Below, in pieces: positions 1 through 64,000 of a stretch of DNA of 64,000 nt. A program made the translations under genes and the position numbers. Numbering within the stretch: position 1 is the first letter of the stretch; every line of letters begins with the position of its first letter. The notes beneath the pieces were generated by a model, which was not told the DNA's origin, ran no database searches, and saw nothing but the letters and a program-made list of their open reading frames with translations. The DNA is taken from NCBI GenBank assembly GCA_002011615.1, contig MTOH01000001.1, positions 211,327 through 275,326 of the forward strand. Direction: 5' to 3'. The stretch is from Candidatus Hydrothermus pacificus (GTDB lineage: Bacteria; Hydrothermota; Hydrothermia; Hydrothermales; Hydrothermaceae).

Positions 1-2
1 TA

Positions 3-650
3 GGATTTGGACTCGGACACTTCATAGGCAAAATAAATGGAATCCCCTATCCATCATTTATTGCACCCGCTTTAATAGCATCAGCATGTATGTTCGGAGC
101 AAGTTTTGTAACAACCTATGGAACCTATGTAAAAATGAGGTATCAGAAGACATTTTCAGCAATAGTTTCAACCCCGCTTTCCTTTTACGATGTGGTTCTC
201 GGAGAAATTTTAACGGGTGCAATAAGAGCGGTAATTGATGCATTTTTCATATTCATTGTAACCTGTGCATTCGGTTTATGCACTTCTTTTAAAAGCCTTT
301 TAATATTCCCTGTCCTTTTTCTATCGGGCTTTATATTTTCCATCATGGGAATAATTGTTGCATCCATTATAAGCATAATAGACCAGTTTGACTATTACTT
401 CACCCTTTACATCTCCCTGATGTTTTTATTTTCAGGAACATTTTTCCCTGTTGAAAGATTCCCTGTTTTATTCCAGAAACTCTCTCTTATCTTACCTTTA
501 ACCCACACAATAAACCTTGTAAGACCCCTTTATCTGGGCAAAATACCACCTGACTGGCTCTTTTCCCTTATAGCCCATTTTATCTTCATCTTAATCCTTT
601 TACCCTTTCCTTTTATACTTTTAAAGAAAAAAATTATTGAATATGCATAA
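3..650 (+). CDS. ABC-2 type transporter permease (NodJ-like), 5'-truncated by window edge
   Basis: Frame is open from position 3 (GFGLGHFIGKINGIPYPSFIAPALIA); multiple TM segments; LFSGTFFPVERFP...LPLTH motif. Confidence 0.85.
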   Translation, partial: GFGLGHFIGKINGIPYPSFIAPALIASACMFGASFVTTYGTYVKMRYQKTFSAIVSTPLSFYDVVLGEILTGAIRAVIDAFFIFIVTCAFGLCTSFKSLLIFPVLFLSGFIFSIMGIIVASIISIIDQFDYYFTLYISLMFLFSGTFFPVERFPVLFQKLSLILPLTHTINLVRPLYLGKIPPDWLFSLIAHFIFILILLPFPFILLKKKIIEYA

Positions 651-689
651 AGTTCTGAAAATTTCTATCTTAAATTGCATTCATTTAAA

Positions 690-719
690 TTGATTATAAA
701 TTTATAAAAAGCCTATAAT
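690..719 (+). promoter_or_regulatory. sigma70-like promoter, probably leaderless transcript of the HEPN gene
   Basis: TTGATT(690)-N18-TATAAT(714)-N6-ATG(726), no SD. Confidence 0.6.
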
Positions 720-725
720 TAAAAT

Positions 726-1154
726 ATGAAAGAAATAAATCATGTGGTTATCAATGAAAGGCTTAAACATATAAAAGAGGGATTAGAAAATCTTAAAAAT
801 TTTTTGAAGATATCCAGGAAAGATTTTTTAAGTGACAGAAAATTAATCAGTGCAGTTAAATATGAAATAATAAAGACTTTTGAAGCAATTTCATCAATAT
901 GTTCACATATCATAGTCAAAAAATTCGGTATAAGGGCAAGTTCTTATGCAGAATGCTTTGAAATTCTGAAAGAGAAAAAAATCATTAGCAAAGAACTTGC
1001 AAATAACCTGTGTAAAATGGCAAGATTCCGTAATTTAATAATCCATATGTATCAAAAGGTTGATGACGAAAAAGTTTATGAAATTTTGAAGAACGGAATT
1101 AAGGATATTGAAGAATATATGAAAGTTATTGAAAGGAAATTCTTAAAAACATGA
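726..1154 (+). CDS. HEPN/DUF86 (HepT-like) RNase toxin
   Basis: RNLIIHMY = RX4H(X)Y HEPN motif; 142 aa; coupled to MNT gene. Confidence 0.85.
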   Translation: MKEINHVVINERLKHIKEGLENLKNFLKISRKDFLSDRKLISAVKYEIIKTFEAISSICSHIIVKKFGIRASSYAECFEILKEKKIISKELANNLCKMARFRNLIIHMYQKVDDEKVYEILKNGIKDIEEYMKVIERKFLKT

Positions 1155-1558
1155 ACAAAGTTTTTTTTAAATTAAAGAAAAAAGAAAAAGAAATAATAAA
1201 GAAAAAAATAAAAAACATATTACTTAAAGAAAAGACAATCGGTTTTGCATATATTTTCGGGAGCTTTGTAAATGAAAGGGAATTCAGTGACATTGACATA
1301 GGGATATATATTTTACCTGATAAATACAACCCTGAAAGAGAAATAGACATCACTCTTGACATTGGGACAAAGATAGAAAGAAAAATCAAAATTCCTGTTG
1401 ATTTAATAATAATAAATTCTGCAAATCCTCATTTAAGATTTAAAATAATAAGCGGTGAATTGCTTTTTACAAGGGATAAAAATCTTCATGATTTCACAAT
1501 TGATTACTATTTAAGGGAATACTGGGATGAAAAGGTGTTCTTTGAAAGGATTTTGTAG
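1151..1558 (+). CDS. Minimal nucleotidyltransferase (MntA-like antitoxin)
   Basis: YIFGS...SDIDIGI (GSX10DXD) and PVDL motifs; ATGA overlap with HEPN gene. Confidence 0.85.
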   Translation: MNKVFFKLKKKEKEIIKKKIKNILLKEKTIGFAYIFGSFVNEREFSDIDIGIYILPDKYNPEREIDITLDIGTKIERKIKIPVDLIIINSANPHLRFKIISGELLFTRDKNLHDFTIDYYLREYWDEKVFFERIL

Positions 1559-1621
1559 GGATTAACTCAAACAATCTTCTCATTTTAATTTTTGCTCCCA
1601 TTATCTTTATACTTTTAAAGT

Positions 1622-2440
1622 ATGAAAAGGGTCATATTTATATGCTTTGCAAACTCTGCACGAAGTCAGATGGCAGAGGCAATTTTTAAGGAAAAAATAA
1701 AAGAAAAAAATCTTGATATAGAAGTTCAAAGCGCTGGTATTTCACCTGTCCTTTTTGTTCATCCCCTGGCAATAGAGGTTATGAAGGAAAAGGGAATAGA
1801 TATATCAAAAAATCGTGTTAAATCAATTGATGAATTTGATTTATCGAAATTTGACTATGTGGTGAATATGGTTGAGGATGTTAATTTCGGCAAAAACATG
1901 ATTTACTGGAATATAGAAGACCCTGCGGGCAAGGATATTGAGTTTTTCAGGAAAATAAGGAATGAAATAGAAAAAAGAGTGGATTATTTAATTTCAAGAA
2001 TAATAATTGAGGGGAAAATAAAAACACCCTTTTTAACAGTTGATGGAATTGTTGAAGTTTATGAGAAAAAAAAGTTTAAAGGTATAGTTCTCATAGAGAG
2101 AAAAAATCCGCCCTATGGTCTTGCAATACCAGGTGGTTTTGTTGAATACGGTGAAACTCCCGAAAATGCTGTTTTAAGGGAAATTCAGGAGGAGGTAGGC
2201 TTAAAGGCAGAGATAAAAAATTTCCTGAATTTTTACGGAAACCCTGAAAGAGACCCGAGAATCCACACCGTATCACTCGTATTTATCCTGAAAGCCGATG
2301 AATTGCCGAGAGCAGGCTCTGATGCAAAAAGGACATTTATATTTAAACCAGATGAAATTCCCTTTGAAAAACTTGTATTTGACCATTCAAAAATTTTAAG
2401 GGATTATATTCTTTTTAAAAAGGGGAAGAAAGTTTTTTAA
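1622..2440 (+). CDS. LMW-PTP/ArsC-fold domain fused to ADP-ribose-pyrophosphatase-like Nudix hydrolase
   Basis: N-terminal CFANSARSQMAE (CX5R) and EDP; C-terminal GGFVEYGETPENAVLREIQEEVG Nudix box and RDPRIHTVS. Confidence 0.85.
   Translation: MKRVIFICFANSARSQMAEAIFKEKIKEKNLDIEVQSAGISPVLFVHPLAIEVMKEKGIDISKNRVKSIDEFDLSKFDYVVNMVEDVNFGKNMIYWNIEDPAGKDIEFFRKIRNEIEKRVDYLISRIIIEGKIKTPFLTVDGIVEVYEKKKFKGIVLIERKNPPYGLAIPGGFVEYGETPENAVLREIQEEVGLKAEIKNFLNFYGNPERDPRIHTVSLVFILKADELPRAGSDAKRTFIFKPDEIPFEKLVFDHSKILRDYILFKKGKKVF
2378..2440. repeat. Direct repeat, left copy (63 bp)
   Basis: tttgaccattcaaaaattttaagggattatattctttttaaaaaggggaagaaagttttttaa; matches 8908-8970 with 3 mismatches. Confidence 0.9.
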
Positions 2441-2446
2441 AAAATT

Positions 2447-3853
2447 TTACGGTTTTATAAGTTTAACCTCTTTCAACTTTTTCTGGTTTAAAAACAAAGA
2501 AAGAAAATATATTCCTGCAGGCAAATTGGATATTTTTTTGTCCGAAAGAATAAATAACGGGGTATTAAAAGAACAAAGAGATTTGAAAACAAGAATTCCA
2601 CTGGAATTGTAAAGTAACAACCATATCTTTTTTTCTGTAAAATCCTTTGCCTTAATAAATATCCTATCTTTAAAAAAAGTGGGTATAAAAAAAGAATAAC
2701 TTTTTGAAGAATAACTTTCTTTTATTCTTAAACTCTTTTGTTTTATAAGATAGACATCGTATTCACCTGAACCGAATGAATTAGTCCAACCAGAAATTAC
2801 ATATCCACTATCAGAAGTAATTTCTATCCAGTATCCATAATCATCACCTGTTCCACCCAAAGTTTTTTCCCAGAGGAGATTTCCTGAGGAATCTGTTTTT
2901 ACAAGATAAACATCTTTATAATTTGCACCAGGGGAATCCATCCACCCCACGATGATAAATCCTTTATCTTCTGTCTCTTTAAGGGAATATCCAAAGTCAT
3001 TGCCCACTCCTCCATATGTCCTTTCCCATATCAGATTACCAGTTGAATCTACTTTTATAAGATAAACATCGTATCCACCTGAGCCGTATGAATTGGTATA
3101 TCCTACAACTACATATGAATTATCATATGTCTCCTTCACACAATAACCAGCTTCTGACTCAAGCCCCCCGAATATTCTTAGCCACTCAACACTCCCTGTG
3201 GAATCTAACTTGGCAAGATAAATATCTCCTTTATCTGCGCCAAAAGACCTGGTATATCCTGTTATGATATAACCACTATCCGAGGTCTGTTCAACAGAGT
3301 ATCCCCTATCTGTATTATAACCACCGTATGTCTTTTCCCAGATTATATTTCCTTGGGAATCTGTTTTTAAAAAATAAATATTTGAGACAACTTGTGTATA
3401 TCCTATGATAATGTATCCTCCATCCTGAGTCTGTTCAACCTCATAACCGCATTGATCAGAGGAACTTCCGTAGGTTTTTTGCCAGATTAGATTTCCATTT
3501 AAATCAACTTTTATAAGCAAAATATCATATCCTCCTGCCCCATATGAACAGGTATGTCCCACCAGAACATATCCATCCTGAGTTTCTTCCACACAAAACC
3601 CCATATCCTCAACCTCACCACCGAATGTCTTACTCCATTCCAGATTTCCCAGTGAATCTGTTTTTAAGAGATAAATATCACTGTATCCCGAGCCAAAAGA
3701 ATAGGTATACCCCGTAATTATATATCCTTTATCAGAAGTTTGCTTTACTGAATATCCCCCATCCGAATACGCACCCCCGTAAGTTTTTTCCCATGCTCTA
3801 AGATGAAAAATGCAGAGGATTAAAAAAACAATTATTGTATTATATCTCTCCAT
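2447..3853 (-). CDS. Secreted 7-repeat beta-propeller protein with T9SS-like C-terminal domain
   Basis: Signal peptide; seven ~50-aa repeats W.KTYGG...GY.V.QT.D.GYII.G.T.SFG.G..DVYL.K.DS.GN; C-terminus LPAGIYFLSL...VKLIKP. Confidence 0.8.
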   Translation of the reverse strand: MERYNTIIVFLILCIFHLRAWEKTYGGAYSDGGYSVKQTSDKGYIITGYTYSFGSGYSDIYLLKTDSLGNLEWSKTFGGEVEDMGFCVEETQDGYVLVGHTCSYGAGGYDILLIKVDLNGNLIWQKTYGSSSDQCGYEVEQTQDGGYIIIGYTQVVSNIYFLKTDSQGNIIWEKTYGGYNTDRGYSVEQTSDSGYIITGYTRSFGADKGDIYLAKLDSTGSVEWLRIFGGLESEAGYCVKETYDNSYVVVGYTNSYGSGGYDVYLIKVDSTGNLIWERTYGGVGNDFGYSLKETEDKGFIIVGWMDSPGANYKDVYLVKTDSSGNLLWEKTLGGTGDDYGYWIEITSDSGYVISGWTNSFGSGEYDVYLIKQKSLRIKESYSSKSYSFFIPTFFKDRIFIKAKDFTEKKIWLLLYNSSGILVFKSLCSFNTPLFILSDKKISNLPAGIYFLSLFLNQKKLKEVKLIKP

Positions 3854-3860
3854 TACCTCA

Positions 3861-6800
3861 TCATCTACTGAAAATTATCTTTTTGGTACCTTTTAAATTC
3901 CCTGCATTAATTTTCAGAAAATAAATTCCGGGAGATAAACCCTCTGGTCTTTTTAACTCCACCCGATAAATACCCGGAGAAACAACCTTTTCCTTCAAAA
4001 GTTCAGAAACCTTTCTCCCCATAACATCATAAAGCATTATCTTAATTGGAGAGGATTCTCTTACACTGTGTATAAGCAAAAATTTATCTTTGACGAAAGT
4101 GGGATAAACTTCTAAATTAACCTCTGGAGTAAATCCTTTGCCATGAGGTCCACCTTCGCCTCTATAAGGGAGAATTACTATCAGTCCGCACACCGCCTTG
4201 GAGCCCAAACCCCTTAATTTTAAATTTAAAACACTGTCATAAACAGGCACATGGGTTATAAAAGCACTTAAATCTCCTGAATTGAGATTCCATACCCCGC
4301 TGAATTCTGAATTTACATAAACTTCCTCTTCCCTTTGAAGGTCCGAATATGCAATTAGTGTAATAACGTATGTCCCTGAAGGGAGTTTTATATTGTAAAC
4401 AAGTGAATCACCAAGGTCTACTAACTGATAATACTCATCTTTACCCAGAATAAGTGTGCCTTCCCTATATTGTGTAAAAGAGGTTTGATAAGGTTCACCC
4501 GTATATAAAATCGTAGCCTGTGGTTCAACAAGTACATTCTTTCTGAAGGGTAAATCATAAATGGGCACTAATTTCTTCTGAAAAACTGAAAAAAGATAAG
4601 GCGTGGTTAAAATCCTCCCACACTCTATACTCACATATTTTCTCTCCTCAGAACCCCTGTCAATAACCGTTATCCCTGACCAACCGGTATTTGTTAACCT
4701 CCTGAATACCACCTCATTCCTCAACCACTCACTGTGCACCTGAGTCCACGTAACTATCAAAGGTTCAGGATAATGTATTTGAGGATAATCTGAAATGTAA
4801 ATTGAACTGCTTAAAGGAGTAGGAATCCCCCATGCGTTATCACCCCTTTCTGAATAATAAACTATATTATTGTGAATCCACACACAACAGGGAGTACCAT
4901 CAGATTTTATACCAAGAAAGGGATGTACCGCATAATGAGTTGTAGGAGATACCTGTTCAGGAGAACTCCATTCATTACCTGTCCAGTATTTGTAAATTAT
5001 CTTTGAACCACCGTCAGTGCTTTGATATACAACCGCGGGATTACCATCAGGTAAAATTGTAAGTGAAGCCCATCTCACGTCACAACCCATAGCTGCGGCA
5101 GGATAAAGATAAAGGGTAGGATTCGGAACCCTGGTATTGAAAGCGCCCACCTTTAACTCCCTCCAGAAATTCGTAATAAATGCAACAAAACCCATACCAT
5201 CATCCCTTATGTGAAAACAGGGAGAGGTTATTGATCCTCCTACCTCGGAAGTCCTGTAAAGAAGCCACGGCTCAGAAGGCCATCCGTTTGAAATCCTTCC
5301 CACTCCGTAAAGAAGCGTGTCATCCTTAACAAATATTATATAAGGATTATAATCAGGATTTATATCAATTGCAGGAATTTTCCCATCAAAGATCTCCTTT
5401 TTTGGAGTAAAGGTATTACCGTTATCAGTAGAATATGTGACAAAGATTCCATTACCGGATTCATAAACCACCCACAGTGTATCCCTTGCCCTTTTTAACT
5501 TCACACCACCGTTGAAATACAAAGCATTCTCTGATGAACTGGTCAGCTGGTCCTTCTCCCAGGGTGTTTCTATGAAATATATTCCTTTATTTTCTGCTTT
5601 CACAAAAATAGTGTCTTTATAATAAAGATCAACCTCAATTTTCTCAATAGTTGCATCAGGCACAGGAAAACTCATCTCAAACCATACCCTTCCCAAATCA
5701 ACCGAATAAAAAAGTTTACTATACCCCCAATTTTGAGGAGGATTTTCCATTCCTGACGCAACCGCATATAAAATTGCAGGGTCTTCAGGGTCAGAAGTTA
5801 TATCATTTATGCCGTAACCCTCTATATAAAAAACTTCTCTCCATGAATCACCGTAATCATCGCTTCTCCATATCTTATAACCCGTTCCTGCAAAAACTCT
5901 TGAAGAATTTATCCTGCCGTATGCTTCAAGAGAATAAATCTTTCCGATAGGTGAAATAAAATACTCCCAGTTTTCACCATCAAAAGTTCTGAAAAAGTAA
6001 TTATTGAATCTATTTACAGACGCCCCATAGGCTATTTTCCCTGTTGCAGCAGAAAGGTCAGTAAGCCAAGTTTCGGTATTCTGAATTATTGGTCCACCTA
6101 CCCATGTAAGTCCACCATTGGTTGTTCTGTATGCACTTATATATTCTCCTAGGGTAACATCTCCCATTGCAAAAGCGGTATCTTTATTGTTAGAATCAAT
6201 AAGTCTTATCTTTTCAGATGCAACTTTATGTAATTCCCATGTCTCACCTCCGTCAAAACTCATATAGATTTTACCACCAGTATCCGCTAGTGTTCCTATA
6301 AACGAAAGGAAAAGTCTGTTAAAATCATCATATGCTATATCAAAATCCCCGATTTGAAAAAGGGAGTTAACAAATTTCAATTTCCATACCTCATTTATCC
6401 TTTTCCATATAGATTTACTAAAACCCGTATAAATTTTAAACTCTGCTGATTTTAAAATATCCAGATTATTCTGAGTAAGAACTCCATTCATATTCATATC
6501 ATCCCATGTATTTCCGTTATCAACTGAATAAAAGAGGGTAAAATCACTCCCCACATAGATATAACCTGTTTCCTTGTCAAAACATACCTTTCTTAAATAC
6601 CTTTTCCTGTATTCTATTCCATTGTTTGAATAATACCAGTTTGTTCCTCCTCCTTTCAAAATTCCTTTCCAATTTGTGGTTGCAATGAAATAAGGTAATC
6701 CGGCGGTTCCTGGAATATAAGAATATTCCATATCAGTAATATAATTAATGGTAGGACCTTCTTCATAAACTGTTTCCCATGTTGCACCTCCATCAAAACT

Positions 6801-7526
6801 CCTTTCTATCAGCATCATGCTATTTGCAGTTACACTTCCTATGTATATCACACCTGTATTTGTAAGACCTATCGCTGTTATATCGTGGTCATGAGGAAGA
6901 TGTTCAAAATTCATACCACCATCTGTGCTCTTGTATAATCTACCCAAATTTGTTATCAAATATACTTCCTAGTTATTCGCAGGATTCACTTTTATATCCA
7001 TAACTTCGACATCGGTTAAATTTGAAGGAATCCAGTTCTCCCCTCCATCTTCTGTTTTAAAAACAGAAACACCAGCAGCACTTGCACAACCAAGATAGAG
7101 AATATTTGGGTATAAAGGGTCCATAGCAAAACATCTTGGATAAGGATTTGTGATGCCGTTATATTTGGGTTCCCATATATCCCCACCGTTCTCAGATTTA
7201 TAAACCTTATAACCTTCGATACCTACATAAACCGTATCAGAATTATTCGGCTCTGTGATTATACAGGTGGGATTTACATCCTGCTGAGGAATATGTTGAT
7301 AAAGGCGATGGTCCAAAGAGTCCCAGGGGAAATCACCCTTTTTTTTATAAAAGATTTTGTTTATCTCATCTACAAGATAGATATATCGCCTGCCATATTC
7401 ATCATATCCAATCGATATATCCTTCACGCTTAGTTTAGGAGGGCTTTCAACATGTGTCCATGCAGATAGAAGCCCTATTAGCATATATCCCGTACATATC
7501 ACCTTTACACCCTTCATACCTATCAC
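3861..7526 (-). pseudogene. Large secreted BNR/Asp-box propeller protein with T9SS-like CTD, interrupted by one in-frame TAG (6969-6971)
   Basis: ORFs 6969-7526 and 3861-6959 are in the same frame (NPANN*EVYLITNLGRLYKSTDGG). The signal peptide is only in the first part and the CTD (YDVMGRKV...LSPGIYFLKI) only in the second. Repeated S.DGG..W Asp-boxes. Confidence 0.75.
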
Positions 7527-8872
7527 CCCCTTATTTTTAGGATTTTTTGAAACTTATCATCTACCTTTAAGAAAAATACTCCCTCTCTTAACTTATTCTT
7601 TATTCTCCTGCCTGTTATATCAAAAATCTTTAAATTTCTTAATTTACTATAATTTTCTTTTTTGAAACATAATTTAAATTTCTCTTTTACATTTATAAAA
7701 GCCTTTTGCTTGTAATAAATACCGTAAGCTTCCGCTCGGGTATCCACCCAAACAAGATGCAACCTCCCCTTTGAATAAGCAAGCGAAGGATAAGTAGAAG
7801 CACCCTGGGCAAATGTTAACCTATCTATCCTTGACCATTTATAACCATTTCCTGTGGGGATGGCATACCTGTAATATAATTCAGAGCCAAAACCATCCTC
7901 TTCCACCCATACTATATGTATCTCATTACTAACTTCGCAAATGGTACCATAAAAAGGACTTGCCAAATGAGAGGTTGATACAGTTTCCCTTATGGGCTTC
8001 CATGTGAATCCGTTATCATAACTTATTCTTAAAAATATATCTCCTGTCCAGGAATAAGGGGTGTATTTACCATCAATCCATATTACATATATTTTGGAAT
8101 TATCAACATATAAAGAAGGATTTAAACTGTGATCATTCCATGGCTCGGAAATTATCGTCTCCCTCTCCCATGTGACACCTAAATCAGAACTTCCTATGTA
8201 AAAAATTTCCTGAAGTTGCGTATTCTCATCCATCCTCTGCCCCACAATGGAAATAAAAGGGGGATTTACCCCGATTCTTGTATACCCACCTATCCAGTAA
8301 TTCACAAGCACAGGATCAGACCAAGTATACCCATTATTTAAACTTTTCCTGAACCAGAATTTATCATAAATGGAGCTGCTTCCGAGAGCCACCATTACCA
8401 ATGTATCTCCTTTGTTATTTATGCATCCACCATTACTTTCTTCTTCGGGAATTAAAGTTATAATAGGTCCCCATGTCTCACCGCCATCAATACTTCTTCT
8501 GTATTGAAAAGAAAAAGCATCATCCTCCTGCCATGCCACATGCACAGAATTACCATTAACACATATTGAGGGCATATTTGAATCAAGGGAATCAAGATTT
8601 GATAATACCCTTGGCTCTTCCCATGTAAAACCTGCATCTAAGGAACGGGTGTAAAAGACTTCATCCGGTATAAAATTCCCTGCACTATCCACCCCATACC
8701 CGTACCAAACTATGTGTAGGGTATCACCATTCACCGCAATCTGGACATTATACATTGAAGGACGATATTCTGCACTATCCCTCCAAACCGCCACTATTTC
8801 AGGTCCCCATCCCTGAGAATAGAGAAATTCTAATAAAATTACAATTATTATCAATAATCTATTCATCTGCAT
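7523..8872 (-). CDS. Secreted BNR/Asp-box (sialidase-like fold) protein with short T9SS-like CTD
   Basis: Signal peptide; RSLDAGFTW, RSIDGGETW, KSLNNGYTW, SSDLGVTW, ISYDNGFTW; C-terminus IFDITGRRI...GVFFLK. Confidence 0.75.
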   Translation of the reverse strand: MQMNRLLIIIVILLEFLYSQGWGPEIVAVWRDSAEYRPSMYNVQIAVNGDTLHIVWYGYGVDSAGNFIPDEVFYTRSLDAGFTWEEPRVLSNLDSLDSNMPSICVNGNSVHVAWQEDDAFSFQYRRSIDGGETWGPIITLIPEEESNGGCINNKGDTLVMVALGSSSIYDKFWFRKSLNNGYTWSDPVLVNYWIGGYTRIGVNPPFISIVGQRMDENTQLQEIFYIGSSDLGVTWERETIISEPWNDHSLNPSLYVDNSKIYVIWIDGKYTPYSWTGDIFLRISYDNGFTWKPIRETVSTSHLASPFYGTICEVSNEIHIVWVEEDGFGSELYYRYAIPTGNGYKWSRIDRLTFAQGASTYPSLAYSKGRLHLVWVDTRAEAYGIYYKQKAFINVKEKFKLCFKKENYSKLRNLKIFDITGRRIKNKLREGVFFLKVDDKFQKILKIRG

Positions 8873-8876
8873 TTTT

Positions 8877-8906
8877 ATTATAAAAAAATTTGATATTTAA
8901 AGTCAA
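8877..8906 (-). promoter_or_regulatory. sigma70-like promoter of the secreted-protein cassette
   Basis: Minus strand TTGACT(8906)-N18-TATAAT(8882-8877), just inside the right direct repeat and a few nt before the ATG. Confidence 0.65.
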
Positions 8907-8907
8907 T

Positions 8908-8970
8908 TTTGACCATGCAAAAATTTTAAGGGATTATATTCTTTTTAAAAAGGGGAAGAAATTCTTTTAA
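8908..8970. repeat. Direct repeat, right copy (63 bp)
   Basis: tttgaccatgcaaaaattttaagggattatattctttttaaaaaggggaagaaattcttttaa; offset 6530 bp from left copy. Confidence 0.9.
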
Positions 8971-9717
8971 TGACAACGGCATACTCTCTTTTTGAATGAG
9001 TTCTTTAAATTTAAACCCGAGTTTTTCAACAAGAAATTTAACATAATTGAAACTCAAAAAATTCAGGACTTCTCTTCTCATATTTTCTCTGTCTAAATTA
9101 TCAAGAATGTCTTTTATGTTTTTCATAATATAAGAATACTCTCCCCTTTTTATAAATAAATGCCTGTAAATTTTGCTTCCTGGAAAAACTTTATATGAGA
9201 AATAAAAGGCTATCCCTTCTGAGAAAAAGTTTTCTTCAAAGGAATCTTCAGGGTTTGGAAAAAATTTTCTCCTCTGGGCATGCCCTGTTTCATGAGCCAA
9301 AATCAAGGGGAAATTTCGCATATCATTTATCCTATCAAGAGAAATTCCTATTATAATCTCGTCATTATGGACAATGGTTTTTCCATCAGGACAGAAAAAC
9401 CCGATGTAGAGTATTATTTTGCATGAAAGGTCGGTTAAAAGATGCTTATCTATTTCTTTTAAAAATTTATCCATGTGGGGATAAACTTTTGAATCGAATT
9501 CGAAAACGTTTGAATAGTGAGAAATCTTAGATTTTTTAACTCTTTCTATTATATCTTTTTCTTCAAAGATATTCCATCTTGAGCATAACTTTTTGAAATA
9601 CTCTTCATATCTTTTTAGATAATTCTTTTCAATCGAACCAAAATCCTTTTCTTTCAGAAATTTCAGAAATTCCCTGTATAAAGGAATTACCTCAAATTTT
9701 CCCCTGTGAAAAATCAC
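8926..9717 (-). CDS. Putative Zn-dependent protease (DUF2268-like)
   Basis: HETGH (HExxH) followed by FFSEGIA. Confidence 0.55.
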   Translation of the reverse strand: MIFHRGKFEVIPLYREFLKFLKEKDFGSIEKNYLKRYEEYFKKLCSRWNIFEEKDIIERVKKSKISHYSNVFEFDSKVYPHMDKFLKEIDKHLLTDLSCKIILYIGFFCPDGKTIVHNDEIIIGISLDRINDMRNFPLILAHETGHAQRRKFFPNPEDSFEENFFSEGIAFYFSYKVFPGSKIYRHLFIKRGEYSYIMKNIKDILDNLDRENMRREVLNFLSFNYVKFLVEKLGFKFKELIQKESMPLSLKEFLPLFKKNIIP

Positions 9718-10660
9718 TTATGTTTAATTCCTTTTCCTCACCCTCAATCTTTGCATTATTACCTATAAGAGAACTTGTTATGTTAAGGTTATAAATCTCT
9801 GTATTTTCGCCTATGATTGAATCTCTTATAAGAGAATGTTCTATTCTTGAATTTTTACCCACTGAAACAAAAGGCCCTATTACAGAATCTTTAATAAGGG
9901 TATTATCTTCAATATAAACAGGGGGGATAACAAGTGAGTTTTTTAGTATCCCTCTATTTTCATTTCTCTGTTTGAGTATTTCTCGCTGGCTCTCAAGGAG
10001 CGCTGATTGGGTTCCACAATCAAGCCACAGTTTAATATCCTGCTTCCTGATTTGAGCACCTTTTTCAAGAAGGATTTGTATAGCATCGGTCAACTGATAT
10101 TCATCTTTTGTTTTTATATTTTTATCAATCGTCTCTTTTATTGCTTTTTTTAGTTCTTTTGAGTCTTTAAAAAAGTAAATTCCTGCAATTGCAAGATTTG
10201 ATATAAATTCCTTGGGTTTTTCAACCAATCTAACTATTCTTTCACCCTCACACACTGCAACACCAAATCTTGACGGGTTATCAACCGGAGAAAGACCTAT
10301 GAAGTTTTCATCAAAGTTTTTCAAATCTGCCTTCAATATTGTATCTCCAAGAAGAATTAAAACCTCTTTATTCTCCTTAATTTTCTCAAGAGCAACATAA
10401 ATCGCATGTCCCAGACCAAGAGGCTTTTCCTGAACCACAAAGTCAACAGGTATTTTATAACTTTCTTTTACATATTCAAAGACACCATTTCCATCTGTTC
10501 CCACAACAAGAAGTATTTTCTCAACAGGTAGATGAATCAGAGAGTCAATTGCATGAGAGATAATTGTCTTTCCTGCAATTTTTAAAAGAGGCTTTGGAGT
10601 TATTAGAGTATGAGGTCTCAATCTTGTTCCTTTACCAGCAACAGGTAGAACCAGTATCAT
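9692..10660 (-). CDS. Sugar-1-phosphate nucleotidyltransferase (G1P thymidylyltransferase, long form)
   Basis: AGKGTRLRPHT..TPKPLL, EKP, WLDCGT; C-terminal hexapeptide-like repeats. Confidence 0.85.
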   Translation of the reverse strand: MILVLPVAGKGTRLRPHTLITPKPLLKIAGKTIISHAIDSLIHLPVEKILLVVGTDGNGVFEYVKESYKIPVDFVVQEKPLGLGHAIYVALEKIKENKEVLILLGDTILKADLKNFDENFIGLSPVDNPSRFGVAVCEGERIVRLVEKPKEFISNLAIAGIYFFKDSKELKKAIKETIDKNIKTKDEYQLTDAIQILLEKGAQIRKQDIKLWLDCGTQSALLESQREILKQRNENRGILKNSLVIPPVYIEDNTLIKDSVIGPFVSVGKNSRIEHSLIRDSIIGENTEIYNLNITSSLIGNNAKIEGEEKELNISDFSQGKI

Positions 10661-11652
10661 TTTTCACTCATCCTCCTTTTTAAAAGGTCTATCCTTTTTA
10701 TTTCAAAGGCGTCTTCTTCGTAAAACCTTGCGAGATAATAACTTATACAATCACCCAGTAAAATTAAATCAAAAATTCTGTCAAGGTAACTTTTGCCATC
10801 AGGCTCAACAATACTCAAACCAAGAAAACTATTTTCAAGAATACTCTTTGTTTCCTCCACTCTTATGATATTTCTGGGGTGCATATCGGGTCCTTTTATA
10901 AAAACAAGCCACCCATCTTCTAAGAAATCCTCTGGATGTCTGAGCCCCACTATTTCATTATGATTCATTTCGGGCAATTTATCTATGTGGCAGAAGGCTT
11001 TACTGTTCTCATTAATCTGAGTTTTCCATCTTAAAATACAGGGGAAATATTCATCAGATGTATACAGGAAGACAGGTCTTTTATACACCTTAGAGGCAAT
11101 CCTGAAAGCTTCTCCCTCATCTGAAAGATAATGAGTAGTTTTATCTTCTAAAAATCTGACAGTATTAATCAGGTCAGATTTATTAAATCTCAGATATTTC
11201 TCTACAAAACCAAAAATTCCTGAAAAGATCCAGCCAAGAGCACATCTCGGAGGATATCCTGATGGCAATTTTACATAAGGGAACTCTTTTTTATCGGCTT
11301 TTTCAAGAAGTTTCCCGTCAGAGGTGATTACAAAAACCTTTTCTCTATCAAGATTATCAAAACTTTCAAGAGTTTCTTCTGTATTTCCTGAATAACTCAC
11401 AAATACATATAGATATTCATCTTTTATGTATTCTTCTCCTATTCTATAATCTTTGACCACAGAGAATGGCACACTGGAAATTCTGCTCAGAATATCGCCT
11501 GCTATACCAGAACCGCCCATACCTATCAAAACTATACCTTTTACATCATTATAATTTTTTGGATTATGGATTTGCAGTTCAAGTCCTTTTTCAAGTTGAG
11601 TCGGTAATTCCCGTATAAATTCATCCATTCTGTTAAACTTGTATTTTTTCAT
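10657..11652 (-). CDS. Bifunctional phosphoglucose/phosphomannose isomerase
   Basis: GMGGSGIAG, SYSGNTEET, QINENSK, PEMNHNEIVG. Confidence 0.9.
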   Translation of the reverse strand: MKKYKFNRMDEFIRELPTQLEKGLELQIHNPKNYNDVKGIVLIGMGGSGIAGDILSRISSVPFSVVKDYRIGEEYIKDEYLYVFVSYSGNTEETLESFDNLDREKVFVITSDGKLLEKADKKEFPYVKLPSGYPPRCALGWIFSGIFGFVEKYLRFNKSDLINTVRFLEDKTTHYLSDEGEAFRIASKVYKRPVFLYTSDEYFPCILRWKTQINENSKAFCHIDKLPEMNHNEIVGLRHPEDFLEDGWLVFIKGPDMHPRNIIRVEETKSILENSFLGLSIVEPDGKSYLDRIFDLILLGDCISYYLARFYEEDAFEIKRIDLLKRRMSEK

Positions 11653-14267
11653 AAATGTTCCAGATAAGTTTTCAATCTTTCAAACTTTTCATTAAAGCCT
11701 CTGAGTCTTTTTTCATTTTCATATATAACTTCTTTTGGAGCCTTTCTTATAAAATCTTCATTTTCCAGTCTTTTCTGTATTTTAATTATATGTTTTTTCA
11801 AATCATTCATTTCTTTTTCTATTCTTGTTTTTTCTTTTTCTATATCTATAATTCCTTTAAGAGGTATGTATATTTCAATTCCTTCAACTGTTCCAAAGGC
11901 AGATTCTTCAAGAGGAGTTTCAGTAAAACCAATTTCTTCCAGAAATGAAAGTCTTTTTATTTCTGCTATTTTATCAAACACTGCATTTTTTCTATCAGAA
12001 CTTGTAATCCATCTGAGAAATAGAACAAGTTTTTTCTGAGCAGGAATTCTGTATTCTCCTCTGAGAGTTCTGATTTCTGAAATTATCTTTTTTAAAAATT
12101 CAAAACTTTCGTATTCTTTTTTGAAAGTCAAACCTTCTGGTTCTGGCCAAGTTGAAACCATTATACTTTCAGCGCCTTTTTTTAAAGGTAACTTTTGCCA
12201 TATTTCTTCTGTAATGAATGGCATAAAAGGATGAAGGAGTTTTAGAAATTTATTCATAACATAAAAAGCAACTCCCAGAGCATACACTTTTTCGTCTTTT
12301 TTCTTCAACCTGTCCTTTATGAATTCAAGATACCAGTCACAATATTCACTCCAGAAGAATCGGTATAAGAGCCATGCAGCATCCACAAACTTGAAACCAT
12401 TTAAGGATTCTGTAACATCCTTTATAAGTTTTTCCAGAATATGGAGAATCCACTTATCTTCGAGAGTGAATCTTTCACTGTCCAGAACAGCCTTACCATC
12501 GTAATTCAGCAAAAGGAGTCTTCCCGCATTCCAGAGTTTGTTGGCAAAGTTTCTGCCCATTTCCATTTTCTTCTCAGAAAAAAGGACATCCTGACCCTCA
12601 GGAGTTATAAGGCACATTGAAAATCTCACTGCATCAGCGCCATATTTTCCTATGAGTTCCAGTGGGTCCGGTGAATTGCCGAGACTCTTTGAGAGTTTTC
12701 TTCTTTTTTCATCTCTTACCATACCTGTAAGCACAATGTTTTTAAAAGGAACCTTATCTGTGAATTCAATACCTGCCATTATCATTCTCGCCACCCAGAA
12801 AAAGAGTATATCCCATCCTGTTATAAGGGTAGTTGTTGGGTAGAACTTTTTCATATCAGAAGTATCTTTTGGCCATCCCATTGTTGAAAAGGGCCAGAGC
12901 CAAGAAGAAAACCATGTATCAAGAACATCTTCATCCTGTTTTAACCTGCTTGCCTTACACTTTGGACACTGTTTGGGTTTCTCTTTTCTTATTATTATAT
13001 TCCCGCATTTCTCACACTCATAAACAGGAATCCTGTGCCCCCACCATATCTGTCTTGAAATACACCAGTCTCTAACATTTTCAAGCCAGTAATAATAAGT
13101 TTTTTCCCAGTTCTGAGGGAAAAATACAATCTCCTTTTTTCTTGCAGCATCAATTGCCTTTTCAGCAAGGGGTTTCATTCTAACAAACCACTGTTCTGAA
13201 AGATAGGGTTCTATAACCGTGTGGCACCTGTAACACTCTCCAAGAGTATGTTTGTGCTCTTCAATTTTTGATAGAAGTCCTTTCTTCTCAAGCTCTTCAA
13301 TTATCCTTTTTCTTGCAGTAAATCTATCAAGTCCTTTAAAAGGTCCTGCATTGTCATTCATTTTCCCGAATTTATCCATTATCACAATCTTTTCAAGTCC
13401 GTGTCTCTCAGCAATTTCAAAGTCCACAGGGTCATGAGCAGGTGTAACCTTTACACAGCCTGTGCCAAATTCAAGGTCAACCGCTCCATCTTCTATAATA
13501 GGTATTTCTCTGTTTACAAAAGGTAAAACCGCTGTTTTTCCCGCAAGTTCTTTCCTCCTCCCATCATCAGGATGTATTGCAACTGCAGTATCACCGAGAA
13601 TAGTTTCAGGTCTTGTAGTCGCAACCTCTATATGCCCACCTTCTTTAAGAGGATACTTCACATAATAGAGCTTTCCTTCTATCTCTTTTCTCTCAACCTC
13701 ATCATCAGCAAGAGCAGTGGTGCATCTTGGACACCAGTTTATTATATAAAGCCCTCTGTAAATCATACCTTTCTCATATAATCTCACAAATGCCTCAAGA
13801 ACAGCATTGGAAAGAGGAGGGTCCATTGTAAATTTTGTTCTTGACCAATCACAGGAAACACCGAGTTTCTTCAACTGGGTAAGTATCACTTCACCATACT
13901 CTTTTTTCCATTCCCATATCTTCTCTATAAATTTTTCTCTGCCTATCTCAAATCGGGTCTTACCCTCAGCCGCCAGTTTTCTTTCCACCACATTCTGAGT
14001 CGCTATCCCCGCATGGTCTATACCGGGTAGCCAGAGTGCTTCATACCCTTCCATCCTCTTCATTCTTATAACAATATCCTGAAATGTATTGTTCAAAACA
14101 TGTCCCATTGTGAGCATACCTGTTATATTGGGTGGAGGCATGACTATAACATAGGCGGGTTTTTTACTCCTTGTATGCGCCTTGAAAAAACCTTTTTCCA
14201 GCCAGAACTCGTACCATTTTTTCTCTATTTCTTCAGGGCTGTATCTGGTTTCCATACATTCTTTCAT
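11649..14267 (-). CDS. valS: Valine--tRNA ligase
   Basis: PPPNITGMLTMGH (HIGH-like), DWCISRQIWWGH, KLSKS, C-terminal coiled coil. Confidence 0.97.
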   Translation of the reverse strand: MKECMETRYSPEEIEKKWYEFWLEKGFFKAHTRSKKPAYVIVMPPPNITGMLTMGHVLNNTFQDIVIRMKRMEGYEALWLPGIDHAGIATQNVVERKLAAEGKTRFEIGREKFIEKIWEWKKEYGEVILTQLKKLGVSCDWSRTKFTMDPPLSNAVLEAFVRLYEKGMIYRGLYIINWCPRCTTALADDEVERKEIEGKLYYVKYPLKEGGHIEVATTRPETILGDTAVAIHPDDGRRKELAGKTAVLPFVNREIPIIEDGAVDLEFGTGCVKVTPAHDPVDFEIAERHGLEKIVIMDKFGKMNDNAGPFKGLDRFTARKRIIEELEKKGLLSKIEEHKHTLGECYRCHTVIEPYLSEQWFVRMKPLAEKAIDAARKKEIVFFPQNWEKTYYYWLENVRDWCISRQIWWGHRIPVYECEKCGNIIIRKEKPKQCPKCKASRLKQDEDVLDTWFSSWLWPFSTMGWPKDTSDMKKFYPTTTLITGWDILFFWVARMIMAGIEFTDKVPFKNIVLTGMVRDEKRRKLSKSLGNSPDPLELIGKYGADAVRFSMCLITPEGQDVLFSEKKMEMGRNFANKLWNAGRLLLLNYDGKAVLDSERFTLEDKWILHILEKLIKDVTESLNGFKFVDAAWLLYRFFWSEYCDWYLEFIKDRLKKKDEKVYALGVAFYVMNKFLKLLHPFMPFITEEIWQKLPLKKGAESIMVSTWPEPEGLTFKKEYESFEFLKKIISEIRTLRGEYRIPAQKKLVLFLRWITSSDRKNAVFDKIAEIKRLSFLEEIGFTETPLEESAFGTVEGIEIYIPLKGIIDIEKEKTRIEKEMNDLKKHIIKIQKRLENEDFIRKAPKEVIYENEKRLRGFNEKFERLKTYLEHL

Positions 14268-14290
14268 AAGACCATTAATTATAAAGGAAT

Positions 14291-15442
14291 TTAATCAAGT
14301 AATTCTTTAAAATCAGAAACAGCATCAAGCTTTTCCCATGAAAATCCTTCTTCTTCCCTGCCAAAGTGACCATAACACGCGGTCTTTCTGAAAATAGGTT
14401 GAAGCAACTCCAGATATTCTATTATTCCTCTTGGAGAAAGGTCAAATCTTCTCTTTATGAATTCAATGACCTTTTTTTCAGGTACTTTACCTGTCCCAAA
14501 GGTGTCTACAAATATTGCAACAGGTTGATTAACTCCTATAGCGTAGGCAAGCTGTATTTCACATTTTTTTGCAACACCTGCAGCCACCATGTTTTTCGCG
14601 AGATATCTCGCCATATAAGCTGCTGACCTGTCAACCTTTGTAGGGTCCTTTCCAGAAAAACAACCTCCTCCATGTCTTGAGTATCCCCCATAAGTATCAA
14701 CCATTATCTTTCTACCGGTCAAACCTGTATCTGCCTGGGGTCCACCTATAACAAACCTTCCTGTAGGATTTATAAAATACTTTGTTTCCTCATCAGCTTT
14801 GATTTTTTCCTTTTTCAAAATATACTCTATAACATGCTTATACACGTCGTCTCTCAATTCCTCTATGTTTATGTCAGGGTCATGCTGAACTGAAAGGACA
14901 ACTGCTTCCACCCTATAAGGTTTCCCACTCCTGTACTCTATAGTAACCTGAGATTTACCGTCGGGTCTCAGATAATTCAGGATTCTATTCTTTCTTATCT
15001 CTGAGAGTCTTCTGACAAATTTATGAGCGAGCATAATTGGAAGAGGCATAAACTCCGGGGTCTCATCTATAGCAAACCCGAACATCATCCCTTGGTCTCC
15101 TGCCCCTCCTGTATCAACTCCCATGGCTATATCTCCTGCCTGTTCCTGAATGGATGTCAGAACAGCAACAGACTCATAATCCATACCATATACAGGATTT
15201 GTATATCCCGCTTTTTTAACCACATCTCTAACCACATCAGGAATCTCAACATAACATTCTGTTGTTATTTCTCCTGCCACTATAAGCATCCCCCTTGTGG
15301 TAAGAGCTTCAATAGCAACCCTTGCCTGCTTATCTCTGCCTATTATCTCATCAAGAATAGCATCGGATACCTGGTCACAGATTTTATCAGGATGTCCTTC
15401 TGTAACAGACTCGGATGTAAATATAAAATCTTTTTTCTTCAT
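14291..15442 (-). CDS. metK: S-adenosylmethionine synthase
   Basis: [25 protein letters not shown]. Confidence 0.97.
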
Positions 15443-16038
15443 TTTACTCTTCCTCCTTTAATTAAATTTTCAACAATTTTTGCAAGCACATCAAATTCTA
15501 TATTCACAAGGTCACCCTTTTTTTTCAAAGAAATTGTTGTATTCCTGTAAGTATAAGGCACTATTGTGAAAAATCCAATATTGTTGTTTCTCTCCTGAAG
15601 GGTAAAGGATATACCATCTATTGCAATTGAAGCTTTTGGGTAAAGATATTTTTCAAATTTCTTATCAAATTCCACTTCAAGCTTTACCTCTCCTTTAGCC
15701 TTTTTTATACCCTTTATTCTACCCACACTATCCACATGACCTGTCACAAAATGCCCGCCCATTTTATCAGAAGGTTTTAAAGAGAGTTCTAAATTCACAG
15801 GATAGTTTTTTTTACTAACTTTATTAAATTTAGTATTTTCAAGAGTTTCTTTTGAAAGAAAAACTTCAAATTTTCTACCTCTCACTCGTTCAACGGTTAT
15901 ACAGGCTCCATCAATTGCTATACTATCACCTTCTTCTAATTCAATTTCTTTATCCATGTAGATTACGAGTCGTTTACCTGACCCTTCTCTTTTTATTTCC
16001 ATTATCCTGCCTTTTGCAGCTATTATACCTGTAAACAT
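15439..16038 (-). CDS. ribE: Riboflavin synthase (alpha chain)
   Basis: MFTGII N-terminus, [22 protein letters not shown]. Confidence 0.95.
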
Positions 16039-16039
16039 T

Positions 16040-17026
16040 TTAACCTTTCCAGAGTTTCATTTTTTCTCTGACATCTTCCAGAGTATTTCTGGCAACCTCC
16101 CCTGCCCTTTTATTCCCATTTTTTATAATGTTTATAATCCCATCTATATCCTCTTTCAGCTCTATTTTTTTCTCTCTGAAAGGAGCAAGAAAATCTACCA
16201 TCTTATTTATGCAATTCTTTTTACACTCAACACAGCCAAGTTTCCCTGATTCACATCCCTCTCTTATATCCGGGACCTCTTTTTTATTCACAAGGTTATG
16301 ATAGGCAAACACAACACAACCATCAGGATGGCCAAGGTCACCGAGTTTTATTTTTAATGGGTCAGTATAAGCACTCATTATCTTTTCTTTAATTTTTTCT
16401 GGTTCATCATCAACAAATATCGCATTGTTTAAAGACTTACTCATTTTGGCTTTACCATCAATTCCCGGAACTTTTGGAGTGGGGGTTAAAACAGGCTCAG
16501 GAATTGGGAATGTCTCGCCATAAAGATAATTAAATCTTCTGGCAATCTCCCTTGTTATCTCTATATGAGGAAGCTGGTCCTCGCCCACAGGAACAAGGTC
16601 TGCTTTATAAACAAGTATGTCAGAGGCCTGGAGAACTGGATAACCGAGATGACCATAGGAAATATTTTCTTCAAGTTCTAACTCCTTAATTTGCTCTTTC
16701 AGGGTTGGATTTCTCTCCAGCCTTGCAACGGAAACAATCATTCCGAAAAGGAGAGCAAGTTCTGCATGTTCTTTTACCTGACTCTGAACAAATATACAGG
16801 ATTTTTCAGGGTCTATTCCTGCAGAAATCCAGTCACAAACCGCTTCAATTATATATTCTCTGAGGTCCTGGGTATTCTTATAATCAGTTGTAAGAACATG
16901 CCAGTCAGCGATCTCATAAAAGCATTCATACTCTTTTTGAAGCTTTACCCAGTTGGACAAAGCTCCGAAATAGTTACCTATATGTACCCTACCCGTGGGT
17001 CTTAAACCTGATAAAATTCTCTTCAT
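16040..17026 (-). CDS. trpS: Tryptophan--tRNA ligase
   Basis: RPTGRVHIGN, YPVLQASDIL, VPVGEDQ, KMSKS. Confidence 0.97.
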   Translation of the reverse strand: MKRILSGLRPTGRVHIGNYFGALSNWVKLQKEYECFYEIADWHVLTTDYKNTQDLREYIIEAVCDWISAGIDPEKSCIFVQSQVKEHAELALLFGMIVSVARLERNPTLKEQIKELELEENISYGHLGYPVLQASDILVYKADLVPVGEDQLPHIEITREIARRFNYLYGETFPIPEPVLTPTPKVPGIDGKAKMSKSLNNAIFVDDEPEKIKEKIMSAYTDPLKIKLGDLGHPDGCVVFAYHNLVNKKEVPDIREGCESGKLGCVECKKNCINKMVDFLAPFREKKIELKEDIDGIINIIKNGNKRAGEVARNTLEDVREKMKLWKG

Positions 17027-17610
17027 ATTTCAAAATTTATTCCCATTCCAAAAGCAGTGTTAAAACTTGAAAGAAATATTTCTGTTAAAAGCCCTGTTTT
17101 TCTTGTAAATTTAAATAAAAAACCCATCTTTATTTCAAGGGAAGGATAAACATCTGTGACCCTATCGCCCTGTCTTTCCTTTGATTCAAAACCCATCCCG
17201 AGTCCACCACCCACATAAGGAACAATGTAAAGTCTGTTCTCAAGGGGTATTGGAAAATCAAAAAGCACATCGGTAAGCAAAGAAAAATGAAAAAGGTCCT
17301 CCTCAAAATATATTCCTGAATGAGGAATTATTGCCACATTAAAGGGATACTCAGAAGTTTTTTTAAAAACATGAAACTTAAAGTTGCCATCTACCCCAAT
17401 ACCAACCTTTGTGTTTCCATCACCCTTGAATAAAAAGGCAGGTTTTATTCCTGCATCAAAACTATGACCCAACCTTGTTTTAAAAGAACCTGCAAAACCA
17501 AATCTATTACCCACAATGAAATAGGCTCCAAAATTCGCACGGGGAGTAAGCCGGCATGTTTCAAAGCCGGGCAATACCTGATTTAAAACTAACATCAATA
17601 TTACTTTCAT
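17023..17610 (-). CDS. Putative outer-membrane beta-barrel protein
   Basis: Short signal-like N-terminus, alternating aromatic/Gly strands, PYVGGGLG; SD AGGAGG. Confidence 0.5.
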   Translation of the reverse strand: MKVILMLVLNQVLPGFETCRLTPRANFGAYFIVGNRFGFAGSFKTRLGHSFDAGIKPAFLFKGDGNTKVGIGVDGNFKFHVFKKTSEYPFNVAIIPHSGIYFEEDLFHFSLLTDVLFDFPIPLENRLYIVPYVGGGLGMGFESKERQGDRVTDVYPSLEIKMGFLFKFTRKTGLLTEIFLSSFNTAFGMGINFEI

Positions 17611-17711
17611 ATCACCTCCTTTTTATGAAGTTTATATTAAAGAAAATAAACATTAATTTTCAATTTTTAAATGATTTGAAAAAAACTCTTTATTTCTAAT
17701 ATAATCTTAAA

Positions 17712-18527
17712 ATGTTTAAATTTCTTTTAAGCGGATTTATAGCTTTCCTGTGCGAGTATTTTGATTCTTCCATAGGAATGGGTTATGGAACAACATTAAC
17801 CCCTATATTGGTTGCACTGGGCTTTTCTCCCATTCAGGTTGTTCCAGGGGTTCTATTATCTCAATTTGTAGCAGGATTCACTCTTGCTCTTCTTCATCAT
17901 AGAGCTGGACATGTCAGGTTTGATTTTAGCAGGGATGAAGAGGCCGTCAAAAGACGTCTTTCCGGGTGGGGATATATACCAAAGTCCCGTGATGCAAAGG
18001 TTGCCTATGTTTTATCAGGATTCGGTATTATGGGGGCACTTCTTGCAGTCTTTTCTGCAATAAGTTTGCCTTCAACTGTTGTAAAAATTTATATAGGTTT
18101 AATGGTCTTTTCAATAGGAATTTTTCTGCTTATAAGAAAAGGAAAAGGGTTCTCATTTTCGTGGGGCAAATTCACATTTATTGCAATCCTGAGCGCTTTT
18201 AACAAAGGAATAAGTGGTGGTGGTTATGGACCGGTGGTTATAGGAGGACAAGTTCTCACAGGAAGAGAAACAAAAAGTGCAATAGGGATAACAGCTCTTG
18301 CAGAAAGCATAGTCGCCATGGTTGCCTTCTTAGGCTATCTTATACTCAAACCCCATGAAATAGACCTCAGATTAGCCCTATTCCTACTGGCAGGAGCTAT
18401 TCTCTCAACACCATTTTCAGTTTTTACAGTTAAAAAGTTTGATAGTAAAAAATTAAAATATATAATATCAATCGCACTCTGTATTCTTGGAATTATAACC
18501 ATTTTAAGAGGAACAATATGGAGATAA
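17712..18527 (+). CDS. Sulfite exporter TauE/SafE family protein
   Basis: DSSIGMGYG, GISGGGYGP; multi-TM; leaderless-type promoter 17676-17705. Confidence 0.85.
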   Translation: MFKFLLSGFIAFLCEYFDSSIGMGYGTTLTPILVALGFSPIQVVPGVLLSQFVAGFTLALLHHRAGHVRFDFSRDEEAVKRRLSGWGYIPKSRDAKVAYVLSGFGIMGALLAVFSAISLPSTVVKIYIGLMVFSIGIFLLIRKGKGFSFSWGKFTFIAILSAFNKGISGGGYGPVVIGGQVLTGRETKSAIGITALAESIVAMVAFLGYLILKPHEIDLRLALFLLAGAILSTPFSVFTVKKFDSKKLKYIISIALCILGIITILRGTIWR

Positions 18528-19156
18528 AAATTAGATGGTTCGGTCACGCCTGCTTCAGAGTAAAGGGGAGTAAAAGAATTATAATGGACCCTTACAGATA
18601 TCTTGCATTCAACGGTAAAATAGCCTATCCTAAAATAGATGAATCAGCTGATATCGTTACAATAAGTCATGACCATGATGACCACAATGCCTATGACGAG
18701 GTCAAAGGAAATCCAGTTGTAATAAAAGAGGAAGGGAGTCACACCATAGACAATATTCGAATAGAAGGCTTTACAACCTTTCATGATTCAAAAAAAGGGA
18801 AACAGAGAGGAAAAAATTTAATCTTTAAAATAGAGATGGACAGAATGGTATTTTTACATCTTGGAGACCTTGGAGGAATTCCTGAAAATGATATAATTGA
18901 AAAAATCAGGAATCCTGATTTTTTATTTATTCCTGTTGGCGGGAAATTTACCATAGGGCCTTCTGAGGCAAAGAAAATTATAAACCTCATTGAACCCTTT
19001 GTAACAGTCCCCATGCACTATAGAACCTGCAGTGTCGCCTTTGAACTGTTTGACATCCATAAATTCCTTGAAGGTGAGAAAAATATAAAGTATGTGGGAA
19101 GAGAAGTAAAGGTCAGGAAAACACCAAAAAGGAAAGAAATCTGGGTTTTTGAGTAA
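18518..19156 (+). CDS. MBL-fold metallo-hydrolase
   Basis: WFGHACF, SHDHDDH, HLGD, PMHY. Confidence 0.9.
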   Translation: MEIKIRWFGHACFRVKGSKRIIMDPYRYLAFNGKIAYPKIDESADIVTISHDHDDHNAYDEVKGNPVVIKEEGSHTIDNIRIEGFTTFHDSKKGKQRGKNLIFKIEMDRMVFLHLGDLGGIPENDIIEKIRNPDFLFIPVGGKFTIGPSEAKKIINLIEPFVTVPMHYRTCSVAFELFDIHKFLEGEKNIKYVGREVKVRKTPKRKEIWVFE

Positions 19157-19198
19157 TATCTTTGAAAAATTTAAAACTTATATTTTAAAATTAAAACT

Positions 19199-19864
19199 AT
19201 GAAATTTTTAACAGTTTATTTTATTTTTGTCCTTCAGAACTATGATTTTGAAGAGTGGCAGAACGGAAGCCCTTTATACTGGGATATGGAACATCCCCAG
19301 GCAATACCTGTTTTCAAAGAATCTCTGAATGTATATTCGGGAAATCTTTCAGTAAAGGTGGTAAAACAAAGTGCTACCACCTCTTATAGAACAGCACTGT
19401 CCCAGGAAATAAACCCGATAGCAGGTGGACTTGAATATTCTTTTGGAGTTTATGTTTTTGACAACGATACAAATGTATATGCCCGTGTTGTAATAACATG
19501 GTATAAAGACTCAAGCTATTTAACCTACAGTATGACATCTCGCTCAGAAGACCTAAATTACTGGCAAACTTTGTCTGCGATAAGACAGGCTCCTGATACT
19601 GCAAACAGGGCAATTTTTAAAATAAATATCTATCCTGAAGGAGCAAACGCCACAGGACAAATAACTTATGACCTTACATATTTTAACTGCTGTGGTATCA
19701 AGGAACATTTCAGGCTTGCAAGAGAAAGACAAAAAAGGCAGGGAATCCTGTTGAAAAATTCTTCAAATCAGGAAATCCTTTTTGATATTTTTGGAAGAAA
19801 GAGAAAAGAATTCAAGAATGGAATTTATTTCAAAAATAAAAGAAAAATAATTTTAATAAGATGA
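19199..19864 (+). CDS. Secreted carbohydrate-binding-like domain protein with short T9SS-like tail
   Basis: Signal peptide, NYDFEEW N-terminus, C-terminus FDIFGRK...GIYF. Confidence 0.5.
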   Translation: MKFLTVYFIFVLQNYDFEEWQNGSPLYWDMEHPQAIPVFKESLNVYSGNLSVKVVKQSATTSYRTALSQEINPIAGGLEYSFGVYVFDNDTNVYARVVITWYKDSSYLTYSMTSRSEDLNYWQTLSAIRQAPDTANRAIFKINIYPEGANATGQITYDLTYFNCCGIKEHFRLARERQKRQGILLKNSSNQEILFDIFGRKRKEFKNGIYFKNKRKIILIR

Positions 19865-20388
19865 ATTTCATAAAGTCATTTATTGTAACTTTTAAAAATT
19901 TGATCTCAAAAAAATTTACAGTTCAGTATCCGGAACAGAAAATTCAAAAACCTTACAGGGCAAGGTGGATGCATATTCTGCAAAGATATGAGAATGGACT
20001 TGAAAGATGTATTGCGTGCATGCTCTGTGCAGGGTCCTGTCCAACCGATGCCATATATATAGAAGGAGATGAAAACCCTCCTGACAATCCCTTTTCTCCG
20101 GGAGAAAGATACCCGAAAATATTTGATATAGATTATGGAAGATGCATACTCTGTGGATACTGTATAGAAGCCTGCCCCACAGAAGCCCTTGCTATGACAG
20201 AGTTATCTGATTTTGCCTTTTATTCAAGAGAAAATATGGTATTCAGAAAAGAAGACCTTCTTGTTCCTGAAAAAGAAATCTCAAGAGCTGTATGGATGGG
20301 ATATTATAGAAAGGGTGATATTAAAGGTGGTGCCAGGATATCTTTTAAACCTTACGGCTATCCTGTATACAGGAGAAAAGAAAAATGA
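19861..20388 (+). CDS. nuoI: NADH-quinone oxidoreductase subunit I
   Basis: TVQYPE, two CxxCxxCxxxCP 4Fe-4S motifs. Confidence 0.93.
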   Translation: MNFIKSFIVTFKNLISKKFTVQYPEQKIQKPYRARWMHILQRYENGLERCIACMLCAGSCPTDAIYIEGDENPPDNPFSPGERYPKIFDIDYGRCILCGYCIEACPTEALAMTELSDFAFYSRENMVFRKEDLLVPEKEISRAVWMGYYRKGDIKGGARISFKPYGYPVYRRKEK

Positions 20389-20852
20389 ATCTGTTTTTAT
20401 TCATTACAACACTATTGATTGTTTTACTCTCCTACTATATCATTTTTTCACAGAATATAACATATTCAATTCTTTCTCTTTTGCTTATATTTCTTGGAAT
20501 CGGCATACTTTACATGGGACTGGGTTCTGTATTCCTGTTTATAGTTCAGTGGCTTGTCTATGCAGGAGGAATTGTCGTTCTTATGCTTTTTACAATATAT
20601 ACACTGGGGCTGAAAAAAACAGATGTGGTCAAATTAAAGGAAGTTTTTGTTGCTTTCTTTTTTGTATTTTTAAATCTTTTTTTTATATGGAATATATTTA
20701 AAAACTACCCTTTTTTAAAAAAGATAACTGCCTTTAAAATGGATTTTATATTTGATACCCTTTTAAAAGATTACATACTTGCTTTTGAACTTATATCCCT
20801 GATTTTACTGACAGGAATAGTAGGAGCATTTCTGATTGTGAGGGAAAAATGA
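20385..20852 (+). CDS. nuoJ: NADH-quinone oxidoreductase subunit J
   Basis: VQWLVYAGGIVVL, FELISLILL; follows nuoI. Confidence 0.9.
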   Translation: MNLFLFITTLLIVLLSYYIIFSQNITYSILSLLLIFLGIGILYMGLGSVFLFIVQWLVYAGGIVVLMLFTIYTLGLKKTDVVKLKEVFVAFFFVFLNLFFIWNIFKNYPFLKKITAFKMDFIFDTLLKDYILAFELISLILLTGIVGAFLIVREK

Positions 20853-21145
20853 TGGGCTTTTACTACTTTTGCGGTATTTTACTTTTCATAAACGGCATCC
20901 TTATAATGGTCTTGAGAAAAGGTTTTATATACATATTAATAGGGATAGAACTTTCTTTAAATGCTCTTTCCTTTCTTTTCTTTCTTGCATCAAGAAGTCT
21001 TGGAAATCCTCACGGAGAAATATTTGCAATACTTTTATTTGGAATAGCGGCTGCCGGGATTGCCATAGGTCTTGCAATACTGATAAATCTTGTAAAAGCA
21101 AAAGGAACACAGGATATAGAAGAATTTAAGGATACTGGTGGATAA
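20849..21145 (+). CDS. nuoK: NADH-quinone oxidoreductase subunit K
   Basis: GIEL in TM2, IAAAGIAIGLAIL; 98 aa; position in operon. Confidence 0.85.
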   Translation: MMGFYYFCGILLFINGILIMVLRKGFIYILIGIELSLNALSFLFFLASRSLGNPHGEIFAILLFGIAAAGIAIGLAILINLVKAKGTQDIEEFKDTGG

Positions 21146-22945
21146 ATGAAAACCCTTTTATTCTTATCAATTGTATCACCACTATTCACATCAATAATAG
21201 CAGGCTTTTACGGATACAGGCTAAAAAAGCATATTATCGGATGGATATCAAGTGGAGGTGTATTTCTGTCATTTATATTTTTATTGGTCTTATATATAAA
21301 AAAGGCATTTTTTGAAATGAATCTGTTTGAATGGACAAATATCCCCTTTAAAATAAATATCCTTTTCCTTTCAGACCGTCTTTCAATTTTAATGGGGCTG
21401 ATAGTTGCTTGTGTAAGTTTTATTGTTCATGTTTATTCAATATACTATATGGAAGAAGATGAGGGATATTTCAGATTCTTCTCCTACCTTAACTTATTTG
21501 TTTTTTCAATGCTTGTCCTTGTTCTTGCAGGAAATTTGATTGTAATGTTTATAGGATGGGAAGGGGTTGGACTTTGCTCCTATCTTTTAATAGGATTCTG
21601 GTATTACAAAGAAAGTGCATCAAAAGCAGGGGTTAAAGCCTTTGTTGTGAACAGGATAGGTGATGCAGGATTTCTGCTTGGAATCTTTTCAATCCTTTTT
21701 GCCTGTAATACCCTTGAATTTAATGAAATCAAAAACCTTTTAAATACAGTAGACCCGCAGATTCTCATTTTTGCAGGTATTTTTCTTTTCATAGGTGCCA
21801 TTGGAAAATCTGCCCAGTTTCCCCTTTATATATGGCTTCCTGACGCAATGGAGGGTCCCACACCGGTATCAGCATTAATTCATGCTGCAACCATGGTAAC
21901 AGCAGGAGTATATATGGTTTTAAGGCTTTCTTTTCTGTACTCACTCATTCCTGAGATTGGATATTTCATCGCATTAATAGGGTCCTTAACAGCATTTTAT
22001 TCTGCCCTTTGTGCGGTAAAAGAAGATGACTTAAAAAGGATACTCGCCTATTCCACAATCTCCCAGCTGGGTTATATGTTCGCAGGTGCGGGTCTTTCCT
22101 TTTATGGTAAAGGTTTTTTCCATCTAATAACCCATGCTTTTTTCAAAGCCCTTTTATTCTTAACAGCAGGGATTATAATGCATTCTCTCAACGGTGAGAT
22201 AAACATAAAGAGGATGGGAGGACTCTTAAAAAAACTAAAACATACCCACCTGCTTTTCGCCATCGGTGCCCTTTCCCTGTCAGCAATTCCGCCTTTTGGT
22301 TCCTATTTCAGCAAGGAAGGAATAATACACGAATCTTTAAATGCGGGATATTTGATTTACTTTATTCTGGTTCTAACTTCCTTTTTAACATCTCTTTATA
22401 TATTCAGAGCCTATTTCCATGTATTCCAGGGGCATGAAAAAGTAAAACCTCATAAAGAGGATAAAAGACTTGTATACCCTTCCTATATTCTGGCATTCTT
22501 TGCAATAATATCAGGATTTTTCAACTTCAGGGGACACATTGACAGTATATTCGGGAAAACAGAAATTCACCTTCATATACCTTTTATACTTTCCCTGTTA
22601 CCTCTAATATTTTCAATAGCAGGAATACTATCAGCATGGTATTTTTATGATATACGCAAGGAACAGGAAAAAGGTTTTATATTTGAGTTAATTGAAAATA
22701 AATTTTATTTTGATAAAATTTTATCGGTTTATTTTGTAAATGTTCTTTTTAAAATTTCCGGGTATCTTGAAAAATTTCTGGAACTTCGCACGATTGACAG
22801 GATTGTAAATGGAGCGGGTAAAATTTCTTTGTTAACAGGTAAAATCGGCATTTCACTGCAAAGAGGTTCTTTAAGATTTTATCTAAAACTTCTTTTTGCT
22901 TTCATTTCTCTTTTGATATTTTTCTTCATGTTTCGTTATATTTAA
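21146..22945 (+). CDS. nuoL: NADH-quinone oxidoreductase subunit L
   Basis: GWEGVGLCSYLLIGFW, KSAQFPL..WLPDAMEGPTPVSALIHAATMV, HAFFKA. Confidence 0.93.
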   Translation: MKTLLFLSIVSPLFTSIIAGFYGYRLKKHIIGWISSGGVFLSFIFLLVLYIKKAFFEMNLFEWTNIPFKINILFLSDRLSILMGLIVACVSFIVHVYSIYYMEEDEGYFRFFSYLNLFVFSMLVLVLAGNLIVMFIGWEGVGLCSYLLIGFWYYKESASKAGVKAFVVNRIGDAGFLLGIFSILFACNTLEFNEIKNLLNTVDPQILIFAGIFLFIGAIGKSAQFPLYIWLPDAMEGPTPVSALIHAATMVTAGVYMVLRLSFLYSLIPEIGYFIALIGSLTAFYSALCAVKEDDLKRILAYSTISQLGYMFAGAGLSFYGKGFFHLITHAFFKALLFLTAGIIMHSLNGEINIKRMGGLLKKLKHTHLLFAIGALSLSAIPPFGSYFSKEGIIHESLNAGYLIYFILVLTSFLTSLYIFRAYFHVFQGHEKVKPHKEDKRLVYPSYILAFFAIISGFFNFRGHIDSIFGKTEIHLHIPFILSLLPLIFSIAGILSAWYFYDIRKEQEKGFIFELIENKFYFDKILSVYFVNVLFKISGYLEKFLELRTIDRIVNGAGKISLLTGKIGISLQRGSLRFYLKLLFAFISLLIFFFMFRYI

Positions 22946-22951
22946 TCTCTT

Positions 22952-25183
22952 ATGAAAGGACCACATCTTGCAAGAAACCTATCCCTTTTCTCAGCCACCA
23001 TGATAGGTGTGGGTGCAATGATAGGAGCAGGCATATTTGTTCTAACAGGTATTGCAGCCGGAGTTGCAGGTCCTGCACTTTTGTTGACTTTTCTATTGAA
23101 TGGAATAGTAGCATTTTTCACCGCATCAGCCTATGCAGAACTGGGAGGCGTTATACCTGAAGCAGGTGGAGGATACTTGTGGGTTAAAACTGCTCTTCCC
23201 CAGCCAATGGGATTTTTATCAGGATGGATGTCATGGATGGCTCATTCTGTTGCATGCTCCCTTTATGCAGTAGGATTTGGTGCCTATTTCGCAGAAGTTT
23301 TAAATGAAGTCGGTGTAAAAATTATTATAGATGTGCTCATTTTGAAAAAAATATTTGCTGTAATCCTTGTCTCAATTTTTACCTATATAAATTATAAAGG
23401 GGTCAAGGAAACTGGAAGAGCAGGAAATATAGTTACAGTTTTAAAAATAATGATACTTTTATTTTTTGTGGGGCTCGGTTTCGCATTCATAATTGGAAAA
23501 CCCTCCCAGCTTTCTCATTTTAAACCTTTTATACCAAAGGGGTTTATGGGAGTATTCATGGCAATGGGACTGACCTACATAGCCTTTGAGGGATATGAGA
23601 TAATTGCCCAGAGTGGTGAAGAAATAATTAATCCTGTAAAAAATATACCCAGAGCCATATTTTATTCCCTTTTAATAGTGGTTCCGATTTACATCCTTGT
23701 GGGCTTTGTTGCAATAGGTTCTGTAGACCCCGGTAATATGACAGCATGGGATTTTCTTGCCCTTAAAAAAGAAATAGCTCTTATTGAATCCGCAAAAAAT
23801 ATATCTGTAATAGGCGGGATAACAATAATGATAGGAGGTCTAATATCAACAATATCTGCACTAAATGCAACAATATATTCATCCTCACGAGTATCCTTTG
23901 CAATGGGCAGAGATTACAATCTCCCTGAATTTTTTTCAAAAATACATTCAAAATTTAAAACCCCTCACGGTGCACTTTTCGCCTCCTACATCGTAATATG
24001 CCTGATGGCTTTATTACTTCCGATAGAGGATATAGCATCCTCTGCTGATATAATGTTCTTATTTCTATTTGTCCTCGTCAATGTATCCCTTATTCATTTA
24101 AGAAATAATAAAAAGGAATTGTTCAAAGGCTACAAATCACCCCTTTTTCCCTTATTTCCTGTCATAGGTATAATAACACAATCTCTTTTAATAATTCTGA
24201 TGTTTATATATTCTCCAAAAGCATTCTTTGTAACCCTTTTATGGATAGGAGGAGGTATTGCAATTTATTATTCCTATTCAAGGTTTAAAGAAAAAGAATA
24301 TGTTGGCCCGAAAATCATAGTTGAAGAAAGAGAACCTGTTAGAAAGGATTTTAGAATAATTCTGGGCATTAAACACAAAGATGAGTTAGAGAATCTTTTA
24401 AAAATAGCCATTCCTATTGCAAGGGAAAGGGATGGAGAGATTATAATAACCCATGTCATAAATCTTCCTCCCCAAACCCCTCTTGAAGCTGGTAAAAGAC
24501 TGATTGAGAAAAGAAAGGAATGGCTTGAAAAGGGTGATAAAATAGGCGAAGAAAAAGGTGTTCCTGTGAGTTACAATATATCAATCTCTCATGACACCGG
24601 CACAGCTCTTACTGAATCAGTAAATGAATACAGGGCAAACGCTCTTATTCTCGGTGTAAGGGCATCACCAAGGAGAAGAATACTCGGAAGAATTCTTGAA
24701 CCTGTTTTGCAAAAATCAGACAGTGATATAGGTCTTTTAAATGTAAAGTCAAATTTTAATAAAATAAAACGAATAATGATACCCACTGCAGGTGGACCAA
24801 ATGCAAGACTTGCCCTTGAATGGGGAATTATGATAGCAAAAGAATACAAATCTAAAATAGATCTTGTTTATGTTATAAGAGATAAAAAAGATTTACCAGT
24901 TGCTCAAAAATGGATTTCAGAAACAGAAAGAGATTTAAAACATATTAAAAGATATGTAAAAGAAAATATAATTGAAGGAACAAATGTCTTTAAAACTCTG
25001 CTTGAATTTTCAAAAAATCATGATTTAATAATTCTTGGTGCAAGCAGAGAAGGTTTATGGAAAAGGGTAAGATTTGGAACCCTGCCTGAAAAATTTATGA
25101 GAAGTGCAAAAACCCCGCTTCTTATAACAAGAAAGTATGAAGGTAAAGTTCTTTCATGGGTAAGAAGATTTTTGAGTGGATAA
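22952..25183 (+). CDS. APC-family amino acid permease with two C-terminal USP-like domains
   Basis: GAMIGAGIF, AELGG..PEAGGGY, SRV.FAMGRD; cytoplasmic tail with LGV/LGAS USP-like motifs. Confidence 0.85.
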   Translation: MKGPHLARNLSLFSATMIGVGAMIGAGIFVLTGIAAGVAGPALLLTFLLNGIVAFFTASAYAELGGVIPEAGGGYLWVKTALPQPMGFLSGWMSWMAHSVACSLYAVGFGAYFAEVLNEVGVKIIIDVLILKKIFAVILVSIFTYINYKGVKETGRAGNIVTVLKIMILLFFVGLGFAFIIGKPSQLSHFKPFIPKGFMGVFMAMGLTYIAFEGYEIIAQSGEEIINPVKNIPRAIFYSLLIVVPIYILVGFVAIGSVDPGNMTAWDFLALKKEIALIESAKNISVIGGITIMIGGLISTISALNATIYSSSRVSFAMGRDYNLPEFFSKIHSKFKTPHGALFASYIVICLMALLLPIEDIASSADIMFLFLFVLVNVSLIHLRNNKKELFKGYKSPLFPLFPVIGIITQSLLIILMFIYSPKAFFVTLLWIGGGIAIYYSYSRFKEKEYVGPKIIVEEREPVRKDFRIILGIKHKDELENLLKIAIPIARERDGEIIITHVINLPPQTPLEAGKRLIEKRKEWLEKGDKIGEEKGVPVSYNISISHDTGTALTESVNEYRANALILGVRASPRRRILGRILEPVLQKSDSDIGLLNVKSNFNKIKRIMIPTAGGPNARLALEWGIMIAKEYKSKIDLVYVIRDKKDLPVAQKWISETERDLKHIKRYVKENIIEGTNVFKTLLEFSKNHDLIILGASREGLWKRVRFGTLPEKFMRSAKTPLLITRKYEGKVLSWVRRFLSG

Positions 25184-25190
25184 TAAGAGT

Positions 25191-26132
25191 TTAAGTTTCC
25201 TCTATTTTTTCTTTTCCCGGACCTATTAAACTGTATAAAACTGCCATTCTTATCGCAACTCCATTTTCCACCTGGTCAAGAATTACATTTTTATCAAGGT
25301 CAAGCACATCATAGTCAAGTTCAACCCCCCAGTTAACAGGTCCTGGATGCATTATAAGAGCATTTTCTTTGATGTACTTAAGTCTATCAGCAGTTATACC
25401 ATAAATCTTTCTGTATTCTCTAAAAGAAGGTATCAAGGATTTTCCTCCTCTTTCCTTCTGAACTCTCAGTGCCATTATTATATCAGCCCTGGGTAATACT
25501 TCATCGAGATTATAAAAAATTCTACATCCAAGAGACTCAAATTCCTTAGGTAGAAGGGTGGGTGGTCCACACAGGTTCACCTCCATACCCATTTTAATCA
25601 TCCCGTATATGTTTGACCTAGCAACTCTTGAATGCAATATATCTCCTATTATCAACACTTTCAGTCCTCTGAGTTTTTTCTTTTTTTCTTTTATTGTAAA
25701 TATATCTAAAAGTGCCTGTGTTGGATGTTCATCTGTTCCATCTCCCGCATTTATAACCGATGCAGAAGTATTTTTTGCAAGAAAATGGGGCGCACCTGCA
25801 AAAGAATGTCTTATAACAAAGGCATCTACTCTCATAGCACCGATATTTTTTAATGTATCAAGAGTTGTCTCTCCTTTTGTAAGAGCAGATGTGCTCGCTG
25901 AGAAGTTAAGAGTATCTGCGGAAAGTCTTTTTTCGGCAAGTTCAAAAGAAGACCTGGTTCTTGTGGAAGGCTCAAAAAAAAGATTACACACGGTTTTGCC
26001 CCTCAATGCGGGTACTTTTGGTATTGGTCTCTTAAGAACCTCTTTAAAGGAAAGAGCAAGATTGAATATCCCCTCAATTTCCTCTCTTGTTATATCTCTT
26101 AATGACAATAAATCTTTTCTCTTTATTTTCAT
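25191..26132 (-). CDS. pyrB: Aspartate carbamoyltransferase catalytic subunit
   Basis: FFEPSTRTRSSF, HPTQALLD, HPGP. Confidence 0.96.
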   Translation of the reverse strand: MKIKRKDLLSLRDITREEIEGIFNLALSFKEVLKRPIPKVPALRGKTVCNLFFEPSTRTRSSFELAEKRLSADTLNFSASTSALTKGETTLDTLKNIGAMRVDAFVIRHSFAGAPHFLAKNTSASVINAGDGTDEHPTQALLDIFTIKEKKKKLRGLKVLIIGDILHSRVARSNIYGMIKMGMEVNLCGPPTLLPKEFESLGCRIFYNLDEVLPRADIIMALRVQKERGGKSLIPSFREYRKIYGITADRLKYIKENALIMHPGPVNWGVELDYDVLDLDKNVILDQVENGVAIRMAVLYSLIGPGKEKIEET

Positions 26133-26684
26133 TTAAAGCCCCAGAATGTTTTTTATTTTTTGCATCCCTTTTAAGCATATCTCAAGGAATTCATTCAGGG
26201 AAAGACCAAGATTTTCACATTTTTTAATCTGTTCCCTGTTTGCTCCCTGAGCAAATCTTTTTTCCTTAAACCTTCTTTTCATAAAATTTAAATCTATGTT
26301 TTCCAGTCTTTTTAAAGGGTGCATAAGAGCACAGGCAACAATAAATCCTGATGTGGGGTCTGTTGTATAAAGAGCCCATTCCATTTTTGTCTCACAGTTT
26401 TTCCTTTCACAATGAGCAAGAATCGCATCAGTAATCTCTTTATTATCAAATCCAATATCCTTTAATATTTCAAGTGTTTTAAATCCGTGTTCCTCTGGGC
26501 TATCCTTTGTGAAATCATAATCAAGGTCATGTAAAAGCCCTGCAAGTTCCCATTTTTCAGAATTCTCACCAAGTTTTTCTGCAAGTTCCTTCATGCATGC
26601 AGAAACTGCAAAAACATGTTTTTGCAGCCTGTCATCCTTTATGTATTTTTTTACAAGCTCTATCGCTTTGTTTCTATCCATCAT
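26133..26684 (-). CDS. HDIG domain-containing protein
   Basis: KH..AV, GLLHDLD, HG, RFAQGANRE. Confidence 0.8.
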   Translation of the reverse strand: MMDRNKAIELVKKYIKDDRLQKHVFAVSACMKELAEKLGENSEKWELAGLLHDLDYDFTKDSPEEHGFKTLEILKDIGFDNKEITDAILAHCERKNCETKMEWALYTTDPTSGFIVACALMHPLKRLENIDLNFMKRRFKEKRFAQGANREQIKKCENLGLSLNEFLEICLKGMQKIKNILGL

Positions 26685-28744
26685 TTCAGAAAAGGTATAA
26701 GTTTGTATAAATAAACTATAAAGGGTGCAAATACAAGGGAAACTATTGCCATGAGTTTCAGGAGTATGTTAAGAGAAGGTCCTGCAGTATCCTTGAAGGG
26801 GTCTCCTACTGTATCCCCTTCAACTGATGCTTTGTGTTCCTTTGAACCTTTACCACCGAGATTTCCTGCCTCAATCCATTTTTTTGAATTATCCCATACC
26901 GCACCTGCATTTGCCATAAAAAGTGCCATTGGAACACCACTTATAAGCGAGCCTGCAAGAAGCCCCCCGAGCGCATTGAGACCAAGAATTATACCAACCA
27001 AAAGAGGAGTTAAAAAGGCAACAATACCGGGAATTATCATATTTTTCAAAGCCCCTCTTGTTGTTATATCCACACACCTTGCATATTCGGGTTCTGCTTT
27101 ACCTTCCATAAGGCCCTTTATCTCTCTGAACTGTCTTCTAACCTCTTCCACAACAAGTTTTGCAGTTCTTCCAACCGCTCTTATTGTTGATGCAGAGAAG
27201 AAAAAGGGAATCACACCTCCTATAAAAAGTCCTGCAACAACCCTGGGGTCGAGTATATTTAAAGCGAGGTTGATTCCAAGAAGTTTTACTGTCTGGGCAT
27301 AGGCACTAAAAAGAGCAAGAGCTGTAAGAGCTGCAGAACCTATTGCAAATCCTTTACCTATTGCAGCGGTTGTGTTACCTGCAGAATCAAGGGAATCGGT
27401 TATTTTCCTCACATCTTCTCCGAGATGAGCCATCTCTGCTATACCACCCGCATTATCAGCAATCGGACCGTATGCATCAACAGACACTGTGATTCCTGCA
27501 ATTGAAAGCATACCTATTCCTGCAAGGGCTATCCCAAAAAATCCTCCTGTAAAATAAGAAATTATAATTGCGATTGCTATCAGAATTATTGGTATCACAC
27601 TACTTGCCATACCAATGGATATACCTGTTAAGATGTTTGTTGCAACTCCTGTTGTTGAAGCACCTGCAACTTCTTTAAGGAACTTTTCATTTATTGTATA
27701 ATACTCTGTGAGAACGCCTATTATAACACCAACGAGAAGACCCGAAAGAACGGGCCAGAAGTATTTTATGTCACCTTTATAAAGAGTATAAATTGTCACA
27801 AAAGAGGCTATCGCGAATAACAGGGCTGCAAATATTGTTGATTTTACAAGGGCACCTGATGCATCCTTTTTTGCAGTTCTTATTGAAAAGACACCTATTA
27901 TTGAGGCTATTATACCGAGACCCGCAAGGAAAAGGGACAAAATCATACCTTTATCACTTCCCATGCTTCCTGCTATAACAAGTCCTGAGAGAATAGAACC
28001 AACAAAGGATTCGTAAAGGTCCGCCCCCATTCCTGCACAATCACCCACATTATCACCAACATTATCTGCAATAACTGCAGGGTTTCTGGGGTCATCCTCG
28101 GGAATGCCTGCCTCAACTTTCCCTACAAGGTCTGCTCCAACATCAGCGGCTTTTGTGTAGATACCACCACCGACCCTTGCAAAAAGTGCAACCGATGATG
28201 CACCCATTGAAAATCCTGCAAGGACAGATGCAGCTTTTGCAGCTCTTAAAATAACTGTCGGTTCTTTTGAAAGGTTTGAAAATATCAGAAAAAGTGCAGA
28301 AAGACCTATGACTCCAAGTCCCACAACCATCATTCCCATTACAGAACCACCAAGAAAGGCTATTACCAATGCAGGATTAAATCCCTTCCTTGCCGCTTCA
28401 GCAGTTCTTGTATTCGTCTTTGTGGATATATTCATGCCGAACCATGCGGATGCGAGAGAAAAAGATGCTCCCACCACGTAGGATACACAGGTCGCAATAG
28501 CGAACTTTATTGACTTTGTCAGGAGAGTAAGGAAAAGCAAAACTATCACAAATATTACAAAGAATGATATGCTTATAAATTCCCTTTTTAAAAAGGCCAT
28601 AGCACCCTCGTGAACCGCATCAGAAATTCTTATCATTTCCCTGGTTCCGGGGTCCTTAGCCATCACAAATCTGGCAATAATTATAGAGTATATGATTGCC
28701 AGAATACCGATAAAAAGAGTTATAAAAATAAGCAGATTACTCAT
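26681..28744 (-). CDS. hppA: Membrane-integral pyrophosphatase, K+-dependent type (probably Na+-translocating)
   Basis: GGIYTKAADVGADLVGKVEAGIPEDDPRNP, DNVGDNVGD; GNTTAA (Ala, not Lys, at the K+-dependence position). Confidence 0.92.
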   Translation of the reverse strand: MSNLLIFITLFIGILAIIYSIIIARFVMAKDPGTREMIRISDAVHEGAMAFLKREFISISFFVIFVIVLLFLTLLTKSIKFAIATCVSYVVGASFSLASAWFGMNISTKTNTRTAEAARKGFNPALVIAFLGGSVMGMMVVGLGVIGLSALFLIFSNLSKEPTVILRAAKAASVLAGFSMGASSVALFARVGGGIYTKAADVGADLVGKVEAGIPEDDPRNPAVIADNVGDNVGDCAGMGADLYESFVGSILSGLVIAGSMGSDKGMILSLFLAGLGIIASIIGVFSIRTAKKDASGALVKSTIFAALLFAIASFVTIYTLYKGDIKYFWPVLSGLLVGVIIGVLTEYYTINEKFLKEVAGASTTGVATNILTGISIGMASSVIPIILIAIAIIISYFTGGFFGIALAGIGMLSIAGITVSVDAYGPIADNAGGIAEMAHLGEDVRKITDSLDSAGNTTAAIGKGFAIGSAALTALALFSAYAQTVKLLGINLALNILDPRVVAGLFIGGVIPFFFSASTIRAVGRTAKLVVEEVRRQFREIKGLMEGKAEPEYARCVDITTRGALKNMIIPGIVAFLTPLLVGIILGLNALGGLLAGSLISGVPMALFMANAGAVWDNSKKWIEAGNLGGKGSKEHKASVEGDTVGDPFKDTAGPSLNILLKLMAIVSLVFAPFIVYLYKLIPFLK

Positions 28745-29293
28745 CAGGCACCTCCCTGAAGTTATTTATGTAATTCATTGCCTTTTCAACTCCCTGCCTG
28801 TTTAAAATTTCCACACCTCTTTTTAAAAAGGGGAAAAGAGTGTTAAATAAAAAATCTTTTTCATCATCTTCAAATTCTGAAAGCACATAGGCTTTTAAAG
28901 GCTTTTTCCTGCCCACACCTATCCTTAACCTAGGGAACCCCTCTGTCTCAAGATAATAAATAATTGAAGAAAGTCCTTTATGCCCTCCGGAACCCCCGCT
29001 GGTTCTCAATCTTGGTTTACCGAAAGGCAGGTCAGCATCATCACATATAACCAGAAGATTTTCTTCTTTAACCATAAATTTTTTTTTAAGTCTAACACCA
29101 CCCTGCCACTCTCATTCATATATAATGAAGGAACCACCAGAACTCCGTATTCACTTTTCCTATAAAAAAAATCACCTTTTCCGGGCAGAAAATCTTTGCC
29201 TTCACCCAGGTAAGTTACAAACAACCTCCCCACATTGTGTTTTGTAAATACATACTCTTTCCCTGGATTTCCAAGCCCCACTATAAACCACAC
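28737..29293 (-). CDS. pth: Peptidyl-tRNA hydrolase, split by a frameshift in an A9 run (29079-29087)
   Basis: GTG start overlapping the rplY stop; VGLGNPG..Y..TKHNVG and YMNESG in one frame, DD..LPFG..R...GGSGGH.GL and RLRIGVG in another; adding one A gives a 185-aa ORF. Confidence 0.9.
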
Positions 29294-29931
29294 TACTTCT
29301 CTTCCTCCTCTTCTTTTTTCTCCTCTGCAGGAACTTCCTCTGCAGGAACTTCCTCCACAGGAACAACTTCCTCCACTTTCTTTGGTGATAGAATCGTGCA
29401 AACAGTTTCATCGGGGTCTTCAAGAATTTCAACTTCTTCTGGAATTTCAAGGTCTTTAATATGTATGGAATCTCCTATTTTTAAGCCACTTACATCAATT
29501 TCTATGTGTCCCGGCAGTTTTGAAGGAATTGCCTTTATGTTAACCTCTCTTTTGAGGTGTTCAAGAATTCCTCCTAATTTTATCCCTTCAGGAGTTCCTT
29601 TAAGAACTAAAGGAATAACAACATGGATGGGTTCCCTGGCATGCAGAATTTGAAAGTCAGCATGGAGAGGTTCTCCTCTCACAACATCTCTATGCAACTC
29701 TTTTAAAATGCACTTGTATTTTTTACCGTTGATTTCCATATCAATAAGTGCCATCTCCTGACTCGTTTCTTTAAGGAACTTTTCAAACTCTCTGCTCGGT
29801 ATTTTTATATGAATGTTTTTCTCATGGGCACCATACACTTCGCCTGTGACAAAACCTTCTTTTCTGAGTTTTTTAGATTGTCCTGAACCAGTTTTTTCTC
29901 TTTTCTGAGCAACAATCTTATAAGTTTTCAT
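29293..29931 (-). CDS. rplY: 50S ribosomal protein L25/CTC
   Basis: R..TG....KKLR, HADF, V.IPL.LKG..G..LGG; acidic tail; prs-rplY-pth synteny. Confidence 0.93.
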   Translation of the reverse strand: MKTYKIVAQKREKTGSGQSKKLRKEGFVTGEVYGAHEKNIHIKIPSREFEKFLKETSQEMALIDMEINGKKYKCILKELHRDVVRGEPLHADFQILHAREPIHVVIPLVLKGTPEGIKLGGILEHLKREVNIKAIPSKLPGHIEIDVSGLKIGDSIHIKDLEIPEEVEILEDPDETVCTILSPKKVEEVVPVEEVPAEEVPAEEKKEEEEEK

Positions 29932-29948
29932 TTTTCACTCCTTTCTCT

Positions 29949-30884
29949 TCATATAAACAATGCACTTATACTCTTTTCCTCATGTATTCTCAGTATGGCT
30001 TCTGCAATCAAACCAGAAACCGGTAAAATTTCAATTTTTCTAATTTTTTTATGCTCGGGTATCGGAATGGTATCTGTCACTATTACCCTGTCAATGGGTG
30101 CTTCTTCCAGCAAATTAACCGCATCTCCTGAAAGAATTGCATGGGTAGCACAAACCCATATCGCCCTCGCACCTCTTTCCTTAAGCCTTTGAGAAGCAAA
30201 AAATATTGTTCCTCCTGTATCTATCATATCATCAACAATTATGAGATTCTTGTTCTCAACCATTCCTATTATATGCATTATTTCAGACATATTTGGCGCG
30301 GGTCTTCTTTTATCAACAAGTGCAAGGGGCAGGTCACCCAATCTCTTTGCAAAAGCTCTGGCTCTGTTTGTCCCCCCCACATCTGGAGACACCACTGAGA
30401 ACAAATTTGAGTCAAGGGCACCAAGGTGTTCTTTAAAAACAGGAAATGCATAAATATTATCCAGGGGTATATCAAAGAAACCCTGTATCTGGTCAGAGTG
30501 CAGGTCTATTGTGAGAACTCTATCGGTCCCCGCTGTTTGCACCAAGTTTGCAATGAGTTTTGCTGAGATAGGAACTCTGGGTCTATCTTTTCTATCCTGA
30601 CGCGCATAACCAAAATAGGGGATAATTGTAGTTATTCTCTTGGCAGAAGCTCTTTTAGCAGCATCTATTAAGAGAAGCAACTCAAGCAAGTTTTCAGCAG
30701 GAGGATGGGTACTTTGAACTATAAACACATCACACCCTCTTATGTTTTCCTTAATCTGTATCCTTATTTCATTATCTTTAAATCTTGAAACCTCTAAAGC
30801 ACAGGGGGCAACTCCAAGATGTTTACATATGTCTTCCTTTAATTTCCAGGAAGCAAGTCCTGACAATATTTTTATTTCATTCAT
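29949..30884 (-). CDS. prs: Ribose-phosphate pyrophosphokinase
   Basis: PYFGYARQDRK, DLHSDQIQGFF, VSPDVGG, VDDMIDTGGT. Confidence 0.97.
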   Translation of the reverse strand: MNEIKILSGLASWKLKEDICKHLGVAPCALEVSRFKDNEIRIQIKENIRGCDVFIVQSTHPPAENLLELLLLIDAAKRASAKRITTIIPYFGYARQDRKDRPRVPISAKLIANLVQTAGTDRVLTIDLHSDQIQGFFDIPLDNIYAFPVFKEHLGALDSNLFSVVSPDVGGTNRARAFAKRLGDLPLALVDKRRPAPNMSEIMHIIGMVENKNLIIVDDMIDTGGTIFFASQRLKERGARAIWVCATHAILSGDAVNLLEEAPIDRVIVTDTIPIPEHKKIRKIEILPVSGLIAEAILRIHEEKSISALFI

Positions 30885-31372
30885 CTTGAAATCAAATTTT
30901 TAATTTTTTCTTCAAAAAATTCTTTATCTCTATAACCGACAACCTTTTCAACTATTTTGCCTTCTTTATCAACTATAAAAGTTGTTGGTATAGCAGTAAT
31001 TCCTCCATATGAATTTACAACCTTCTGATCTGCTATCACAAGGGGATAGTTTATCCCCTGTTCCTGTGCAAAAGATTTTACCTTATCTTTCCCCTCCCTA
31101 CCAAAGGCTATGCCTATCATTAAAAATCCTTCACCTCCATATTTTGAATAGAGTTCTATGAAATGGGGAATCTCTGCTCTGCATGGAGGACACCATGTAT
31201 CCCAGAAATCAATTATTATCACATTTCCAAGATAGTCATAAAGGTGAAAATCTTCTCCTTCAAGAGTCTTAAGTGTGAAATCAGGAGCTTTTGCATTGCC
31301 CTGTGTTTTTTGTCTGGCACATGCTATAAACAAAAGGGATAGTAAAACCACAACTGCAATATTTTTTTTCAT
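30881..31372 (-). CDS. TlpA-like thiol-disulfide oxidoreductase lipoprotein
   Basis: Lipobox FIAC, APDFTL, WCPPC, IPTTFIVD. Confidence 0.88.
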   Translation of the reverse strand: MKKNIAVVVLLSLLFIACARQKTQGNAKAPDFTLKTLEGEDFHLYDYLGNVIIIDFWDTWCPPCRAEIPHFIELYSKYGGEGFLMIGIAFGREGKDKVKSFAQEQGINYPLVIADQKVVNSYGGITAIPTTFIVDKEGKIVEKVVGYRDKEFFEEKIKNLISR

Positions 31373-31391
31373 CTTATTCTCCTTTTTAACT

Positions 31392-32249
31392 CTAAAAACT
31401 CTCTTTTAAAAGATCTGCAACTTTTTCAAGAAAGACTTTATCTCTTGTTGTAAAGGCAGAGGGCATATCTGAATCTATATCTATCTCACCTACAATCCTG
31501 TCACCTTTTTTTATGGGTATAACTATCTCAGACTTTGTGGACGGAAAACAGGCAATATATCTCGAGTCTTTTTTTACATCATCAACTATTATGGTCTGCC
31601 CTTGTGCAACCGCTGCCCCGCATATTCCACTTCCGATGGGAATTCTTTTATGTTCTGTCTCTTCAGAGCCTTTCCATGGTCCAAGAACCAGTTCATTTCC
31701 ATCCACAATGTATATACCAACCCAGTTATAATGTTTAAAATTATCATAAAGCAGTTCCACAGTCTTTTCAAGTAAGTTATCAGGGCTTCTATCTTTCAAC
31801 CATTTTACCTCTTTTAACACGCTTTCCATCTTCAATTTATCCTGTGAAACATCAAGTTCTTCTTCCCAGGTAATTATTGAATGATAATATATTTCATCAC
31901 CTTCGTCAATGCCCCTTGTAATCTCTGAAATATGAACAGAAGTTGCTTTAAATTCTCCAAGAATATAATTGACCGCATCTTCAGGTTTTGAATGCTCCCC
32001 ACAGGTGTATATATCCAGAGCAGCATACTTATGTTCTGGCCATGTATGTATTGAAAGATGAGACTCTGAAATCACTATAACTCCTGATACACCGTTGGGT
32101 GGGAACCTGTGAAAAGAAACAGCCCACACCTGAACATTTGCCTTCTCGGCTGACCTTACAAGTATGTGCTGAACTCTCTCCACATTACCTATTATTTCGG
32201 GGTCACACCCCGATGCCTCCACAATATAATGTTCACCTATGGTTTTCAT
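31392..32249 (-). CDS. speD: S-adenosylmethionine decarboxylase proenzyme fused to fRMsr-like GAF domain
   Basis: GVSGVIVISESHLSIHTWPE and DIYTCG; C-terminal NWVGIY...LGPW.G...GICG...YIAC...SEIVIP...GEIDIDS. Confidence 0.85.
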   Translation of the reverse strand: MKTIGEHYIVEASGCDPEIIGNVERVQHILVRSAEKANVQVWAVSFHRFPPNGVSGVIVISESHLSIHTWPEHKYAALDIYTCGEHSKPEDAVNYILGEFKATSVHISEITRGIDEGDEIYYHSIITWEEELDVSQDKLKMESVLKEVKWLKDRSPDNLLEKTVELLYDNFKHYNWVGIYIVDGNELVLGPWKGSEETEHKRIPIGSGICGAAVAQGQTIIVDDVKKDSRYIACFPSTKSEIVIPIKKGDRIVGEIDIDSDMPSAFTTRDKVFLEKVADLLKESF

Positions 32250-32354
32250 TTTCCTTTCTTTTTTTGTTTTGTTGTGTTTTATTTTAAAATATCAAGAGTG
32301 TATTTTTCAAATCCTTGTTGAATTTTATATATATTTTTATGTATAATTTAAAAG

Positions 32355-33248
32355 ATGAGAAAATTAATTTTGATAGTATTTCCTGTTTTGTTGTGGGCGG
32401 GAACATACGATTACCTGAAAATACCTGTGTCATCAAAAGAAAGTTCTATTTTCAAACCCCATGGCCTTTTCGGGGAATCACCCTCTGCCCTTTTTGTGAA
32501 TCCCGCATCAATCTTTGAAGCATCCAGGAGTCTGGACGCAGGTTATGGAAACTATATAATTGATATGCATCAGGGTTATATTTCTTATCCTTTCTACAGG
32601 AGAGAAAAACCTTTTATAGGGGTCGGTATCCATTTTCTACATCTTGGAAAATTCACAAAAACCGATACATTTGGTAATATAAAAGGAGAATACAGCGGTC
32701 AAAATATAGCTCTTGACCTTTATTTCCCTGTAATAAAGAAGTATAAAATTGCAGGGGCTTTTGAGCTGTATTACAATCTTCTGGATGAATACAACTCCCT
32801 GGCTACTGCAATAAGCTTGGGATGGAACTTCTTTGAAAAAGTCGCTTTTAAAGATGGTCTGTGGAGGAATTCTCTAATAATAAAACACATAGGATTTGAA
32901 ATAAAGTCCTTTGATAAAGAAAGAGCAGAACTTCCCCTCACAATCCTGTGGATTTCAGGAATCAGGTTCAACACATTCCAGGCAGGAATCTCCCTTTATT
33001 ACACATTAAACAGCGGTTTTGATGCAGAAATTTCATATTTATACAGATGGGGCAGATATTTAAAAGTAGCTTTTGGATATACGACTGCCTACAGGGATGT
33101 AAACGTTGAAGAGAATATAAGACATTTATTCTCAGGATTTGCACTGGGTATGGGAATTGACATAAAGAGGATTTCTCTATTCTATTCTTACACACCTTTC
33201 GGGGTTTTTGGGGATATTCACAGGATAGATATTTCCTATAAATTTTGA
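32355..33248 (+). CDS. PorV/PorQ-like (UPF0164) outer-membrane protein
   Basis: ALFVNPASI, G.F.KTD..G..GEY, C-terminus YSY.PFG..G..HR.DISY.F. Confidence 0.65.
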   Translation: MRKLILIVFPVLLWAGTYDYLKIPVSSKESSIFKPHGLFGESPSALFVNPASIFEASRSLDAGYGNYIIDMHQGYISYPFYRREKPFIGVGIHFLHLGKFTKTDTFGNIKGEYSGQNIALDLYFPVIKKYKIAGAFELYYNLLDEYNSLATAISLGWNFFEKVAFKDGLWRNSLIIKHIGFEIKSFDKERAELPLTILWISGIRFNTFQAGISLYYTLNSGFDAEISYLYRWGRYLKVAFGYTTAYRDVNVEENIRHLFSGFALGMGIDIKRISLFYSYTPFGVFGDIHRIDISYKF

Positions 33249-34975
33249 AGATTTTTATTTCATTCATCCTTTCATGCGGGTTATCTTTTTTAACCTATTT
33301 TAAAAACTTCAAACTCTCCCTTTTTCTCATCAGGAGTTTATGGATTTTTCTTCTCCTCAACATAATACTTCACCCTGTATTTAACATTAATGTAAAAGAA
33401 AGTTATAAAAATATTGTTATCCTTGATAGAACCGCGAGTATGAAACAAAAAGGGAAACTTAATGAAGCCAGGAACTTCTTAAATAAAGTTAAAGGTAAGT
33501 ATGAAGTCCTATATCTTGATGAAAAAAATGCAAATAATATCATTCGTGAAATAAAAAATCAAAAAATTTCAGAAATTTTGCTTTTGTCTGACGGTTATTT
33601 TTCTAACAGATTTAGAAAATTCCTTGAGAATCTCAAGACCCCTATAAGCACCTTCACATTTCCAGAAGTGGAAGCATCAGAAAATGTTGAAATAAAAATC
33701 CCTTCTTTTGTTAAGGAAAAGGATGAATTTCTTATAGCAATTAAGATTTATTCAGAGGATTCCATTGACGCAGAAATAAATATCAAAGGCGACGGAATAG
33801 ATATAAAGAAAAATGTAAACATAAAAAAAGGAAGCAATTATTTTAATCAAAAGCTTTTTTATGAAAGGCCTGGAACCAAAAAAATTCGTGTCTCACTTTT
33901 AAAAGGCAATAAAAGGGTGAGCAGGGAATATCAAATAAATGTTATAAAAAAAAGACCCGAGATTGTTGTATTCTGTCAAAAACCATTACCTTTGTTAAAG
34001 ATTATAAAGAAATTCTTACAGGAAAATATAAGAGAAGATATTAAAATTTTTGTTGAAATTTCAAAAGGCAAGATAAAACAAATCAACGGGTTTGTGAAAA
34101 ATAGAGAAATACCTGAAAGGGCTGAATGGCTTATAGTGATTTCACCTGATTTTTCAAAGAATTACGCTGAATTAATTCACGCTGATAAATTTTTCTATTT
34201 TTATGAGGACAGACCATCAGAAAAATTAACCGGTAAGGCACGAGTAGAAGATAAGAATTTGAGTGTTGAACTTCCTGTTACTGAACTCAGGATTGTTCCC
34301 GTTAGAATAAAAGGCAAAGAAACTCTCATTATAAAATCGGGAAATAAATCTTTTCCAATAATTGTAAACAAAGATAATAGCACTTATGTCCTTCTGGGAA
34401 ATTTATTTGAAATCTTATCAGCTGTTGATGAAAGTCTAAAAAATAAAATTCTTGATTATATTTTTAAAACTTCTGAATTGGAAAACCCGGCAATTATTTA
34501 TTATGAAATTCCTGAAAGACCCGAAGAAAAAAAAGATTTTTATATAAAAGCATTTGTCTTTACACCTGTTCTAAAGCCTGCTTACAATTCAAAGGTTTTA
34601 CTTAAATTTAATAAAAACTTCTATCCTATGATTTATCAGGGTAAAGGTATTTTCCTGTCTCCTCCACTCAGAATGGACCCGGGAAGGTATGAATTTGAGA
34701 TAATTGCTCAAAAAGATAGATTTTCGAAAACTTTAAAAGACTCTCTTGAAGTCTTAACTCCTGAAGCAAAAGAGGGTATTGACAGAGAATATTTATCTTT
34801 TCTTACCAGAAAAACAGGTGGTAAGAAAGTCCGTTCAAGTTATGAATTTAGAGAAACATCTTATTACAGCAGAAAATACAGCTTTGATTTGAGAAAAAAC
34901 CTTTTATCCTATATCCTTATAGCCTTAATTTTCTCCTTTGAAATTTTTCTTAGAAAAAGAGAAGGATTTTTGTAA
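33245..34975 (+). CDS. Membrane-anchored hypothetical protein with vWA-like start
   Basis: N- and C-terminal TM segments; ILDRTASM and LLSDG; C-terminus EIFLRKREG. Confidence 0.5.
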   Translation: MKIFISFILSCGLSFLTYFKNFKLSLFLIRSLWIFLLLNIILHPVFNINVKESYKNIVILDRTASMKQKGKLNEARNFLNKVKGKYEVLYLDEKNANNIIREIKNQKISEILLLSDGYFSNRFRKFLENLKTPISTFTFPEVEASENVEIKIPSFVKEKDEFLIAIKIYSEDSIDAEINIKGDGIDIKKNVNIKKGSNYFNQKLFYERPGTKKIRVSLLKGNKRVSREYQINVIKKRPEIVVFCQKPLPLLKIIKKFLQENIREDIKIFVEISKGKIKQINGFVKNREIPERAEWLIVISPDFSKNYAELIHADKFFYFYEDRPSEKLTGKARVEDKNLSVELPVTELRIVPVRIKGKETLIIKSGNKSFPIIVNKDNSTYVLLGNLFEILSAVDESLKNKILDYIFKTSELENPAIIYYEIPERPEEKKDFYIKAFVFTPVLKPAYNSKVLLKFNKNFYPMIYQGKGIFLSPPLRMDPGRYEFEIIAQKDRFSKTLKDSLEVLTPEAKEGIDREYLSFLTRKTGGKKVRSSYEFRETSYYSRKYSFDLRKNLLSYILIALIFSFEIFLRKREGFL

Positions 34976-35334
34976 TGTGGATACTCAGAGTTAAAAGAAC
35001 TTTTAAGGCAAGACATTTTTTGCCTCTCTACAAAGGCAAAAAAGAGAAAAGCCATCCACATAAATTCAGTGTGGAGGTTGAAATAGAGTGCAAGGAGCTG
35101 AGTAAGGAAGGTTATGGAATAGATTTTTTTGAGATAGAAAATTATTTAAAAGAAATACTGCCAGAGGGGAAAGATTTAAACGACGAGTTTAAATTTATAG
35201 CCTCAACAGAAAACTTTGCAAAATGGATATATTATAAAGTTAAAGAAAAATTTCCTGATGTTAAAAGAGTTATTTTATGGGAAAATCCGAGATTCTGTGC
35301 AATATACAGGGAGGATGAAAATGAAACTTGTTGA
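34975..35334 (+). CDS. 6-pyruvoyl-tetrahydropterin synthase family (QueD/PTPS), PTPS-III-like motif
   Basis: F.ARH.L, EKSHPH, DFFEI, STENFA, LWEN; no catalytic Cys. Confidence 0.8.
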   Translation: MWILRVKRTFKARHFLPLYKGKKEKSHPHKFSVEVEIECKELSKEGYGIDFFEIENYLKEILPEGKDLNDEFKFIASTENFAKWIYYKVKEKFPDVKRVILWENPRFCAIYREDENETC

Positions 35335-37141
35335 ATGTGTCCCAAATTTTTCTGAAGGGAAAAATATAAAGGTTATTGAGCAAATAGTTGAAGAAATCAA
35401 ATCTGTTGAGGGAGTGAAGGTGATGGATGTTGACCCTGGAAAAGAAACAAACAGAACAGTGGTTACATTTATAGGTTCTCCTGAGTCAGTTAAAGAGGCT
35501 GCATTCCTTGCAATCAAAAAAGCCTCAGAATTAATAGATATGAGAAAACACAAAGGTGCTCATCCCAGAATGGGTGCAACCGATGTATGCCCCTTTGTCC
35601 CTGTTTCAGAGGTAACCGATGAAGAGTGTGTCGAGATAGCAAAGGAGGTGGCAAAAAGAGTGGGTGAGGAATTAAAGATTCCTGTTTACCTTTATGAAAA
35701 GGCAGCCACAAAACCCGAGAGGAAAAATCTTGCCGTTATAAGAGAGGGAGAATACGAGGGTTTACCAGAAAAGCTCAAAAACCCGGAATGGAAGCCCGAT
35801 TATGGACCTGCTGAATTCAATCCAAAGGCAGGCGCAACTGTTATAGGTGTAAGGGATTTTTTAATTGCCTACAACATAAATTTAAATACAAGGGAAAAGA
35901 GGTATGCAACCGATATTGCCTTTGAATTGAGGGAAAAGGGGAGAAGTGCAAGGAAAGGAGATATAAAACCCTTTTATTTCAAGGGAGAGATTTTAAGGTA
36001 TAAAGAAAATCACTTTCCCTGTGGAAACTGCAACTTTATCGGAAAAACGATTGATGAGACTGCAAAACATTGCAGGGAAAAACATGGTTATGACTTAAAA
36101 GAACTTTTAAAGATGCACGGCATAGACCCTGAAAATCCTGTTGGAAGACCCGTTAAAAAGCCCGGGAAATTTAAACACTGTAAGGCAATAGGATGGATGA
36201 TTCCAGAATATGGAAGAGCTCAAATCAGTATAAATTTAACGAACCACAAATTAACACCTCCTCATCTTGTTTATGAACATGCTAAAAAACTTGCTGAAGA
36301 AAGAGGTCTGACAGTAACAGGAAGTGAAGTGGTGGGTCTAATTCCCTATGAAGCACTTTTAGAAGCAGGTAAGTACTATCTAAAAAGGCAGGGAAAACCT
36401 GTTGCCATCCCTGTTAAAGATATACTTGAAACAGCAATTCAATCACTTGGTCTAAGAGATGTTTCAGACTTTGAAATTGAAAAAAAAGTAATAGGTCTTC
36501 CTGAATTCTTTTTTTCAGAACTCCCTGATTTAAAGGTAAAAGATTTTGCTGATGAAATCTCAAGGGGGACACCTTCTCCTGGAGGAGGCTCTGTCTCAGC
36601 ACTCTGCGGTAGCCTGGGCTCTGCTCTCTGTGCAATGGTTCTTAACCTTTCCTTTGACAGAATAAAACCCAGGAAATTAAAAGAAAAACTTTTTGAAATA
36701 TCCGATGAATTAAGGGAATTAAAGGATTCCTTAACTGTTCTCGTTGATAAGGACACAACCGCATTTGACAATTATATAAAGGCTTTAAGATTACCATCAA
36801 AAACTGAAGAGGAGAAAAAAGAAAAACAAAAGGCTGTTAAAAAAGCCCTTTTAAACGCAATAGATGTTCCTTTTTCTGTTATGAAAAAATCTTTAAGAGC
36901 TTCGGAACTTGCTCAGAAAGTTTTAAAATACGGAATGGAATCAGCCCTTTCGGATGTGGGGTGTTCCTTTCTTTCGCTTTACTCTGCCTTTTACGGTGCC
37001 TATATGAATGTTCTGATAAACTTAAAAAATCTTGAAGGTGATGAAAAGAAAAGGATAAAAAAACAGGCAGAAAAAATGGAAAAAGAATTTAAAAAAATAT
37101 TCAAAAAGAATTTAAATAAAATATTTGGGAAATTAATTTAA
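35321..37141 (+). CDS. ftcD: Glutamate formimidoyltransferase-cyclodeaminase with internal C2H2-like insert
   Basis: MKLVECVPNFSEG, GAHPRMGATDVCPF, SEVVGL, TPSPGGGSVSA; true start at 35321 after a GGAGG SD. Confidence 0.9.
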   Translation: MKLVECVPNFSEGKNIKVIEQIVEEIKSVEGVKVMDVDPGKETNRTVVTFIGSPESVKEAAFLAIKKASELIDMRKHKGAHPRMGATDVCPFVPVSEVTDEECVEIAKEVAKRVGEELKIPVYLYEKAATKPERKNLAVIREGEYEGLPEKLKNPEWKPDYGPAEFNPKAGATVIGVRDFLIAYNINLNTREKRYATDIAFELREKGRSARKGDIKPFYFKGEILRYKENHFPCGNCNFIGKTIDETAKHCREKHGYDLKELLKMHGIDPENPVGRPVKKPGKFKHCKAIGWMIPEYGRAQISINLTNHKLTPPHLVYEHAKKLAEERGLTVTGSEVVGLIPYEALLEAGKYYLKRQGKPVAIPVKDILETAIQSLGLRDVSDFEIEKKVIGLPEFFFSELPDLKVKDFADEISRGTPSPGGGSVSALCGSLGSALCAMVLNLSFDRIKPRKLKEKLFEISDELRELKDSLTVLVDKDTTAFDNYIKALRLPSKTEEEKKEKQKAVKKALLNAIDVPFSVMKKSLRASELAQKVLKYGMESALSDVGCSFLSLYSAFYGAYMNVLINLKNLEGDEKKRIKKQAEKMEKEFKKIFKKNLNKIFGKLI

Positions 37142-37251
37142 TTCCTTCACTGTTTCAAAACCTGTCAGAATGATTCATATTTTTCACTTTTCACCTTTAA
37201 CCTCCAACTCTTTGCTTTTCACCCCTTTTCTTTCAACTTTCACTCAAATCC

Positions 37252-37294
37252 GTGACCTGTATCACTTGACTTTTTAATAAAAACATAGTATTAT
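37252..37294 (+). promoter_or_regulatory. sigma70 promoter with adjacent CRP/FNR-like palindrome
   Basis: GTGA-N6-TCAC (37252-37265) abutting TTGACT(37266)-N17-TATTAT(37289). Confidence 0.6.
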
Positions 37295-37379
37295 TATGAT
37301 ATGAATAAAAGTCCTGAGAGGGTATTTTTCTTCGGTAAAATACTTTATCAGAGGACTTGAAATTTTAAAAGGAGGTTAT

Positions 37380-39044
37380 ATGACAAACAAAATAAAATAC
37401 CTGATAGCAGGTATGATGATAATAGGAGCCGGTAAATATCTTGGTTCCCAAAGTATTACAACTGGAGAAGGAATTTTACAGACTGGTCCATGGGTACATC
37501 CTCAACCAGATCAAGTTCCTGAAGATGAGATTTACCCTTCTGGAACAATCATTCCTGTAAACACTGTTTTTGACTGGGCAGAAAATTCTCCACCATCACC
37601 TTATAGAGAAAATCTGGATACTGGAAATTCAGGCAATGGAGAACTAAAATGGGGAAATGACATACAGATCCATTCAGGAGGTACTCTTACATTCGGATGG
37701 CTTTCAATGGACCATGCTCAAAACGGAGAATTATTTGTCACAATTCTGAAACACGAACCTGGAACCGCTGATACAATTTATCATTATGGTTCCTTAGACA
37801 ATGGAGTAACATGGATTCCTCATTATGCTATGTATCCTAGCCCAAGTATTTACGGTGATACAATCCTTCAGCAGGAAGTAATTATAGGTCCTGGAACAAA
37901 TCCATGGATTTACACATTTTTCCATGCAAAAAGAACAGGACAGACAAACTCAGGTGGAATTTACTTAAGAAGAATGAGAGCAGACAGTTCAACATGGGAC
38001 TGGATAACCATTGCAACACCCGGGGATTCCATAGGGCATTTTGGTGTTGATAGAGACCTGAACGGAAACCTTTATCTGGTTTACATGAAACAGTACAGTG
38101 GAGGATGGCACATATACAGAACAAGGTCACAGGACGAAGGACTAACATGGGATGGACCTAATACTGTTTCTTCAGGGGATAGAAACTGGCCACAGATTGC
38201 ATCGGGTGCCGAGAACAAACAATATATTGTTTACGAGGCAGATAATGAATTAATAAGAGTTGGAGCCTATCAGAACTGGTCACCGGGGCCATTTACTGAT
38301 ATAGAATCCGGTGATGGAGAATATGAGTTCCAGCCCACTGTTGCTGCTTCAAGAACACAGCCAGCAGCCTCACAAACAGCATGGATTATTTATGCCAATG
38401 ACCATAACCCGAATATAGACATTCATTATACCTACACAACTGATGGAGGTTCTTCATGGGCTGCAGGAACACCCTGGCCTCCTACGAACATTGGTCATGA
38501 TGTATGGGACATGCATCATCCATGGGTTCATGTGAGTTATGATTACTCTGCTGACATTAACAGTGCTATAGTTTCTGTGCCTTCCACTTCCTGGGATTCA
38601 ATCGTTTTTGCATGGGCTTTTTCTTCTAACCCTTCAACATGGAATGATAGAGGTGTTTATAATGACTACAGAGCAACAGGTGAATATGGGGCAAGACTTG
38701 ATATTACAAGTGGTATGGGTGGAACAGGGATTGTTTACAGGCAATGGGGATCAGGCAATGTCTGGTTTGACTACTGGTGGAATATAGGTGTTGAGGAACT
38801 CGGCAAAGTTAAAGCCCTTTATTCCTACAATGTAATCCCCACCAGAGGCGGAGCCCTTATTAAGTTTACTTTACCTCATGGAAAAATGACAAGAATAAAT
38901 GTCTATTCTCCTTCAGGAAGAAATCTTAAATCCATTGAAAAATACTTTGATTCAGGAGTTAACACATACAGAGTCTCTTTAAAGACAGGAATATACTTTA
39001 TTAAAATAGACAACCAGACCGCAAAAATCGTAACAGTTAAGTAA
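37380..39044 (+). CDS. Secreted BNR-like protein with T9SS-like CTD
   Basis: SD AAGGAGG; signal peptide; GSLDNGVTW, RSQDEGLTW, TTDGGSSW; C-terminus YS.SGR...TGIYFIK. Confidence 0.7.
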   Translation: MTNKIKYLIAGMMIIGAGKYLGSQSITTGEGILQTGPWVHPQPDQVPEDEIYPSGTIIPVNTVFDWAENSPPSPYRENLDTGNSGNGELKWGNDIQIHSGGTLTFGWLSMDHAQNGELFVTILKHEPGTADTIYHYGSLDNGVTWIPHYAMYPSPSIYGDTILQQEVIIGPGTNPWIYTFFHAKRTGQTNSGGIYLRRMRADSSTWDWITIATPGDSIGHFGVDRDLNGNLYLVYMKQYSGGWHIYRTRSQDEGLTWDGPNTVSSGDRNWPQIASGAENKQYIVYEADNELIRVGAYQNWSPGPFTDIESGDGEYEFQPTVAASRTQPAASQTAWIIYANDHNPNIDIHYTYTTDGGSSWAAGTPWPPTNIGHDVWDMHHPWVHVSYDYSADINSAIVSVPSTSWDSIVFAWAFSSNPSTWNDRGVYNDYRATGEYGARLDITSGMGGTGIVYRQWGSGNVWFDYWWNIGVEELGKVKALYSYNVIPTRGGALIKFTLPHGKMTRINVYSPSGRNLKSIEKYFDSGVNTYRVSLKTGIYFIKIDNQTAKIVTVK

Positions 39045-39063
39045 GACAAATTTTTAAAAAAAT

Positions 39064-39094
39064 AAAAAGGGGAGCTTCTGTGCTCCCCTTTTTT
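39064..39094 (+). terminator. Intrinsic (bidirectional-type) terminator
   Basis: AAAAAGGGGAGC-ttctgt-GCTCCCCTTTTTT. Confidence 0.85.
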
Positions 39095-39221
39095 ATTTAT
39101 CAGGTATTCTGCAAGGCTTACATTGCAACAAATATGGTTTATAGCAAATTACGAATAGTTTATATTTAATGAGCAATTTTTTATCTCCTATAATGCATTA
39201 TGCATCCTGAATCTTCTCTGT

Positions 39222-39251
39222 TTGACAATTTAAGTTAATGTCATTTAAAAT
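39222..39251 (+). promoter_or_regulatory. sigma70 promoter for the OMP-ahcY-nrdJ-pncB run
   Basis: TTGACA(39222)-N18-TAAAAT(39246); TGACA-N11-TGTCA inverted repeat overlaps the -35. Confidence 0.55.
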
Positions 39252-39273
39252 TTAATCTAAAATTACTTTTCCC

Positions 39274-40476
39274 ATGAATTTGCTCATTTTTATTTTATTT
39301 ATCAATTTTCAGACTGGCATAGAGGTCAGATTCCATAAAAATATGCCTGAAAACCTTTTAAATTATGAAAAAGCAGAGATTTTAAAATTCTTTGAAAATC
39401 AGTATGATACAAAAGAGATAGAAATACCTGAAAACAAAAATTTATTTGACTGGGCAAAGGAAAACAAGTTTGACTTTCTCGTAGAGCTTGAATTTGAAAA
39501 CTATGAGTTCAGAAAAAAGGAATCCTATTTAGAGGCACACTGTGAAATCAAAATCTTTGACATAGATAAAAGAAGAATTTATTCAAAGAATTTTGAGAAA
39601 TTTATTTATCTTGAAAAGGTATCTGACACATCCTTTTATCGCTTTTTAGACTTTATGAATCACAGCATATACTCATTTCTATCACAGGTATTTCCACCCT
39701 TTATGAAAGTTATAGAAGTAAAGGATAATCAGATTATACTCACAAACCCTGTTTTTCCGGAAATAGCCTCAGGAACATGGGTTAAAATATTTAATGAAAA
39801 AGGATTTCCTGTAGCCTATTTAGTTGTCCAGGATATAATAGAAAACAGGATATATGCAAAAAATATTTACTCTGAAAAAGAGATTAAAAAAGGTCAAAAA
39901 GGGGTAATATCCTTTGCTCCTTCAAATGAATGGGGTATGGAAATTTCCTTTTCCTCATTGTTTATCAAATCTGATACAGGTGGATACGGGAATCAAAAAA
40001 ATATAAAACCTTTTAATAACTTTAAATATGGATTTAATTTATCCTTTTACTATAAATGGCTCTCCTTATATGCTCTGAACTTTAATTTTTCCTTTTATCC
40101 GGTAAACCACCTGAACTTATGGAAAATGGCTCTGGCCACTGGTAAGGGAATAAAATTCAAAAATTTGTTTGTTTTACCTGGTGTTGAAACAGGTGTGTTT
40201 CTTGGTTCTCAAAGAGCGAAAAATGGAATAAATACAAATTCTGTATCTTTTTTTATTTCACCTTTTTTAAAATTTGAAATTCCGTTTTATAAAAATTTTG
40301 CGATTTCTTTAAACCTTTCATATCCCCTTTCACAATCTCTAAATTCATTCTGGTATGAAAGAAAAGGTGGAACCGAGTATATAGCGGATTCGCTTCTTAT
40401 ATACAAAGAGATAAAAATCAAAGGTCCTGAGGCAAGGATTTCTCTGAATTATAAATTTAACATTTTCGGATTTTGA
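39274..40476 (+). CDS. Hypothetical outer-membrane protein
   Basis: Signal-like N-terminus; C-terminal aromatic-rich strands ending [10 protein letters not shown]. Confidence 0.45.
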
Positions 40477-41708
40477 AAATGAAAGAAGAAGGGAAAAAGA
40501 AAATTTTATGGGCTCAAAACTCAATGAAAGTTCTCACGCTCCTTAAGAAGGAGTTTAAAAAGGAAAAGCCTTTTGAAGGACTCAAAATAGCAGCCTGTTT
40601 GCATGTTACAACAGAAACAGCAAATCTGGTCATTGCTCTTCAAGAAGGCGGCGCCAAACTAAGACTCTGTGCTTCAAATCCATTATCAACAAAGGATGAT
40701 GTTGCCGAATCATTAATCGAGGATTACGGGATAGAAGTTTTTGCAAAATACGGTGAATCAAAAGATGAGTATTACCAGAATATTCAAAAATGCCTTTCAA
40801 TGAAACCCCATATAACCCTTGATGATGGTGCTGATCTGACATCGGTTCTGATAGAGAACTTCAAAGAATATGGAGAAAATATGATTGGGGGAACAGAAGA
40901 AACAACCACAGGAGTCATAAGGTTAAAGGCAATGGAAAAGAGGCAAGAACTCCTGTTTCCTGTGATCGCGGTAAATGATTCAAAGACAAAATTTCTTTTT
41001 GATAATAGATATGGAACCGGTCAGAGCACAATAGACGGTATATTAAGAGCAACAAACACACTGATTTCTGGAAAAATCTTTGTTGTGTGTGGATACGGAT
41101 GGTGTGGAAAAGGAGTGGCAATGAGAGCAAGGGGAATGGGAGCAAGAGTTATTGTAACAGAGGTCGACCCCATAAAGGCACTTGAAGCGGTCATGGATGG
41201 ATTTGAGGTAATGAAAATAGAATCTGCTGCAGAAATAGGTGATATATTTGTTACTGTCACAGGCGATAAAAATGTCATAGACAAAGATGCTCTTGAAAAA
41301 ATGAAGGATGGTGCGATACTCGCAAATTCAGGACATTTTGATGTTGAAATAAACAAAAAATATCTTGAGGAAAATTCTATCAAACAGCAAAGAATAAGAC
41401 CTGATGTTGATGAGTATACTCTGAAAAATGGTAAAAGGATTTATCTTCTCGCAGAAGGAAGGCTTGTTAATCTCGCTGCTGCTGAAGGTCATCCTGCAGA
41501 TGTGATGGATATGAGTTTTTCAAACCAGGCACTTGCGGTTAAATTTTTGAAAGAAAATGGAAAGAACCTTGAAAAGAGAGTCTATACCCTTCCTCAAGAG
41601 ATTGATGAAAAAATTGCAAGGTTGAAATTAGAATCAATGGGCATTAAAATAGATGAACTTACAGAGGAGCAAAAAAAGTATTTAAGCAGCTGGAAGGAGG
41701 GAACATGA
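40473..41708 (+). CDS. ahcY: Adenosylhomocysteinase
   Basis: [55 protein letters not shown]. Confidence 0.97.
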
Positions 41709-44700
41709 AAAAGAAAGCAAAATTAAGCGAGAATGCTTTAAAGGTTCTTGAGAAAAGGTATTTAAAAAGAAATGAGAGGGGGGAGGTTATAGAATCTCCC
41801 GAGGAATTATTTGAAAGGGTTGCAAAGGCAATAGCAGAGGTTGATAAGAATTACCCTGCCTTTAAGGATAAGGTCTCTGAAATTGAAGAAAGATTTTATA
41901 ATGTGATGGTGGAAGGTTATTTTCTTCCCAATTCCCCCACCCTTATGAATGCAGGAACCCCATTAGGTCAGCTCTCAGCCTGTTTTGTTCTTCCTGTTGA
42001 AGATTCAATGGAAGGAATATTTGAAACTTTGAAACATGCGGCAATCATTCATAAAAGCGGAGGTGGAACCGGATACTCCTTTTCAAGATTAAGACCAAAA
42101 GGAGACATTGTCAGGACAACAGGTCAAATAGCATCAGGTCCTGTTTCCTTTATGAAGGTATTCAATGCTGCAACAGAGGCAGTTAAACAGGGTGGCAGAA
42201 GAAGAGGCGCAAACATGGGCGTTCTAAGGGTTGACCATCCCGACATATTTGAATTTATAGTATGCAAGGATGATGTGAGTGAAATAACAAACTTTAATAT
42301 TTCTGTAACTGTAACAGAAAAGTTTATGCAGGCTGTTATCAGTGATGATGAATATGCCCTTATAAATCCACGAACAAAACAGGAAATTAAAAGAATAAAG
42401 GCAAAAGAGGTTTTTGAGAAAATTGCCTATCAGGCCTGGAAAAACGGTGAGCCAGGAATGATTTTTATTGATAGAATTAATGAAACCCATACACTTAAAG
42501 GAGTTGGAGAGATAGAAGCGACAAATCCATGTGTTTCTGGAGATACATGGGTAATAACACCGGGAGGTCCTGTCCAGGTAAGGGAAATAGTGGGTAAGTT
42601 TACAGGTATAGCTTTAAACGGTAGATTTTACAGAACAAATGAAGACGGATTTTTCTTAACGGGCGAAAAGGACGTATTTAAAATAGTAACCAGAAAAGGT
42701 TATGAGCTTAAAGTTACGGATAACCATCTTATAAGGGTTGCCAGGAAGGTCACAAGGTATAGAGTATACCAAATGTGGACACCCGTGCGTAATCTTAAAC
42801 CGGGGGACAGGATAATTCTTTCCAACAACAGAAATTTATACTGGAAGGGTAAAGAAACCTTTGAAGAAGGGTATCTTCTCGGACTCCTCATGAGTGATGG
42901 AACTTTAAAAAAGGAAGCAGGTATAATAGGTGTATGGGGTGAGGATGAGGGTGCGAAAGCGGTCAGGGTTCAGGCTGAAAAGGCTGCCTTCACACTCCCC
43001 CACATAAGCGACTTCAAAGGCTTTATCAGGATATCCCGTGTTACCGGAGAACACAGATTGAAAATGGCATCGCTCCGTAACATGGCACAGGAATATGGTA
43101 TACTTCCGGGGAAAAAGGTTCTTACCGAAAAGGTTGAAAAGACCGGATATGAATTTCACAGAGGTTTTCTGAGAGGGCTTTTTGATGCGGATGGTACAGT
43201 AATGGGGGCCCAGAAAAAAGGAGTATCAATAAGACTGTGGCAGAAGGATATAAACACCCTTAAAATTGTTCAGAGGATGCTTGCAAGGATGGGTATTATT
43301 TCAAAGATATATAAAAGCAGGAAAAAGGAAGGAAGAAAGTTGATGCCCGATGGAAAAGGAGGGTACCGATATTATCATGTACATGAAGGACATGAACTGG
43401 TTATAACCGGGGATAATTTAAGGGTATTTGCGGAAAAAATTGATTTTGGAAACACCCAAAAGGCGAAAAGACTTGAAGATAAACTGAATTTCTATAAAAG
43501 AAATTTAAACAGGGAGAGATTCGTTGATGAAATAGAAAGAATAGAGTACTGCGGTAAAGAAAAGGTCTACGATGTTCAGGTTCCCGGGATAAATGCATTT
43601 GATGCAAACGGATTTTATGTGCACAACTGTGGTGAAAAGCCACTTTTACCCTACGAATCCTGTAATCTGGGCTCAATAAATGTAGCAAAGTTTTTTAAGG
43701 GAACCCCATGGTATCTGGAAGAAAAAAGGGCATCTTCCTGGGAAGAAGTTAAAGACAGGATTGACTGGGAAAAACTGGGTGAAATAACAGATACAGCGGT
43801 TCATTTCCTTGACAATGTTGTTGATGCAAATATATATCCGCTTAAAGAAATTGAGGACATGACAAAGAAAAACAGAAAAATAGGACTTGGAATCATGGGT
43901 TTTGCAGACCTTTTGTACATGCTCGGTATTCCTTATAAATCAGAGGATGCGCTTAAAGCAGCAGAGCAAATAATGAAACTTATACAGGAGAGGTCTCATA
44001 AAAAATCAATGGAACTGGGAGCATTAAAAGGTCCTTTCCCCAATATAGACAAAAGTATATTTAAAGGAACCACAAGGAGAAACGCAGTTGTTACAACAAT
44101 CGCACCAACAGGCACAATATCAATGATTGCGGATACATCAGCAGGTATTGAACCAAATTTCTCCCTGGCTTATGTAAAAAATGTCATGGAGGGAGAAAAA
44201 CTTTTATATATAAACAAATATCTTGAGCAGACAGCAATTGAACTGGGGTTTTATTCTCAGGATTTGATGGAAGAAATATCAAAGGTTCCTTCAATAAAAG
44301 CATTTGAGGAGATACCTTTATTTATAAGGGAAATATTTGACACAACTTTTGATATCCCTACGGAACATCATGTGAAAATACAGGCAGCATTTCAAAAATA
44401 CACCGAAGATGCGGTTTCTAAAACAATAAATATGCCTGAAAGCGCCACTGTAGAGGATGTTAAAAAAGCCTATCTTCTTGCCCATGAACTTGGCTGTAAA
44501 GGTATAACCGTTTACAGACACGGTTCAAGACCCGGACAGGTATACGACACACCTGTTAAAAAGGAAGAGGAAAAAAGAATAGGTATTTTAAGACCCAGAC
44601 CCAGACCCAAGGTTGTGATGGGGAAAACCTATAAAATGCCATCCAGTCTTGGAACCCTTTATGTAACTGTTAATGAAGATGAGGAAGGGCTTCTTGAGGT

Positions 44701-45073
44701 GTTCATTCAGGTAGGCAAAAGTGGTGGCCATGCAAATGCGTTGACAGAGGCGATAGGAAGACTCATTTCCCTTGCACTGAGGTCAGGAGTGTCACCCAAT
44801 GAAGTTGTAAAACAACTCAAAGGCATAAGGTCTGCAAGTCCTGTATGGGAGGATGGAGATGTATATTTCTCAATTCCTGACACCATCGCAAAGGTTCTTG
44901 AGATGCATCTTGGAAAGGGAGAACAACTGAAAATTTTCCCTGAACCAAAAACAAATCCTGTTTCAACAAAAGCAAAACCCGCAGGTGAGATATGTCCTGA
45001 ATGTGGTGGAACACTTGTTATGATGGAAGATTGTGCCACATGTTTTTCATGTGGCTATTCAAAGTGTGATTAA
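41705..45073 (+). CDS. nrdJ: Class II (B12-dependent) ribonucleotide reductase with intein
   Basis: PNSPTL, SACFV, ATNP|[29 protein letters not shown]-like domain and C-terminal Zn ribbon. Confidence 0.95.
42530..43627 (+). mobile_element. Intein (366 aa) with LAGLIDADG homing endonuclease
   Basis: Starts CVSGDT and ends VHN before Cys+1 of CGEKPL; [10 protein letters not shown] and [10 protein letters not shown] blocks. Confidence 0.95.
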
Positions 45074-45079
45074 GGGTAC

Positions 45080-46264
45080 ATGAAAGTGTTCTTTACAGCA
45101 AAAGATGATGATATAAAAAAGGGGTTGACAACAGATATTTATTTTAAGAGAACAGAAGAAATACTTTTAAAAAAGAATGTAAGTAAAAATGTATGGGCTG
45201 AATTTACAGCATCAGATATTCCTTATGAGTTTGCTGTCTTTGCAGGTCTTGAAGAAGCTGTAAAGCTTCTTGAGGGAAAAGAAATTGACCTGTGGTCAAT
45301 CAAGGAAGGAACAATATTTAAAGGAACTGATCTAAATGGCATTCCTATCCCTGTTATGGCAATTGAAGGGAACTATGTGAATTTTACCATCTATGAAACA
45401 CCCATACTGGGTTTTATATGCCAGGCTTCAGGAATTGCAACAAAAGCTGCGAGATTGAGGATTGCCTGTAAGGACGCAATAATTTTATCTTTTGGAATAA
45501 GGAGAATGCATCCAGCCCTTGCTCCTTTTATAGATTATTTTGCATATATGGGTGGATGTGATGGTGTTTCGAGTATAAAAGGTGCGGAAATAATAAAAAA
45601 AGAGCCAAAGGGAACAATGCCCCATTCTTTAATAGTTCTTTTAGGAGAGGAAAATGCATGGAAAAGCTTTGATGAAATTATCTCTCAGGATGTTCCGAGA
45701 ATAGCACTTATAGATACCTATGAAGATGAAAAGGTAACAGCGATAAAGGCTGCTGAAATTTTGAAAAATTTGGACGGGGTAAGACTTGACACTCCTTCTT
45801 CAAGAAGAGGAAATTTTGCAAAAATAGTAAGGGAGGTAAGATGGGAGCTTGATATAAGAGGTTACAGGAATGTTAAAATATTTGTATCAGGAGGACTGGA
45901 TGAGGAGATAATACCGGAGCTTTATTCAGCCGGCGCAAGGGGATTTGGAGTTGGAACAAGCCTTTCAAATGCAAAGACAATAGATTACGCAATGGATATA
46001 GTTGAAGTTGAAGGAAAACCCTGTGCCAAAAAGGGTAAGTTCGGCGGAAAGAAAAAAGTTTTGAGATGCAAAAACTGTCTGGAACTGGTTGTTTTAAAGA
46101 AAGAAGATAAAATTTCAAACTGCCCTGTATGTGGCGGTGAGACAGAGAACTTTTATTTTAAAATCCTTGAGAAGGGTAAACTGATTTATAAATTTCCTGA
46201 TATTGATGAAAAAAGAAAATATGTTCTTGAGCAACTGGAGAGGTTAAGAGAGTCTGGTAATTGA
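45080..46264 (+). CDS. pncB: Nicotinate phosphoribosyltransferase
   Basis: TDIYF, SFGIRR, GTMPHS, LIDT, VRLDTPSSRRG, SGG. Confidence 0.92.
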   Translation: MKVFFTAKDDDIKKGLTTDIYFKRTEEILLKKNVSKNVWAEFTASDIPYEFAVFAGLEEAVKLLEGKEIDLWSIKEGTIFKGTDLNGIPIPVMAIEGNYVNFTIYETPILGFICQASGIATKAARLRIACKDAIILSFGIRRMHPALAPFIDYFAYMGGCDGVSSIKGAEIIKKEPKGTMPHSLIVLLGEENAWKSFDEIISQDVPRIALIDTYEDEKVTAIKAAEILKNLDGVRLDTPSSRRGNFAKIVREVRWELDIRGYRNVKIFVSGGLDEEIIPELYSAGARGFGVGTSLSNAKTIDYAMDIVEVEGKPCAKKGKFGGKKKVLRCKNCLELVVLKKEDKISNCPVCGGETENFYFKILEKGKLIYKFPDIDEKRKYVLEQLERLRESGN

Positions 46265-46290
46265 TTTTTTCATCTCTTAAATAATATAAT
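46261..46290 (+). promoter_or_regulatory. Original host tRNA promoter, now facing into the element
   Basis: TTGATT(46261)-N18-TATAAT(46285), 15 nt before the tRNA 5' fragment. Confidence 0.65.
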
Positions 46291-46301
46291 TTTATTCATA
46301 A

Positions 46302-46336
46302 TTTCGGGGGTGTAGCTCAGTGGGAGAGCACTGCCT
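46302..46336 (+). repeat. attL: tRNA-Ala 5' fragment (tRNA nt 1 at 46306)
   Basis: tttcGGGGGTGTAGCTCAGTGGGAGAGCACTGCCT, identical to 60107-60141. Confidence 0.95.
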
Positions 46337-46385
46337 GTTTGGTTTAATGAACATATAAAATTCTCTTTAGATATATAAAAATTCT

Positions 46386-46643
46386 TTATAAACCCAAAAT
46401 AATTGGTGATGGTAGGGGGTGGTGGGGTGGGAAAAGATTTTTTGTTATGGCGTAATGAAAAATTACTTGTTTTTCTCTGTCTTTTAATCTTCTAAAACAC
46501 GAAAAACATACTATCCGAATATTGTATCGGAACGGTAAAGGATTTGAAAATTTCTTTTTACACTCAGTACACTCAAATTTTTCTTCTGTTTTATATTGCA
46601 ACATTTTAGCCATTAAAAATACATTTAAAATAAATCTCTTCAT
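46386..46643 (-). CDS. Small Zn-finger-like protein
   Basis: CTEC...CFSC. Confidence 0.45.
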   Translation of the reverse strand: MKRFILNVFLMAKMLQYKTEEKFECTECKKKFSNPLPFRYNIRIVCFSCFRRLKDREKQVIFHYAITKNLFPPHHPLPSPIILGL

Positions 46644-46840
46644 TTTTCCAGAATATCTTCCAGAATTTTAATTAAATATTTTCTTCCTTCTTCTGTTTGC
46701 AGATCCTGGAAGAATCTTCTTCTCTGATTTCTGGTTAATCCCTTTTGAGTCAGTTTTGCATCTACTTTTCTTAAAAGCTCTATAAAGTTTTTTAATTTTT
46801 TTCTCATTCTATATTTTTTTATTATTTTCAGAATTGCCAT
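46640..46840 (-). CDS. Small basic hypothetical protein
   Basis: ORF overlapping both neighbours in the leftward run. Confidence 0.45.
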   Translation of the reverse strand: MAILKIIKKYRMRKKLKNFIELLRKVDAKLTQKGLTRNQRRRFFQDLQTEEGRKYLIKILEDILEK

Positions 46841-47322
46841 CTCACACCTATCCCCGGGATAAAATTTTTATCTTTAAAATTATATTGGACAAAAAAACTC
46901 AAAAATTTATATGAAAGTCCTATATGAATATTGGAGAAAGTAATTCCTGCAAAAACCTCTCCATATTTTTCTTTTTTAGGACCTTTAAAAATGGATTTAA
47001 AAATAACTTTTTCTTTTTGAAATATTTTATATTCAAAATTTCTAAAAGTATCCGCTTCAAACTGAATTTCAAGAAGTGAATCCCGATACTTAAAAAGTTT
47101 CCATAAAATAGGTTTATATATTGTTTCCTGTTTTGCGGACGGTATTTTAATAATTTGAAATTCATAATAGGGTATGGTATCCTTAATCGGTTTAATTTTT
47201 TCAACCATAACCGGGATTTCAATTTCAAATTTCGGTTTAATTAAAAAAGAATAAATCAAAAGCCCTGTTAAAAGACCGAGTATAAATCCGTATAGAAATC
47301 TAAAAAAGCGAGATTTGTTCAA
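46828..47322 (-). CDS. Membrane-anchored protein with C-terminal beta-strand/aromatic end
   Basis: N-terminal TM (FLYGFILGLLTGLLIYSFLI); ends GIGVRWQF. Confidence 0.55.
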   Translation of the reverse strand: MNKSRFFRFLYGFILGLLTGLLIYSFLIKPKFEIEIPVMVEKIKPIKDTIPYYEFQIIKIPSAKQETIYKPILWKLFKYRDSLLEIQFEADTFRNFEYKIFQKEKVIFKSIFKGPKKEKYGEVFAGITFSNIHIGLSYKFLSFFVQYNFKDKNFIPGIGVRWQF

Positions 47323-47845
47323 TTGATTCCCTCAAGTCTTCAAGTTCAATATTTAGATATATTTTAAGAAATGAATATCCTGAGTGTCCCAAAGCTCTTC
47401 TTACATTCTCAAGATTTTCTCCTTTTTTCAGGAGCATTGTCGCAAAATAATGTCTGAATACATGTGGGTTAAGTCCGTATTTCTGATAGAATAAAAAGAC
47501 TGCCTGTCTTGTGATATTCCATATTTTCCCTTTTTTCTCTTCTTCTGGAAACTTCAAAAGAGCTTCATAAACTTTTGAATGTAGTGGTATCTCCCTGGTT
47601 ATTTTCTCTCTTTTTTTAAGCTGCACTACCCAGGCGGTTCTTTCTTCAAAGTTGACATCTTCCCACTTTAAGGAGAGTGCTTCTGAAATTCTGAGACCCT
47701 GTAATATTAAAAATCTTGTTAATGACCAGTATTTCCATCTTTTTAAATCTTCAGGGTTCTCGCTGTACCATTCCTCAATTTTTTTAATTGTTTGCCTAAC
47801 CCTTTTTAATTTTTGCAGTATTTCAGGTTTTAGATGGTATTCCAT
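47300..47845 (-). CDS. Small tyrosine recombinase (catalytic domain only)
   Basis: GLRISEAL, HVFRHYFAT, LGH, IY: complete R-H-R-H-Y set in 181 aa. Confidence 0.88.
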   Translation of the reverse strand: MEYHLKPEILQKLKRVRQTIKKIEEWYSENPEDLKRWKYWSLTRFLILQGLRISEALSLKWEDVNFEERTAWVVQLKKREKITREIPLHSKVYEALLKFPEEEKKGKIWNITRQAVFLFYQKYGLNPHVFRHYFATMLLKKGENLENVRRALGHSGYSFLKIYLNIELEDLRESIEQISLF

Positions 47846-47858
47846 GAGATTTCAGGCA

Positions 47859-47890
47859 GGGGGGGATAGGAAATTTCCCCCCCTTTTTTT
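47859..47890 (+). terminator. Intrinsic terminator on the plus strand
   Basis: GGGGGGGA-taggaaatt-TCCCCCCC-TTTTTTT. Confidence 0.75.
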
Positions 47891-48030
47891 AAATTCGTCA
47901 GAATCGTTCTCCTGGAAAGATGTCCGTATTTGCGGACACAGGAATTTCAGGGAGATTAGGAGTATTTCAAAATTCATTGGAATTCAATCATTTGTGTATC
48001 CATTTAACAAAATGTAATATTTTGTTAAGT

Positions 48031-48195
48031 TCATTTTTTGCGTTTTTTCCTTTCAAAGATCTGTTTTATGACCTTTTCTGAGAGTATCATCGGAACCGGT
48101 TTGTCTTCCTTTTTAGCTTCCTTCTCCAGTTCATCATAGTATTTTTTGGGGATTACCACCCTTACAACCCTCATTTCTTCTTTTTTTTCAGCCAT
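48031..48195 (-). CDS. Ribbon-helix-helix (CopG/Arc-like) DNA-binding protein, 54 aa, below the ORF-track cutoff
   Basis: SD AAGGAGGTG; MAEKKEEMRVVRVVIPKKYYDELEKEAKKEDKPVPMILSEKVIKQIFERKKRKK fits a strand-helix-helix pattern. Confidence 0.7.
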   Translation of the reverse strand: MAEKKEEMRVVRVVIPKKYYDELEKEAKKEDKPVPMILSEKVIKQIFERKKRKK

Positions 48196-48198
48196 GAT

Positions 48199-48390
48199 TC
48201 ACCTCCTTTTAAAGTTTTTTTGGGTTAAATCAATTCCAAAAGTCATCCTGATCATTCTTCTTACAAGGAAGGATTGTGTTTTATTTGGTAAAAGATACTC
48301 CAGGATTTCATTAATTATTTCTTTATCACCTTGATAAATTAATTTTTTTATCTCCCGTAGGGTCAAATTTTCAAGTTTCTCCCTGTTCAT
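48199..48390 (-). CDS. Hypothetical protein
   Basis: 63 aa, sits between the 275-aa ORF and the RHH gene. Confidence 0.5.
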   Translation of the reverse strand: MNREKLENLTLREIKKLIYQGDKEIINEILEYLLPNKTQSFLVRRMIRMTFGIDLTQKNFKRR

Positions 48391-49198
48391 TTTTTTCCAT
48401 CTCCTCTTTTAATTGTTGAGCGGTTAAATAACCGTCAACCAATCTTAAAATTTTTGCGAATTTTCTTCCTGTTTTTCCGAAGGTATCTTCTAAGAGTTCT
48501 TCAATTAGATCATAATTACCTTCTTTTATGGCATTAGCAATCGCTTCTTGGTCAATTTCCTGTTCTTCCTTCTCTTCTTCTTCAGGGATATATGCATTTT
48601 CCATTATATTCCTCATTATCTCAATCTGGTTCTTAGCCATTTCATTAAATATTTGCATTTGGGATTGGAGAAAATTCTTAGAAATCTCGGTTATGAAGGA
48701 AAGATCCATGGAATTTTGGTTCTGTTTAAGTGCTGAAACCAATTCTCTTGCTGCTTCAGGAGTTAAAATTATTGCTCCCTGCAATGGATTTATTTGTGAA
48801 TTTTCCTTTTTTTCTGTTTCAAGGGCATAATTTGATGGAATTTGCCTTGCAATGCCATTTTTAATTTCAAAATAAATGGTATTCGGAAATACAGGAGACC
48901 CTCCGGGATTTCTCAAATCAATCCTGTATATTCCGTCTCCATATTCCTGGAAGATAACATCTGCATTCAGAGGAGATTTAAATGGTTTTTCACTAATGAT
49001 TTGAAATTGATCCTCTATTTTTTTATAAATGTAGATATGGATTTTTTTATCTACCATTATAGTTTGAGAGAGAAAATCAGCCAGAATTTCTTTATTTTTA
49101 GATTTTTTAGTCCTTTTTCTGGACTTTTTGGTTGTTTTTTCTCCATTTTCGGTTATTTTTTCCTCATTTTTATCCAGAATTTCCTCATTTTCACCCAT
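48371..49198 (-). CDS. Hypothetical protein (charged N-terminus, beta-rich middle, helical Q/M-rich C-terminus)
   Basis: SD AGGAGG; first gene of the leftward operon; no family motif recognised. Confidence 0.6.
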   Translation of the reverse strand: MGENEEILDKNEEKITENGEKTTKKSRKRTKKSKNKEILADFLSQTIMVDKKIHIYIYKKIEDQFQIISEKPFKSPLNADVIFQEYGDGIYRIDLRNPGGSPVFPNTIYFEIKNGIARQIPSNYALETEKKENSQINPLQGAIILTPEAARELVSALKQNQNSMDLSFITEISKNFLQSQMQIFNEMAKNQIEIMRNIMENAYIPEEEEKEEQEIDQEAIANAIKEGNYDLIEELLEDTFGKTGRKFAKILRLVDGYLTAQQLKEEMEKNEQGET

Positions 49199-49206
49199 TT
49201 TTTACC

Positions 49207-49327
49207 TCCTTTTACGCTGTTTAATCGCCAACTTAACGCTATTTAATCGCTCTTTGATCGCTATTGAATCGCTATTTAATCGCAGACTTAACGCTACCAT
49301 AACGCAAATTAAACGCTATTTAATCGC
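49207..49327. repeat. Tandem array of eleven 11-bp units, consensus TATTTAATCGC
   Basis: Invariant CGC at 49215, 49226, 49237, 49248, 49259, 49270, 49281, 49292, 49303, 49314, 49325. Confidence 0.92.
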
Positions 49328-49493
49328 ATTTTCAAAAGTTTTTTTAACATTATTACGAAAAATTTAACATTATTTCCATATAATTTTATATAAATTGAGT
49401 TTTAAAAATAATTGATTCCGAAAGATATTTAAAAAACAGTTTATATGAGCTTATATAGATTTTTCATGAAAAATTTTTTATAATTCAACCGTT

Positions 49494-50282
49494 ATGAAAA
49501 AAATAATGTTAAAATCTCTCGGGACGCTTCCTTCGGGAGATGCAGGGACAGAGATAACTGTCCGGCATCTCATAAAACTTATAAAAGAAGGTTCTCATGA
49601 CCCTTTAATTATCTGGACAGCCAGGAAAATAGTTCAAACTTCTCATGCAAAAACCCCTTTTGAAAGAGCTAAGGCAATTTTTGAATGGGTAAAAAAGAAT
49701 ATTTCTTATACCAAGGATCCTAAAGGACTGGAACTTATAAGGTCTGTGAGGAAAATTCTGGAAGATAAAATAGGTGATTGTGACGAGCATGTGGTTTTAA
49801 CCGCTTCCCTGTTCAGAGCAATAGGTTTACCGGTTGCACTTGTTACGATCTCCACACCTCAGAATCCGGAGAATTTTTCACATATCTATTCGATTGTTAA
49901 AGCCGGAAGAATATGGTATCCTGCTGATACAATAATACCTGGTGCAAATTTTGGATTCCAGTATCCTTATGCAGTCAGAAAAAAGATATGGGCAATTGAT
50001 TATCAAAAACCATCCCTTGAGAATCTGGAAGGGCTTGAAGGATTTTTTGACTGGATGAAATCAATCAAAGAAAAAGTTGGTTCTGTATTGACCCGTGCAT
50101 GGCGTAAAGGTAGAAAAGCATTCAAAGAAGAAATTTACAGGACTGGTGAGGAATTCATTCAGAAACAAAAACAAAAAGCTGCGCAGGAAATACAGAAAGC
50201 CCAGACAGAAAATATTCTAATGTGGTCTTTGGTTATAATTACAATCCTAATTTTAGCATGGTTTTTTACAAGAGTGAGGTGA
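49494..50282 (+). CDS. Transglutaminase-like Cys protease with C-terminal membrane anchor
   Basis: IFEWVK.NI.Y..DP, GDCDE (Cys), SHIY (His), WYPAD (Asp); C-terminal TM. Confidence 0.8.
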   Translation: MKKIMLKSLGTLPSGDAGTEITVRHLIKLIKEGSHDPLIIWTARKIVQTSHAKTPFERAKAIFEWVKKNISYTKDPKGLELIRSVRKILEDKIGDCDEHVVLTASLFRAIGLPVALVTISTPQNPENFSHIYSIVKAGRIWYPADTIIPGANFGFQYPYAVRKKIWAIDYQKPSLENLEGLEGFFDWMKSIKEKVGSVLTRAWRKGRKAFKEEIYRTGEEFIQKQKQKAAQEIQKAQTENILMWSLVIITILILAWFFTRVR

Positions 50283-50285
50283 AAA

Positions 50286-50723
50286 ATGAATACCCTTGTT
50301 TTAAGAGATGACCTGGGAAAACTTGAATGGAAACTAAGATTACCCAAAATAAAGATTAAATGGGGTAAGCCTAAGATAAGAATCTCGAAGAAAGATTTAA
50401 AAAAGGCTCTTAAAGTTGCCGCTATTGTAGGGGGTGCAGCAGTTACAGTTGCTACTGGTGGTATGCTTGCTCCTGCCGTAACAGGTGGACTAATTGCAGC
50501 CGGGAAAAAACTTCTCAAACAAAAAGCAGGTGAGGAAATAAAAAGAACCCTAAGGAGAGCATTACAAAGTAAAAAGCCGAAAAGCTTTCCTAAAGAAAGT
50601 ATAATTCCTGGAGGTACTCAGGCGATTCAACCCCAAGAGCAGAAAAATATTCTTCCCTGGATAGCTGCGGGGATAGTTCTTTTAATTTTAGCTTTTATTT
50701 TAATTACAAGGGGCAAAAAATGA
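50286..50723 (+). CDS. Putative virion membrane protein
   Basis: Basic N-terminus, Gly/Ala-rich hydrophobic segment, C-terminal TM. Confidence 0.55.
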   Translation: MNTLVLRDDLGKLEWKLRLPKIKIKWGKPKIRISKKDLKKALKVAAIVGGAAVTVATGGMLAPAVTGGLIAAGKKLLKQKAGEEIKRTLRRALQSKKPKSFPKESIIPGGTQAIQPQEQKNILPWIAAGIVLLILAFILITRGKK

Positions 50724-51307
50724 AAGGGCTTGAACTTGTTCAAATGGAAGGACTTGAGGCAGGATTTTTTAACTGGATAAAGAATATTTTTAAAAAAAGT
50801 CCATTATATAAAGCTGGTGAATGGACATATTCCAAGGCATTTTCTGCAATAAAAAAAGCCAAACAGGACCTTTTAGAGATAAAACAAAAAATTGATACTA
50901 TATTCCAGAAATTCCCTTATCTTAAAATTAAATATCCTGAATATGAAGAATTAACTCAGGAATCCCAAAAATATCTTTCTGCTAAAGTAAAAATGGAAGG
51001 ATTTGAAGAAGGACTTGAGGGAGCTGTCACAATGCTTATAGTTGGAGGAGCAATAGTAGGAGTAATCGGAATAGCTACATATTTAAAGAGAATGCAGAAT
51101 TTAAAACAAAAATATTTAAATCTTTACGAACAAATAATGAATGACCCTTCTCTTTCTCCCTCTCAGAAAGAAAGTATGATAAAAGCCATTCAGCAAAAGT
51201 CTTCAGGAAAAGCCTCGGGACTTGAAGGAATAGCATGGGTAATAGGTCTTGTAATTGCTTTCATAATAGTTCTTATTGGAGTAAGCCTTTTTGGGAGGAC
51301 AAGATGA
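50720..51307 (+). CDS. Putative virion membrane protein (2 TM)
   Basis: Two TM segments, each preceded by LEG. Confidence 0.55.
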   Translation: MKGLELVQMEGLEAGFFNWIKNIFKKSPLYKAGEWTYSKAFSAIKKAKQDLLEIKQKIDTIFQKFPYLKIKYPEYEELTQESQKYLSAKVKMEGFEEGLEGAVTMLIVGGAIVGVIGIATYLKRMQNLKQKYLNLYEQIMNDPSLSPSQKESMIKAIQQKSSGKASGLEGIAWVIGLVIAFIIVLIGVSLFGRTR

Positions 51308-51636
51308 AATTTGCAGTTTTAGAAAGAAAATTAAATATGGAAATTCCAGAGATAGCAAAAAGAGATTTAAAAAAAGCAATAGAATTCTACAGGAAATTTC
51401 ATTGGGGAGAAGAGTTCAAGAATATTACCAAAGTAAATATTGAAATTCCCAAAGTAATGACAAACCTGGGACATCTTATAGCTCTTGTTTATCTTTCTCC
51501 AAAGGCAGGGAAAAAAGATTATTTTATTCATGTATTTAAACCTCCTTTTCCCATTCTGGCAGGTTCAAAGGACCCTGACAGATTATGGATTTTAGGAGGG
51601 TTTTTTAAAATTGAAGAAGAAGGAATAATTAAATAG
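51304..51636 (+). CDS. Hypothetical element protein
   Basis: ATGA-coupled start at 51304; FHWG...LG.L..LVY...YFIHVF...LGG. Confidence 0.55.
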   Translation: MKFAVLERKLNMEIPEIAKRDLKKAIEFYRKFHWGEEFKNITKVNIEIPKVMTNLGHLIALVYLSPKAGKKDYFIHVFKPPFPILAGSKDPDRLWILGGFFKIEEEGIIK

Positions 51637-51647
51637 GAGGTGAAATT

Positions 51648-52328
51648 ATGGCTGAAACATTACTTGTAAATCCGAGAAAAAGAAAAAAGAAAAAAACAAA
51701 GAAGAGAAAAGCAAGAAGGAATACAGCATTGGTTAATCCCAGAAAGAAAAGAAGGAAAGCCAGACGAAATCCTTTCAGATTCAAAAAGCCGAAAGTTGGA
51801 GTCGGAGATGCGATTGCTTCTGTCATAGGCGGAACTCTTCAAGGACTTTCTGAGAAACTCCTTACACTTTTCAAAAAGAAGGACGGTAATCCTGTTATTC
51901 CCGGTCCCATAAGGAATGTCGCTTTTCCTGTGGTTTCTTTTATTGGTTCGGGAATGATTCCTAAGGGGGAAGAAGTCACTCTGGGTGCGATAGGTGCTGC
52001 TGGTGAAAAGGTATCAATGGAAATTCTTAAAAAAGTTCTCCCTCAGAATATCAAATCCAGGTTTGGTCTTGAAGGTATAGAAATTTCCGGACTCGGAGAG
52101 CTTACTCCGGAAGATGTTGCTTATCTGAACAAGATGATTCCTTATGTAATGGCTTACAGACACGAGCTTGAAAAACATTTATCCGAAGAGCCTATAAAAA
52201 GACCACAGGCAAGGCAAATAAATCAACCAGGATTTCCTGGTGGCGGAATGTTACCTGGTGGTGGAGGATTAGGAAGTTTGGATGATATATCAGCAATTAA
52301 AAATCTTTCTATAAAACTAAAAAATTAA
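51648..52328 (+). CDS. Basic protein with NP-Arg/Lys repeats and hydrophobic core; putative DNA-condensing or membrane virion protein
   Basis: SD AGGAGGTG; LVNPRKRKKKK, LVNPRKKRRK, RRNP. Confidence 0.6.
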   Translation: MAETLLVNPRKRKKKKTKKRKARRNTALVNPRKKRRKARRNPFRFKKPKVGVGDAIASVIGGTLQGLSEKLLTLFKKKDGNPVIPGPIRNVAFPVVSFIGSGMIPKGEEVTLGAIGAAGEKVSMEILKKVLPQNIKSRFGLEGIEISGLGELTPEDVAYLNKMIPYVMAYRHELEKHLSEEPIKRPQARQINQPGFPGGGMLPGGGGLGSLDDISAIKNLSIKLKN

Positions 52329-52342
52329 AAGGAGGTAAAATC

Positions 52343-53098
52343 ATGAACGATGTTGAACTCACTCCTATCATAGAGGAGGCATTGAGAGAACTTGAAGGAC
52401 TACCTCTTGAAGAGGAAATGGTTGAAATTGTTCCTGAGGAGATCATGGAGGTCGCCGATATAGAAGGGCTTACAGAGGAAGACCTTGGAGCAATCAGAAG
52501 ACTCTTTCCCTTTTATGGGAAGCTCTGGAAAAGAAGGTTGAGAAGGCTGCCCAGGTTCAGGAGATGGGTGGGAAGGACAATTAAAAAGGTAAGAACAAGA
52601 CTTCCCGCAATTGGAGAGATGAGTATATGGTATCACGGTAAACAGCCTGCCGATAATTCCACTATAGAATACTTCTCAACAAAAGCTTCTGGAGACAGAT
52701 ATAATTTCAAAAAAGACGGAATACAACCTGACGAAGATGTGGTCATAACAGGAATTTCTGCCTTCTTTGAACCCAGAGTAACGAACACCACGGATATAGA
52801 TAATATCCTTTCAAAAATGATGCAGGCTGATGTCATGTTAAAAATAGGAGATGAAGAGAAACTAAAAGTCCCCCTTTCTTACATTATAGATTTCATACCT
52901 GTTGTAGGACTGGATGGTTCAACTGCCGCCATTGATAAAATCTATATGGCAAATACCAAACTTGAAAAAGGAATTTTCAAGCTGGACAACATACATTATC
53001 CTGCAAAGAAAACACTTCAAATTACAGTTGATTTCAGAGACACTTTTTCCAATTCCACTTACTGGCTCTATTTCGCAATAGAGCATAAGAAAAAGTAA
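52343..53098 (+). CDS. Candidate major capsid protein (acidic leader, Arg-rich arm, beta-rich domain)
   Basis: Strong SD AAGGAGGT; last gene before a hairpin; ~160-aa beta-strand-rich C-domain. The fold is inferred, not demonstrated. Confidence 0.5.
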   Translation: MNDVELTPIIEEALRELEGLPLEEEMVEIVPEEIMEVADIEGLTEEDLGAIRRLFPFYGKLWKRRLRRLPRFRRWVGRTIKKVRTRLPAIGEMSIWYHGKQPADNSTIEYFSTKASGDRYNFKKDGIQPDEDVVITGISAFFEPRVTNTTDIDNILSKMMQADVMLKIGDEEKLKVPLSYIIDFIPVVGLDGSTAAIDKIYMANTKLEKGIFKLDNIHYPAKKTLQITVDFRDTFSNSTYWLYFAIEHKKK

Positions 53099-53107
53099 AA
53101 ATAGAGG

Positions 53108-53140
53108 AGGGGGAGAAAAAATTCTCCCCCTCTTAACCTT
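53108..53140 (+). terminator. Hairpin after the candidate capsid gene (leaky terminator or stabiliser)
   Basis: AGGGGGAGAA-AAAA-TTCTCCCCCT followed by a weak T tract. Confidence 0.65.
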
Positions 53141-53149
53141 TAAAGAACA

Positions 53150-53872
53150 ATGCAAGTAGAAAAATATATTTCTCTAAATCCCGGAAACAATCTTATAACC
53201 GAGGATTTAACAATCTTGGGAATCCAGATAAAGGATCGCCATAAATCTCCCTCCTCGATTCAGGACTGTATAAATCTTAGCCAGGATTCAGAAAAAATAG
53301 TAGACTCTTTACCTGTTTATTTCCTTCAAGGAAATTTACCTTTCCCTTGCAGAATTCCGGTTCGTGCAAATTCAAATTTACTTTATGAGATAGAGACATC
53401 CGGGAATTACAACAAATCTTTAATTCTTCTATGCCAAAAAGGAATTCACATTCAAAATGATGGACTTATAAAAGCTTTTAGAGTGTTACCCGAATCAGGA
53501 AATGAAGAAGACAAACCAGGTTATGCCAGCATAAAACCATTTCATGAAGAAAAATGGAAGATTCTTTTTTGGGCATATGTTCTGGAAAACTATAATAATG
53601 ATGATCAGTTCACAGAGCCCTCGGGTGCAAGTGATGCATATATTTTTGGCAAAATGGATATTTCCATAGATGACAATATAATTACTCAGGCTGTTTCTCT
53701 TGAATCTATCTTTTCTAAAAGGGATTATTATAAACTTCAGAATGTAGAATTTGAGCAACTTCTTTATATCAAAACAGAACCTACTTATTACGATGCCGGT
53801 GGAGCTTCCAGTTTCGCATTCCCTCATATAGCTATTTCGGTTGAAAGAATAAAACTCTCTGAAACAAAATGA
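53150..53872 (+). CDS. Beta-rich putative structural protein (possibly two beta-sandwich halves)
   Basis: Two halves with similar I.LSQD/ISIDD...L patterns. Confidence 0.45.
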   Translation: MQVEKYISLNPGNNLITEDLTILGIQIKDRHKSPSSIQDCINLSQDSEKIVDSLPVYFLQGNLPFPCRIPVRANSNLLYEIETSGNYNKSLILLCQKGIHIQNDGLIKAFRVLPESGNEEDKPGYASIKPFHEEKWKILFWAYVLENYNNDDQFTEPSGASDAYIFGKMDISIDDNIITQAVSLESIFSKRDYYKLQNVEFEQLLYIKTEPTYYDAGGASSFAFPHIAISVERIKLSETK

Positions 53873-54273
53873 AAAAGGAGAATAAAAAAAGAGTCTTAGA
53901 ACCTTTCATAAAAAAATTTTATCTCTGGCGTGAAGGAATGCTGGAATATCTTGAAGAAGAATTCAAAATACCCTACGGGAAAAAACTTATAATCACCAAA
54001 ATTCTTGTCGCCTCTGATAGGGGAATCTCTACGTTAGACAATTTTTATTATCCCAGTGTTAATTTCTATCCGAATGGAATGAATAAAGGATATGACTTGA
54101 TCGCTTTGGCAGATACAGGTGGTTCCTGCACAGTTCTATTTGAAATCACAAAACCTTCAAAATTTAAAGTTGATCTCACAAACATTTCCGGAGATATTCA
54201 TTTTGCAATCTATGTAGAAGGTTATCTTGAAACCATAAAGCCTGAAGAGGAAGATGACCGAGACCGAACTTAA
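53869..54273 (+). CDS. Putative single beta-sandwich structural protein
   Basis: FKIPYGKKLIITKI...IYVEGY strand pattern. Confidence 0.45.
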   Translation: MKKENKKRVLEPFIKKFYLWREGMLEYLEEEFKIPYGKKLIITKILVASDRGISTLDNFYYPSVNFYPNGMNKGYDLIALADTGGSCTVLFEITKPSKFKVDLTNISGDIHFAIYVEGYLETIKPEEEDDRDRT

Positions 54274-54529
54274 AATAATTGAGAAAATAGAACGAACAAA
54301 TGACCGAATAGACCACCTTAAACAAAGGTTTGAAAAAAGATTCACAGAATTAGAAAATAAATTTCAAACTCTTATAGAAAGTCTAAAAATTTTTACCGCT
54401 CCATTCAATAATAACAAAGGATTCAGACCTTATCTCTTACTCATGACATTTATTGCAGGTGGGGTTGCCAACATGATAGGAATCTATACCTTGGTAAAAA
54501 CGATTATTAACTTAATCTTCAAAAGATGA
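54254..54529 (+). CDS. Holin-like protein (coiled coil plus C-terminal TM)
   Basis: 91 aa, directly upstream of the lysin. Confidence 0.45.
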   Translation: MTETELKIIEKIERTNDRIDHLKQRFEKRFTELENKFQTLIESLKIFTAPFNNNKGFRPYLLLMTFIAGGVANMIGIYTLVKTIINLIFKR

Positions 54530-55050
54530 TATGGGTTTTAATTTTCATGAGCATTCTTATTTTCCTCTTTTATATTGGAAGTAAAGGAGGCTATGGGGTT
54601 ATGAGGATAGCGAATTCTCCCTATGAATTTTATCAGAAGCTTTATCCAATAGCGAGAGAAATGGAACAAAGATACGGAATTTCAGCGAAAATCCTGATCG
54701 CCCATGCAGCTCATGAAACCGGATATGGTAAATATGTCATAGACAATAATCTTTTCAATATAAAGGCAGGCTCTTCCTGGAGAGGACCCGTTGAAATAAG
54801 ATGGGTGAAAGAATTTGATCCTCAAAGAGGTTGGATATACTCGGCGGAGAAATTCAGAAAATACAATTCTTTAAAAGAAAGCATGGAAGATTATGTAAGA
54901 CTTTTAAAAAATTCTTCCCGTTATCAAAAAGCCTGGAAATTTAGGAAGAATTCTGAGAAATTCTTTTCTGAAATTCAGAAAGCGGGTTATGCTACTGATC
55001 CTTCCTATGCTTACAAAGCTCTTAAAGTTTACAAGTCCCTTTTCGGATGA
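54526..55050 (+). CDS. GH73 (FlgJ-like) peptidoglycan hydrolase with N-terminal signal anchor
   Basis: AHETGYG, NNLFNIKA, FRKY.S..ES..DY, GYATDPSY. Confidence 0.9.
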   Translation: MIWVLIFMSILIFLFYIGSKGGYGVMRIANSPYEFYQKLYPIAREMEQRYGISAKILIAHAAHETGYGKYVIDNNLFNIKAGSSWRGPVEIRWVKEFDPQRGWIYSAEKFRKYNSLKESMEDYVRLLKNSSRYQKAWKFRKNSEKFFSEIQKAGYATDPSYAYKALKVYKSLFG

Positions 55051-55400
55051 CCATCCGTAAACTTGAAATATGGCAAGGCAAAAAAAGATTATTTGGGCTT
55101 ATCTCTTTCCAAAGGAAAAAAGACCCGGAGAAAATATCTTACAAAAGTCCATCTATATTCACAAATTACATCCCAAATGGAATTTCTATATTTTACTCGA
55201 AGGAGAGCCTGAAGATTGGGGATTTGAGAAATACAATTCCGGATACAGGCTATATTCTTACGAGTTCCTCCACATTAATCCCGATAGAGGAAATGATAAA
55301 ACAGGGAGCAGGAATAAGTCTGATATGGGAAAAAATTCGGGGAATATTGCAACTCCTAAAACTGTTTTTCCAAGTCCCGAAAGAAATTTTCAGACAATGA
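55047..55400 (+). CDS. Hypothetical protein
   Basis: ATGA-coupled to both neighbours. Confidence 0.45.
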   Translation: MTIRKLEIWQGKKRLFGLISFQRKKDPEKISYKSPSIFTNYIPNGISIFYSKESLKIGDLRNTIPDTGYILTSSSTLIPIEEMIKQGAGISLIWEKIRGILQLLKLFFQVPKEIFRQ

Positions 55401-56299
55401 ATCTTACTCCTGAAAAATATTGCGAATTTCTTTCAAAACTTCCTTTAACCACGAGGAAATGGTCAAGTATAGAACCTCCGAAAACAAAGTCAGGAAGAAA
55501 GAAATTACTTAAAAAATACGGCCCTTATGCCTTTTTAGACCCTGAAAATCTCAAATATCCTATAATTTCCAGAAAAGGTGAATTTTCACCCAAAGGGCTC
55601 CTTGCAGCCTATAAAAGAGCAAGACAATGGGGAGATGACAAAATAGCTGAACTTGCAGAACAGATAGGAAAATGTATGGGATTATCCTGGGCAATATTAA
55701 ATCCTTCACAGATTCAATCAATCCTTTTTGACAGGGATTATTGGACACTTAAGGAAGCGAGAGAATGGCTAAAAGAGCACGGTTTTGAATATCACAACTA
55801 TGAGAGAACTCCCAACTATTACAGATTCCCTCAACAAAAGCCTCAGAAATTCATAAGGTTCCGCACAAAAGATTTCGGAAACGGTATAAAGGCAATAATA
55901 GGATTCAAAGATTTGATTTCTAATCCAGAAGAGCCTTATAATTCAAATATGACTGTTACTTATACCGAACTTTACAAGAAATATCTGGAGGAAGGGGAAA
56001 AACTTTTAAAAGAAAAAGATTATGTTCAGGCATCTGAGAAATTCTGGGGCGCTGCTGCAGAAATCACGAAAGCAGTCGCAAGTAAAATGGGAAAGACTCT
56101 TCGAACTCATGGAGATCTATTCAGATTCATAAGAGACCTTGATAAGAAAAGACCTTCTTTAAGGCTTTCTCCTGATTTTGGTATAGCAAGTTATTTACAT
56201 CAGAATTTTTATGAAAATCATCTTCCTCCTGAAACGGTGGAAGAGTTTTCAAAAATAGTAAAACAATTTATTAGAAAAATGAAAAAATTCCTTAAGTGA
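55397..56299 (+). CDS. Three-module protein with C-terminal PaREP1 (HEPN-like) domain
   Basis: YLEEGEKLL...QASEKFWGAAA...LHQNFYE; modules separated by LNP and SNP; could start at 55070 instead. Confidence 0.7.
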   Translation: MNLTPEKYCEFLSKLPLTTRKWSSIEPPKTKSGRKKLLKKYGPYAFLDPENLKYPIISRKGEFSPKGLLAAYKRARQWGDDKIAELAEQIGKCMGLSWAILNPSQIQSILFDRDYWTLKEAREWLKEHGFEYHNYERTPNYYRFPQQKPQKFIRFRTKDFGNGIKAIIGFKDLISNPEEPYNSNMTVTYTELYKKYLEEGEKLLKEKDYVQASEKFWGAAAEITKAVASKMGKTLRTHGDLFRFIRDLDKKRPSLRLSPDFGIASYLHQNFYENHLPPETVEEFSKIVKQFIRKMKKFLK

Positions 56300-56514
56300 A
56301 AAACCACAACCACTTAAAAGAAGCAATCTATATACTCAACGAAGTTTACAATGTTCCTTATGATGTTTTAGCCTATTGTTTTGGAATTTCCCGTATTACA
56401 GTATATCATTTAAAGAAAAAGGCAAAAAGGTTAAAAATAGAAAACCTTAAAGAAAAAATAGAAGTCTGGAATACAATGGGACAAAAAGAATTCCAGAAAT
56501 ATTACCCGAGGTGA
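56296..56514 (+). CDS. Small HTH protein
   Basis: PYDVLAYCFGISRITVYHL; GTG start overlapping the previous stop. Confidence 0.6.
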   Translation: MKNHNHLKEAIYILNEVYNVPYDVLAYCFGISRITVYHLKKKAKRLKIENLKEKIEVWNTMGQKEFQKYYPR

Positions 56515-56672
56515 AATGTCCAGGGATCTATGGACAAATTTTTGCAGCAAGGAATTGCAGCCCTAAAATGTCCATAATAATGGATATTTTGGCCATATTG
56601 TCTTTCCCGAAAGACATATTACATCGGGCTTTGATCATTGAAAAAAACTTTAAAATTGTGTATAATTAAAAT

Positions 56673-56912
56673 ATGAAAACCAAAAAACAAATAAAAGAAA
56701 ATTTAGAAAAAATCCAAAAAGCTCGAAAAATGCATAAGATTCTCGTTATAGAAGAAACCCCTTCAGGAATTCAATTGCGGGAAATTGAAAAATGGGAACT
56801 TATTCCTCGAGCATTTCAGTTTATAGTTAATTCATTTTTTAATTTTAGTGTAAAATATCCTACATTGTGGATACAAAACATTAATAAATTCTCTTTATCT
56901 CATGGAAGATAA
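56673..56912 (+). CDS. Hypothetical protein, leaderless-type promoter
   Basis: TTGAAA(56638)-N17-TATAAT(56661)-N6-ATG. Confidence 0.45.
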   Translation: MKTKKQIKENLEKIQKARKMHKILVIEETPSGIQLREIEKWELIPRAFQFIVNSFFNFSVKYPTLWIQNINKFSLSHGR

Positions 56913-56983
56913 TTTCCCAGTTAAGGAAGAGAAACCTGAACTCTCAACGGTGCCCGAATAATTCAAGAACAAAAAACACGAGA

Positions 56984-57247
56984 CTAACTTAAAACCTTTT
57001 CTATCTCCTTAATTTCTTTCCCATCCCTCACATTTCTTATTTTCCCTTCAAATTCCAAAACTTCCATATCCTCAAAAGGTTCACTTGCTGTCCACCAGGA
57101 CCCTCTATACCATTTGCAGGGAATTCTATAAAGTCCGCAAAAAAGAATTGCTATTTTATCATTTAAAAATCCTTTAATTCCATTTCTTTTCATCCACTTA
57201 TAAACTCTCTCTTTTGCCTTTTTACTTTTAAGTAGAACCAGAATCAT
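56984..57247 (-). CDS. Hypothetical protein
   Basis: SD AGGAGG; last gene of the integrase operon. Confidence 0.55.
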   Translation of the reverse strand: MILVLLKSKKAKERVYKWMKRNGIKGFLNDKIAILFCGLYRIPCKWYRGSWWTASEPFEDMEVLEFEGKIRNVRDGKEIKEIEKVLS

Positions 57248-57248
57248 T

Positions 57249-57464
57249 TTAAACCTCCTTTAAATTTTCCAAAAAATTCAATATATTTCTAAGTTGTATT
57301 TCCCTTTCTAATGAGACATAACAAAGAGAATTTTTAATTTCTATTGTTACTGTATCCAGGAAATGAGTTAACTTTTCAAATTCTCTTGGAGAAATTAAAT
57401 CCTTTTTCTCATTCAACAGTTTTTTTATCCTGGTAAGCAAAGGGATCAAAATAGCGGTATTCAT
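57249..57464 (-). CDS. Hypothetical protein
   Basis: SD AGGAGG. Confidence 0.55.
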   Translation of the reverse strand: MNTAILIPLLTRIKKLLNEKKDLISPREFEKLTHFLDTVTIEIKNSLCYVSLEREIQLRNILNFLENLKEV

Positions 57465-57476
57465 GCCCCACCTCCT

Positions 57477-57740
57477 TTAAAATAGTTTCAATTGATTAGG
57501 ATTGTTTTCATAACCTAAATTGATCCGCTTTTCCATTATGAAATGACATCGCGGACACAAGACCATTAAGTTTTCTTCTCTATTATCGCTTGGGTCTCTA
57601 TTTTTATGATGGACTGTAAGCCATATTTCTTTTTCAGTTCTTCCACACATTTCACATCTTTTTCCCCTCTTCTCAATAATCTCTTTCCGTATTTTTTTCC
57701 ATTCTTTACCATAAAATTTTTTATTTTTTTGTTTAACCAT
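57477..57740 (-). CDS. Small HNH endonuclease
   Basis: CEMCG...LTVHH...DN..ENL..LCPRCH. Confidence 0.88.
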   Translation of the reverse strand: MVKQKNKKFYGKEWKKIRKEIIEKRGKRCEMCGRTEKEIWLTVHHKNRDPSDNREENLMVLCPRCHFIMEKRINLGYENNPNQLKLF

Positions 57741-57753
57741 ATAGTTCTCTCCT

Positions 57754-57945
57754 TTAAAATAGTTCCAATTGATTCTTAAGTTCCTCCTTATATCTTTTCA
57801 ATTTTTTAGAAATTTTTTTAGCTTCTGTGAGGGCATCTTCCAATTTCATAAATCCTTCTTTTTTAATTTCTGTATTAGTTTTTATAGAAAATTCCCATTC
57901 CCCTTTTTCATTCTCCCTTAAAGTTATCACTATTTTATCTTTCAT
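57754..57945 (-). CDS. Hypothetical protein
   Basis: SD AGGAGG; ends QLELF, like the HNH protein (QLKLF). Confidence 0.5.
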   Translation of the reverse strand: MKDKIVITLRENEKGEWEFSIKTNTEIKKEGFMKLEDALTEAKKISKKLKRYKEELKNQLELF

Positions 57946-58361
57946 GACCCACCTCCTGCTCTAATTTTCAGGAGTTCTCTGGGGTTTTTAGCGACCCCGG
58001 AAACTCCTGTATCAGAAAAAAAATATTTCCGGAATTTTCCGGGTTTAATCACCCACCAATAACTCACTTTTTCTCCTGTTTTAAAAACAAAAATTCTTCC
58101 TTTCGGATTAAATTCATTCCATGCCTGTTTATAAGAAAAAGCAAAAGTCAGTTTAGAATTTTCAAGGAATTTTCTTGGATCCGAAATATACCACCATTTT
58201 TCTTTATTCAAATCCAGGACAATCTTATTAGGATAGGCATAGAAATTATCATAACAGGTTTTACATATATATCCTTTTTTCTCTACTCTAAAAAATTTCC
58301 TTTTAATTTCGATAATTTCTCTTCCAATGGACCTCATTCCACACAGATCACAGAGTTTCAT
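57942..58361 (-). CDS. Zn-finger-like hypothetical protein
   Basis: CDLC...CKTC; overlaps the integrase stop. Confidence 0.55.
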   Translation of the reverse strand: MKLCDLCGMRSIGREIIEIKRKFFRVEKKGYICKTCYDNFYAYPNKIVLDLNKEKWWYISDPRKFLENSKLTFAFSYKQAWNEFNPKGRIFVFKTGEKVSYWWVIKPGKFRKYFFSDTGVSGVAKNPRELLKIRAGGGS

Positions 58362-59887
58362 TTTCTAATTCCTTTTTTATCTTCAAGTTCCTTTAATTTT
58401 TTTACATTATAAATTTCCATAATCAAATGGTTTACAAATTCAACCATTGGATTTCTTTTATTTTCTCTTAATGGGTGGATATATCCTTCGGTACTGTGAT
58501 ATGATACCCATCCTCCCAATTCTTTAATGATTCTCATTGGAGTCCCCATATCCTCTGCTCGTGTAGCCCAATTATGTCTGAAATCATGAAAATAAAAATT
58601 CTCTATTTCACATTTTTTCAAGAATTCATTATAAAACCATTCGGTAAATCGTCTTTGTTGATATCCTGTCTGAAAGTCAGGGAAAAGCATATCAGAACCT
58701 TTTGATACAGATAATAAAAACATAGCGAGTCCATAAGGGATTTCAATTTTTCTTTCTTTCCCTGTTTTTGTAATATCAGATGTAAAATGAATCATTCCAT
58801 ACATTTTATCATCAATTTTAACAATTCTCACATGTTCCTTTCTCAGTTTAAAAATTTCTTCTTTCCTTGCTCCGGTAAAGAGCCCAATCCATAAAATTCC
58901 TCTTTTCTGTTTATTTATTCTATCATCAGGTAACTCAAGAGTTGCCTTTAGAAATCTTATGGTTTCCTCATAAGATAGAACTCTCTTTCTTCTTTTTTCT
59001 TCAAATTTCCTCTCTTTTAGAATTTTATCTGCATAATTAATTCCTGTAAAATATCCATTTCTCAAAAGGTAATTCCACACTGCATTTAAAAATTTCAACT
59101 CACTTTTAATTGTTGATTCAGTAATGTATTCTCCTGTTTTTTCACTTTTATCTTTAAGTCTTTCGTTGATGTAATTTTCCAGGGTGATCTCATTAATTTT
59201 ATACCAAGGGAAATCTTCTCCCCATTTTTTAAAAAATCCGCTTAATCTATGGAAAAAATATCTTAATTTCCCGAGGTCTTGTTTCCTGGAGAAATGATAT
59301 TCAGCATAGATTTTCACTCCTTCTCCGAATGTCAAATCTCTTTTATTTTTTATCTTTTCCCTTGCAATTTCCCGTGCAAAAGCCTCTGCCTCTTCATAAG
59401 TGTCAAAAAGATATGATTTAACTTTTCCTTCTTTTTTTATCTGTATTAACCACTTCCTTCCATGCTTTCTAATTTTCGGCATTCTTTTATCCAGTTTATG
59501 AATTACAGGTTTTTTGGATTCCATCTTAGGGGTTCTTTCATACTTTATCTTTTTTTCTGCCTCTTTCAAAATCTCTTCTTTATATTTTTCTGCATCTTCT
59601 GATATTTTAAGTTGTTTCTCAATAACCATTTTTATTCCTGCCTTCCATGCGGTTTTATAATCTTCAAAAAACATCCTTTTTCTTATTCTTTTTCCTGTTT
59701 GTGGATCCTTTCCGAGTTGAATTTCCACTCTCCATTTTTTACCTCTTCCTGTTTTATAAGGTGTAGGTATTCTGAGCCATTTAAGACCCATAATGAGATG
59801 CTTTCCGTCCTGTGAAATTTGATATTCCTTTCCCTTATACCTTACAATATTATTATGGATTTCAATTTCAGGAAGTTTTTCTTCCAT
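58358..59887 (-). CDS. Tyrosine integrase with two N-terminal arm-binding-like domains
   Basis: TGARKEEI, FHDFRHNWAT, LGGW, TEGY; KWRVEI...RKRMFF and KWLIQI...SYLFDTYEEAEAF. Confidence 0.93.
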   Translation of the reverse strand: MEEKLPEIEIHNNIVRYKGKEYQISQDGKHLIMGLKWLRIPTPYKTGRGKKWRVEIQLGKDPQTGKRIRKRMFFEDYKTAWKAGIKMVIEKQLKISEDAEKYKEEILKEAEKKIKYERTPKMESKKPVIHKLDKRMPKIRKHGRKWLIQIKKEGKVKSYLFDTYEEAEAFAREIAREKIKNKRDLTFGEGVKIYAEYHFSRKQDLGKLRYFFHRLSGFFKKWGEDFPWYKINEITLENYINERLKDKSEKTGEYITESTIKSELKFLNAVWNYLLRNGYFTGINYADKILKERKFEEKRRKRVLSYEETIRFLKATLELPDDRINKQKRGILWIGLFTGARKEEIFKLRKEHVRIVKIDDKMYGMIHFTSDITKTGKERKIEIPYGLAMFLLSVSKGSDMLFPDFQTGYQQRRFTEWFYNEFLKKCEIENFYFHDFRHNWATRAEDMGTPMRIIKELGGWVSYHSTEGYIHPLRENKRNPMVEFVNHLIMEIYNVKKLKELEDKKGIRK

Positions 59888-59940
59888 TTTAAGCCTCCTT
59901 TAATTCCGGAGGTAAAGGATTCGAACCTTTTACCCTCCGG

Positions 59941-60032
59941 AAAATTTGTTTACCTTTTTGTTTACTTCCTAAAAAACATAAAACTTTCATTTTCAATGAT
60001 TTTTAAAAAATTTGTTTACCATTTTGTTTACC
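59941..60032. repeat. Candidate integrase arm-type sites: two pairs of TTTGTTTAC(C/T)
   Basis: 59945 and 59957; 60011 and 60023; 12-bp period within each pair. Confidence 0.7.
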
Positions 60033-60063
60033 ATAAAAAATTTATTAAAAATTTCATATTCAC

Positions 60064-64000: not shown

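Follow-up and report, generated by a model that had tools for sequence, protein, structure and literature searches.

An 11-bp repeat array beside an orphan gene pair in a provirus of WOR-3 bacteria: candidate origin iterons with operator-like and centromere-like features

Phased repeat arrays in plasmids, phages and a WOR-3 provirus

Plasmid iterons are 17-22 bp long, spaced by about two helical turns, present in 3-7 copies and bound by winged-helix Rep proteins, and in replicons of the P1 oriR-repA type an AT-rich region, the iterons and a downstream gene follow one another, with the iterons doubling as the autoregulatory operator. The genes of the par system of plasmid R1 are arranged in the order parC-parM-parR. 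Its parC site consists, as the initial annotation of the present locus correctly stated, of ten 11-bp repeats bound by ParR, more precisely of two sets of five iterons around the par promoter, each of which takes up one ParR dimer, and the site serves as operator and centromere at once in an autoregulated system (PMC2241845). In plasmid R388 the stbS site lies upstream of stbA and is made of ten 9-bp stbDR sites (C/T-TGCATCAT) that are separated by 2-bp spacers and thus recur with an 11-bp period; it is bound by the HTH protein StbA, has a dual operator/centromere role and belongs to a system that works without a plasmid NTPase (10.1101/2022.04.29.490116). Among phage origins, SPP1 oriL combines direct repeats with an AT-rich DNA unwinding element (DUE) and is situated within gene 38, i.e. 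inside the initiator gene (PMC6316719).

We analysed a 64-kb stretch of DNA (64,000 nucleotides, hereafter the window) which contains a 13.8-kb provirus bounded by exact 35-bp direct repeats, and in which the initial annotation had singled out a set of helically phased repeats. The host is a bacterium of candidate division WOR-3, uncultured and from a hot spring; the nearest TldD genes, at 79-84% identity, come almost all from WOR-3 MAGs. The main features of the element are:

46302-46336, plus strand: attL, copy of the 35-bp repeat (5' half of a tRNA gene), left end of the element
47300-47845, minus strand: tyrosine recombinase of 181 aa, catalytic domain only, no DNA-binding N-domain
48031-48195, minus strand: 54-aa probable ribbon-helix-helix (RHH) protein
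48199-48390, minus strand: 63-aa basic protein of four short helices, second gene of the leftward operon
48371-49198, minus strand: 275-aa orphan protein, first gene of the leftward operon
49207-49327, minus strand: array of 11 head-to-tail 11-bp units, minus-strand consensus W-G-C-G-W-T-W-A-A-W-N
49494-50282, plus strand: transglutaminase-core protein, first rightward (structural) gene
58358-59887, minus strand: 509-aa integrase gene, adjoining attR
60107-60141, plus strand: attR, copy of the 35-bp repeat inside a tRNA gene, right end of the element

The array sits at the divergence point of two operons. The leftward operon encodes the 275-aa, 63-aa and 54-aa proteins followed by the 181-aa tyrosine recombinase, a membrane protein and small basic or zinc-finger proteins, and the rightward operon encodes the transglutaminase-core protein, membrane proteins, orphans, a glucosaminidase lysin and a PaREP1-domain protein. 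Close to the array lie genes for several small basic proteins, and a very basic structural protein is found at 51648-52328. Searches of nearly all sizeable ORFs of the element against Pfam and PHROGs returned no Rep, helicase, primase, polymerase, ParA, ParM, TubZ or terminase, which bears out the earlier statement that ParM, ParA and any known Rep are missing; neither a packaging ATPase nor DnaB or a primase was found in the element.

Set beside R1 parC, the array has the same make-up of direct 11-bp repeats, ten to eleven in number, that precede an operon in AT-rich phased DNA; a small protein of DNA-binding type is likewise encoded downstream, and autoregulation is expected. However, whereas parC is split into two blocks that flank its promoter, the units of the array follow one another without a break on the downstream side of the predicted promoter, and no actin-like ParM was detected in the element by Pfam, PHROG or fold comparison. 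Similar to R388 stbS, the array has an 11-bp period, about ten copies upstream of an operon and a TGC-containing core, and the element also encodes no NTPase of its own. Here too the block structure differs, as stbS comprises two sets of five units, and while the first gene of the R388 system encodes the tri-helical HTH protein StbA, in the provirus the first gene encodes an acidic beta-sandwich protein. With replicons of the P1 oriR-repA type the locus has in common the order of AT-rich region, array and gene, but unlike the iteron plasmids it has no predicted winged-helix fold, no Rep-family match and no cluster of DnaA boxes, which occur as isolated one-mismatch matches.

Arrays with the same core are also present in viral genomes. 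A scan of IMG/VR for (GCGWT-N6)x4, seeded with the array's own core motif, returned about 58 loci with at least five units (5-10 units, 11-bp period), and in about 34 of these the array lies inside a replisome-organiser ORF, namely in 22 DUF1376-family and 12 Phage_rep_org_N-like genes; the motif is usually antisense, and a DnaB or primase gene follows in several of the organiser loci. By analogy, the GCGWT arrays in these replisome-organiser genes are likely origins, and an 11-bp GCGWT array would then be a common phage origin design, although a scan seeded with the motif itself shows resemblance only, and speaks for the existence of origins of this type rather than for the present array being one of them. 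The array of the provirus shares with the organiser-gene arrays the GCGWT core, the 11-bp period and the transcription of the repeats together with a neighbouring gene, and with SPP1 oriL the position of direct repeats beside AT-rich DNA. In contrast, the organiser arrays lie inside the initiator ORF and their loci continue into helicase or primase genes, whereas the array described here is intergenic, upstream of an unrelated 275-aa gene, and belongs to an element that encodes no helicase, loader or primase.

The array and its control region

The initial annotation had described an invariant CGC repeated eleven times at 11-bp intervals, and we find this to be exact: CGC begins at 49215, 49226 and so on to 49325 (n=11), which is the sole such run in the 64-kb window, where CGC runs at any other period from 5 to 39 bp are at most two long and the background density of CGC is about 3 per kb. 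GCG is absent from 48900-49700. Tandem Repeats Finder reports 49215-49331 as a repeat of period 11 with 10.7 copies and a 55-bp super-period. Read on the minus strand, i.e. in the sense of the leftward genes, the first units are TGCGATTAAAT, AGCGTTTAATT and TGCGTTATGGT; the unit nearest the Shine-Dalgarno sequence (SD), at 49207-49217, is degenerate and contains the SD, and the series closes with AGCGTAAAAGG, which leads into that SD. With respect to the transcription of the leftward operon, every unit points the same way. No (GCGWT-N6)x3 match was found elsewhere in the 2.06-Mb genome, so that the array is single-copy, and the GCGWT core has about ten scattered occurrences outside the array in the remainder of the 13.8-kb element, in which the array is the only iteron-like feature found. 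A coding role was rejected because the 11-nt period is not divisible by 3, and reading frames running across it, such as 49128-49367 on the plus strand of the window and a 53-aa call on the other strand in the relative L009, are not conserved.

Around the array, the control region contains the following elements:

49205-49209, minus strand: GGAGG, SD of the 275-aa gene, lying within the final repeat unit, with the ATG at 49198-49196
49343-49374, minus strand: two AATAATGTTAAA direct repeats, 20 bp apart, overlapping the promoter candidate
49349-49378, minus strand: predicted sigma-70-like promoter of the leftward operon, TGGAAA-N18-AATAAT
49376-49394, minus strand: TTATAT-N4-TTATAT box beside the leftward -35, inverted partner of the box at 49439-49458
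49439-49458, plus strand: TTATAT-N4-TTATAT box facing the structural operon
49328-49493: spacer between the array and the structural operon, 166 bp, 84% AT, holding the divergent promoters

Two further points of the original description, that the array abuts the SD of the leftward operon and that some 160 bp of very AT-rich DNA separate it from the structural operon, are thus both borne out, by the GGAGG at 49205-49209 and by the 166-bp spacer. At 84% AT against 67% for the whole element, this spacer is among the two most AT-rich stretches of the provirus, and on its composition 49328-49493 is a candidate unwinding element. On its rightward side a TATAAT at 49479-49484 ends 9 nt ahead of the ATG of the transglutaminase-core gene, which has no SD. 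On its leftward side, hexamers resembling -35 and -10 boxes recur at about the same place in most relatives, as judged by eye, and in most relatives the stretch from this predicted promoter to the SD is taken up by the array. Given this upstream promoter, the array DNA is predicted to be transcribed as leader in most of the elements. The TTATAT boxes and the AATAATGTTAAA repeats form two further conserved repeat sets, both of them on promoters; the AATAATGTTAAA pair is a probable separate operator, and both sets are better candidates for ordinary operators than the array. When the leader RNA was folded, the result was no better than for shuffled sequence (z=+1.0 and +0.19), and on these z-scores RNA structure in the leader was rejected.

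Conservation of the array among related elements

Homologues of the 275-aa protein were collected from several sources. A set of 5.8 billion proteins yielded seven with 92-48% identity, a profile search of 1.84 billion representatives yielded seven further, more distant ones, and a phylum-wide genome search yielded one true distant relative, G062, of the same class. A second match in the phylum-wide search, G128, was discarded as a false positive (an M23 peptidase), and the family alignment found no match when compared to genome and viral contigs, where poly-Glu patterns were uninformative. We then compared the DNA of 14 distinct elements, the window included. The divergent layout is the same in 14 of 14, with the transglutaminase gene on one side and, on the other, the 275-aa homologue followed by a protein of about 62 aa. 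Similar arrays in related elements, which the initial annotation had suggested looking for and whose absence it had named among the grounds for refutation, are present in 13 of the 14 (the window, L001, L002, L004, L006, L007, L010, L011, L015, L017, L018, L019 and L228), each with 7-11 units and an 11-bp period. The 275-aa proteins of these carriers range from 92% identity down to similarity detectable by profile only (L015, E=1.7e-6). In the remaining element, L229, no array was found in the 5.7 kb of contig examined, control region included.

Spacing and core are kept with a strictness that the rest of the unit does not have. Every step is 11 bp in most of the arrays, and deviating steps, mostly of 12 bp, belong to the more distant relatives; single 12-bp steps occur in L007, L010, L011 and L015, a few irregular steps in L017, L018 and L228, and a 10-bp step once only (L018). 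In a tally of 85 units taken from nine elements, G stands at position 2 in 85/85 and C at position 3 in 84/85, position 4 is G or A and position 6 is T in 74/85, while positions 8 and 11 carry almost no information, which leaves WGCRWT (6 bp) as the recognition core across the relatives. Variants of this core are T(G/C)CG(G/A)TT in L017 and TGCA in L018, and L019 mixes TTGCG and TTACCG cores. Between the window and its 92% relative L001 we counted 12 substitutions in the array and none in the GC dinucleotide. Copy number varies even among close relatives (8 in L004, 9 in L006), and duplications of 22, 44 and 55 bp are visible in the arrays. As judged from these alignments, the arrays turn over by whole units with phase and core preserved. 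That the flanks and the copy number drift while the core is kept argues that this is a selected binding array acting at the level of DNA, and we hold it to be very probable that the array is a DNA-level site for protein binding, whatever its function.

The position of the array relative to the SD varies more than its sequence, and bears on two other readings. Overlap of the last unit with the SD is seen in close relatives, and in L015 a gap of 15 nt separates the end of the array from the SD; the array of L228 has a 27-bp inverted repeat on either side and is located some 130 bp upstream of the SD. Considering that a transcription start is predicted upstream of the array, that the last unit overlaps the SD in close relatives and that the motif is always on the sense strand, the repeats might be an RNA-level signal, in which a protein acting on translation or stability would recognise UGCGWU motifs in the 5' leader; TRAP and CsrA, which bind repeated triplets near an SD, provide the analogy. 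However, the leader is unstructured (z=+1.0), 11-bp steps fit the helical repeat better than they fit spacing along a single strand, the arrays of L228 and L015 are set off from the SD, and the equivalent phage arrays are antisense inside ORFs, and we regard this reading as very unlikely. As the leader is unstructured, the steps match the helical repeat and the L228 array stands apart from the leader, we conclude from the sequences that the array would act as duplex DNA.

A purely transcriptional role is also conceivable, with tandem repressor sites that block elongation or with a wrapped switch for the two divergent operons. Mycobacteriophage ‘stoperators’ are repressor sites of one orientation that block elongation, and the array would be a tandem version of these. 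Such a role agrees with the location of the array between a conserved sigma-70-like promoter and the SD in most relatives, with the single orientation of all units relative to transcription, and with the several small basic proteins encoded nearby. However, the TTATAT boxes and the two AATAATGTTAAA repeats already sit on the promoters, eight to eleven sites far exceed what an operator needs, and the displaced array of L228 indicates that position relative to the promoter is not conserved. Since the L228 array is detached from the leader, its exact position with respect to promoter and SD appears not to be essential, which weakens the idea of a pure roadblock operator, and on balance we consider a solely transcriptional function unlikely.

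Companion proteins and a proposed origin function

If the array binds a protein encoded by the element, the genes that travel with it are the place to look. The 275-aa gene accompanies every array, and so does the gene of about 62 aa wherever the contig reaches far enough, whereas the RHH and small recombinase genes are not always linked to it. The initial annotation had proposed the 275-aa ORF as a possible new initiator or partition factor and had called for a structure prediction of 48371-49198. The AF2 model has a mean pLDDT of 61 and contains one confident domain, a beta-sandwich at residues 30-130 with a pLDDT of about 90, after which come a poly-Glu linker and a helical C-terminal part. 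With a pI of 4.9 the protein is acidic, apart from a basic arm at residues 21-36 in which 10 of 16 residues are Lys or Arg, and the family shares an invariant K-x-LLADFL segment. We found nothing significant for it in Pfam, in PHROGs or by tblastn against phages and plasmids, no Foldseek match for the model in the PDB (E<0.1) or BFVD, and no NTPase motif, actin or tubulin fold, winged helix or other recognisable DNA-binding fold; compared with the DUF1376 and Phage_rep_org_N families by hhalign, the 275-aa family gave probabilities of 0.07% and 0.34%. The only database match within the family is a marginal one to T6SS_FHA_C in one relative. What stands of the earlier proposal is the constant adjacency of this gene to the array, while its acidity, the absence of homology to any initiator or partition protein in these searches and the lack of a fold match do not favour it. 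Because it is always adjacent to the array, the 275-aa protein stays a candidate partner, and it could add to binding through its basic arm and the K-x-LLADFL segment.

The second gene encodes a 63-aa helical protein of pI 10.1 (predicted model pLDDT 77). Its model has no significant Foldseek match, including to HTH proteins, StbA, PadR and centromere-binding proteins (CBPs), it has no sequence match either, and profile searches of PDB sequences were empty for both this family and that of the 54-aa protein. Judged by its linkage and its charge, this 63-aa protein is a better candidate for the binder than the RHH protein. The latter, the 54-aa protein, follows the pattern RVVRVVI-P-x3-Y-x-ELEKEA...ELLSEKI, and the claim that the leftward operon encodes an RHH protein is upheld in part: homologues give weak matches to RHH_5 (E=4e-4 in L007, and 3e-3) and RHH_1 (E=0.03 in L007, E=9e-3 in L229), the L019 homologue, a tandem-RHH version, coming up to the RHH_1 cut-off, while the 54-aa protein of the window itself has no RHH match in Pfam. 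The pairing of array and RHH protein that the ParR comparison had implied is not supported by their distribution. L011 and L017 keep the array and have unrelated small ORFs in the RHH slot after the 62-aa gene, L228 keeps it with no RHH gene in that slot, and L229 has an RHH gene and no array; unlike in R1 par, gene and array do not go together. As the presence of the two does not coincide, we rejected the RHH protein as general binder of the array.

The linkage data speak in the same way to the small recombinase. The 181-aa enzyme is encoded in the same operon and has no DNA-binding N-domain of its own, and the repeats might be accessory or arm-type sites for the synapse of this tyrosine recombinase; alternatively, they might nucleate packaging or condensation by the basic protein of 51648-52328, in an element for which no packaging ATPase was found. 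However, in L015 a complete serine recombinase with its own HTH (Resolvase+HTH_7, E=4e-30) replaces the tyrosine recombinase and the array is still present, on which ground the tyrosine recombinase was rejected as binder. In L228 the membrane-protein gene directly follows the 61-aa gene with no recombinase in between, and the array contains no inverted core site. For the packaging variant we found no evidence at all. Recombination sites or packaging nucleation are in our estimate the least probable of the functions considered here. From the original list of origin, centromere-like site, packaging site and operator, it is the general notion of a functional cis-acting protein-binding array that is supported.

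The reading we prefer, to which we assign a probability of roughly 0.4, is that the array represents a set of origin iterons through which the operon is also autoregulated. What we observed is the array with its uniqueness, conservation, core and phase, its linkage to particular genes and the lack of known Rep or Par proteins; that a protein binds, which protein this would be, and that the site works as an origin with autoregulation, we infer. The array would be an assembly site of about ten evenly spaced WGCRWT cores, one per helical turn and in a single orientation, on which an element-encoded protein would assemble cooperatively into a nucleoprotein filament or wrap, each unit taking up one protomer or one dimer. 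The repeats would serve as the iterons of the element's replication origin, next to the AT-rich 166 bp as unwinding element, and the 275-aa and 63-aa proteins, rather than the RHH protein, would be the gene pair that travels with them. Since the units occupy the whole stretch from the predicted promoter to the SD, the complex formed on them would throttle transcription of its own operon and thus provide autoregulation.

Several observations favour such an origin. As the sole iteron-like feature of the element, the array stands where the operons diverge, beside one of the two AT-richest stretches, and it persists in nearly all relatives. It is fixed beside one gene pair, which by analogy may be likened to iterons beside rep genes, and any autonomous phase of the element needs an origin, for which there is no other candidate in the element. 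The exchange of the tyrosine recombinase for a serine resolvase in L015 suggests a plasmid-like maintenance module, which needs an origin, and an exchangeable recombinase of resolvase type points to the leftward operon as a module for replicon maintenance. On the other side, no protein of the element resembles an initiator, helicase, primase or polymerase. The acidity of the 275-aa protein outside its arm and the lack of a recognisable HTH in the 63-aa protein argue against origin binding by this pair, the absence of the array from L229 would be easier to tolerate for a dispensable site, and a high AT content would be normal for promoter DNA generally, given a genome of 31-40% GC.

Some of these same observations suit a centromere-like site and operator of an NTPase-free segregation or tethering system, comparable to R1 parC with ParR and to R388 stbS with StbA. 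A small basic protein (the 63-aa protein, or the RHH protein where present) would coat the array and repress the operon, and the coated episome would be handed to the acidic 275-aa protein as adaptor or to a host structure. The closest matches in the literature in period and copy number, R1 parC and R388 stbS, are both centromeres; the order of array, larger acidic protein and small basic protein resembles the parC-parM-parR layout in gene order and charge; a recombinase for multimer resolution is encoded in the same operon; and loss of the array in L229 would be tolerable for a stability site that is dispensable. However, ParM, ParA and TubZ are missing, and the 275-aa protein has neither an NTPase motif nor an actin or tubulin fold, the RHH protein does not co-occur with the array and the fold of the 63-aa protein matches no CBP, and a 13.8-kb provirus that integrates needs partition less than it needs an origin. 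Although the geometry of the array fits an origin as well as a centromere or operator, we take the centromere-like function to be unlikely, and retain origin iterons with autoregulation as the preferred reading.

In kind the array is a known device (iterons, centromere or operator), here in a provirus family that is novel. Arrays of helically phased iterons are familiar, and what is new here are the partner proteins and the host. To our knowledge no member of WOR-3 is in culture, and our literature search found no described virus of WOR-3. Tentatively, and as a possibility that we rate below an even chance, the array together with the acidic 275-aa and the basic 63-aa protein may constitute an undescribed NTPase-free module for replication initiation or segregation that shares no ancestry with Rep, ParABS, ParMRC, TubZRC or StbA, and the element would then represent a new family of temperate viruses, small, membrane-containing and probably tailless, with WOR-3 and related uncultured bacteria as hosts. 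No protein for replication, partition or packaging can be recognised in this provirus family, whose one cis-element clearly under selection is the array. The 14 natural variants of the array in spacers and copy number define the core WGCRWT and predict one protomer per helical turn, and the 121 bp offer a precise bait for the binder, with two small orphan proteins as first candidates, and with them a route to a possibly new family of initiator or segregation proteins.

Repeats in the control region and in viral genes

Besides the array of eleven direct 11-bp units (window 49207-49327), the provirus control region carries two further conserved repeat sets at window 49343-49458, and in the relative L228 an array is embedded in repeats of another kind:

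Within window 49343-49458: TTATAT-N4-TTATAT boxes, an inverted pair ~45 bp apart
Within window 49343-49458: two copies of AATAATGTTAAA, 20 bp apart, which overlap the candidate promoter of the leftward operon
L228 1560-1750: eight-unit array (TTGCGTTCTTG) with ~45 bp of AT-rich DNA

The TTATAT-N4-TTATAT boxes and the AATAATGTTAAA repeats are likely operators for other small element proteins. A 27-bp inverted repeat stands on either side of the L228 array and its AT-rich DNA, as AAGGTTCATTTTTAAAAAATGACCCTT on one side and the complement of AAGGTTCATTTTTAAAAAATGACCCTT on the other; this array lies ~130 bp from the SD of the downstream gene.

In the IMG/VR viral loci (L108-L227) we observe 5-10 GCGWT units with an 11-bp period within genes of two kinds, DUF1376 in 22 loci and Phage_rep_org_N-like in 12, as a rule antisense, with DnaB/primase genes downstream in several loci. 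Examples are:

L117 1810-1919: intragenic GCGWT array
L165 2660-2714: intragenic GCGWT array
L201 4487-4541: intragenic GCGWT array

A near-identical iteron geometry appears to be common to these two different organiser families.

Expression signals of the two operons

The leftward operon is served by a strong SD, AAGGAGG, whereas the transglutaminase-core gene that opens the structural operon has none (window 49479-49496; also the relatives L001, L002 and L004). A TATAAT-like hexamer ends 9 nt 5' of the ATG of this gene in the window, and in the same three relatives its position is taken by CATAAT or TAAAAT. The structural operon mRNA is probably leaderless.

Variant proteins, the att-site tRNA and the recombinase slot

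The one relative that has no array, L229, encodes a 250-aa homologue of the 275-aa protein (4001-4753) that matches Pfam T6SS_FHA_C at residues 118-234 with 25.1 bits (cut-off 23.7); this match may stem from composition (coiled-coil or acidic), or may be a true clue to the C-terminal half of the 275-aa family. In L019 (7014-7331) the protein in the RHH slot is 105 aa long and has two RHH-like halves, RHH_1 at residues 22-51 and RHH_4 at residues 76-100; it resembles an RHH ‘dimer’ joined covalently into one chain.

The att-site tRNA (window 60111-60181) is called ‘tRNA-???’ by ARAGORN with a four-base anticodon (cgca), and has G3:U70 in its acceptor stem (Ala identity). Its anticodon arm is CTGCC-TCGCAC-GGCAG, with a loop of 6 nt, or 8 nt with the closing pair open. 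The element is inserted in the 5' half of the tRNA gene, so that the intact copy is cut off from the host promoter.

The other relatives hold a 180-aa, catalytic-domain-only tyrosine recombinase (window 47300-47845) in the slot that in L015, a distant relative, is occupied by a small serine resolvase (2571-3182, G062:C108; Resolvase+HTH_7, E=4e-30). Such a non-orthologous replacement points to a role of the slot in resolving multimers or in inversion rather than in integration.

Follow-up and report, generated by a model that had tools for sequence, protein, structure and literature searches.

A stable stem-loop with a T-arm-like core directly upstream of the integrase ribosome-binding site in a Candidatus Hydrothermus pacificus provirus: most likely a leader structure, with tRNA mimicry unproven

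The integrase gene of a provirus in the genome of Candidatus Hydrothermus pacificus is preceded by a 39-nt stem-loop that has a T-arm-like core and ends just ahead of the ribosome-binding site. The hairpin lies in a 64-kb window, by which we mean the whole stretch of DNA that was analyzed, and it is real and probably functional. An ordinary structure of the leader is its most likely identity, not a proven tRNA-mimic switch. The explanation that we favor, with a probability of roughly 45%, is a stable structural stem-loop in a long 5' leader of the integrase mRNA that keeps the Shine-Dalgarno (SD) sequence free and shields the message, while control would be exerted mainly by the integrase at arm-type sites. 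An earlier note on this DNA had proposed a tRNA mimic or a captured tRNA 3' remnant that toggles integrase translation; a tRNA-mimic switch is unproven and not conserved.

Results

The hairpin upstream of the integrase gene

Read on the minus strand, the region has the order UUCCGGAGG-GUA-AAAGG-UUCGAAU-CCUUU-A-CCUCCGGAA-UUA-AAGGAGG-CUUAAA-AUG, and the letters are exactly those that the earlier note reported. The stem-loop (59904..59942, minus strand; -20.2 kcal/mol, z -3.57) has an outer stem of 9 bp, formed by UUCCGGAGG and CCUCCGGAA, and a T-arm-like core, AAAGG-UUCGAAU-CCUUU (59914..59930, minus strand), with a closing pair of the G53-C61 type and with the U54 and A58 positions present. The minimum-energy fold consists of the 9-bp stem, a 3x1 internal loop, a 5-bp stem, and the 7-nt loop UUCGAAU, in agreement with the earlier description of a 5-bp T-loop stem on a 9-bp stem, the internal loop lying between the two. 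In the centroid fold, two bulges take the place of the 3x1 internal loop, and the helix comprises 14-15 bp in total. The energies were -20.0 to -20.2 kcal/mol, with z-scores of -2.85, -3.57, and -3.54 for segments of 49, 47, and 91 nt, respectively, and the hairpin was retained at 37, 55, and 70 C in the fold of the full predicted leader. The SD sequence of the integrase, AAGGAGG (59894..59900, minus strand), follows 3 nt past the 3' end of the hairpin and precedes the AUG (59885-59887, minus strand) by 6 nt, so that the position directly upstream of the ribosome-binding site is confirmed.

To place this stability in the context of the genome, we folded the 48 nt ahead of the GGAGG SD of 408 open reading frames of Candidatus Hydrothermus pacificus. 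These leaders had a mean energy of -4.4 kcal/mol (sd 3.7). The integrase leader took rank 2 and is much more stable than the genome's other SD-proximal leaders (n=408), rank 1 being an obvious terminator. A strict T-arm motif (5-bp stem, GG..CC closure, UUCRANY loop) occurs genome-wide outside tRNA genes only in the integrase hairpin and in tmRNA, the core is unique within the 64-kb window, and no second copy of the hairpin was found in the window or in the genome. An intrinsic (rho-independent) terminator was rejected as an identity of the hairpin, as no terminator-like site exists on either strand between 59700 and 60250 and no U-tract follows the hairpin.

All 14 stem pairs of the hairpin are Watson-Crick pairs, and its DNA is a perfect palindrome except for the loop and the bulges. 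A slightly lower energy was obtained for the plus strand (-20.6 kcal/mol, z -4.21). As both strands thus fold equally well, a role of the RNA is not separable by folding from a role of the DNA palindrome or of a plus-strand RNA. A small plus-strand open reading frame after the GGAGG of the hairpin was rejected by eye, since it has no ATG, GTG, or TTG and the sole reading crosses the arm repeats.

Integrase gene, promoter, and arm-type repeats

The integrase gene (58358..59887, minus strand) encodes a tyrosine recombinase of 509 aa with a long N-terminal region (PF00589, E 6e-13, residues 317-473; phrog_1). Residues 51-71 gave a weak hint of Arm-DNA-bind_4 with an E-value of 0.018, which is below the cut-off. 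The N-terminal region contains two similar modules (GRKW/GKKW ... F-D/E-x-Y-x-x-A) at residues of about 40-85 and 137-180, and the integrases of the more distant relatives L005 and L091 have a further copy of the GRKW/GKKW type at the C-terminus. These modules may read paired arm repeats.

Two such pairs lie in the P arm. The int-proximal pair (59945..59965, plus strand) has TTTGTTTAC at 59945 and 59957 and is 2 nt from the hairpin, and the core-proximal pair (60011..60031, plus strand) has it at 60011 and 60023. These are four exact copies of TTTGTTTAC in the P arm, with one other in the 64 kb. Upstream of them, a sigma-70-type consensus promoter facing int is predicted (TTGACA-N18-TATAAT, 60064..60093, minus strand; 12/12 matches). 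It is located within 20 nt of the att core, with the four arm-type repeats between promoter and hairpin. The predicted int leader of ~170 nt includes the arm sites and the hairpin, which is ~115 nt from the predicted start. With the consensus promoter and the arm repeats upstream of it, the hairpin falls inside the predicted leader, and, provided that int is transcribed from this promoter, it belongs to the integrase leader.

A promoter-like sequence on the plus strand, TTGATA-N18-TACAAT, lies at 59819-59848 of the window within int codons ~14-23 and points to the tRNA. It recurs at the same int codons elsewhere (L004 1165-1136, L005 2900-2928, L006 2880-2908) and was present in all five loci, which represent four distinct elements. 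Resampling of synonymous codons gave p-values of 0.065, 0.30, 0.60, 0.59, and 0.07 for the five loci. A conserved antisense or tRNA-directed promoter in int codons 14-23 was therefore rejected, as the motif is expected from the amino-acid sequence and A+T-rich codons.

Provirus and attachment sites

The provirus is 13.8 kb long, is integrated in tRNA-Ala(CGC), and is bounded by a perfect 35-bp direct repeat (46302-46336 = 60107-60141); the hairpin sits in its P arm. The cargo includes a glucosaminidase-type lysin, an HNH protein, and a second small recombinase. The att repeat comprises 4 nt of leader and the 5' half of tRNA-Ala(CGC), the last base being the one that precedes the anticodon. The attR copy of this identity block (60107..60141, plus strand) is 100% identical to the attL copy (46302..46336, plus strand), a displaced tRNA-Ala 5' fragment behind the host promoter region. 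As the element replaces the tRNA 5' half, it must supply the tRNA promoter.

The integration target, the reconstituted tRNA-Ala(CGC) (60111..60181, plus strand), matches the Rfam tRNA model with 58.9 bits and has a one-base deletion in its loop. The anticodon loop of this tRNA (60111-60181) has 6 nt, UCGCAC, with position 32 missing, and ARAGORN cannot type the tRNA. The position of the missing base coincides with the right edge of the att repeat, and four relatives of the same family have 7-nt loops, CUCGCAC or UUCGCAC. The target tRNA-Ala may have been damaged by the integration or may be decaying.

Elsewhere in the provirus, a G7/C7 hairpin preceded by an A-run (47859-47890) is located 13 nt ahead of the small-recombinase open reading frame (47300-47845, minus strand). 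It is of the plus-strand terminator type and was rejected as a relative of the integrase hairpin.

Related elements

The integrase family is rare, with 13 proteins in a large protein search. Members of it besides those compared below (P0002-P0006, P0010, and P0011) have integrases that are 51-58% and 41% identical. Phylum-wide and collection-wide scans yielded four independent elements that were readable, and one relative, G046, has the hairpin. Besides the element in the window, these are G084 (5.2 kb, target tRNA-Thr(GGT)), G086 (about 3.4 kb, target tRNA-Thr(CGT)), and G046 (about 5.1 kb, target tRNA-Ala(GGC)). In all four, the att identity block begins 1-4 nt ahead of the tRNA and has its other end precisely at U33, the base preceding the anticodon, and int is divergent from the tRNA at a distance of 220-310 nt. 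The att blocks of the relatives are at L251 5431-5465 and 10705-10739 and at L253 11257-11291 and about 14712-14746, and those of G046 are at G046:C3 about 37200-37233 and 32067-32101.

The earlier note had suggested covariation in related elements as a check. When this comparison was run, an equally stable hairpin was found in G046, with a different loop, and none was found in the more distant relatives. By MAFFT alignment, the intergenic region of G046 is collinear with that of the window and has many base differences; the identity is ~60% by rough estimate. Its P arm has the same consensus promoter at the same position and with the same score (L004 894-923, plus strand), with the flanks AAACACTTGACAAATAA kept, as well as two tandem-repeat pairs that differ in sequence from those of the window. 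Arm-type tandem repeats analogous to those of the window and different in sequence are in fact present in all relatives. The G046 stem-loop has an energy of -20.1 kcal/mol, the loop GUCCCA, and an end a few bases before AAAGGAGG. Both hairpins have a purine-rich 5' arm of the GGAGG type and a 3' arm of the CUCC type. Their sequences differ and each is self-complementary, the G046 arms being complementary to each other and not to the window arms. The tRNA likeness is absent from the G046 hairpin, which has a non-T loop and scored 10, a value reached by 526 of 1000 shuffles.

The G046 integrase (L004 1090-2650) looks broken, with no standard start codon and a frame change near residue 145. As this is the single hairpin-bearing relative, conservation of the hairpin rests on one comparison, which the broken-looking integrase weakens and does not cancel, since a drifting hairpin would not keep 12 pairs. 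A frame change after ~83 residues also affects the integrase of L011/L006 (L011 2501-4163), and the changes in both proteins are due either to decay or to assembly errors.

No stable fold before the SD was detected in the more distant L005, L091, and L006 (the latter equivalent to L011 and L092). In L005 and L091, inspection by eye revealed a TTGACA/TATAAT pair near the SD with a 20-nt spacer, which is outside the range of the promoter scan. The hairpin was therefore found only where the promoter precedes the arm sites, in the window element and in G046, which indicates that it goes with the long-leader layout. We also note that the P arms of L091 (about 35-50) and L005 (about 3115-3125) have CUUUACCUCC and CUACCUCC, respectively, after the arm repeats on the int strand, and that L091 has the 10-mer CTTTACCTCC in common with the 3' side of the window hairpin, with no hairpin forming in L091. 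The element at tRNA-Thr(CGT) has inverted int-proximal arm repeats; they fold into an 11-bp hairpin with TTTTTT behind it (L006 3031-3060, int strand), a terminator-like site upstream of int.

Accessibility of the Shine-Dalgarno sequence

As the CCUCC of the 3' arm is complementary to the GGAGG of the SD, it was in principle possible that the hairpin alternates with an SD-sequestering structure, as the earlier note had proposed. Such pairing is possible, but only in folds that lack the 5' arm. It appeared only after removal of the 5' arm, and the resulting fold was marginal at 70 C. With the hairpin present, the central SD bases had a predicted probability of being unpaired of at least 0.9 at 37, 55, and 70 C. 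Two mutually exclusive folds of comparable stability were not found, the hairpin at -20 kcal/mol being opposed by a weak SD-pairing alternative. A toggle of translation by SD pairing is thus not supported, because the sequestering fold is far weaker than -20 kcal/mol and the SD is predicted to be free from 37 to 70 C.

Resemblance to tRNA

We scored the tRNA likeness of the hairpin against cut-down tRNAs, composed of the 5' end, the T arm, and the 3' end, for all 46 host tRNAs. The best match was the target tRNA-Ala(CGC) with a score of 16, followed by Val with 15, two Ser with 14, and Tyr with 13. A score of at least 16 was reached by 3 of 1000 structure- and composition-preserving shuffles (mean 9.1, sd 1.4). 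Together with the genome-wide rarity of the motif, this result makes it unlikely that the tRNA look of the window copy is pure chance. The hairpin is ~78% like a deletion derivative of tRNA-Ala(CGC), and by manual count it matches the tRNA-Ala 3' half at 19 of 24 aligned positions, so that the resemblance claimed in the earlier note does exist, but it is not clearly better than that to tRNA-Val, Ser, or Tyr. Because the target tRNA-Ala tops the 46 host tRNAs by just one point, a specific derivation from it was rejected, and we treat the hairpin as generically tRNA-like.

Regarding the individual features of a tRNA, a 7-nt UUCRANY T-loop with closure of the G53-C61 type on a 5-bp stem is present in AAAGG-UUCGAAU-CCUUU. 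A continuous 12-bp stack of acceptor stem and T arm was not found in the hairpin, the 3x1 internal loop splitting it into 9 bp and 5 bp. The stem is followed by UUAAAGGAGG and lacks CCA, the absence of which is not decisive, since most host tRNA genes do not encode it either. The pair equivalent to 3:70 is A-U. A search of 59700-60300 with Rfam covariance models (tRNA, tmRNA, viral tRNA-like, mascRNA; cmscan, E up to 10) matched the real tRNA only, which was also the only match of the mascRNA model RF01684, at 20 bits. The hairpin was therefore rejected as a member of a known RNA family. The proposal of a tRNA mimic accordingly divides, in that the likeness is hard to obtain by shuffling, but the T-loop and the likeness are absent in G046, Rfam gives no match, and the helix has 14-15 bp and not 12.

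The other proposal, a captured tRNA 3' remnant, was not supported in the form of a recent capture or of an att remnant. The 22-mer AAGGTTCGAATCCTTTACCTCC of the hairpin is absent from 185,579 species genomes, and a version with one N is absent from viral contigs; on this ground, recent capture of a real tRNA end was rejected. A displaced tRNA fragment or att site was also rejected, as the hairpin is on the opposite strand and single-copy, and the att repeat proper, formed by the tRNA 5' half, lies elsewhere.

Discussion

The leader hairpin that we favor would act as follows. Transcripts would be initiated at the consensus promoter next to the att core, run through the four arm-type integrase sites, and arrive at the hairpin 3 nt ahead of the SD. 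Within the hairpin, the CCUCC tract, which resembles an anti-SD, would be locked to GGAGG, an SD-like decoy, and in this locked state the hairpin would keep the true SD single-stranded and separate the ribosome-binding site from the A/U-rich leader. Its most likely role would in this manner be that of an insulator or stabilizer of the leader that protects the message from 5'-end-dependent decay after leader cleavage and guarantees access to the SD. Binding of integrase at the arm sites between promoter and gene would give negative autoregulation of int. We infer the transcription start, the stabilizing role, and the autoregulation. The job of the hairpin would depend on its form and not on its tRNA likeness, and the T-arm look of the window copy would have arisen by accident in this lineage or would be left over from tRNA-derived sequence. 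As the T-arm likeness is unlikely to have arisen by chance, its treatment as incidental is a point against this explanation.

Four other explanations have to be weighed against the leader hairpin. We consider it unlikely that the hairpin acts at the level of DNA or of the plus strand, with the 39-bp near-palindrome being part of the attP P arm, for example as a site for an excision factor or a host bending protein or as a cruciform, or structuring a transcript that runs from inside int toward the tRNA as an antisense RNA or as an element-supplied tRNA leader. The slightly better fold of the plus strand, the 14 of 14 Watson-Crick stem pairs, the arm-type repeat just 2 nt away, and the need of the element to provide a promoter for the tRNA whose 5' half it replaces would all suit such a role, as would TTGATA-N18-TACAAT in int codons 14-23, which recurs in four other loci from three further elements. 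The protein sequence and A+T-rich codons, however, are sufficient to explain this motif (p 0.065-0.60), no U-tract follows the hairpin on either strand, the half-sites are 30 bp apart from center to center, unlike those of usual dimer operators, and L005 and L006 have no counterpart. A very improbable alternative is that there is no function at all, the hairpin being a product of chance or a decaying relic, for instance a tRNA fragment left behind. It was singled out after 64 kb had been read, and it has neither a second copy nor an RNA-family match. A chance origin is at odds with its rank among the 408 leaders and with the equally stable hairpin at the same position in the collinear but diverged P arm of G046 (~60% identity, a rough figure), and the absence of the 22-mer from all 185,579 species genomes and from viral contigs argues against recent capture.

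The hairpin could also be a tRNA-derived mimic of the acceptor stem and T arm. RNase P, RNase Z, or enzymes of the TruB/TrmA type would then bind or cut the leader, freeing a short-leader int mRNA or changing its stability, as tRNAs punctuate some transcripts. We regard this as rather doubtful. It is consistent with the canonical UUCGAAU loop with its G-C closure stacked on a stem, with the 3' strand ACCUCC and the 5' strand GGAGG-GUA, which resemble tRNA acceptor strands followed by U8-A9, and with the finding that the element's own target, tRNA-Ala(CGC), scored best of 46 host tRNAs (score 16; 3 of 1000 shuffles equal). The hairpin is moreover the sole one of this type in the genome outside tRNA and tmRNA genes, and it adjoins an integrase whose family always targets tRNA genes. 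Against a mimic stand the homologous G046 hairpin, which has neither T-loop nor tRNA likeness, the more distant relatives without any hairpin, a bulged helix of 14-15 bp instead of 12 bp, and the lack of CCA or a discriminator-like context. In addition, the 3:70-equivalent pair is A-U in place of the alanine-identity pair G-U, tRNA-Val, Ser, and Tyr score just 1-3 points lower than tRNA-Ala, and there is no Rfam match. Quite improbable in our view is the more specific version, in which a cut-down target tRNA-Ala, reduced to acceptor stem and T arm without D and anticodon arms, has been co-opted for tRNA-processing enzymes, so that cleavage would shed the arm-site leader and tie integrase production to tRNA maturation. 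We give hardly any credence to an SD-sequestering switch in which the CCUCC of the 3' arm alternates between the 5' arm and the SD and turns integrase translation on and off. The complementarity of CCUCC to GGAGG, the pairing of the two once the 5' arm is gone, and the CUCC-rich 3' arm adjoining AAGGAGG in G046 fit a switch. The alternative structure, however, has a helix of 5 bp closing a 9-nt loop and is marginal at 70 C (-2.1 kcal/mol for the whole fold, against -20 for the hairpin), the SD is predicted to be unpaired in every full-length fold, and a trigger that would open the 5' arm is not evident.

Stem-loops that stabilize bacterial mRNAs from the 5' leader are found in the ompA and aprE leaders, where they are at the very 5' end of the transcript. 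The window hairpin resembles them as a strong stem-loop near a strong SD that has no terminator tail and leaves the SD predicted free. It differs in that the predicted transcript start is ~115 nt upstream, and a stabilizing role would therefore need prior cleavage of the leader. With a tRNA minihelix or the tRNA-like domain of tmRNA, the hairpin has in common the 5-bp stem, the G-C closure, and the UUCGAAU loop on a G/C-rich acceptor-like stem. It differs from these by its 14-15 bp with a 3x1 internal loop, by the lack of CCA, of G3-U70, and of a covariance-model match, and by a T-arm feature that is not kept in the homologous G046 hairpin. Processing signals that resemble tRNAs also occur in longer transcripts, as in the case of the MALAT1 mascRNA (RF01684), the punctuation of mitochondrial transcripts by tRNAs, and the cleavage of some bacterial mRNAs by RNase P. 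Under the mimic reading, a fold like that of a tRNA in the transcript would similarly direct cleavage and define message ends; unlike for mascRNA, models of the RF01684 type do not match the window hairpin, whose cleavage is hypothetical.

An integrase promoter overlapping the att region and negative autoregulation are established for tRNA-associated integrases, as described for KplE1 intS (PMC2951348). As in KplE1, int adjoins the att site in a tRNA gene, a promoter is predicted in the att arm, and arm-type repeats lie between promoter and gene. This layout of the module, with the promoter at 60093-60064 and four downstream arm-type repeats as predicted here, is kept in G046. Regulation in KplE1 is by protein binding to DNA, and a leader hairpin is not described in the abstract of that study (PMC2951348). 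In contrast to KplE1, int of the window is oriented away from the tRNA, whose 5' half the element replaces.

If the hairpin is a leader structure only, our analysis adds one detail on integrase expression by a newly recognized provirus of an uncultured bacterium. If, on the other hand, the tRNA likeness were functional, a bacterial mobile element would make use, in its own mRNA, of a signal shaped like a tRNA; such a case would be of interest for RNA processing and lysogeny control.

The att setting of this family has a parallel in the pTN3-like archaeal integrases, for which an att identity block formed by a tRNA 5' half has been reported (PMC8371274) and which the window family resembles by its blocks in tRNA-Ala(CGC), Ala(GGC), Thr(GGT), and Thr(CGT). 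Among archaeal integrases, only the pTN3-like ones are described to have a 5'-half attB, and in bacteria recombinant tRNA genes reportedly retain their own promoter, apart from very few exceptions (PMC8371274). The hosts of the window family are bacteria, unlike those of the pTN3-like integrases, and int is not split by integration; the likeness is one of att setting and not of the hairpin. Recombination at a tRNA 5' half is a rare arrangement, so far described for archaeal pTN3-like integrases (PMC8371274), and a bacterial integrase family that recombines there with a block ending at U33 merits separate study. The U33-ending att block mirrors the classical anticodon-loop class of att sites.
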